DNA from: Verrucomicrobiota bacterium
GTDB taxonomy: Bacteria; Verrucomicrobiota; Verrucomicrobiia; Limisphaerales; Palsa-1400
DNA length: 31,528 bases
Assembly (NCBI GenBank): GCA_049510745.1
Contig: JBEKYR010000054.1
Location: forward strand, 1-31,528
Reading direction: 5' to 3'
Shown piece by piece: positions 1 through 31,528 of the stretch (its first letter is position 1; the number at the start of each line of letters is the position of its first letter). The notes beneath the pieces were generated by a model, which saw nothing but the letters and a program-made list of their open reading frames with translations, ran no database searches and had not been told where the DNA came from. The position numbers were made by a program, and so were the translations under genes.

Positions 1-254
1 TCGCGACCGAGGCGGGGATGATTCACCGCTTGCGCAAGGAATGCCCGGGCAAGCGGTTCATTCCCGTGCCGGTGGAGAACTGCCGCTGCAACGAGTGCAA
101 ATTCATGAAGATGAACACCCTGGAGAAGCTGCATGACTGCATGGAAAACCTCAGCCCGCGCGTCGAGTTAAGCCGGGACATCATCGAACGCGCCCGCCGG
201 CCCATCGAGCGCATGCTGCAAATTTCCTCCCAAACGCTGGCCAATGCCGGCTGA
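1..254 (+). CDS. nadA: Quinolinate synthase, C-terminal part (gene runs off the window start)
   Basis: Frame open from the window edge: ATEAGMIHRL...CRCNECKFMKMNTLEKL...ARRPIERML, the NadA C-terminus with the CxxMK Fe-S ligand motif. Confidence 0.93.
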   Translation, partial: ATEAGMIHRLRKECPGKRFIPVPVENCRCNECKFMKMNTLEKLHDCMENLSPRVELSRDIIERARRPIERMLQISSQTLANAG

Positions 255-259
255 CCGCT

Positions 260-1099
260 TCATGGCCCGGCCTCTTTGAGCAGCGCACCGAGCCGGCCGG
301 CCCACTGGGCGAGGTCAAAGTTCTGCGGGTCGTCGTGCGCGTCGGGAATGCCCGCGTCCACCGCCGCGTGATAGGCCGGAACCATCCATTGGCCGTGTTC
401 GACACTGGCCGTCAAGTAGAGCAACGCCAGCCGGTCCAGCATCGGCCCGGTGAACCCCGGCTCCGGCGCAATGACATCGTTGCCGGGCGCGCCCCGCGGA
501 TCGGAACGGCGCGGCATCGTGTTCTCGACGTGGACGAACAGGCCCCGGCTCTGCTCCCGCGAAATGGTTCTCGATTCAAACTTGGTCGCGCGCCACGGCT
601 CGGTGAATTCGTGCGTCGTGATCGATTCCCCGGTGCGGCTCACAAAAATATGCGCGACAGGCCGCTTCTTCCAGACTTCCAGGTCGTTCAGCCGCCAGCC
701 CGGCTCGTTGATGTCCGCCGGAAACGGCTTCTCCCCGTAATTCGGCGTGCTCGTGTCGTGGATGACAAAGTATTTCGCCCGCAGCACATTGGTGATCGGC
801 CCGCCCACGTCGGCCTCGGCGATGTGGTGCGACGCCAGATACCGGCGCAACGCGTCGCGGGTGATTCCGACGGGCCTGCCGATCAGATGCTCCAGCGGCT
901 CCGGCAGGACCGCCAGCGGTTCGCCGACGCCTCCGCCGCGCAGGGGCGGGCGCAGAAGGCATTTCGCCTGCTCCAGCGGCGTGCCCGCGAACTCCAGTTT
1001 GTTCGTGTCAAAGGGGCAGGCAGCTTCGCCGCCCCGGCAGGCCGCCGCCATCGGCAGCAGCGCCAGCGCAATCAAGCATATTTTCATCGCATTCATCAC
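260..1099 (-). CDS. Exported N-acetylmuramoyl-L-alanine amidase-like protein (Amidase_2/PGRP fold)
   Basis: Signal peptide with a weak lipobox (MAAAC). Motifs YFVIHDT, AHIFV, PWRA, HVEN, YH and HDDP occur in the order of the AmpD/AmiD zinc and catalytic motifs. The start may be ATG 1096 or 1087. Confidence 0.7.
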   Translation of the reverse strand: MMNAMKICLIALALLPMAAACRGGEAACPFDTNKLEFAGTPLEQAKCLLRPPLRGGGVGEPLAVLPEPLEHLIGRPVGITRDALRRYLASHHIAEADVGGPITNVLRAKYFVIHDTSTPNYGEKPFPADINEPGWRLNDLEVWKKRPVAHIFVSRTGESITTHEFTEPWRATKFESRTISREQSRGLFVHVENTMPRRSDPRGAPGNDVIAPEPGFTGPMLDRLALLYLTASVEHGQWMVPAYHAAVDAGIPDAHDDPQNFDLAQWAGRLGALLKEAGP

Positions 1100-1173
1100 T
1101 GTTCATCCAGCATCGCATCAACCCGCGCGAATTGACAGCCGCGATTCCGCAAACCAGGCCGCGCCAATCCGCT

Positions 1174-2523
1174 TTAGGGCCGGGCGGCGGCGCGCCGCAG
1201 CCAGAAATAAACCGGCAGGCCCAACGCGATCAGCCCCAGGCCGGCGGCGGATTCCACCGGGCTGGTGCGCAGCGTGTTGCACAGCAGCCAGACCGCCACC
1301 ACGACAAAGAGCAGCGGCACCAGCGGATAGCCCAGGGTTTTATAGGGACGCGGCGTGTCCGGCAATTTTTTCCGCAGAACGAAAACGGCCAGCGTGGTGG
1401 CGGCGTAAAAAATCATGCCGGCGAAAATCACGCAATCCGTCAGTTGATCGAAGGTGGCCGACAAGGCCAGAACGGCCGCCCAAATCCCTTGAAGGAGGAT
1501 CGACGCCACCGGCACCGCCGAGCGGTCGTTGAGCCGGGCGAAACGCGCGAAGAACAACCCGTCGCGCGCCATGGCGTACGGAATCCGCGCGGCGGTGAGG
1601 ATCGAGCCGTTCAGCACGCCGATGGTTGACAGCAATGCCGCCAGCGCCACCCATTGCGCGCCAAAGCGGGGCAGGAAAGTTTCGGCCGCTTTGGCCGCCA
1701 CGGGCAGGGCCGTCCCGTGCAGCGTCGAACTGGAGGAGGCGATGGCGTCCATCGGCAGCGCGTAACAGTAGGCCAGGTTCAACACGCCATAGACCAGCAG
1801 AACGATGGCCATGCCCAAAATCAGCGCGCGCGGTATATTGCGCCCCGGCTCCCGCACTTCGCCCGCCGCCATCGGCATGTTGTTCCACCCGTCGAAGGCC
1901 CACAGCGCCGACAACATCGCCGCGCCGAACGCGGGAAAACCGCACCACGCCGCCGCCCCGGCCGGCGCGCGCAAATGCTCCCACGTTGCCGAAGGGGCGA
2001 AGAAAAAGACGCCAACCGCGATGGAAGCGATGGCCAGCACTTTGGCCAGCGTCAACACCGCCTGCACCCGCCCCCCGATGGTGACGCGCAGACAATTGAT
2101 CGCCGTAAAAACCAGGATGACTCCGACTGCCACCAACCGTTGCGCCCAGGCCCAATTCAATGGCGCCAGCGCCGACAGAAAGGTCGCAAACGCCGCGCCG
2201 AAACTGGCGATGGACCCGGTCGAACCGACCGCCAGCCGCATCCAGCCAAAGAGGAAGGCCGGCAGGTCGCCGTAAGCGGCCCGCAGATAGACGTATTCGC
2301 CGCCCGCGTCCGGCAGCATCGCGCCCAACTCCGCGTAGCTCAACGCGCCGGCCAGCGAGAGCAGGCCCGCCGCCAACCATGCCAGCAACACTAGCGCCGG
2401 TGTGCCCACCGCCTGCGCCATCCGCGCCGTTTTCAGAAATACGCCCGTTCCAATAATCGTGCCCACGACCAGCGCGGTCGTCGCGCCCAAATCCAGCCCC
2501 CGAACCAGTTCGCGCTTGCTCAT
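1174..2523 (-). CDS. APC-superfamily amino acid permease (LAT/SteT-like)
   Basis: GTIIGTGVF, GALSYAELGAMLPDAGGEYVYL, AFDGW, ARIPYAMARDG and RPYK motifs; about 12 TM segments; 4-nt ATGA overlap with the upstream gene. Confidence 0.93.
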   Translation of the reverse strand: MSKRELVRGLDLGATTALVVGTIIGTGVFLKTARMAQAVGTPALVLLAWLAAGLLSLAGALSYAELGAMLPDAGGEYVYLRAAYGDLPAFLFGWMRLAVGSTGSIASFGAAFATFLSALAPLNWAWAQRLVAVGVILVFTAINCLRVTIGGRVQAVLTLAKVLAIASIAVGVFFFAPSATWEHLRAPAGAAAWCGFPAFGAAMLSALWAFDGWNNMPMAAGEVREPGRNIPRALILGMAIVLLVYGVLNLAYCYALPMDAIASSSSTLHGTALPVAAKAAETFLPRFGAQWVALAALLSTIGVLNGSILTAARIPYAMARDGLFFARFARLNDRSAVPVASILLQGIWAAVLALSATFDQLTDCVIFAGMIFYAATTLAVFVLRKKLPDTPRPYKTLGYPLVPLLFVVVAVWLLCNTLRTSPVESAAGLGLIALGLPVYFWLRRAAARP

Positions 2524-3839
2524 GGCCCGCGGAATACCATCCGGCAGATGATCACCGATGCGACGACCCCGGCAAAGTCCGCCAGCAGCCCCGCCGCCAC
2601 CGCGTGGCGCGTCCGACGGATGCCCACCGACCCGAAATAAACCGCAATGACGTAGAAAGTCGTTTCCGTGCTGCCGAGGATTGTTCCCGCCATCATGCTG
2701 TAAATGGAATTGGGGCCGTAGGTTTTGACCACGTCCGTCACCAGGGCGATGCTGCCGCTGCCGCTCAGCGGTCGCATCAGCGCCAGCGACAGGAGTTCGG
2801 GCGGGAATCGGAAAAAGTCCAGGGCGGGCTTGAGCGCCTTTGCCACCAAATCAATCCCATGCGCGCCCCGGAACATTCCGACCGCCGCCAGTATCGTCAC
2901 CAGGAATGGAATAATGCGGATGGCCACCCCAAATCCTTCCTTGGCCCCTTCCACAAATTCCTCATAGACCTTGATTCGCCGCAACGCCGCGTAAAGAGGA
3001 AAGAACGACAGAAAAAACGGGATGGCCAGCAGCGACACGGCCCTGACCGTGCGCGCGAAGGCTCCCATCGCGGGGCCGGCCGTGGCCGCGAAGGCCAGCC
3101 GGACGAACAGCCAGACAAAGAAGCCCGCGAATAAAATCAGCAGCACTTTTCCCCATTGGGTCAGTGGAGCCGCAGGGGCGCTTTCCGCCATCACCGCGTT
3201 GCCGCCAGCGGCGGGGACCGCCTTGGGCGCTTCTTCGCCGGCCGCCGGGTCGGCCCGGAAAATACGCAGCTTCTCGAAGGTCTTGACCGCCGTCAGGCCG
3301 ACGGTTTGTGAAACCACCGTCGCCATTAGCGCCGTGCCGACAATCGCCGTGGGATTGTTTCCGCCCGCCGCCGCCAGGATGGCTACCGCCGTCGTGGGGA
3401 TGAGCTGGACCGACGCGGTGTTGATGGTGAGAAAAGTACACATGGCGTTGGTGGCCGTGCCGGGATGGGGATTGAGCGTCTGCAATTCGGTCATCGCCCG
3501 CAGGCCCAGCGGCGTGGCGGCGTTGATCAGGCCCAGCATGTTGGCGGCGATGTTCATGACCATCGCTCCCATCGCCGGATGATCGGGCGGCACTTCCGGA
3601 AACAATCGCCGTAACACAGGCCGCAATCCCCGCGCCAGCAAAAGGATCAACCCGGACTTCTCCGCCAGGCGCATGACCCCCAGCCAAATGGTCATGATGG
3701 CCGACAACGGCAGCGCGATCTCCATCACGGCGGTTTTCGCCATGTCGAATGCCCCCTTGATCACGTCATCCAGGCAATTGTTCCATCCGCCGATGAGCAC
3801 CGCCGCGACGACCAGAACCAGCCAGATGTAATTGAGCAT
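2520..3839 (-). CDS. spmAB: Fused SpmA-SpmB (spore maturation protein / nucleoside-recognition Gate domain) membrane protein
   Basis: SpmA half: MLNYIW, RRLFPEVPPDHPA, NIAANMLGL.NAATPLGLRAM, INTASVQLIP. SpmB half: VYEEFVEGAKEG, LMRPLSGSGS, GSTETTFYVIAVYFGSVGIRRTRHA. Confidence 0.92.
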   Translation of the reverse strand: MLNYIWLVLVVAAVLIGGWNNCLDDVIKGAFDMAKTAVMEIALPLSAIMTIWLGVMRLAEKSGLILLLARGLRPVLRRLFPEVPPDHPAMGAMVMNIAANMLGLINAATPLGLRAMTELQTLNPHPGTATNAMCTFLTINTASVQLIPTTAVAILAAAGGNNPTAIVGTALMATVVSQTVGLTAVKTFEKLRIFRADPAAGEEAPKAVPAAGGNAVMAESAPAAPLTQWGKVLLILFAGFFVWLFVRLAFAATAGPAMGAFARTVRAVSLLAIPFFLSFFPLYAALRRIKVYEEFVEGAKEGFGVAIRIIPFLVTILAAVGMFRGAHGIDLVAKALKPALDFFRFPPELLSLALMRPLSGSGSIALVTDVVKTYGPNSIYSMMAGTILGSTETTFYVIAVYFGSVGIRRTRHAVAAGLLADFAGVVASVIICRMVFRGP

Positions 3840-3851
3840 GGGCGCGGGTGG

Positions 3852-4667
3852 TTAGGGGCTTTCTTTGCCGGAACCGGCGCCCTCCGGCGCGGACGGCGGC
3901 GGCAACCGCCACTCTTGCTGGAATCGCTCGTATTCCGGCAGCGGAAGTTGCACCAGGACGGGACTCGACCGCGGGTCCAGCCAGCCGACAAGACTTTCCA
4001 TCGCTCCGACGCTCATCGCGGTGCAACCGCTGGTGGGCACACCCGGCCCCTTCCAAATATGCAGAAAAATGCACGAGCCGCCGCCCGCCTCGGCCGGCCC
4101 GCTGTTGTGCTCGACAAACACCCCCAGGCGATACTCGTCATCGGCCAGCCGCATTTTTTCCGAGCTTTTCCAATCGACCTTCTCCACCGACCGCCGGTCC
4201 TTCACAATGTTGTAGTAGGCCGAATTCGTATCATCGACGCATTCCACCGAAGCCGTGCATTGGATGTAGGGCAATCGAATGGCGCGCACGGCCTCAGGCG
4301 GGGCGTAACCAAAACTATAAGGAAGCCGAAAAACCCCTGCGGGACTTCGTCCATCTCCCTCCCGTTTTTGCGGGCCGGACAGATGCGGCGGGTGCATTCC
4401 AATGCCCCAGCCCAGACCGTTTCTGCCCAGCACGACGGGCAGGCACGGCCCGACCGGATGCCAACGGAGCAGATCGAACTCAAACCGCTGCATCGACCCA
4501 TTCGTGGCGCTCCAATCCCCGGCCGTGACCACCACGATCTGGCGGGACTGCGCCAGCGCAGCCCAGACCGGCTCCGGCGATTGGGCGCGCAGCCATGCCG
4601 GCAGCAGACACAAAGCCATCAGCAGCCGCGCCCTGCACGATGGAAATATCTCAGGATTGGTTGACAA
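3852..4667 (-). CDS. Exported YkuD/L,D-transpeptidase-fold enzyme (COG3786-like)
   Basis: VVLGRNGLGWG, KREGDGRSPAGVF and catalytic His/Cys motif IFLHIW...PTSGCTAM; signal-peptide-like N-terminus; start uncertain. Confidence 0.85.
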   Translation of the reverse strand: MSTNPEIFPSCRARLLMALCLLPAWLRAQSPEPVWAALAQSRQIVVVTAGDWSATNGSMQRFEFDLLRWHPVGPCLPVVLGRNGLGWGIGMHPPHLSGPQKREGDGRSPAGVFRLPYSFGYAPPEAVRAIRLPYIQCTASVECVDDTNSAYYNIVKDRRSVEKVDWKSSEKMRLADDEYRLGVFVEHNSGPAEAGGGSCIFLHIWKGPGVPTSGCTAMSVGAMESLVGWLDPRSSPVLVQLPLPEYERFQQEWRLPPPSAPEGAGSGKESP

Positions 4668-4709
4668 TTTGACCGTTTTGTTACGAAATATCTTTTAACG
4701 ACTTCGCAA

Positions 4710-4862
4710 GTGCGCAAAAAGGAAAAAAGCCATTATTATTTGCTTCCGGGACAGGGACGGGGGGCGCGCAGGCGCTTTCTGCGCAACATGATTGTTGCCC
4801 TGATCGTCGGTTCCATCACCGCGGGTTTGCTCTTTTGGCTCTTCTACTCTCTTGAACAATAG
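4710..4862 (+). CDS. Small single-pass membrane protein (50 aa), below the ORF-track cutoff
   Basis: GTG 4710 to TAG 4862: MRKKEKSHYYLLPGQGRGARRRFLRNMIVALIVGSITAGLLFWLFYSLEQ; basic N-terminus then one hydrophobic helix. Confidence 0.6.
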   Translation: MRKKEKSHYYLLPGQGRGARRRFLRNMIVALIVGSITAGLLFWLFYSLEQ

Positions 4863-4986
4863 CGCGCCCGCCAGACCGATCCTTGCCGTGTCCGGTCTGA
4901 CGGTGCGTCGCGGGCCGGCCCTCATCCTCGATGCCGTCTCCTGGCGCGTCCAACCGGGGCAACACGGCGTCGGGGAAATCCTGTAG
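4852..4986 (+). pseudogene. Truncated ABC transporter ATP-binding protein (N-terminal 44 codons only)
   Basis: TTG 4852: MNNSAPARPILAVSGLTVRRGPALILDAVSWRVQPGQHGVGEIL*. Typical ABC ATPase N-terminus that stops just before the expected Walker A. Confidence 0.7.
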
Positions 4987-6431
4987 TGTCACCTCCAGCA
5001 ATCCAATCGAACTCGCAGTCGCCCGGCGCCTTCAGCAAGCGCCTCTTGCCTTGGCTGGTCGCCATGGCCTTTTTCATGGAGTCGCTCGACACGACGATCC
5101 TCAATACCGCCGTTCCCGCCATTGCGCAGGCGCTCGGAGTCGTTCCGCTCAGCATGAAGTCGGTGCTCGCCAGTTACACCTTGAGCCTGGCCGTTTTCAT
5201 TCCGATTAGCGGCTGGATGGCGGACCGCTTCGGCACGCGCCGGGTGTTTGCGTCCGCCATTGCTCTCTTCACCCTCGGTTCCCTTCTCTGCGGCATCTGC
5301 GGCAACATCCACCTGCTGGTGGCTTGCCGCATTCTGCAAGGCTGCGGCGGCGCCATGATGGTGCCGGTGGGCCGGCTGACCTTGGTGCGAACGTTCGCCA
5401 AATCCGAACTCATCCGCGCCATGACCTTCGTCGCCATCCCCGGTCTGATTGGCCCCATGCTCGGTCCATTTGTCGGCGGCGTCATCGTCGGATACTTTCA
5501 TTGGAGAGTCATCTTTTTCGTCAACATCCCCATTGGCCTGCTCGGCCTGTATCTGGTCTATCGGCATCTCCCGGACTACCGCGAACCAACCAATCCGCTT
5601 GACACCGTCGGACTCATCCTCTTCGGCTCCGGCATCGCGCTGCTTTCCTATGTGCTCGAGGTCTTTGGCGAACACACCCTGGGCGGATTGGAAATCCTGG
5701 GGTTGCTGGCCCTTTCCCTCTTGCTCCTGGCGGGCTATGGCCTGCACACCGCCAGCACCCCCTTTCCTTTGCTGCGCCTGGCCTTGTTCGGCCTCCGCAC
5801 CTTTCGCGCCGCCGTCGCGGGCGGATTCATCACCCGCATCGGCATCGGGGGAATCCCTTTTCTCTTCCCGCTTCTTTACCAGGTCGGCCTCGGCTTCACG
5901 CCCATTCAATCCGGCCTTCTCATGATGCCGCAAGCCGTGGCGGCCATGAGCCTCAAGGTCACGATGCCGGGCATTCTCGCTCGCTTCGGCTACCGCGCCG
6001 TGCTCAATTCCAACACCGTTATCCTCGGCCTGCTCATCCTGTCCTTTGCGACCATTGGCGTCGGCACGCCGGTGTGGCTGATCGTGGCGCAGGCCTTTGT
6101 TTTTGGGTTCTTCAGCTCGCTCCAATACACCAGCATGAACACGCTGGTCTATGCGGACGTGACCGAGAAAGACACCAGCGGCGCCAGCACCATCGCCAGC
6201 ACCCTGCAACAGTTGGCGATCAGTTTCGGCGTTGCCTCCGCCTCGCTCGCCACGGCCGTCTTCATCCCCGACCGTTTTCGTTCCAACGCGCCCGAAATGA
6301 TCCACGGCATCCACCAGGCCTTTCTCGTCCTGGGCGCCTGGACCATCCTCTCCACCCTCGTGTTCCGGGACCTGAAAGCCGGCGATGGCGCCGCCGTCAC
6401 CCACCACAAAGGCGCCCTGCCTGCCGGGTGA
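4986..6431 (+). CDS. MFS drug:H+ antiporter, DHA2 (EmrB/QacA, HsrA-like) family
   Basis: FMESLDTTILNTAVP, GWMADRFGTRRVF (motif A), RILQGCGGAM, GPMLGPFVGG, WRVIFFVNIPIG; about 14 TM segments. Confidence 0.93.
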   Translation: MSPPAIQSNSQSPGAFSKRLLPWLVAMAFFMESLDTTILNTAVPAIAQALGVVPLSMKSVLASYTLSLAVFIPISGWMADRFGTRRVFASAIALFTLGSLLCGICGNIHLLVACRILQGCGGAMMVPVGRLTLVRTFAKSELIRAMTFVAIPGLIGPMLGPFVGGVIVGYFHWRVIFFVNIPIGLLGLYLVYRHLPDYREPTNPLDTVGLILFGSGIALLSYVLEVFGEHTLGGLEILGLLALSLLLLAGYGLHTASTPFPLLRLALFGLRTFRAAVAGGFITRIGIGGIPFLFPLLYQVGLGFTPIQSGLLMMPQAVAAMSLKVTMPGILARFGYRAVLNSNTVILGLLILSFATIGVGTPVWLIVAQAFVFGFFSSLQYTSMNTLVYADVTEKDTSGASTIASTLQQLAISFGVASASLATAVFIPDRFRSNAPEMIHGIHQAFLVLGAWTILSTLVFRDLKAGDGAAVTHHKGALPAG

Positions 6432-6513
6432 GCAATTTGTTGCGATTCCGAAATGACGCGGGCAAACTCTTGCCGTTCCGAAAACGGGAACTCAAAACTC
6501 AAGCGACCTGTCC

Positions 6514-9500
6514 GTGAACTATACTGAAATCCTCAACGCCCTGCGCGAGTTCACTTCTCGCACACGAATTGAGTTTTTGCCGCCGGCCCCCGCGGCAGCG
6601 CCCCTTTCAGATTACGCCCCAATCCAAAAGTACGTCCTCGACCTCAAGAACGTCGTCAAACCCGAAACTGCCGCCGAAGACCTTTTCACCGCCCTCTGCA
6701 AAGACGTTCTGGGGTTTCAGCCCACCCGCCAGGTCGGCAGCCGCGAGGGATGGGTCGATTTCATGTTGCCCGAACCCAGGGGAGAACCTCTGCCCTTGGA
6801 ACTCAAGCCCCTCTTTCAACGCGACGGCCCCAATGCTCTTTGGCGGGCCGACGCCAACCCCCAGCAGCACGTCGCTCAGGTTAAAAAATATCTGCGCGAC
6901 CACGAATACCTCATTCTCACCGACCTTCGCACCGCCTGGTTTTTCAGCGCGCGCGATTTTTTCTTTGAACTCAAACCCTTTGCCGAGCTGCCCTTCGCCG
7001 ATTTCTTTGCCCGCTGCCGCGAAACCGGCAGCATCCTGGACACTCTGCGCCGCCTCGAGGACACGGCGGAAAAACCGGAACTGGAACAACAGTTTTTTGA
7101 AGACCTGAAAATCTGGTTCAACGAGTTCGACCGGGTCAAATGGACGCCGCCCGAACAAGCCGCCGAATCCATCATCCTCCTGATCAACAAGCTCATCTTC
7201 GCCCGCACGATCGAGGACTACGGCCTGGTGCAATACCGCTTCACGCAGGACGAATACACCCGCTTCACCAAGCTCTGGGAGCCAAAGGGCGCGCATCGCG
7301 TCGTGCCAAAGTTCCTCGATTTCTTCGAGGAGTTCTTTGACGAATACTACGACACCGAAATCTTTTCCCAGCGCATCTGGGCCCGCCTCGACAAAGACCC
7401 GGCCAATCTCCAGCGCTTTTGCAGCAAGCTCAACTTCGTTCTCGGCATCAATACTTGGGACCAGACTTTCAGCCGCGGCATCGTCCACTACAACTACCGC
7501 CGCATTGACGAGGACATTTTCGGCAAGAGTTACGAAATGTTTCTCGCCGCCAACCGCAAAGACGAGGGCATCTTCTACACCCCCGCCGCCATCACCCGCC
7601 CGATGGCCGATTCTTTGGTCAACTCCCTCGCCGGCAAACTCGTCGATGAAATCTGCCACGCCGTCTCCAGCCAGACATGCGATTTTGCCCGCGCCGATAA
7701 ACTCATGGCCCAACTCGCCGAAATCCGCGTCGCCGACACCGGCTGCGGCTCGGGCGGCTTCCTCATCAAAGTTCTCCGCGCTTTTTGGCAGCAGTACCAG
7801 CGCATCGATCAGGCCTCGGCTTGGGTGCAAAAAATCCTCAAGCCCGAAAACGGTGAAATGTATCTCGCCGAGATGCCGCCCAACGTCGAAGCCGCCATCG
7901 CCTTCCGCCGCCGCCAGAATCTTGACAACCGCCGCGTTCTCATCGCGCAGATTTTGCTCCGCCACATCTTCGGCGTGGACAAAGACCCGGGCGCGCTCGC
8001 GGTCGCCAAGACCAACATTTGGAAGGAAGCCGTCAAACTCTCGCCCGCCGACTACAACTATCGCCTGCTCAAAACCGATGTCGTTCGCATCCTGCCGAAC
8101 CTGGAATTGAATTTCCATTCCGCCGACTCGCTGGTGGACGTGGAACTGGGCAAACAGGCCGGCTGGCTGGCCGAATACCACCAGGCCGAGTTGAAAAAAC
8201 TCTCCGATCTCCGCGCCCGTTACATCGACGACCCAATGCGCCACGAGCCGCTGGAGGAGGCGCTCGCCTTGCGCAACAAAGTCCGCGCCAATTTGATCGA
8301 GCATTTCCAATCCGAAAATCTTCCATGCCCGCCGGGTTGTTTCGCCCTCCACTTCTGGCCCTGCTGGTTCACGCCCGACGGCAGGCAACGTGAAGTTTCG
8401 GGCTTCCACGGCATCATCGGCAACCCGCCGTGGGAAGGGTTCAAACCCATCCGCAAGGAATTCGCCGCCAATTTCTATCGCGGCAAACCGCAGTTCAGCA
8501 AAATGGGCATGGACGGCCCGGCGTTTGAGAAATGGTTTGAAGAAGAACTTAAAACGAACCAGGGATTTGCCGCCCGCTGGCGCGAACACGAGGCCTACTA
8601 CGAACGATACAAGGAATTCTTCGGCAAAACCTTTCAGCGGCAGGGCACAGGCGACTGGAATCTCTTCAAGCTTTTCATCGAGCGCGACCTCTCGCTCGTC
8701 CGGCAGGGCGGCCAATTCTCCCTGCTCGTGCCCAGTGGATTCCAGACCGACGAAGGCTGCGCCGATCTCCGCCGCTGGTTCATCACCGAACACCGATTGG
8801 ACGAACTGACCTCGTTTGAAAACCGCGGCTACACGGTCATCGAGAACGGCAGGGAAAAGACCAAGCACATTTTCCCGGACGTGGACAGCCGCTTCAAATT
8901 CGGCTTCTTCAAAGTCGTCAAAGGCGCGCCCACCTCGAAAGACCACGCCTTCGACGCGAGGTTTTATCTTCATGATCCGAAGGACGCCTTTGCAACGCCG
9001 ATTCGTTACAACCTTGAAATGGTTTCGGCCTTCTCACCCGATAATCTTGCGTTCATGGAATTTCGTACCCCTACAGATTACGAACTTGGAAAGAAGATTC
9101 GCGGTAATCACGCTTTGCTTGGAAGCCTGGGTTATCAGTTCCGTCGCGAGCTTCACCTGACCGGCGATGCAAGATTCCTGCACAAGTTGGGAAGCAAGAA
9201 ACTGGATTCTCACGAAATGCCGTTGTTAGAGGGGAAGTCAATCTTCCAATATGACGCGAAGTTCTCGCCGCCGTCTTGGTGTGTGGAGGAGTCGGAAGTT
9301 CGCGTTGAACTTTTGCGCAAAGAGGTCTTCCGAATCGCCGATTTCATCCGCGACAACGCGACGAAGGTCTTTGAAGGGAAACCTCTGCCGCAGACGCGAG
9401 ACGCAGTGGAGAAAGCAATTCAAGCTGTATTTGAGGACCGAAAGTTCAAGCTCCACTACGAGTTTGAAAGACTGGCCTATCGCGAGGTTGGAAGCTCGAC

Positions 9501-9975
9501 AAACGAGCGGACTCTCATTGCATCCATTCTTCCGGCTCGCGCGTGCTTTAGTCACAAGTTGATGTATTTGACGCCGTGCCGCTACAGTCTTGGAGCGACA
9601 GGAAAGTTGAAACAAGAAGAAGTCCCCCTTCAAGACGGGCAGGCGCTGCTTACCCTGATGAATTCGCTCACGTTGAACTTCTACGTTCGCAGCAAGGTTT
9701 CCACCGGCGTCAGCGTGCATCATCTGTACGAACTCCCCATTCCCAACTTGGATCCCCCCGCCCGCAAGCAGCTCGCAGGTACGGCGGACAAGCTTTTAAA
9801 AAACCCGCGCGACGTGAAAGAACGCGCCGCGCTGGAAGTCTTCATCGCCCGCGAACTTTACGGCCTGTCGCTGGACGACTGGAAACATCTCACCGCCACC
9901 TTCACCTTCGGCAGCGGCCCAACCAAAGACGAGCTGGACGAAATCATCCGCCTCTCCCTCAACCTTTGGGTCTAA
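6514..9975 (+). CDS. Type IIG/IIL single-chain restriction-modification enzyme (endonuclease + N6-adenine methyltransferase + target recognition domain)
   Basis: N-terminal PD-(D/E)xK nuclease (VDFML...LELK...QVKKY...ILTD), GIFYTP, motif I DTGCGSGGFL, IFGVD, motif IV IIGNPPW, and a C-terminal TRD-like region (LAYREVGSSTNERTLIA). Confidence 0.88.
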   Translation: MNYTEILNALREFTSRTRIEFLPPAPAAAPLSDYAPIQKYVLDLKNVVKPETAAEDLFTALCKDVLGFQPTRQVGSREGWVDFMLPEPRGEPLPLELKPLFQRDGPNALWRADANPQQHVAQVKKYLRDHEYLILTDLRTAWFFSARDFFFELKPFAELPFADFFARCRETGSILDTLRRLEDTAEKPELEQQFFEDLKIWFNEFDRVKWTPPEQAAESIILLINKLIFARTIEDYGLVQYRFTQDEYTRFTKLWEPKGAHRVVPKFLDFFEEFFDEYYDTEIFSQRIWARLDKDPANLQRFCSKLNFVLGINTWDQTFSRGIVHYNYRRIDEDIFGKSYEMFLAANRKDEGIFYTPAAITRPMADSLVNSLAGKLVDEICHAVSSQTCDFARADKLMAQLAEIRVADTGCGSGGFLIKVLRAFWQQYQRIDQASAWVQKILKPENGEMYLAEMPPNVEAAIAFRRRQNLDNRRVLIAQILLRHIFGVDKDPGALAVAKTNIWKEAVKLSPADYNYRLLKTDVVRILPNLELNFHSADSLVDVELGKQAGWLAEYHQAELKKLSDLRARYIDDPMRHEPLEEALALRNKVRANLIEHFQSENLPCPPGCFALHFWPCWFTPDGRQREVSGFHGIIGNPPWEGFKPIRKEFAANFYRGKPQFSKMGMDGPAFEKWFEEELKTNQGFAARWREHEAYYERYKEFFGKTFQRQGTGDWNLFKLFIERDLSLVRQGGQFSLLVPSGFQTDEGCADLRRWFITEHRLDELTSFENRGYTVIENGREKTKHIFPDVDSRFKFGFFKVVKGAPTSKDHAFDARFYLHDPKDAFATPIRYNLEMVSAFSPDNLAFMEFRTPTDYELGKKIRGNHALLGSLGYQFRRELHLTGDARFLHKLGSKKLDSHEMPLLEGKSIFQYDAKFSPPSWCVEESEVRVELLRKEVFRIADFIRDNATKVFEGKPLPQTRDAVEKAIQAVFEDRKFKLHYEFERLAYREVGSSTNERTLIASILPARACFSHKLMYLTPCRYSLGATGKLKQEEVPLQDGQALLTLMNSLTLNFYVRSKVSTGVSVHHLYELPIPNLDPPARKQLAGTADKLLKNPRDVKERAALEVFIARELYGLSLDDWKHLTATFTFGSGPTKDELDEIIRLSLNLWV

Positions 9976-10089
9976 GCGCCATTCGGAACCCCTTGCAGTG
10001 CAATATCCCCAAATCGCTCATTTCTGAGAAAACTCTCTCACCACGAAGCGCGAACACGAGGTTTTGAATACGCGCATCTGGATGGTTTT

Positions 10090-10119
10090 ATCCGTGTTTA
10101 TCCGTGTCCATCCGTGGTT
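10090..10119. repeat. Three tandem 10-mers with an ATCCGTG core
   Basis: ATCCGTGTTT ATCCGTGTCC ATCCGTGGTT. Confidence 0.85.
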
Positions 10120-10163
10120 GAAAATTGGGTTGCGGCTGCCGCGCTGTGCCTCACGCCCTTCCC

Positions 10164-10191
10164 GTCCGCCGTAGCCTCGGCGAAGGCGGAT
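10164..10191. repeat. REP-like imperfect palindrome
   Basis: TCCGCC-GTAGCCTCGGCGAA-GGCGGA inverted arms. Confidence 0.6.
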
Positions 10192-10212
10192 GCGTTTCGT
10201 CTGGAAAAACGC

Positions 10213-10241
10213 TTGCAAGTTCCATAGAAACGTGGTAATAT
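10213..10241 (+). promoter_or_regulatory. Sigma70-type promoter
   Basis: TTGCAA-17 bp-TAATAT with an extended -10 TG. Confidence 0.7.
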
Positions 10242-10327
10242 CTCATTCGATGAAACCTGGATTCATCACCTTGGGCAGGACGGCCTTCGGCTCCAGCCGA
10301 TCCGCCGGCGCCCCGGCTTTTGCTCCA

Positions 10328-10358
10328 CTTCTTCCTTCTTCCTTCATCCTTCATCCTT
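10328..10358. repeat. Heptamer tandem repeat CTTC(T/A)TC x4
   Basis: CTTCTTC CTTCTTC CTTCATC CTTCATC CTT. Confidence 0.85.
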
Positions 10359-10365
10359 TTGACTT

Positions 10366-10569
10366 ATGACCCGCAACGGTAGAATCGCCCGCCTCCCCCT
10401 GGCCATCCGCCAGCAACTCAATCAACGCCTGCAAGACGGTGAGATCGGCGCTCGCCTCCTTGAATGGCTCAACTCCCTGCCCGAAGTCCAGGCCGTCCTG
10501 GCCGCTCATTTCAACGGCCAGCCCAGCAACGACCCCAACCTCACCGACTGGAAACAGGGCGGTTCCTGA
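10366..10569 (+). pseudogene. Truncated DUF3486/phage Mu gp27-like protein (N-terminal 67 aa)
   Basis: MTRNGRIARLPLAIRQQLNQRLQDG...WLNSLPEV...NLTDWKQGG then an abrupt stop where a foreign PEP-CTERM sequence begins. Family assignment is from recalled motif similarity. Confidence 0.55.
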
Positions 10570-10647
10570 ACCGAATCCCCTCGCTTTAACGGGACTTGGA
10601 GGTCTCCTGTTTGCGCTGTTCCGCCGCTTGCGCCCAAGCGCCAATGA
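10562..10647 (+). pseudogene. Orphan PEP-CTERM sorting tail (gene remnant)
   Basis: VPEPNPLALTGLGGLLFALFRR, then APKRQ* in a shifted frame; no upstream body or signal peptide. Confidence 0.75.
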
Positions 10648-10718
10648 AATTGCAAATCGCCATTGTTGTCATCGCGTAATTCAGCCAGTGTTACGTCACA
10701 TCTCTCTGCCGCTGCCCA

Positions 10719-11804
10719 TTAGCGTGCCTGGACCAGGACCTGGAATCGCTCCCCGAGGTGTTCCGGGTGGGTCAGCGTCTGAAACTGGCGGACGCGTTGC
10801 TGGTTCCACGGTTCAAAGGTTTCGGGCCGGGCATGGGTTTGGGCGAGAATACGCGTCAGGAATTGCCCCTGCCGCAGCAGGCCCTCCGTGCGCAGGCCGG
10901 CCGCGCGCCCGGCCTCCTCAAGCGCCGAAAAATTCACGTGCGCCGTCAGGTCCTGTCCGCCGGGATGCGCCAGCAAATCCACGCTGGCCCGGTGCCGCCT
11001 GAAAGCCCGCAAGGTGCCCTGCGGCCGCTCCGGACGAAACCACCCGTCCCCGGCGAAGCCGTAGTCAATTGTCAATAATCGTCCTCGCCGCAACGCGGCC
11101 GCCGCGGCGCGCCACCACGCCGCGGCCAGCGGGGCCGACTCCACGATGAAACCGTCCGGCAGCACCGCCGCCAGTTCGCCGGGGACCCCCGGCAGGCACG
11201 TCGCCGCCTCCGCGTCCGCCGCGCCCAGGCGCCAGACAAACGTTTCCCCCTCAACGGCCACGCGCCATTCCCGCCACGTTCGCCCCGCGGCATCCCAGGC
11301 CAGTCGATGGACCGGCAGCGCGTCCAGAAACTCATTCGAAAAAATGATGCCCGAAACCTGGCCCGCGCCCAGGCTGGCGATGTCCGGCGCCCAGGCCAGC
11401 CGACGCCGCCAGGGAAGCAGGGTTTTCTCCTGCCAGGCGCGGCGCACCGGGGAAGGATCGAGCAGGCAATACTCCAGGCGGGCCAACAGGTCAGGACGGC
11501 GGCGGTCCAGCCAGGCCAGAATATCGGCGGCCAGCCGCCCGTCGTGCGCCCCCGCTTCGACGAAGCGGACATTGCCCTCCGGCAACCCGGCGTCCACCCA
11601 TTGGGCAAATTGAAAGGCCAGCAGTTGGCCGAAGAGCGGGCCGACGCTGACGCTGGTAAAGAAATCGCCGCCGCGCCCCGGGACGCGCGGGCGTTCATAA
11701 TAGCCCAGGCCGGGCGCATAGAGCGCCAGTTCCATGAAGCGGGCGAAGGTAATGGGACCCGCGCTCAGGATTTCCCGGCGCAGGCGGCGGCCAAGGGCAT
11801 TCAT
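10719..11804 (-). CDS. SAM-dependent methyltransferase, MidA/NDUFAF7 family
   Basis: GPITFARFMELALY...GYY, GDFFTS, VEAGAHDG, SNEFLDALP, IDYG, DLTAHVNF. Confidence 0.92.
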   Translation of the reverse strand: MNALGRRLRREILSAGPITFARFMELALYAPGLGYYERPRVPGRGGDFFTSVSVGPLFGQLLAFQFAQWVDAGLPEGNVRFVEAGAHDGRLAADILAWLDRRRPDLLARLEYCLLDPSPVRRAWQEKTLLPWRRRLAWAPDIASLGAGQVSGIIFSNEFLDALPVHRLAWDAAGRTWREWRVAVEGETFVWRLGAADAEAATCLPGVPGELAAVLPDGFIVESAPLAAAWWRAAAAALRRGRLLTIDYGFAGDGWFRPERPQGTLRAFRRHRASVDLLAHPGGQDLTAHVNFSALEEAGRAAGLRTEGLLRQGQFLTRILAQTHARPETFEPWNQQRVRQFQTLTHPEHLGERFQVLVQAR

Positions 11805-11829
11805 GGGCTTGCACTCTCCGCCGAATCTG

Positions 11830-11842
11830 GTACAAGTTGTAC
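11830..11842. promoter_or_regulatory. Candidate operator palindrome in a divergent promoter region
   Basis: GTACAA-G-TTGTAC, overlapping a possible -10 (TTGCAC 11809 - 16 bp - TACAAG 11831). Confidence 0.4.
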
Positions 11843-11864
11843 ATCAGATAGCATCAATCTTTGT

Positions 11865-12959
11865 ATGGCGAGAATAGACGCGCTTTTCAATTTAATGTTT
11901 GAGCAAAAAGCCTCGGACCTCCACCTGTCGTCGGGGAACCCGCCCATCTTGCGCATCAACGGCGAGTTGACGCGGGTGGATTACCCGCCGTTGGAGGACG
12001 ACCAATTGAAGGTGATGCTCTACGAAATCGCGCCGGAGTACAAGATCAAGACCTTCGAGGAAACGGGCGACGTGGATTTTGGCTATGAAATTGTGGGCGT
12101 CTCGCGCTTCCGGGCCAATTTCTTCACCCAGAAGTACGGCATCGCGGCCGTCTTCCGGCAAATCCCGACCAAAGTGCTCTCCTTCGATGACTTCGAGAAA
12201 CTCGACGCGCCGTTCCCGCCGGTGCTCAAGAAGTTCGCCATGTTGCACAAGGGATTGATCGTGGTGACCGGCCCGACCGGATCGGGCAAATCCACCACCC
12301 TGGCGGCGATGGTCGATTACGCCAACAAGAACCGACGCGACCACATCATCACGGTCGAAGACCCGATTGAATTCGTGCATGAGAGCAAAGGCTGCCTGGT
12401 CAATCATCGTGAAGTGGGCATCCACACCAAGTCTTTTGCCTCCGCCCTGCGCGGAGCGCTGCGCGAGGACCCGGACATCATCCTGGTGGGCGAGTTGCGC
12501 GACCTGGAAACGATCGAGCTGGCGCTGACGGCCGCCAGCACGGGGCACCTGGTTTTCGGGACCTTGCACACCCAAAGCGCCGCCAAGACGGTGGACCGCA
12601 TCATCGACGTTTTTCCGGCCGACCAGCAAAACAAAGTGCGGGCGACGTTGTCCGAATCGCTCAAGGGCGTGGTGGCGCAGAATCTGTTCAAGCGGGTGGA
12701 CCGCAAGGGGCGGGTGGCGGCGCTGGAGATATTGATCTTCAACACGGCGGTGGCCAACCTGGTGCGCGAGGGCAAAACCCACCAGATTCCCGGCATGATC
12801 CAGGTGGGCAAAAAATTCGGCAACACCCCCCTGGACGATTCCATCATGGACCATCTCAAGCTCAAGCGCATCTCGGCCGAGGAGGCCTATGACAAGTGCA
12901 TTGACAAAAAGAAATTCCGGCCCTTTCTCTCTCATCCGCCGGACGAAGACGAAATGTAA
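11865..12959 (+). CDS. pilT: Type IV pilus retraction ATPase PilT
   Basis: Real start ATG 11865 (MARIDALF...ASDLHLS); GPTGSGKSTT, EDPIE, LREDPDIILVGELRD, TGHLVFGTLHT, AVANLVRE. Confidence 0.93.
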   Translation: MARIDALFNLMFEQKASDLHLSSGNPPILRINGELTRVDYPPLEDDQLKVMLYEIAPEYKIKTFEETGDVDFGYEIVGVSRFRANFFTQKYGIAAVFRQIPTKVLSFDDFEKLDAPFPPVLKKFAMLHKGLIVVTGPTGSGKSTTLAAMVDYANKNRRDHIITVEDPIEFVHESKGCLVNHREVGIHTKSFASALRGALREDPDIILVGELRDLETIELALTAASTGHLVFGTLHTQSAAKTVDRIIDVFPADQQNKVRATLSESLKGVVAQNLFKRVDRKGRVAALEILIFNTAVANLVREGKTHQIPGMIQVGKKFGNTPLDDSIMDHLKLKRISAEEAYDKCIDKKKFRPFLSHPPDEDEM

Positions 12960-12979
12960 AACCGGATTCCCCATAATTT

Positions 12980-14209
12980 ATGCGTCGCAGCGAACTTGAT
13001 TACATCCTCTGCATCATGCTGGGCCTGGACCGCCAGACCGAAACGGTCATCCGCAGGCGCACCGAGGTGTCGGACCTGAACTTCACCGTGGACCGCCCCT
13101 TGCAAGTGGAACAAAACGGCGAGTTGGTGCCGGTGGGGTGCAATCCGCCCATTGACAGCCTGACGCCCTACCAGACGGAGATGATTGCACTCAACCTGAT
13201 CAACGGCAATCCCCGCCTGACGGAGGATTTGGTCCGCGCCGGCTCGTGCGACTCCTCCTACAGCGTGGCCGACCGCTTGCGCTTTCGGGTGAACATCTTC
13301 AGCCAGCGGGGCAAATACTCGATCGTGATGCGCAAATTGAACACGGAAATTCCCTCCCTGGCGCAACTCCAACTGCCCGAGATTTTTCAGCAGGTCTGCG
13401 CGGAAAAGACCGGCCTGGTGCTGGTCACCGGCGCGACCGGCTCCGGCAAGTCCACCACCCTGGCGGCCATCTGCAACGAGATCAACACCAACAAAGCCGT
13501 CCATATTATCACCCTCGAAGACCCGGTCGAGTTTGTGCATCCCCACAAAAAATCCACCTTCAACCAGCGGGAAATGGGAAATGACTTCAGCAGCTTTGCC
13601 GGCGGTCTGAGGGCCGCCTTGCGCCAGGCGCCGAAGGTGGTGCTGGTGGGCGAAATGCGTGACCGCGAGACGGTGGAGATCGGCTTGAGCGCCGCCGAAA
13701 CCGGGCATCTGGTGCTGAGCACCTTGCACACCATCGACGCCGGCCAAACCGTCAACCGCGTCCTGGGCATGTTCGAGCCGGACGAGCAGGAACAGATTCG
13801 CATCCGGCTCTCGGATACCTTGCGCTGGGTCATCAGCCAGCGGCTGGCGCCGCGCGTGGGGGGCGGACGCCACGCCCTGTTGGAAATCATGGGGGCCAAT
13901 CTCCGCACCAAGGACACTATTGTTCACGGCGAGACCGAGGGGAAGAGTTTCTACGAGATCATCGAGTCCAGCTACACCTTCGGCTGGCGCAACTTCGACC
14001 AGGCCTGCCTGGAAGCCTATGAACAAAATCTGATCACCGAGGAGACGGCCCTGCTCTATTGCAGCAAGCGCGGCTTCGTTGCCCGCGGCATCGACAGCGT
14101 CAAAAAGTCCCGCGGCGAACGCGTCACCAGCACGGACTTGAAAATGAAGGACGAACCCGTCAAGCATAGCCCTCTGCCCAAGTTCCCCCCCACCCTCAAA
14201 TTAAAATGA
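12980..14209 (+). CDS. Second PilT/PilU-family ATPase
   Basis: GATGSGKSTT, EDPVE, LRQAPKVVLVGEMRD, TGHLVLSTLHT; lacks the AIRNLIRE motif. Confidence 0.9.
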   Translation: MRRSELDYILCIMLGLDRQTETVIRRRTEVSDLNFTVDRPLQVEQNGELVPVGCNPPIDSLTPYQTEMIALNLINGNPRLTEDLVRAGSCDSSYSVADRLRFRVNIFSQRGKYSIVMRKLNTEIPSLAQLQLPEIFQQVCAEKTGLVLVTGATGSGKSTTLAAICNEINTNKAVHIITLEDPVEFVHPHKKSTFNQREMGNDFSSFAGGLRAALRQAPKVVLVGEMRDRETVEIGLSAAETGHLVLSTLHTIDAGQTVNRVLGMFEPDEQEQIRIRLSDTLRWVISQRLAPRVGGGRHALLEIMGANLRTKDTIVHGETEGKSFYEIIESSYTFGWRNFDQACLEAYEQNLITEETALLYCSKRGFVARGIDSVKKSRGERVTSTDLKMKDEPVKHSPLPKFPPTLKLK

Positions 14210-14212
14210 TTC

Positions 14213-14674
14213 ATGGAAGAGTTTGAAATCATCGGCCCGCAGGACCAGCCCGCCCTCCTGGCCATCAGCACTCCCGACGCCGTGGCGGGCGCCAAGACGA
14301 CCCTGACCGAAATGGGCTACAAGGTCCACGTCGTGGACAGCTACGAACAGTTCGACCTCCGCTTCAGCCAGGTCAATTACCAGGTCGTCATCATCGAGGA
14401 GACTTTCGCCGGGAGCAATTTGCTGGACAATCCGACGCTGCGCTGGGTGCAAAACCTGCCCATGAACCAGCGGCGTCACGCCGCCATCTTTTTGCTCGGC
14501 GGGTCGCTGGAAACGCTCAACGCGCTCCAGGCCTTCTCCCTGAGCGTCCATTGCGTCATCAATTACTCCGAATTCCCCGTGCTGGCGGAATTGGTGCAAA
14601 AGACCGTGGCCGAGAATGAAATGTTCCTGACCACCTTCCGCGAGGCGCAGCGGCGCGTTTATCAAAAAGGCTAG
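14213..14674 (+). CDS. Hypothetical protein, possibly a degenerate receiver-like alpha/beta fold
   Basis: Host-like codon usage and tight operon spacing; ALLAI...LTEMGYKVHVV...YQVVIIEE pattern, with no Asp at the phosphoacceptor position. Confidence 0.7.
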   Translation: MEEFEIIGPQDQPALLAISTPDAVAGAKTTLTEMGYKVHVVDSYEQFDLRFSQVNYQVVIIEETFAGSNLLDNPTLRWVQNLPMNQRRHAAIFLLGGSLETLNALQAFSLSVHCVINYSEFPVLAELVQKTVAENEMFLTTFREAQRRVYQKG

Positions 14675-14678
14675 TCCT

Positions 14679-15428
14679 GTGCCACGCCCGCGGCTCGACC
14701 AGGCCCTCGTCCAACGCGGCCTCTGCCCCAGCCGCGAGAAAGCCAGACGCGCCATTCTCGCCGGCCAGGTCCGCGTCGGCGGCCAGCTCGCCCGCAAGCC
14801 GAGCGACCCGGTCGCGCCCGAAGACCAGTTGGCCCTGGCCGCCCCCGAACGCTACGTCAGCCGCGGCGGCGCCAAGCTCGAACATGGCCTGCGCCATTTC
14901 GGCCTGGACGTCCAGGGGATCACCGCCATTGATCTGGGCGCTTCCACCGGCGGGTTCACCGATTGCCTCTTGCAGCACGGCGCGGCCCGCGTCTATGCCG
15001 TCGATGTCGGGCGCGGCCAACTGGCCTGGAAACTGCGCCAGGACGCCCGCGTGGCCGTCATGGAAAAAACCAACGCCCGCTTTCTCACCCGCGCCGCCTT
15101 CCCGGCCTCCTTTGCCGGGGCCGGCCTGATCGTGGCGGACTGTTCGTTCATCTCCCTGCAAAGAATCCTTCCGGCTGCCGTTGCATTGCTGGCCGATTCG
15201 GGTAAAATCCTCGCCCTGGTGAAGCCCCAATTCGAGGCCGGCAAAGCGGAAGCCGCCCGCGGCAGGGGCGTCATCCTCGACCCTGCAATTCACGCTCGTG
15301 TCTTGAACGAACTGAAAACATTCGCCACCGAAATAGCCGGCCTGCGCTGGAGGGGGGAAACTCCGTCTCCACTCCTCGGTCCGGCCGGCAACAAGGAATT
15401 CCTGGTTTTGCTTGAAAAAAACCGCTGA
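14679..15428 (+). CDS. tlyA: TlyA-family rRNA methyltransferase
   Basis: S4 domain RLDQALV, YVSRGGAKL, DLGASTGGFTDCLLQ, DVGRGQL, SFISL, LVKPQFE, GNKEF. Confidence 0.95.
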   Translation: MPRPRLDQALVQRGLCPSREKARRAILAGQVRVGGQLARKPSDPVAPEDQLALAAPERYVSRGGAKLEHGLRHFGLDVQGITAIDLGASTGGFTDCLLQHGAARVYAVDVGRGQLAWKLRQDARVAVMEKTNARFLTRAAFPASFAGAGLIVADCSFISLQRILPAAVALLADSGKILALVKPQFEAGKAEAARGRGVILDPAIHARVLNELKTFATEIAGLRWRGETPSPLLGPAGNKEFLVLLEKNR

Positions 15429-16296
15429 AAAACTGCCCCGCGTTGGCTTGATCGCCAATTTCGAGAAATCTTCCAGCCGCGCCGTCGTCCTGGCGGCGGC
15501 GCAGTTGATTGCCCGTTCCGGGCGCGCCCTGGCCGCCAACACGGAAACCGCCCGCCTGGCCGGATTGAAGTGCGACGTTTTTGCCGACTCGGCCGCCCTG
15601 GCCGCGCAGGTGGACTTGCTCCTGGTCTTCGGGGGCGACGGCACGATGCTGCGGGTGGTCCGCGAAATCAACGGCTCGAACGCTCCCATTCTGGGCATCA
15701 ACGTCGGCCGGCTCGGCTTCCTCACCGCCGTTTCCTCCAAGGACCTGGCCGCCGCGCTCGAAAAACTCTGGCGCAACGAATTTGTCATCGAAACCCGGCC
15801 GCTCATCGAAGTCACTGGCCGGTGCCGGGGCAAGCTCATCCGCATGTCCGCGCTCAACGACGTAGTCATCAGCCACGGCGCCGTCTCCCGGCTGATTGAG
15901 CTGGACGTCTCCGTCAACAATAAGCCCTTGACCCGCTACCGTGGCGACGGCCTCATCGTCAGTTCTCCGACCGGCTCGACGGCCTATTCGCTCTCGGCGG
16001 GCGGCCCGATCATCAGTCCCGGAGCCGATGTCCTGGCCATCACCCCGATCTGCGCGCACGCCCTTTCCAATCGCCCGGTCATTATCAGCCTCAGCTCGCT
16101 CGTGCGGGTGGAACTTGTCAGCAAGGAGATGGACACGATTGTGGCGGCGGATGGCCAAATCCAGGCTAATCTGACCGCGGGCGACGCGGTCACAATCCGC
16201 TGCAGCCGCCGCCGGGTGCGGTTGTTGCACCTGGACGACAGCTCGTTTTTCGAGACGATCCGGCGGAAACTGCGCTGGAGCGGGTCGTCGGTTTGA
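15412..16296 (+). CDS. nadK: NAD kinase
   Basis: GGDGTML, GINVGRLGFL, ALND, GDGLIVSSPTGSTAYSLSAGGP. Confidence 0.96.
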   Translation: MKKTAEKLPRVGLIANFEKSSSRAVVLAAAQLIARSGRALAANTETARLAGLKCDVFADSAALAAQVDLLLVFGGDGTMLRVVREINGSNAPILGINVGRLGFLTAVSSKDLAAALEKLWRNEFVIETRPLIEVTGRCRGKLIRMSALNDVVISHGAVSRLIELDVSVNNKPLTRYRGDGLIVSSPTGSTAYSLSAGGPIISPGADVLAITPICAHALSNRPVIISLSSLVRVELVSKEMDTIVAADGQIQANLTAGDAVTIRCSRRRVRLLHLDDSSFFETIRRKLRWSGSSV

Positions 16297-16323
16297 CGCG
16301 GCGGTGGTGCTGCATTGGAATGT

Positions 16324-16501
16324 TCAACCAGGACCGAAAAATTGATTGACAATTTTCCACGGTGAGGCAATCAGTGGGCAATCAACGTCACTCGCTCCCA
16401 ATTCGATCTTCAACATCTGCTGGTCGATATTCTTAATGTGCGAATCGCTTGATATGAGAATGGACATTGACGTCAACCGCGACCAGCGTGAGCTTTGGCA
16501 T
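16324..16501 (-). pseudogene. PIN-domain (VapC-like) toxin with a large internal deletion and frameshift
   Basis: ATG 16501 after GGAGG gives MPKLTLVAVDVNV (PIN beta1 'VDxNV'). This is joined at about 16462, out of frame, to ILISSDSHIKNIDQQMLKIELGASDVDCPLIASPWKIVNQFFGPG* (PIN C-terminal 'xxSxD' strand). Confidence 0.68.
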
Positions 16502-16646
16502 GTCCGCCCCCTCCGTAAATCATGGACAAACCCTTCTTCAAAAGGCTTTCGCGCTTTCTATCCGTAAAGGCGTTCGCCTTCGATCTGGCTTTTTCCGCGC
16601 CAATCGTGCCGACAGTTTTGTCCTGGGGTTCCTGTTCCTTTTTCAT
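16473..16646 (-). CDS. Putative antitoxin, 57 aa (not in the ORF track)
   Basis: MKKEQEPQDKTVGTIGAEKARSKANAFTDRKRESLLKKGLSMIYGGGGHAKAHAGRG*; overlaps the start of the PIN remnant by 29 nt. Confidence 0.6.
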   Translation of the reverse strand: MKKEQEPQDKTVGTIGAEKARSKANAFTDRKRESLLKKGLSMIYGGGGHAKAHAGRG

Positions 16647-16794
16647 ATTGCGCGCATTTTCATGCGGGTTTGTTTTGCCATGATGGTCTTCTCATGTCCA
16701 GCATTTCCCAAATCCTTTTCACTCGTTTTAATTCAGCACGTATTATTCCATAATGGACACGATTGTGGCAACCAACAGCCGGATTCATTGGCCA

Positions 16795-16822
16795 ATCTGT
16801 GTTCATCTGTTCATCTGTGGCT
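16795..16822. repeat. ATCTGT(G)-core short tandem repeat, related to 10090-10119
   Basis: ATCTGTGTTC ATCTGTTC ATCTGTGGCT. Confidence 0.75.
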
Positions 16823-17043
16823 AAACGTCTATTGATCGCTCGAAAACCGGGATGCGCCTTGCGTGGCTTGGATGTCTTTGAGCAATTGCATCTCGTTTCC
16901 GTTCATGGCAGCATCAAACGACGCGCACTGGCGTCGCTCAATCCCGCAGCGGGCGGGAACGGCGGCGGGCGGCTGGCACCCGGAAAACAACGCGCCCTTG
17001 CGTAATCCTTATACTTTCGGCAGTTAAAATTAAAGTCAAGCAC

Positions 17044-18066
17044 ATGGTTCGCTTAAAAGACATCGCGGCGAAAGCGGGAGTGTCGGTCATGACCGTCTCG
17101 AAGGCGTTGCGGGGCGCGACCGATATTTCCGCCCAGACCAAGACCCGCATCAAGCTGCTGGCCCAGCAGATGGGTTACATGCCCGATACCATGGCGCAGG
17201 GGCTGCGCAGCCGCACCACCAAGCTGCTCGGACTGGTTTTGTCCACCGTCACCAATCCCATCTTCGCCCGCACCATCTCGGCCCTCGAAGAAGGGGCGCA
17301 CGAATGGGGCTACGACCTGATCCTGGCCCACACCTTGAATATCCCCGAACGCGAGGAAGCCTGCGTCCGCCGCCTGCTCTCGCGGCGGGTGGACGGACTT
17401 TTTATTGTTCCGGTTTACCGCCTGGCGCCGACCGCCCCCATTTACGAGGAGCTGCTCCAACGCCAAACCCCCACCGTCATCCTCGGCCACCGCGCCCCCT
17501 TCTGCGCCCAGTTTTACAACGTCGAAACCGACGACGTCACCGGCAGCTACCTCATCACGCGGCACCTGTTGGAATTGGGGCACAAGCGGATCGCTTTTCT
17601 CTCCGGCCCCAGCGCCTCTCCCTGGGCGCAGGAGCGGCTCGAAGGCTTCCGCCGCGCCTTGCGCGAAGCCCAGATCGAACCGGACGACCGCCTCATTTTC
17701 AGCGCCGGCGCCACCATCGAGGAGGGCGAAAAGGCGGCCTTGCAGGCGCTCAACGAATCTGTCTCAATGACCGCCCTCCTGGCGGCCAATGACCTGGTGG
17801 CGATGGGCGCCGCCAATGTTTTGCTCAACCAAGGCGTCCGAATCCCCGAAGACCTCTCGGTGGCGGGCTTTGGCAACATTGCCATGAGCGAACATTTCCG
17901 CGTCCCGCTCACCACCGTGCGCCAGCCCAAACTGCGCCTCGGCGTCGCGGCCATGGAGATCATGCAGAAGCTGCGCCGCGGCGAGCGCCCGGAATCCAAA
18001 CGCCTGGCCGCCGAAATCATCGTCCGCTCCAGCACCAGCGCGCCCAAACCGGAGGCGCCCCGATAA
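17044..18066 (+). CDS. LacI-family transcriptional regulator
   Basis: LKDIAAKAGVSVMTVSKAL HTH, MGYMPD..AQGL hinge, LGHKRIAF, NDLVAMG, IPEDLSVAGF, PLTTVRQP. Confidence 0.95.
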   Translation: MVRLKDIAAKAGVSVMTVSKALRGATDISAQTKTRIKLLAQQMGYMPDTMAQGLRSRTTKLLGLVLSTVTNPIFARTISALEEGAHEWGYDLILAHTLNIPEREEACVRRLLSRRVDGLFIVPVYRLAPTAPIYEELLQRQTPTVILGHRAPFCAQFYNVETDDVTGSYLITRHLLELGHKRIAFLSGPSASPWAQERLEGFRRALREAQIEPDDRLIFSAGATIEEGEKAALQALNESVSMTALLAANDLVAMGAANVLLNQGVRIPEDLSVAGFGNIAMSEHFRVPLTTVRQPKLRLGVAAMEIMQKLRRGERPESKRLAAEIIVRSSTSAPKPEAPR

Positions 18067-18067
18067 T

Positions 18068-18364
18068 TTGCCCGACGCCGACCCAGAACCTTCCCCAGTG
18101 CCGCTGCCCATCGACGGCGTGCTCGACCTGCACACCTTCAATCCCAGGGAGATTGGCAGCCTGGTGCCGGCTTATCTGGACGAATGCCGCGCGCGCGGCA
18201 TTTGGGAAGTCCGGATCATTCACGGCAAAGGGGTCGGCCATCTGCAACGCTCCGTTCACGCCCTTCTCTCCCGGCGGCCGGATGTGGCGCGGTTTTCCTT
18301 CGCCAGCGCCGCCTTTGGCGGCCGCGGCGCCACCATTGTCACTTTGCGCCCCGAAACCCGGTAG
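18068..18364 (+). CDS. Stand-alone Smr/MutS2 C-terminal domain protein
   Basis: LDLHTF, VRIIHGKGVG.L, GGRGATIV. Confidence 0.9.
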   Translation: MPDADPEPSPVPLPIDGVLDLHTFNPREIGSLVPAYLDECRARGIWEVRIIHGKGVGHLQRSVHALLSRRPDVARFSFASAAFGGRGATIVTLRPETR

Positions 18365-18368
18365 CCCT

Positions 18369-19061
18369 CTAGGATTGCTCAGCGCCGTCCAAAACCTCCA
18401 CGGCGGAAATTTGCGATAAATCCGCCGCCGCCCAGTCCGGCCGATGCGACCGCAACTCCTCGAGCGACGCGCCCCCGCTGGCGACGGCCAGCACTTTAGC
18501 GCCAATGGAGCGGCCGCAACGAATGTCCAGCGGCGTGTCGCCAATGACCAGCACTTCCTCCCCGCGCAGAGGGCGTCCGAGCCGCTGGCTGCCGCGTTGG
18601 AGGGCGATGGCGGCGATCTGGTCGCGTTCCTCGTGATCGTCGGCAAACCCGCCAAAGGGGAATTTTTGCCACAGATTGAAATGTTCCAGTTTGATCTGCG
18701 CGCCTTGCTTGATATTGCCGGTGAGCAAGCCGAGCAGCGGCGGCTCGGGCCGCGCGGCCAGCGCCGCCTGGAATTCGAGCACGCCGCGGCAGGCGCCCCC
18801 TTTGCAGTCCACAATAATTTTCCGCAAGCAGGCCAGATAGGCCGCGAAAAAGCGCTCGAAATTTTCCGGCGACGGCTCGATGCCCGCGTGGGTGAACACT
18901 TCGCGCACCAGCGAGAAATCGGTTCGACCGCCGAACTTGAGCCGTCCCGTTCCGTCTTGAATCCCAAACTCACTGGCAAAGGCGCGCGCAAACGCCTTCA
19001 CCCCCGCGCCGCCCGTGTGGATAAGCGTGCCGTCAACATCGAATAAAACCAATCGGATCAC
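18369..19061 (-). CDS. HAD-superfamily hydrolase (phosphoglycolate phosphatase-like)
   Basis: LFDVDGTL, LLTGN, IGDTPLDI; GTG 19061 start supported by a promoter immediately upstream. Confidence 0.9.
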   Translation of the reverse strand: MIRLVLFDVDGTLIHTGGAGVKAFARAFASEFGIQDGTGRLKFGGRTDFSLVREVFTHAGIEPSPENFERFFAAYLACLRKIIVDCKGGACRGVLEFQAALAARPEPPLLGLLTGNIKQGAQIKLEHFNLWQKFPFGGFADDHEERDQIAAIALQRGSQRLGRPLRGEEVLVIGDTPLDIRCGRSIGAKVLAVASGGASLEELRSHRPDWAAADLSQISAVEVLDGAEQS

Positions 19062-19067
19062 CTGCCC

Positions 19068-19096
19068 AAACTGCGGGCAAAGCGGGACAATTGCAA
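19068..19096 (-). promoter_or_regulatory. Sigma70-type promoter giving a probably leaderless HAD transcript
   Basis: Minus strand TTGCAA-17 bp-CAGTTT-6 nt-GTG. Confidence 0.45.
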
Positions 19097-19206
19097 TGCC
19101 GGGGATAAGGAGAACATTTCTCAGTTTGCAATTTCCAATTCCGCCCCGGTCACTTAACTTCCAGTTCGTGAGCGGCTGTATCCAAAGCCCCCTCCAATCC
19201 GGTGCG

Positions 19207-19794
19207 ATGAGCAACACAGTCTATTTTGACCTCGAGACCCAGAAGTCGGCGGAGGAAGTCGGCGGCTGGGACAAAATCCGCGAGATGCGCATGAGCGTGG
19301 GCGTGACCTACAGCACGGCACGCGGCGATTACAAGATTTACCGCGAGCACGAGGTCAACGCGTTGATTGACGAATTGCGCCGGGCGGACCTGGTGGTGGG
19401 TTTCAACACCTTGCGCTTCGATTACGAGGTGCTCGCCGGCCACAACCCGTTCTTTGACCCGCAACAGGTGCCCACGCTCGACATGCTGGTGGAGCTGCAA
19501 AAGACGCTGACACACCGCCTGTCGCTGGACTCGATTGCCTCGGCCACGCTCGGCGTGGAAAAAACCGCCGGAGGGATGCAAGCCATCCACTGGTACCGGG
19601 AGGGCAAATTGCTGGAGATTGCCGAGTATTGCTGCTACGACGTGAAGATCACGCGCCTGGTCCACGAGTACGGGTTGTCCAACAAACAACTCCATTACGT
19701 CAACCGCTTCGGAAAAAAGCTCGCTGTGCCGGTCGCGTGGGGAAGCCAGCCGGGCGCGGACCGCCGGGAAACGCCGGCGCGGATTCGGAGTTGA
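19207..19794 (+). CDS. RNase H-like (YprB/RNase_H_2, DEDD) exonuclease domain protein
   Basis: VYFDLETQK, VVGFNTLRFDY, LSLDSIA, YCCYDV; ATG 19207 is preferred over the ORF-track start. Confidence 0.85.
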   Translation: MSNTVYFDLETQKSAEEVGGWDKIREMRMSVGVTYSTARGDYKIYREHEVNALIDELRRADLVVGFNTLRFDYEVLAGHNPFFDPQQVPTLDMLVELQKTLTHRLSLDSIASATLGVEKTAGGMQAIHWYREGKLLEIAEYCCYDVKITRLVHEYGLSNKQLHYVNRFGKKLAVPVAWGSQPGADRRETPARIRS

Positions 19795-19823
19795 AATTCC
19801 CGTTCCGGTTGGTCTAATTCGGC

Positions 19824-20699
19824 GTGGCAACAAACCGGCTTGCGCGCAGTCTGAAGGCGACTTTCCTGGGGATGGGAGTCAACATCGCGCTCACGGCCTG
19901 CAAATTCGCCGCCGGGGTGTGGGGCCGTTCGCACGCGCTGATCGCCGACGCGGTGGAATCCACCGCGGATATTTTCAGTTCCATCATCGTCTGGCGCGGC
20001 CTGACCGTGGCGGCCGAACCGGCTGACCGCGAACATCCCTACGGCCACGGCAAAGCCGAGCCGTTGGCGGCGGCGTCGGTCGCCGTCATGCAGTTGCTGG
20101 CGGCGGCGGGCATCGTGCTCAAGTCCGCCCACGAATGGCTCCAGCCGCGCGCCCAGCCGCGGGCCTTCACGCTGGCCGTGTTGATCGCGGTGGTGGTGGT
20201 GAAGGAGCTTCTCTTCCGCTTTGTCGCCCGCGAGGCCGGCTCGGTGGAAAGCATTGTTGTTTACACCGACGCCTGGCATCATCGCAGCGACGCGATGACC
20301 TCGCTGGCGGCGGCCATCGGCATCACCATTGCGCTGGTGGGCGGCCCTGATTTCGCCTTTGCCGACGACGCGGCCGCCATTGTCGCCGGGCTGATCATCG
20401 CCTGGAGCGGCTGGCAATTGCTCCGCCCCGCCTTGAACGAGTTGATGGATGCGGCGCCCAACGCCGCCGTGGTCGCGCAAATCCGGCTGGCGGCCGGGAA
20501 GGTGCCTGGCGTCAGTGCCGTCGAGAAGTGCATCGTGCGCAAGGCGGGTTTTCAATACTTCGTCGATATGCACGTGGAGGTCGATGGGGGGATGCCCGTG
20601 CGCCAGGCCCATCAGATCGCCCATCTGGTCAAGGACAAGGTGCGGGAGACGGTCCCGACCGTGTCTGACGTTCTGGTGCATATTGAACCCAGCCCATGA
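19824..20699 (+). CDS. Cation diffusion facilitator family transporter
   Basis: ALIADAVES..D, HPYGHGKAE, DAWHHRSD, VDMHVEVD, DVLVHIEP. Confidence 0.93.
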   Translation: MATNRLARSLKATFLGMGVNIALTACKFAAGVWGRSHALIADAVESTADIFSSIIVWRGLTVAAEPADREHPYGHGKAEPLAAASVAVMQLLAAAGIVLKSAHEWLQPRAQPRAFTLAVLIAVVVVKELLFRFVAREAGSVESIVVYTDAWHHRSDAMTSLAAAIGITIALVGGPDFAFADDAAAIVAGLIIAWSGWQLLRPALNELMDAAPNAAVVAQIRLAAGKVPGVSAVEKCIVRKAGFQYFVDMHVEVDGGMPVRQAHQIAHLVKDKVRETVPTVSDVLVHIEPSP

Positions 20700-20774
20700 A
20701 AGATGGCGCTTCGCCCTCCGGCGCCGCCCCCCCGCGCGCAAAAAACGATGCCCCTCCGGGCGCGCCGCGGCCGC

Positions 20775-21227
20775 CTATTCCCGGCCTTTTGAGTCAATTA
20801 TAATTGTGACCGGCCCGTCGTTGCACAGGCTCACCTTCATGTCCCCCCCAAACTCGCCCGTCGCGATGGGCTTGCCGAGGTCCGCCGCCAACCGGCCGAT
20901 GAATCGCTCGTACAGGGGAATGGCCGTTTCGGGCCGGGCCGACCGGCTGAAGGAGGGGCGATTGCCCTTTTTGGTGCTGGCAAAAAGCGTGAACTGGCTC
21001 ACCACCAGAATATCCCCGCCCACCTCCCGCACCGAACGGTTCATCAGCCCGCCGGCATCGCGGAAAATTCGCAGGCGGACAATTTTCCCGCTGAGCCACT
21101 CGATGTCCTCGGCGCTGTCGGTTTCCTCGACGGCCAGGAACACGACCAACCCCGCCTGGATCGCGGCCTTGACGGCTCCCGCGAGGAGCACGCGGGCCTC
21201 GCTGACTCGTTGGATGACGGCGCGCAT
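20775..21227 (-). CDS. dtd: D-aminoacyl-tRNA deacylase
   Basis: MRAVIQRV, LRIF, VSQFTL, KGNRPSF, GEFG, NDGPVT. Confidence 0.96.
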   Translation of the reverse strand: MRAVIQRVSEARVLLAGAVKAAIQAGLVVFLAVEETDSAEDIEWLSGKIVRLRIFRDAGGLMNRSVREVGGDILVVSQFTLFASTKKGNRPSFSRSARPETAIPLYERFIGRLAADLGKPIATGEFGGDMKVSLCNDGPVTIIIDSKGRE

Positions 21228-21250
21228 CAGTTCAGTCTTCTAATCCCATT

Positions 21251-21286
21251 AAGATCAAGATTGAGATTAAGAGCAAGATTAAGATG
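21251..21286. repeat. Degenerate hexamer tandem repeat (AAGATT-like x6)
   Basis: AAGATC AAGATT GAGATT AAGAGC AAGATT AAGATG. Confidence 0.8.
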
Positions 21287-21295
21287 AGCATGTTA

Positions 21296-21324
21296 TTGCA
21301 ATGGCGTGGCCATCCGGCTAGTTT
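21296..21324 (+). promoter_or_regulatory. Sigma70-type promoter of lysC
   Basis: TTGCAA-17 bp-TAGTTT. Confidence 0.55.
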
Positions 21325-21357
21325 ATTCAACCTGCCGGCCGACAGTGCCGGCCCAAA

Positions 21358-22581
21358 ATGCTGATTGTGCAAAAATTCGGCGGGACTTCGGTCGCCAACC
21401 CGGAGCGGATTAAAAACGTGGCCCAGCGCGTGGCGCGCTATCGTGCCCAAGGCAGCCAGGTGGTCGTGGTCGTTTCCGCCATGAGCGGCGTGACCGACAA
21501 CCTGATCAAAATGGCGCGCGAACTGACGCCGCTGCCCAACGAGCGCGAGATGGATATGCTGCTGGCCACCGGCGAACAAACGACCATCGCCCTGACCGCC
21601 ATCGCCTTGCACACGCTGGATGTCCCGGCCATTTCCTTGACCGGCGCGCAGGCCGGCATCGTGACCGACGGCGTGCATACCAAGGCGAAGATCGCCAACA
21701 TCACCCCAAAGAAAATCCACAGCCTGCTCCAGGAGGGCAAGGTGGTGATCGTGGCCGGATTCCAGGGCCAGACCGACGAGGGCCAGATCACGACGCTGGG
21801 GCGGGGCGGATCGGATTTGACGGCCATTGCGCTGGCGGCGGCGTTGAAGGCCGACCTTTGCCAGATTTACACCGACGTCGATGGCGTCTATACGGCCGAC
21901 CCGCGCGTCGTGCCGGGCGCGCACAAACTGCCGGAGATTTCCTACGACGAAATGCTCGAGCTGGCCGGACTGGGCGCCAAAGTCATGCAGTCGCGCTCGG
22001 TCGAGTTCGCCAAAAAGTTCGGCGTCGTCTTCGAGGTCCGCTCCAGTCTCAACGACAACCCAGGAACGATTGTGAAAGAAGAAACTCCCAGCATGGAAGG
22101 CGTCGTCATCCGCGGCGTCTCGCTCGACAAAAACCAGGCCAAGATCACGCTCGTCGCCGTGCCCGACCAGCCCGGCGTGGCCGCCCGCGTCTTTAAGGCC
22201 ATCGCCGACGCCAACATCAACGTCGATATGATCGTGCAAAACATCAGCCACACCCTGGACTCTCCCGCGACCGACCTTTCCTTCACGGTGGACAAGCCGG
22301 ACTTGTTGAAAGCGACCCGGATCATCGACGGATTGAAGGAAACCATCGGATTCCGCCAGGTGATTGCGGACGAGAAGATCGGCAAATTGTCCATCGTCGG
22401 CGTCGGCATGCGCAGTTATCCGGGCGTGGCGGCAAAAATGTTTGAAACGCTGGCCGCGGCGGGCATCAACATCGGCATGATCTCGACCAGCGAAATCAAA
22501 ATCTCCGTCATCGTTGAACTGGGCAAAGGCGAGCAAGCCATGCGCGTGGTCCACGAGGCCTTCCTGGAAAAACTGGCCTAG
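21358..22581 (+). CDS. lysC: Aspartate kinase (alpha/beta type, two ACT domains)
   Basis: VQKFGGTSV, VVVVSAM, TTLGRGGSD, IYTDVDGVYTADP, ACT domains, STSEIKIS. Confidence 0.96.
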   Translation: MLIVQKFGGTSVANPERIKNVAQRVARYRAQGSQVVVVVSAMSGVTDNLIKMARELTPLPNEREMDMLLATGEQTTIALTAIALHTLDVPAISLTGAQAGIVTDGVHTKAKIANITPKKIHSLLQEGKVVIVAGFQGQTDEGQITTLGRGGSDLTAIALAAALKADLCQIYTDVDGVYTADPRVVPGAHKLPEISYDEMLELAGLGAKVMQSRSVEFAKKFGVVFEVRSSLNDNPGTIVKEETPSMEGVVIRGVSLDKNQAKITLVAVPDQPGVAARVFKAIADANINVDMIVQNISHTLDSPATDLSFTVDKPDLLKATRIIDGLKETIGFRQVIADEKIGKLSIVGVGMRSYPGVAAKMFETLAAAGINIGMISTSEIKISVIVELGKGEQAMRVVHEAFLEKLA

Positions 22582-22663
22582 GAACTCTGTTGTCCCCGCC
22601 GCTCCGGCCACGGCGAGAGTTCGCATTGAAATCGCAGGGTGACCGACTTACCCTTGCGCGATC

Positions 22664-24529
22664 ATGTCGAGGAAGACGATTCAACCCGCTTTCCATCCCC
22701 CGGCAGCGGGCGCTTCAGCCTCCGGGGACCTGGCCCAGGCATGGTGGCAGCAAGGCTGGTTCTTTTTTCTCCTCCTGTCGGTGGCGGCCTTTCTGGCTTA
22801 TCAACCGGTCTGGCATGGGGGTTTTTTGTGGGACGATTCCGTCTTGCTGACCAATAATCCGCTGGTCAAACAAGCCGACGGCTGGTGGCGGATTTGGTGC
22901 GAAAGCGTGACCGATTATGTGCCGGCGACCCTGACGACGTTCTGGCTGGAATGGCGTTTGTGGGGGGGCAATCCTTTGGGTTACCACCTGGGCAACATCC
23001 TCCTGCATGCCCTGGCCGCGTTCCTGGCGTGGAAAGTTTTGCGGGCGCTTAAAATTCCAGGCGCCCGCCTGGCGGCGGCGATTTTTGCGCTGCATCCGGT
23101 GGCGGTGGAATCGGTCGCCTGGATTGCGGAGCGAAAGAACACGCTGGCGATGGTGTTTTATCTTTGCGCGCTGCTCTGGTTTCTGCGCTTCGAGGATTCC
23201 GGCGACCGGCGCTGGTATTGGACTTCGGCGCTGGCGTTTGTTCTGGCGCTCTTCAGCAAGACAGCCGTTGTGCCGCTGCCGGTGGTGCTCCTGGGCATGG
23301 CTTGGTGGCGGCGGGGGCGAATCGACCGCCGGGACCTCCTCCGCAGCCTGTTGTTTTTTGTGTTGGCGGCGGCCGGGGTTTTGCTGGCGCTGTGGATTCA
23401 GCGGGGGGCCACGGGCGCCAGTTTTCAGACCGTCAGTTTTTGGGGGCGTCTGGCGCAAGCCGGCTGGGTTGTTTGGTTCTATCTTGGCAAAGCGGTTGTT
23501 CCTCTGAACCTCGTTCCGGTTTATCCGCTCTGGCATATCAACGCGGCCAGGATGGTTTCTTACTTGCCCACCCTGGCGGTGGCCGCGGTCCTGGCCGCCA
23601 GTTGGCTCTGCCGAAAGCAAGGAGGAAGGGTGGTGCTGGCGGCGTTTGGTTATTTTCTGGCGCTGCTTCTCCCGGTCATGGGATTTGCCAATATTTCCCT
23701 GATGCGTTGCACGTTGGTGGCGGATCAGTGGCAGTATTTCGCCCTCATTGGCCCCGTCGCCCTGCTGGCCGCCGGCGCGACCGTTGCCGTGAGATTCCTG
23801 GGTCCAGGCAAGGTATTCCTGGCGCCCGCGGGTGTCGTGGTGTTGCTCCTGGCGCTGGGCGTTTTGACGTGGAGGCAGAGCCGGCTCTACACCAGTCCCA
23901 CCACACTTTGGCAGGCCACGCTGGCGGCGGATCCGCGTTCTTTCCTGGCCCAAAGTTCCCTCGGCAGCATCCTCTTCAAGAGCGGCAAGACAGCGGAGGC
24001 GATCGCTCATTACGAGGCCGCGCTGGCCATCGACCCCAAATTCTTCGACGCGCACTACGATCTGGCCAACATCTTTCTCCAGACCGGCCACCCGTCCGAT
24101 GCCGTGGCCCATTACGAAAAAGTGCTGCAAATCCAGCCGGACTTCCCCCAGGCAGTCAATAATCTGGCTTGGGTCCTGGCGACGTGTCCTCTGCCCTCTC
24201 TCCGCAACGGCGCCCGCGCGGTGGAACTGGCCGGCCGCGCCGTGAACCTTTCGGGGGGCAAGGACCCTTCCCCTGTCGGCACGCTGGCGGCTGCTTACGC
24301 CGAGGCCGGCCGATTTGATGACGCGATCACCGCCGCCCGCGTGGCCCTGAAATTGGCCGGCGCCCGGAATGATGCGGCGCAGGTCAAGGACCTGAACCAA
24401 CAACTCGCCTGCTACCAGCGGGGCGCTCCCTACCGTGATCCGCTCCCAGCCGGGGCCAGTGCCAACCCCCGGTCCCCGCCGCCTATTGCGGCACCTGCAA
24501 AACGCGGTAGAAGCGCTGAGCGTCAGTGA
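22664..24529 (+). CDS. TMTC-like GT-C membrane glycosyltransferase with C-terminal TPR repeats
   Basis: GGFLWDD, GYHLGNILLH, FALHPVAVESVAWIAERKN, ADQWQY; about 11 TM segments followed by TPRs (AIAHYEAALAIDP, AVAHYEKVLQIQP). Confidence 0.82.
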   Translation: MSRKTIQPAFHPPAAGASASGDLAQAWWQQGWFFFLLLSVAAFLAYQPVWHGGFLWDDSVLLTNNPLVKQADGWWRIWCESVTDYVPATLTTFWLEWRLWGGNPLGYHLGNILLHALAAFLAWKVLRALKIPGARLAAAIFALHPVAVESVAWIAERKNTLAMVFYLCALLWFLRFEDSGDRRWYWTSALAFVLALFSKTAVVPLPVVLLGMAWWRRGRIDRRDLLRSLLFFVLAAAGVLLALWIQRGATGASFQTVSFWGRLAQAGWVVWFYLGKAVVPLNLVPVYPLWHINAARMVSYLPTLAVAAVLAASWLCRKQGGRVVLAAFGYFLALLLPVMGFANISLMRCTLVADQWQYFALIGPVALLAAGATVAVRFLGPGKVFLAPAGVVVLLLALGVLTWRQSRLYTSPTTLWQATLAADPRSFLAQSSLGSILFKSGKTAEAIAHYEAALAIDPKFFDAHYDLANIFLQTGHPSDAVAHYEKVLQIQPDFPQAVNNLAWVLATCPLPSLRNGARAVELAGRAVNLSGGKDPSPVGTLAAAYAEAGRFDDAITAARVALKLAGARNDAAQVKDLNQQLACYQRGAPYRDPLPAGASANPRSPPPIAAPAKRGRSAERQ

Positions 24530-27500
24530 CCGGGTCGGTGACCGTGACGGTCGCGTTGGTGGCGGTAATGGGGCCGCCCAAATCAGCCCAATTGGTGGCT
24601 GTCAAACACGAGTTGTATTGCACCTGGTAATTCGCTCCTGCCGTGGCCGCCCAACTGAACGCGATCCTGTTGCCGGATTGGAAGGCCGCTTGGAACACCG
24701 GAAGAACCGGCGCCAGGATCGTCAACGTTCCATCGACAATGGTAACCTGGTAATCCGGCAGCCGGCCGCCGGGGTCCGCCAGGTTCGGTATAATCGGATA
24801 CGTCCCCGCCGGGCTGACCGAGGTGGCGCCGCAACCGTAGCTGGCAGTGATATTGTCCCCGTTCCGCAAGCCGGCAATGACGCCCGTGAACACCGGGTTG
24901 GTGATGCCGTACGAGCGCGTGGCATTGCTGGCCGTCACGCTCAACGGCGCCGGCGACACCACCAGACTGACAAAGTCGGTCACGCTGTAATAGTCCGTCG
25001 AGTCGTTGGGCGTGAAGGCCGCCGACAACAGGTTGCTGCCCGCATTCAGAACTGTTCCGGCGGGCGGAACATAGGAGAAAGCACCCGGGACATTCGCGGA
25101 CGCGTTTAACTGGGCGGCGCCCAGAGCGCCGCCGTAAGTGAGAGCCGGCGGATTCGTCCAAGTGATGACGGGTGTGCCGACGAACACGAACCCGTTGGTC
25201 AACACCGCGCTTTGGCCGTCCGCGTTGGTGAGCGCAACGTTCACCGCGCCGACGGTGGAAGAGGCGGGCGTCACCACAGTAAGATTGGTGGCGCTGTTGA
25301 AGGTCACCGCGGCTGCCGCGACGGAGCCGAAGGCCACCGCGGCATGGCCTTGGAATCCAGAGCCAGTAATCGTCAGGGTTGTGCCGCCGGCAACCGGCCC
25401 GGCGGAAGGCGTGATGCCACCGAGGGTGGGAGGAGCCGCTGTCACACTAATGTCGTCCAACCCGAAGAAACTGGCCGCATTCGCAAAGCCGATTTGGAGG
25501 ACGCTGTACGGATTGGTGGCGGCAAGAGTAAATTGAAGGTTTGTCCAGCCGATGCCCGGAAGATTTGTCTCGTTATAGACCACGTTTCCCTCCCAGGAAA
25601 CCTGGAACCCATTGGGGGTGGCGCCGTCCGAACTATCCAGCCACAATGAAACCGAATACATCTGCCCGGGGATCGTGGGTATCGTCTGCGACAGATAGCC
25701 CAAAGCTCCGTTATTGACGAGGAACGCGCCGTAGGCCCCGGAGTGGATGGCGCCGTCATAGGTGCTGGCCGAAACATAGGCGGTGTCCCCGTTCAAAGTC
25801 CATCCTGTCAAATCGCCGGTTTCAAACCCGCCGTTCTGAACCAACTGGCCGATCATAAAAAGCAGCGGCAGGCTTTCCCCGGCGGCGAACGTGTTGTTGC
25901 TGAATAAGACGCCCGCGGACCAGGCTCCCGCCGGCAGGTTGGTGGCGGCGACATTGAGGCTGCAATTGACAACAGCCGCGCCAAAAGGCCCCAAAACGCC
26001 GTTGGTGGGTGAAACATCGAGCCAGGGCGGATTGGTCACTACGTTCCAGTTGACTGCAACCTGGCTGGCGTTGGTTAACCGGCAGAGGATCGCCGCGGCA
26101 TTGAACGGGCCGCTCGGCGGACCGTCAAACTCGTAGCCGGCCGCGGGGGAAAGCGTCAGCGGGTCCGAGATTTGCAACGTGAACGACCGGTGGTGCAGCA
26201 GGCCGTTGCCCAGATTGGTCAACGTCAGGTGGGCGGTGTAGCTTCCCACAAGAAGATTCGACGCCGCATTCAAGTTGACCAGCACACTGGCCGTCGCGCC
26301 GGGGCTGAGACTCCCATTGGTCGGCCAGGCGGAAAGCCACGGCGCGTCACTCTGCAAACACCAGCTCAGCGACGCGGTCCCTTCGTTTGTCAATAAAAAA
26401 TTCTCCGCCGTCACATTGAAGGGGCCTCCGCCGGGGCCGCTGGAAATGAAGCCCGCCACGGGCAGCATCACCAGCGTGTCCGGCGGGGCGAGGGTGTTGA
26501 TCAAATTGCTGCCGTTGGGCGTCCCCCACCCGGTGCAAAGATCATAGCCGCGCGCGGCGAAATAGGCGTTGGGGCTGTTGGCGTTGGTGTTGTTGCCAAT
26601 GGTAATATCGTGAAAGTTCGTCGCATAACCGGCGCCCGCGCCAATGGCGTAAAGAGCGGGGTTCAGGAAGCCGACAGGCCCATTACCGTACTTGGCCGCC
26701 TGCTGGTTGACCAGCGCCGTAAATCCCGCCCATAACGGCGCGGCGGCGCTGGTGCCGTAGAAAGACTCGGAGGTGTTATCATCAGCAATCAAGAAGACGT
26801 TGAATGCGCACATGGCAACATCGGGCAGATTCCGGTATGCGGTGGACCCTTGGTTGGTCGCCATGCTGATCCCGGCTTGCCAGGAGGGAATCGCGTAATT
26901 GGTCGTGAACCCGCCGCTGCTGCCGCTCCAGACGGTTTCAGATTGCCACGGCCCGTTGGTGCCGGTTGTTGACAATACCGTGCCGCCCACCACGGTGATA
27001 TACGGGTCGCCCGTCGGGGCGCTGACCTGGCCCGGCGGATCGGCGCCGAAATCAGCGGAAGCGCAAAAAAACGACTGCCCTTGCGCGGCAAACTGTTGGA
27101 ATATCTGGTCGGTGACGGCGTCCACCGAAATAAATATCCACGAGCAGCTAATTTGAGCGGCCAGATTGTCGGTCGCGATCCGGTTCAAGAGATCGTCCAC
27201 CGGCGAAAAGACGCTCTCTTCATAAACGAGGATTTTGGAAAGTCCCGGCGCCATGGAAACCAGCAAATCAATGTCCGCCGCCACCTCCGAGTTCTGAAAA
27301 CTCGGCGCGCCGCCAAAACCATCGACCAGGACGTTGGACAGCGTGACGCTGGAAAGTCCGGCCTTGGACTCGTAGGCGGCAATATCGCTTGGGTAATAGC
27401 CGTCAAACTCGACCAGTGCCGCGGTTTGCCCCCTGCCGGTCAAGGTGACGCCCGGCGCGTAGGCCGCCCTGAAATCCTTGCCGATGTACCCGCCGCCCGG

Positions 27501-28151
27501 CCCGGAGCCACCCGAAGGTTCAGCGCCCCCCTCCGGCGCAATCGGCGCCTTCTTAAAATTGGCGTGCGGCGCGCTGAAGTTGTCCAGACCCTCGATCGCC
27601 AGGACCGGAATGCCCGCGTCGATGGATGGAGCCGCATCCGGGCAATAAAAGGCGCGGGGTTCCGTCGGATGTTGATAAACGCGGATGTTCACGCGGAGAA
27701 CCCGGCGAATATCCGCCACCGAGGCGCTCACCTCCAGCAGCGTCCGATTCGGGTGCAGGCCCGTGACTTGGAAATGATTGGCGCGGGCGAAATCAATGAG
27801 AGCCTGGTAATCCTGCTTTGTGGGACCAAATTGATCCGCGAATTCCGCCGGACTCAAATACCGGTGAAATTTCGGGCTGGCCGGATCGTAAATCTGTTGA
27901 ACCAGGCTGGCCAGAGCTTCCCTATGGCGCAACGGCAGGCCGACGGTCAGGTTCAGACGTGCGGCATCCGGCAGAGAACCAATCGGTTGCATATGAGCCG
28001 CCGCAGCCGGCACGCCCCCTGGCAATGACTGCCTTTCGGCTGTTTGACCCGCCATGCCGAAGCAAAGCGATAAGAGCAACTGAGCGCTGACGAACTTCCG
28101 GCCAACCCAGTACTCCCTGTTGACGGCTTGCGGATACACGGGTTTCCTCAT
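24483..28151 (-). CDS. Secreted sedolisin/kumamolisin (peptidase S53) multidomain protein: prodomain, catalytic domain, BACON-like repeats, CBM-like, IPT/TIG, MBG-like and C-terminal ...FYRV domain
   Basis: Prodomain (YDPASPKFHRYLSPAEFADQFGP); catalytic EVAAD, SADFG, GTSAAAPLWAG; Ca-site GYDLCTGWGTP; IPT start PTLGGITPSAGPVAGGT. ATG 28151 chosen as the start. Confidence 0.88.
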   Translation of the reverse strand: MRKPVYPQAVNREYWVGRKFVSAQLLLSLCFGMAGQTAERQSLPGGVPAAAAHMQPIGSLPDAARLNLTVGLPLRHREALASLVQQIYDPASPKFHRYLSPAEFADQFGPTKQDYQALIDFARANHFQVTGLHPNRTLLEVSASVADIRRVLRVNIRVYQHPTEPRAFYCPDAAPSIDAGIPVLAIEGLDNFSAPHANFKKAPIAPEGGAEPSGGSGPGGGYIGKDFRAAYAPGVTLTGRGQTAALVEFDGYYPSDIAAYESKAGLSSVTLSNVLVDGFGGAPSFQNSEVAADIDLLVSMAPGLSKILVYEESVFSPVDDLLNRIATDNLAAQISCSWIFISVDAVTDQIFQQFAAQGQSFFCASADFGADPPGQVSAPTGDPYITVVGGTVLSTTGTNGPWQSETVWSGSSGGFTTNYAIPSWQAGISMATNQGSTAYRNLPDVAMCAFNVFLIADDNTSESFYGTSAAAPLWAGFTALVNQQAAKYGNGPVGFLNPALYAIGAGAGYATNFHDITIGNNTNANSPNAYFAARGYDLCTGWGTPNGSNLINTLAPPDTLVMLPVAGFISSGPGGGPFNVTAENFLLTNEGTASLSWCLQSDAPWLSAWPTNGSLSPGATASVLVNLNAASNLLVGSYTAHLTLTNLGNGLLHHRSFTLQISDPLTLSPAAGYEFDGPPSGPFNAAAILCRLTNASQVAVNWNVVTNPPWLDVSPTNGVLGPFGAAVVNCSLNVAATNLPAGAWSAGVLFSNNTFAAGESLPLLFMIGQLVQNGGFETGDLTGWTLNGDTAYVSASTYDGAIHSGAYGAFLVNNGALGYLSQTIPTIPGQMYSVSLWLDSSDGATPNGFQVSWEGNVVYNETNLPGIGWTNLQFTLAATNPYSVLQIGFANAASFFGLDDISVTAAPPTLGGITPSAGPVAGGTTLTITGSGFQGHAAVAFGSVAAAAVTFNSATNLTVVTPASSTVGAVNVALTNADGQSAVLTNGFVFVGTPVITWTNPPALTYGGALGAAQLNASANVPGAFSYVPPAGTVLNAGSNLLSAAFTPNDSTDYYSVTDFVSLVVSPAPLSVTASNATRSYGITNPVFTGVIAGLRNGDNITASYGCGATSVSPAGTYPIIPNLADPGGRLPDYQVTIVDGTLTILAPVLPVFQAAFQSGNRIAFSWAATAGANYQVQYNSCLTATNWADLGGPITATNATVTVTDPVTDAQRFYRVLQVPQ

Positions 28152-28168
28152 CAATCGGTTCCAGGGTG

Positions 28169-28205
28169 AAAAAAAGAGAGGCAGAACAACTTGTTCCGCC
28201 TCTCT
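28169..28205 (-). terminator. Rho-independent terminator after the VPDSG-CTERM gene
   Basis: Minus strand AGAGAGGCGGAACAA-G-TTGTTCTGCCTCTCT followed by a T-run. Confidence 0.85.
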
Positions 28206-28233
28206 GTCAATGTGAAACTTGATGAGCGTGCGC

Positions 28234-28917
28234 TTAGCCGCGCTTGGCGCCAAACTTCGAGCGGAGTCCGGCCAGGCCCAGCAGCACGGAACCAACCATG
28301 CTCAGCGTCATTCCGCCGTCAGGCGTAGTCACCCTGAAGGTGGCATCCAGATTAGCAAATTCGTTGTGCCCCGGATGAATCGAGTTCTGCGAAGGATCGC
28401 CAACAATCAGAACTTCGTTCAGGTAATACGAACCGCTGATCGTTCCCGAATCCTGTTTGGCCGTGGGCGCCATGGCCAGAGCCAAGGTTGATCCCAACTG
28501 CGTCCCAAGCGACCCGCCTGCGATGTAAAGTGTCGGACTCTCCCAGGCTTGGGCTTGAGCGGTCAAAGACTCGCCGCCCGGATCACTCGCTCCAAAGGTC
28601 CACTTGCCATCTTGGCCGTACTGTCCGCTGCTGTAGATGACTTCCAATCCGGCAGTTTGCAGTCCGGCATTCTGAGAGAGGTCGTTCAAACCAACAACCA
28701 GCGATCCAGAAGATGTTCCTGTGGCGATATCCAAGTCCCAAGAGCCAACAGTTCCAGCCCAGGTGATACCATTCGGTCCAAGGTTTGCGGCCGGGATGAT
28801 CACCGAGCTAGTGCCGGAAATCAGTTCCATGTAGGCATTGGCCTTCGCCACTGAAGCACTCGCCAAGAGAGCTCCCGTCAGCGCCACCGTCGTTATTAAG
28901 GTTTTTGTTTTCATCAT
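28234..28917 (-). CDS. Exported VPDSG-CTERM (PEP-CTERM-like, exosortase target) protein
   Basis: AAGGA SD and ATG 28917; signal peptide MMKTKTLITTVALTGALLASASVAKA; Ser/Thr/Gly-rich body; C-terminal TPDGGMTLSMVGSVLLGLAGLRSKFGAKRG. Confidence 0.85.
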   Translation of the reverse strand: MMKTKTLITTVALTGALLASASVAKANAYMELISGTSSVIIPAANLGPNGITWAGTVGSWDLDIATGTSSGSLVVGLNDLSQNAGLQTAGLEVIYSSGQYGQDGKWTFGASDPGGESLTAQAQAWESPTLYIAGGSLGTQLGSTLALAMAPTAKQDSGTISGSYYLNEVLIVGDPSQNSIHPGHNEFANLDATFRVTTPDGGMTLSMVGSVLLGLAGLRSKFGAKRG

Positions 28918-29007
28918 TTTATCCTTTTCTTTCTTTAGTTTCACATTGTTCTGCGTTACTTGTCTCACCTTCTGTGCTGTTACGCACATTTGTCTGCAAG
29001 GTTCATA

Positions 29008-29024
29008 TGCAAGCCGCGTGCCAA
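29008..29024 (-). promoter_or_regulatory. Sigma54 (RpoN) -24/-12 promoter
   Basis: Minus strand TTGGCACG-CGGC-TTGCA matches the TGGCACG-N4-TTGC(A/T) consensus. Confidence 0.88.
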
Positions 29025-29133
29025 CATCCAAACCTTTGTTCAAGCACCCTTGAATAATGACATAACATACTTATATTCAACCGCTTATCAAATCAACCTT
29101 TTTCCCGTTCCTACCTCCACTCACAGGCCAATC

Positions 29134-29241
29134 CGTAAAGGCTTTCGACAAAAACGCCCGTAAATGCCTCATTGCCAGATGTAAGATCATAACAATCAAC
29201 CATTTGCAAAGTGATTTTGATTTGTGTAAGGAGTTCCGACG
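29134..29241. promoter_or_regulatory. Two related 17-bp candidate enhancer-binding sites with an IHF-consensus site between them
   Basis: CGTAAAGGCTTTCGACA (29134-29150) and TGTAAGGAGTTCCGACG (29225-29241); AATCAACCATTTG (29194-29206) fits WATCAANNNNTTR. Confidence 0.55.
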
Positions 29242-29269
29242 TGTTCACAAGCCCTTCCAATTTGCTTCT

Positions 29270-30376
29270 CTATAGTGCTCCGGCCACCAGATCCCCAACG
29301 CCGCAAGTCGTGTATCCCATCTTCCCCGCCGCCAGGCTCTTGATCTTCTCGCGCGTCACCTTAACTACCGCCGCTTCAATGGCTTGCGCGGCTTTGGCTT
29401 CGCCCAGGAAATCCAGCATCATCTGCCCGGCGCAGATCGCCGCCAAGGGATTAATCACTCCTTTTCCGGTGTATTTAGGCGCACTCCCCCCAATCGGCTC
29501 AAACATGCTTGTTCCCTCCGGATTGATGTTGCCGCCCGCCGCAATACCCATTCCGCCCTGCACCATTGCCCCCAAATCGGTGATTATATCGCCAAACATA
29601 TTATCTGTAACGATAACGTCAAACCACTCCGGGTTTTTCACGAACCACATCGTTGTCGCATCCACGTGCGCGTATTCCCGTTTGACATCCGCAAACTCCT
29701 TTTGGCCAATGGCATGGAATACGCGCTCCCACAGGTCAAACGCGTACGTCAACACGTTGGTCTTGCCGCAAAGGGTCAATTGCGACTTCTTTCCGGCCGC
29801 GATGTCTTCCGCCTTTAATCCGTGCCAGGGTTTGCCGCCGCGGCGTTTGCGGGCCAGTTCGAACGCGAACCGCAGGCAGCGCGCCACACCGCGATGCGTA
29901 TTGACGCTCTCTTGGATGGCGATTTCATTTGGCGTGCCTTTGAAGACGAATCCGCCCGAACCGGTGTAAAGCCCCTCGTTGTTCTCGCGCACGACGACGA
30001 AGTCGATGTCCTCCGGCTTTTTGTCCTTCAGCGGGCAAAACCGTTCGTCGTAGAGCTTGACCGGGCGGAGGTTGATGTATTGCTCCAGCTCGAAACGCAG
30101 CCGCAGCAGGATGCCCTTTTCCAGGATGCCGGGCTTCACCCCCGGATGGCCGATGGCGCCGAGGAGGATCGCCGGGAACTGGCGCAACTCCCCGACCACG
30201 CTGTCCGGCAGGGCCTCGTTGGTCCGCAGGTAACGTTCGCCCCCCAGGTCGTAGTGGGTGAAATTGAATTTGATCTTGAATTTCGGCCCGGCCGCTTCGA
30301 GCACCTTGATCGCTTCGCGAATGACTTCCGGCCCGGTGCCGTCTCCGGCAATGACTGCAATGTTGTAACTCTTCAT
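29270..30376 (-). CDS. leuB: 3-isopropylmalate dehydrogenase
   Basis: [22 protein letters not shown]...[44 protein letters not shown]. Confidence 0.85.
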
Positions 30377-30403
30377 TTTTCCATTTCAAAACCGCGGAAG
30401 GCG

Positions 30404-30431
30404 ATGCTAAAGAATTGCCCCGCGCTGGCAA
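30404..30431 (-). promoter_or_regulatory. Sigma70-type promoter of leuB
   Basis: Minus strand TTGCCA-16 bp-TAGCAT. Confidence 0.5.
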
Positions 30432-30676
30432 GCGCGCATTTTCCCGCCCTAATCAAACGCACAGTCCATGCCAATCAACGCCAGTCCCGGCGGTTCAATG
30501 TTTGGGCTTGAACTTGTCCCTCCATGAGCGCATTCCTCAGGACATGCTTGTTTACCGCAAGTTCGCCGACGGCCTGTTCGCCGGCTCGGAAGAAGACAGG
30601 GACCGCACTGCCAGCCCCAGGCATACATTGAAACAAGCCCGAAACTGAAACCAAAAACCGAACCACGGAGAAACTT

Positions 30677-31447
30677 ATGGAACAACTCATGCAATTGATT
30701 CTAAAAATCGGCACGGGAGTGTTTGTCTTGTTCATCGTCGCGGCCATCCTGTTGCCGCAGGCCATCCGGATTTTGCGCGAATACGAGCGCGGCGTGATCT
30801 TCCGGCTGGGCAAACTGCTCGGCGCCAAAGGGCCGGGATTGATTTTCCTGATTCCCGTCGTGGACCGCATCGTGAAAATTGATCTGCGCGTCGTAACCAT
30901 TGACGTGCCCAAGCAGGAAGTCATGACCAGGGACAACGTGCCGGCCACAGTGGACGCGGTGGTTTATTTCCGCGTCGTGGACCCGAACGCGGCGGTGGTG
31001 AAGGTGGAAGATTATTGGAAGGCCACTTCGCTCATCGCGCAAACGACCTTGCGCAGCGTGCTCGGCCAGTCGCCCCTGGACGATCTGCTCTCGCAGCGCG
31101 ACGTGATCAATCTGAAATTGCAGGAGATTATTGACAAGCAAACCGAGCCGTGGGGCGTCAAGGTCACCTCGGTCGAGGTCAAGGAAGTGGCGCTGCCGGA
31201 CAGTATGAAACGCGCCATGGCCAAGCAGGCCGAAGCCGAACGCGAACGCCGCGCCAAGGTCGTCAACGCCGAAGGCGAATTCCAGGCCGCCGAAAAAATG
31301 GTGCAAGCCGCCGCCATGATCGCCAAGGAGCCGATTGCGCTCCAACTGCGCTATCTCCAGACCATGCGCGAAATGGCCAGTGAGCACAACACGACGACCT
31401 TCCTGCCCCTGCCGATTGATCTGTTCACCGCGTTTTTGAAAAAATAG
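30677..31447 (+). CDS. SPFH/band 7 (stomatin-like, slipin) protein
   Basis: EYERGVIFRLG, GPGLIFLIP, DLRVVTIDVP.QEV.TRDNV, AQTTLRSVLG, AEAERERRAK, LQLRYLQT. Confidence 0.95.
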   Translation: MEQLMQLILKIGTGVFVLFIVAAILLPQAIRILREYERGVIFRLGKLLGAKGPGLIFLIPVVDRIVKIDLRVVTIDVPKQEVMTRDNVPATVDAVVYFRVVDPNAAVVKVEDYWKATSLIAQTTLRSVLGQSPLDDLLSQRDVINLKLQEIIDKQTEPWGVKVTSVEVKEVALPDSMKRAMAKQAEAERERRAKVVNAEGEFQAAEKMVQAAAMIAKEPIALQLRYLQTMREMASEHNTTTFLPLPIDLFTAFLKK

Positions 31448-31484
31448 GCCACGGCTGGCTCATGAAACCTTTCAGGGAACCCCC

Positions 31485-31528
31485 GGACGCGCGGCAGCGC
31501 GTCCCTACCAGATTTCGCGAGGTAGGGA
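31485..31528. repeat. GTAG-family REP element plus the start of an inverted copy (REPIN/BIME-like)
   Basis: Reverse complement of 31485-31509 is GGTAG-GGACGCGCTGCCGCGCGTCC (GTAG + palindrome); GGTAGGGA begins again at 31521. Confidence 0.7.

Follow-up and report, generated by a model that had tools for sequence, protein, structure and literature searches.

A possible wall-peptide salvage locus with a YkuD-domain enzyme, an SpmA-SpmB fusion and an APC permease in a Verrucomicrobiota bacterium

Organization of the Locus

The window (the whole stretch of 31,528 nucleotides that was analyzed) carries at positions 260-4667 a run of four co-directional minus-strand ORFs in the order YkuD, SpmAB, APC permease and amidase. 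The features are listed in the direction of the run.

4668-4709, no strand assigned: AT-rich spacer that separates the YkuD gene from a 50-aa divergent ORF and probably serves as the promoter region
3852-4667, minus strand: YkuD-domain gene, 271 aa, TTG start (a later start is possible, with an ATG at residue 17)
2520-3839, minus strand: SpmA-SpmB (SpmAB) fusion gene, 439 aa
1174-2523, minus strand: APC-superfamily permease gene, 449 aa
260-1099, minus strand: AmpD-fold (Amidase_2-like) gene, 279 aa, GTG start (ATG at 1096)

The coordinates, the shared direction and all spacings given in an earlier sequence-only reading were confirmed: the YkuD and SpmAB genes are separated by 12 bp (3840-3851), the SpmAB and APC genes share an ATGA overlap (2520-2523), and 74 bp (1100-1173) lie between the APC and amidase genes. 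The divergent ORF is kept beside the YkuD gene in 16 out of 25 family loci. A promoter-consensus scan returned no site in the 4668-4709 gap and a scan of the window placed no terminator-like site in the intergenic gaps of the four-gene run; both scans of the window were at chance level (five terminator-like sites compared with 6.8 expected, all within ORFs). The host is presumably non-sporulating, based on its taxonomy (Verrucomicrobiota, Limisphaerales, as also judged from the names of homologues).

The Four Encoded Proteins

The YkuD protein matches PF03734 (28.7 bits, cut-off 23.4) and is placed with YkuD clusters in the Atlas (0.96), where the record begins at residue 17. Among 62 aligned homologues, H203 is present in 60 and C215 in 53, the catalytic cysteine being replaced by Gly or Ser in the other nine. 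A hydrophobic, signal-peptide-like N-terminus was found in 97 out of 104 homologues scored with a simple hydropathy rule, not SignalP. A Pfam search identified no peptidoglycan-binding domain in the protein, and a PDB sequence search with the protein and its family profile gave nothing significant. The gene product is probably an exported YkuD-domain hydrolase of the L,D-carboxypeptidase type (His203, Cys215). The proteins Csd6 and Pgp2 are YkuD-domain L,D-carboxypeptidases. A further one, ElsL of Acinetobacter, is placed in a recycling context, with orthologues reported in Verrucomicrobia (PMC8649774). ElsL is defined as a cytoplasmic protein of 105-200 aa without a signal peptide (PMC8649774); the window protein shares the YkuD domain, the catalytic His/Cys, the lack of a wall-binding domain and the recycling context but differs in its length of about 255-271 aa and its signal-like N-terminus.

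The product of the 260-1099 ORF has no match in Pfam or NCBIfam, including none to PF01510 (Amidase_2) at E 0.01; the ORF is nevertheless real since it has 2295 homologues. A PDB sequence search gave nothing significant. Its predicted model (AF2 pLDDT 92) has AmpD as the top Foldseek match (E 6.3e-5) and aligns with AmpD and AmpDh2 over about 138 residues (VIA Z 10.7, rmsd 3.2-3.3). The residues H114, E192, H244 and D256/D257 are invariant among 105 family sequences; from the motif order, rather than from superposed coordinates, we take these to be the His-His-Asp zinc ligands and the catalytic Glu. The N-terminal region carries a near-invariant Cys28/Cys47 pair, a signal-peptide-like N-terminus was scored by the same hydropathy rule in 95 out of 104 homologues, and a lipobox pattern occurs in only two. 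The protein is a candidate for an exported zinc amidase of the AmpD fold. The modeled fold and the His-Glu-His-Asp residues, in the expected order, are shared with AmpD, AmiD and AmpDh2, whereas PF01510 is not matched, residues before about 87 fall outside the structural match, and the protein appears to be exported without being a lipoprotein. The prediction of a YkuD-type first gene and an Amidase_2-like last gene, both with exported products, agrees with these profiles, models and N-termini.

The APC permease was assigned to AA_permease_2 (PF13520, 222.7 bits, cut-off 27) and is nearest to models of the LAT/FrlA type, although all 21 NCBIfam matches to named equivalogs (LAT, FrlA, BcaP and others) fall under their cut-offs (TIGR00911, 243 bits compared with 701.8).

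SpmAB is encoded by a single-copy gene in the genome studied. The Gate domain (PF07670, 63.5 bits) is matched in two stretches that correspond to the SpmA and SpmB halves, two Gate repeats being a feature shared with Bacillus subtilis SpmA/SpmB, and close homologues in JGI bear SpmA/SpmB-type names. The protein is 42-45% identical to Bacillus and Brevibacillus spmA+spmB pairs over about 80% of its length (44.9% identity and 81% coverage for the pair in Brevibacillus dacB-spmA-spmB). The predicted model (AF2 pLDDT 91.4, pTM 0.89) aligns with the nucleoside carrier CNTnw (5l24) over 282 residues (rmsd 4.7) with a VIA Z of 13.9, although helical proteins may often reach a Z of about 13 in this comparison. 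Further matches are ArsB (12.1), YdaH (11.0) and TRAP (10.6), all 13 rows with Z >= 8 are CNT/IT carriers, and the first unrelated row has a Z of 6.4. The modeled fold is that of a CNT/ion-transporter elevator carrier, matching CNT, DASS, AbgT, ArsB and TRAP carriers over the whole length, and the transporter-like character predicted earlier for SpmAB is in line with this model. Identities to these carriers are 8-16%, Foldseek E-values are only 1e-3, and the substrate cannot be read across.

In Bacillus, the dacB-spmA-spmB operon is described as acting in spore dehydration (PMC8745062), and SpmA and SpmB are described as conserved in nearly all spore formers with an unknown mechanism (10.1101/2022.02.25.481979). 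In Shewanella, a transposon close to a Gate gene is reported not to be assignable to that gene (10.1101/2024.05.20.594893). No SpmAB substrate is assigned in the literature titles and abstract openings searched, which cover few subscription journals. The window resembles Brevibacillus dacB-spmA-spmB in that a predicted D-Ala-releasing peptidase gene lies directly upstream of SpmAB. It differs in that SpmAB is a single fused gene in a non-Firmicute host, the upstream enzyme is a YkuD-domain protein rather than a PBP, and APC permease and amidase genes follow downstream.

Gene Order and Recycling Genes within the Family

All four genes occur together in 2 out of 31 family genomes. At the same locus, YkuD>SpmAB>APC is found in four genomes, SpmAB>APC>amidase in one more, and YkuD>APC directly, with spmAB absent, in seven; a polysaccharide deacetylase gene is inserted in two. 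The operon had been described as built around SpmAB, but the YkuD gene of this family is most often paired with the APC permease, and that pair looks like the core, with SpmAB as an optional second importer. The amidase family is present in five of the 31 genomes, all of which carry SpmAB (hypergeometric 0.005, with kin genomes that are not independent).

In the genome studied (94% complete), nagZ has an ampG-like MFS gene (158 bits, cut-off 350) as its neighbor, anmK, murQ and mpl are present (Mpl over its cut-off), and SBP_bac_5, S66 and M15 give no match. Among its relatives, 29 out of 30 have SBP_bac_5. Opp-type binding proteins are present in 10 out of 12 SpmAB-positive family genomes, and the only two family genomes without one are both SpmAB-positive. 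Mpl is found in 27 out of 31 regardless of SpmAB. Neither mutual exclusion of SpmAB and Opp nor a dependence of SpmAB on Mpl was seen in these genomes. The recycling route independent of AmpG and Opp that the sequence-only reading proposed is unsupported because nagZ lies beside an ampG-like gene and anmK, murQ and mpl are encoded in the same genome.

YkuD and spmAB Neighborhoods in Other Lineages

Loci of the YkuD family were viewed in 8 other Pseudomonadota, 10 Acidobacteriota and 10 Verrucomicrobiota of other families. Among the Pseudomonadota, the next gene encodes an APC permease in one locus, a DAACS/SDF carrier in two and an MIP protein in one; NlpC/P60-SH3 and dipeptide epimerase genes flank three loci and an M15 gene precedes one. 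In the Acidobacteriota, the YkuD family is fused to an M15 D-Ala-D-Ala dipeptidase in 2 out of 10 loci, within runs of the type alr>M15-YkuD>lysA-like>Amidase_2, and to an S58 peptidase in one. The 10 loci of other Verrucomicrobiota families contain no adjacent wall enzyme or co-directional transporter. In other phyla, the family is located alongside genes for stem-peptide salvage, which fits the peptidoglycan salvage setting suggested for the window enzyme.

The order YkuD>spmAB was also found in Azonexus, Zoogloea and one metagenome locus. Their YkuD proteins sit close to the family of the window, but their SpmAB proteins form no clade with the SpmAB of the window's family (AU p 0.0014, for a group chosen after the tree was seen). 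On the sequence evidence, the YkuD family is paired with unrelated spmAB copies twice. The Azonexus and Zoogloea YkuD proteins beside spmAB have no signal peptide on reading. General co-occurrence of YkuD and SpmAB was not observed, as none of the eight other YkuD-positive Pseudomonadota genomes carries SpmAB.

SpmAB homologues were identified in 60 out of 121 Bacteroidota and 57 out of 251 Pseudomonadota genomes sampled; the neighborhood sampling left out sporulating Bacillota. Among 292 spmAB loci outside the family, the YkuD type of the window occurs in three, the APC type in one (on the opposite strand) and the amidase type in none. Wall enzymes are adjacent to spmAB in 12 out of 221 clusters compared with 1 out of 150 distal genes (Fisher p 0.011, with an enzyme list fixed after those data were seen). 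The distal count is 3 out of 150 when off-list M23 and epimerase genes are included (pooled lenient Fisher p 0.097). Overall, about 4-5% of spmAB neighbors are wall enzymes compared with 1-2% distally. The gene-neighborhood survey suggested earlier yields a modest enrichment; in the blind sample the count is 5 out of 124 (Fisher p 0.069). In some loci, mainly low-GC ones and also L265 and L492, genes were overlooked or cut short by the gene calling; calling was repeated for 50 low-GC loci and the 38 neighbors that changed were scanned, as were 26 out of 101 second-rank neighbors of the fresh sample.

The wall-type neighbors comprise NlpC with S66 (Tissierella), M20 with MurQ, M20 with Amidase_2, Amidase_3, a Glu racemase-like protein and DacB. 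Four out of six annotated records (Bacteroides, Prevotella, Parabacteroides and Monoglobus) have no adjacent wall hydrolase. The 32 long SpmAB fusions scanned contained Kelch (two), LTD (one) and M15 (one, the SpmB-M15 fusion P0382) domains, the others having Gate only or no match. Recurrent non-wall neighbors include D-2-hydroxyacid dehydrogenase and alanine dehydrogenase in Ignavibacteria. Recurrent neighbor families of 183, 449 and 340 aa have no Pfam match and look clade-specific.

Salvage clusters of the ykfABCD type include an NlpC/P60-SH3 protein (YkfC) and an epimerase (YkfB) (PMC4600125). Members of the YkuD family, and some of the spmAB genes, are located in clusters of this kind (L436, L438, L439, L080, L018 and L348), whereas the window lacks YkfB, YkfC and S66 and has APC and SpmAB instead of an ABC or oligopeptide permease.

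Potential Function of the Locus

The position of the YkuD family beside APC, DAACS or SpmAB carriers, its M15 and S58 fusions and the two spmAB pairings suggest salvage of D-Ala or of small parts of stem peptides, not of muropeptides. The YkuD and APC genes probably form a wall amino-acid salvage unit. That SpmAB carries a wall-derived solute is a tentative proposal, and the complete reading of the run as a periplasmic unit for stem-peptide trimming and salvage with an optional SpmAB importer has close to an even chance of being correct. In such a unit, the exported YkuD enzyme would most likely hydrolyze the mDAP-D-Ala bond and release D-Ala (or D-Ala-D-Ala) from wall peptides, and the AmpD-fold enzyme, where present, may cut stem peptides from MurNAc, as its fold and residues suggest. 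Judged by gene order, the APC permease would serve as the core uptake system for the amino acid that is released. SpmAB, a putative ion-coupled elevator-type carrier by the fold of its predicted model, might have joined as an optional second importer, most likely for D-Ala or for a small fragment that contains D-Ala, which is the weakest step. The unit would work beside the AmpG-NagZ-AnmK-MurQ-Mpl route, which is probably intact, and not replace it. The role of muropeptide transporter once given to SpmAB is disfavored, as adjacent wall enzymes are only modestly enriched and the carriers found in its slot favor either a free amino acid or a fragment of small size.

A less likely but serious alternative is that SpmAB is a general carrier of small solutes or cations (nucleoside, carboxylate or inorganic ion) without a wall substrate, placed here by gene-order drift and often lost. 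About 95% of spmAB-adjacent genes are unrelated to the wall, the proteins with the nearest folds transport nucleosides, arsenite, dicarboxylates and folate precursors, the two Ignavibacteria dehydrogenases recur, and YkuD>APC persists in the seven genomes without spmAB. Drift is harder to reconcile with two separate pairings of SpmAB with the same YkuD family, with the SpmB-M15 fusion and the dacB-spmA-spmB order, and with several different wall-peptide enzymes that abut spmAB in unrelated phyla. It is improbable that SpmAB imports the amidase-freed tri/tetrapeptide (or a muropeptide) and feeds cytoplasmic Mpl independently of AmpG and Opp, given the position of nagZ beside an ampG-like gene, the Opp-type proteins in most SpmAB-positive genomes, the presence of Mpl irrespective of SpmAB and a slot otherwise occupied by amino-acid carriers. 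Peptide import would nevertheless agree with an Mpl over cut-off in a genome without SBP_bac_5, S66 and M15 matches and with the presence of SpmAB in both genomes lacking Opp-type proteins and in all five with the amidase, and the signal-less YkuD proteins of Azonexus and Zoogloea would need peptide import first.

The YkuD protein could also be a true L,D-transpeptidase acting in cross-linking or D-amino-acid exchange, with the carriers moving D-amino acids into or out of the periplasm for wall editing instead of salvage. Its His/Cys dyad and export signal are as in L,D-transpeptidases and the family profile found no match among solved structures, but the fusions and neighbors are hydrolytic or catabolic (M15, S58, NlpC/P60, epimerase, Alr and LysA-like) and a peptidoglycan-binding domain is lacking, which makes this explanation very improbable.

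If the salvage reading is extended beyond this family, SpmAB might represent a widespread, previously unrecognized class of importers of D-Ala (or D-Ala-D-Ala) with a CNT-like elevator fold, recruited time and again behind D-Ala-releasing peptidases (DacB, the YkuD family and M15 fusions) and interchangeable with APC and DAACS carriers, and the window would also define new families of exported L,D-carboxypeptidases and AmpD-fold amidases; we regard this as rather unlikely. Were it true, SpmAB of spore formers would remove the D-Ala that DacB liberates while the cortex is synthesized, and would thereby set cortex cross-linking and core dehydration. If SpmAB carries nothing derived from the wall, the locus would be an ordinary lineage-specific salvage operon. 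The locus gives a short, testable list of SpmAB substrates with D-Ala first, offers two families of exported wall enzymes in which no structure has been solved, and comes with a natural control in the relatives that have the YkuD-APC unit without spmAB.

The Four-Gene Run and Its Enzymes

The sequence-only reading saw in this run a candidate operon for peptidoglycan recycling, built around an SpmAB fusion and importing wall pieces independently of AmpG/Opp. Its observation, four minus-strand ORFs separated by a 12-bp gap, an ATGA overlap and a 74-bp gap, is confirmed exactly by the sequence, and its interpretation is partly supported. The window contains the following features:

3852–4667, minus: YkuD protein, 271 aa (Pfam YkuD, 28.7 bits)
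2520–3839, minus: SpmAB fusion (two Pfam Gate matches)
1174–2523, minus: APC permease (Pfam AA_permease_2)
260–1099, minus: amidase candidate, 279 aa
3–254: convergent end of nadA, bordering the run on one side
4710–4862, plus: unannotated divergent 50-aa ORF bordering the other side, basic at its N-terminus and carrying a single hydrophobic segment
6514–9975, plus: 1153-aa restriction-modification-type methyltransferase (Eco57I/N6_Mtase matches)
24483–29043, minus: 1270-aa protein with pro-kumamolisin, BACON, CBM, TIG and MBG domains, adjoining a protein that weakly matches VPDSG-CTERM

Of 25 family loci, 16 have a match to the 50-aa ORF in this same place, and its GTG start is conserved.

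The 279-aa protein had no match in Pfam or NCBIfam profile searches, and its homologues numbered 2295 among 6779 candidates. Five residues (H114, E192, H244, D256 and D257) are invariant in a 105-sequence alignment, their roles assigned by the AmpD motif order. AmpD was the best match of the predicted model (pLDDT 92) both in Foldseek (E 6.3e-5) and in VIA (Z 10.7, rmsd 3.2, 138 aligned), and every row listed was AmpD, PGRP or a lysozyme-type amidase. The proposed Amidase_2-like identity holds up in the form of a candidate AmpD-fold amidase that the PF01510 profile does not match. In the YkuD protein, His203 is kept in 60 and Cys215 in 53 of 62 aligned homologues (alignment A3); Gly or Ser replaces the catalytic Cys in nine, a subgroup that, judged by these residues, is possibly inactive or serine-type. 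A simple hydropathy rule found signal-like N-termini in 97/104 YkuD and 95/104 amidase homologues scored (16 of each 120 lacked the anchor pattern and were left out), and a lipobox pattern in just two. Csd6 and Pgp2 are known YkuD-domain L,D-carboxypeptidases; DpaA is a further natural comparison.

Distribution within the Family

The window is contig C54 of the host genome (G000), and the names borne by close homologues point to Verrucomicrobiota, Limisphaerales. Among the 31 genomes of the host's family, G000 included, the YkuD type is present in 17 (strong scores), the APC orthologue in 15, SpmAB in 12 and the amidase in five, all SpmAB-positive. By coordinates, all four genes stand together in two (G000, and G002, where a deacetylase gene interrupts the run). 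YkuD>SpmAB>APC (> denoting downstream order) occurs in four genomes, counting both of these, YkuD>SpmAB without APC in one plus one cut by a contig end, and SpmAB>APC>amidase in one, with a further SpmAB>APC ended by a contig edge. Seven genomes carry YkuD>APC without spmAB, which argues against an operon built around SpmAB and for a core of YkuD and APC. In four genomes spmAB lacks all three partners; in one of them (G007) the genes after it are Amidase_2, S66 and an epimerase-like gene in convergent orientation. In the family YkuD tree, spmAB-linked genes fall in both main branches, interleaved with APC-only ones, a pattern consistent with an ancestor that had all three genes in a row and descendants that lost spmAB more than once. 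Overall, the run reads as a lineage-restricted, probable wall-salvage unit with a YkuD and APC core and SpmAB as an optional, putative carrier.

Neighbours of spmAB in Other Lineages

Among other Verrucomicrobiota, 18 of 400 genomes have an SpmAB homologue (one weak); in Bacteroidota 60 of 121 do, and in Pseudomonadota 57 of 251. A further 80 named-genome and 80 metagenome loci were added, each the best 80 of about 600 matches listed. The genes adjoining spmAB were clustered and profile-scanned. Wall enzymes made up 12 of 221 adjacent clusters in the first survey (YkuD, NlpC/P60, S66, Amidase_3, two M14, S13, Amidase_2, MurQ, racemase, Hydrolase_2 and PG-binding) and five of 191 second-rank clusters, the family list having been fixed after these data. 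A blind sample of 116 loci gave five of 124 (Amidase_3, AmiA-like, two M14 and a transpeptidase-domain protein; two are loose fits to the list) and an off-list epimerase with DUF1611. The distal control, drawn from 396 clusters, gave one of 150, or three if off-list M23 and epimerase are counted. Fisher p values against distal genes were 0.011 (first survey), 0.069 (blind) and 0.097 (pooled, lenient control), with clusters not fully independent and E-value limits varying between surveys from 1e-5 to 1e-9. The expected enrichment of peptidoglycan enzymes beside spmAB is modest, and most neighbours are housekeeping genes.

At 292 non-family spmAB loci, the window's gene types appeared as YkuD three times, APC once (opposite strand) and the amidase never. 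Annotated records show dacB-spmA-spmB in Brevibacillus and, in Legionella adelaidensis, spmA-spmB between amidase-like and M23 genes on the other strand; four other annotated spmAB records have no adjacent wall hydrolase. At L354, L358, L359, L363 and other loci, the genes after spmA-spmB encode an unnamed 450-aa outer-membrane-like protein, a proline dehydrogenase and an oligopeptide transporter of the OPT type.

Genomic Context of YkuD

The YkuD family is a better guide to function than the neighbours of spmAB. It was found in eight other genomes of 250 Pseudomonadota, none SpmAB-positive, and its context was read in 10 of 11 Acidobacteriota genomes.

Table. Context of YkuD genes outside the family
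Pseudomonadota, 1/8: RpiR>YkuD>APC
Pseudomonadota, 2/8: NlpC-SH3>epimerase>RpiR>YkuD>DAACS
Pseudomonadota, 1/8: beside epimerase/NlpC, ahead of S13
Pseudomonadota, 1/8: M15>YkuD>MIP
Pseudomonadota, 1/8: near convergent SLT
Pseudomonadota, 2/8: unrelated
Acidobacteriota, 2/10: M15-YkuD fusion in alr>M15-YkuD>lysA-like>Amidase_2
Acidobacteriota, 1/10: fused to S58
Acidobacteriota, 1/10: overlapping a beta-lactamase-family gene
Acidobacteriota, remainder: unrelated or genes poorly called
Coordinates of the M15-YkuD and YkuD-S58 fusions: L496:3307-4725; L497:3941-5362; L495:3958-5736

S58, DAACS and RpiR/MurR presumably have their usual roles here. In other Verrucomicrobiota families, no such wall or transporter context was found at 10 loci (46 genomes). 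In JGI annotation the family frequently bears the name 'D-alanyl-D-alanine dipeptidase', perhaps because of the fusions.

Azonexus, Zoogloea and one metagenome locus also have YkuD>spmAB, and in the YkuD enzyme there no signal peptide is apparent by eye. Under midpoint rooting, these YkuD proteins group with one Acidobacteriota row as the sister of the host family's clade (96/88). The SpmAB proteins beside them instead fall within Bacteroidota-type rows, and a single clade for the SpmAB of both YkuD-paired groups was rejected (AU p 0.0014; 31 of 50 rows, the group named after the tree was seen). Two separate pairings of YkuD and spmAB are the simplest reading.

Putative Transporters and Possible Substrates

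The SpmAB model (pLDDT 91.4) matched VcINDY and YdaH weakly in Foldseek (E 1.4e-3); a wide VIA search returned CNTnw (Z 13.9), bovine CNT3 (13.2), ArsB (12.1), YdaH (11.0) and TRAP (10.6), the first unrelated row scoring 6.4. The APC protein is nearest LAT-type models, below every NCBIfam cut-off. One of 32 long SpmAB homologues is a candidate SpmB-M15 fusion, possibly a frameshift artefact. Two others (P0268, P0280) carry SpmAB behind Kelch repeats.

The analysis shows gene order, predicted-model folds, conserved residues and distributions. On the proposed mechanism, YkuD would act in the periplasm to release D-Ala from stem peptides, the amidase would free peptides, the APC permease would import the released amino acid and SpmAB would act as an extra carrier. 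D-Ala or D-Ala-D-Ala is a first guess for the SpmAB substrate, because amino-acid carriers otherwise fill the slot behind YkuD and because the D-Ala enzymes DacB, M15, Alr and S58 are repeatedly found near both YkuD and spmAB; that SpmAB is specifically a D-Ala importer is rather doubtful. The co-occurrence of APC and SpmAB in four genomes suggests that they differ in substrate or affinity, and a short peptide is a possible substrate. In Ignavibacteria-type loci (L082, L083, L340-L347 and others), spmAB is followed by D-2-hydroxyacid and alanine dehydrogenases, often with Amidase_3 upstream, a context compatible with alanine or with a hydroxy acid as the substrate.

Judged by titles and abstract openings, no paper listed in the literature searches assigns SpmAB a substrate. 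Two reports state that SpmA/B are conserved among spore formers and lack biochemical characterisation (10.1101/2022.02.25.481979; PMC3533761), and another places spmA/spmB in the dacB operon with a role in dehydration (PMC8745062). YkfC/YkfB salvage is described in PMC4600125. ElsL is defined as cytoplasmic and short in PMC8649774, whereas the 271-aa YkuD protein is neither.

Other Recycling Genes of the Host

The host genome (94% complete) contains Mpl, AnmK and MurQ over cut-off and one Amidase_2. It also has a NagZ-like gene (194.7 bits) whose next gene downstream encodes an AmpG-like MFS protein (158 bits), neither score reaching its cut-off. Profile searches of the genome gave no match for S66, M15 or SBP_bac_5. 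Mpl is present in 27 of 31 family genomes. The Opp-type SBP_bac_5 occurs in 29 of 30 relatives and 10 of 12 SpmAB-positive genomes, both family genomes without it being SpmAB-positive. Given these genes, the host probably has the canonical recycling route, and the suggested AmpG/Opp independence is unsupported. The AmpG-like protein of the pair (L272:4359-7915, contig C11) is unusually long (566 aa), and a 604-aa protein on contig C76 (L275:770-2584, minus) carries MurQ behind an N-acetylglucosamine-kinase-like domain.
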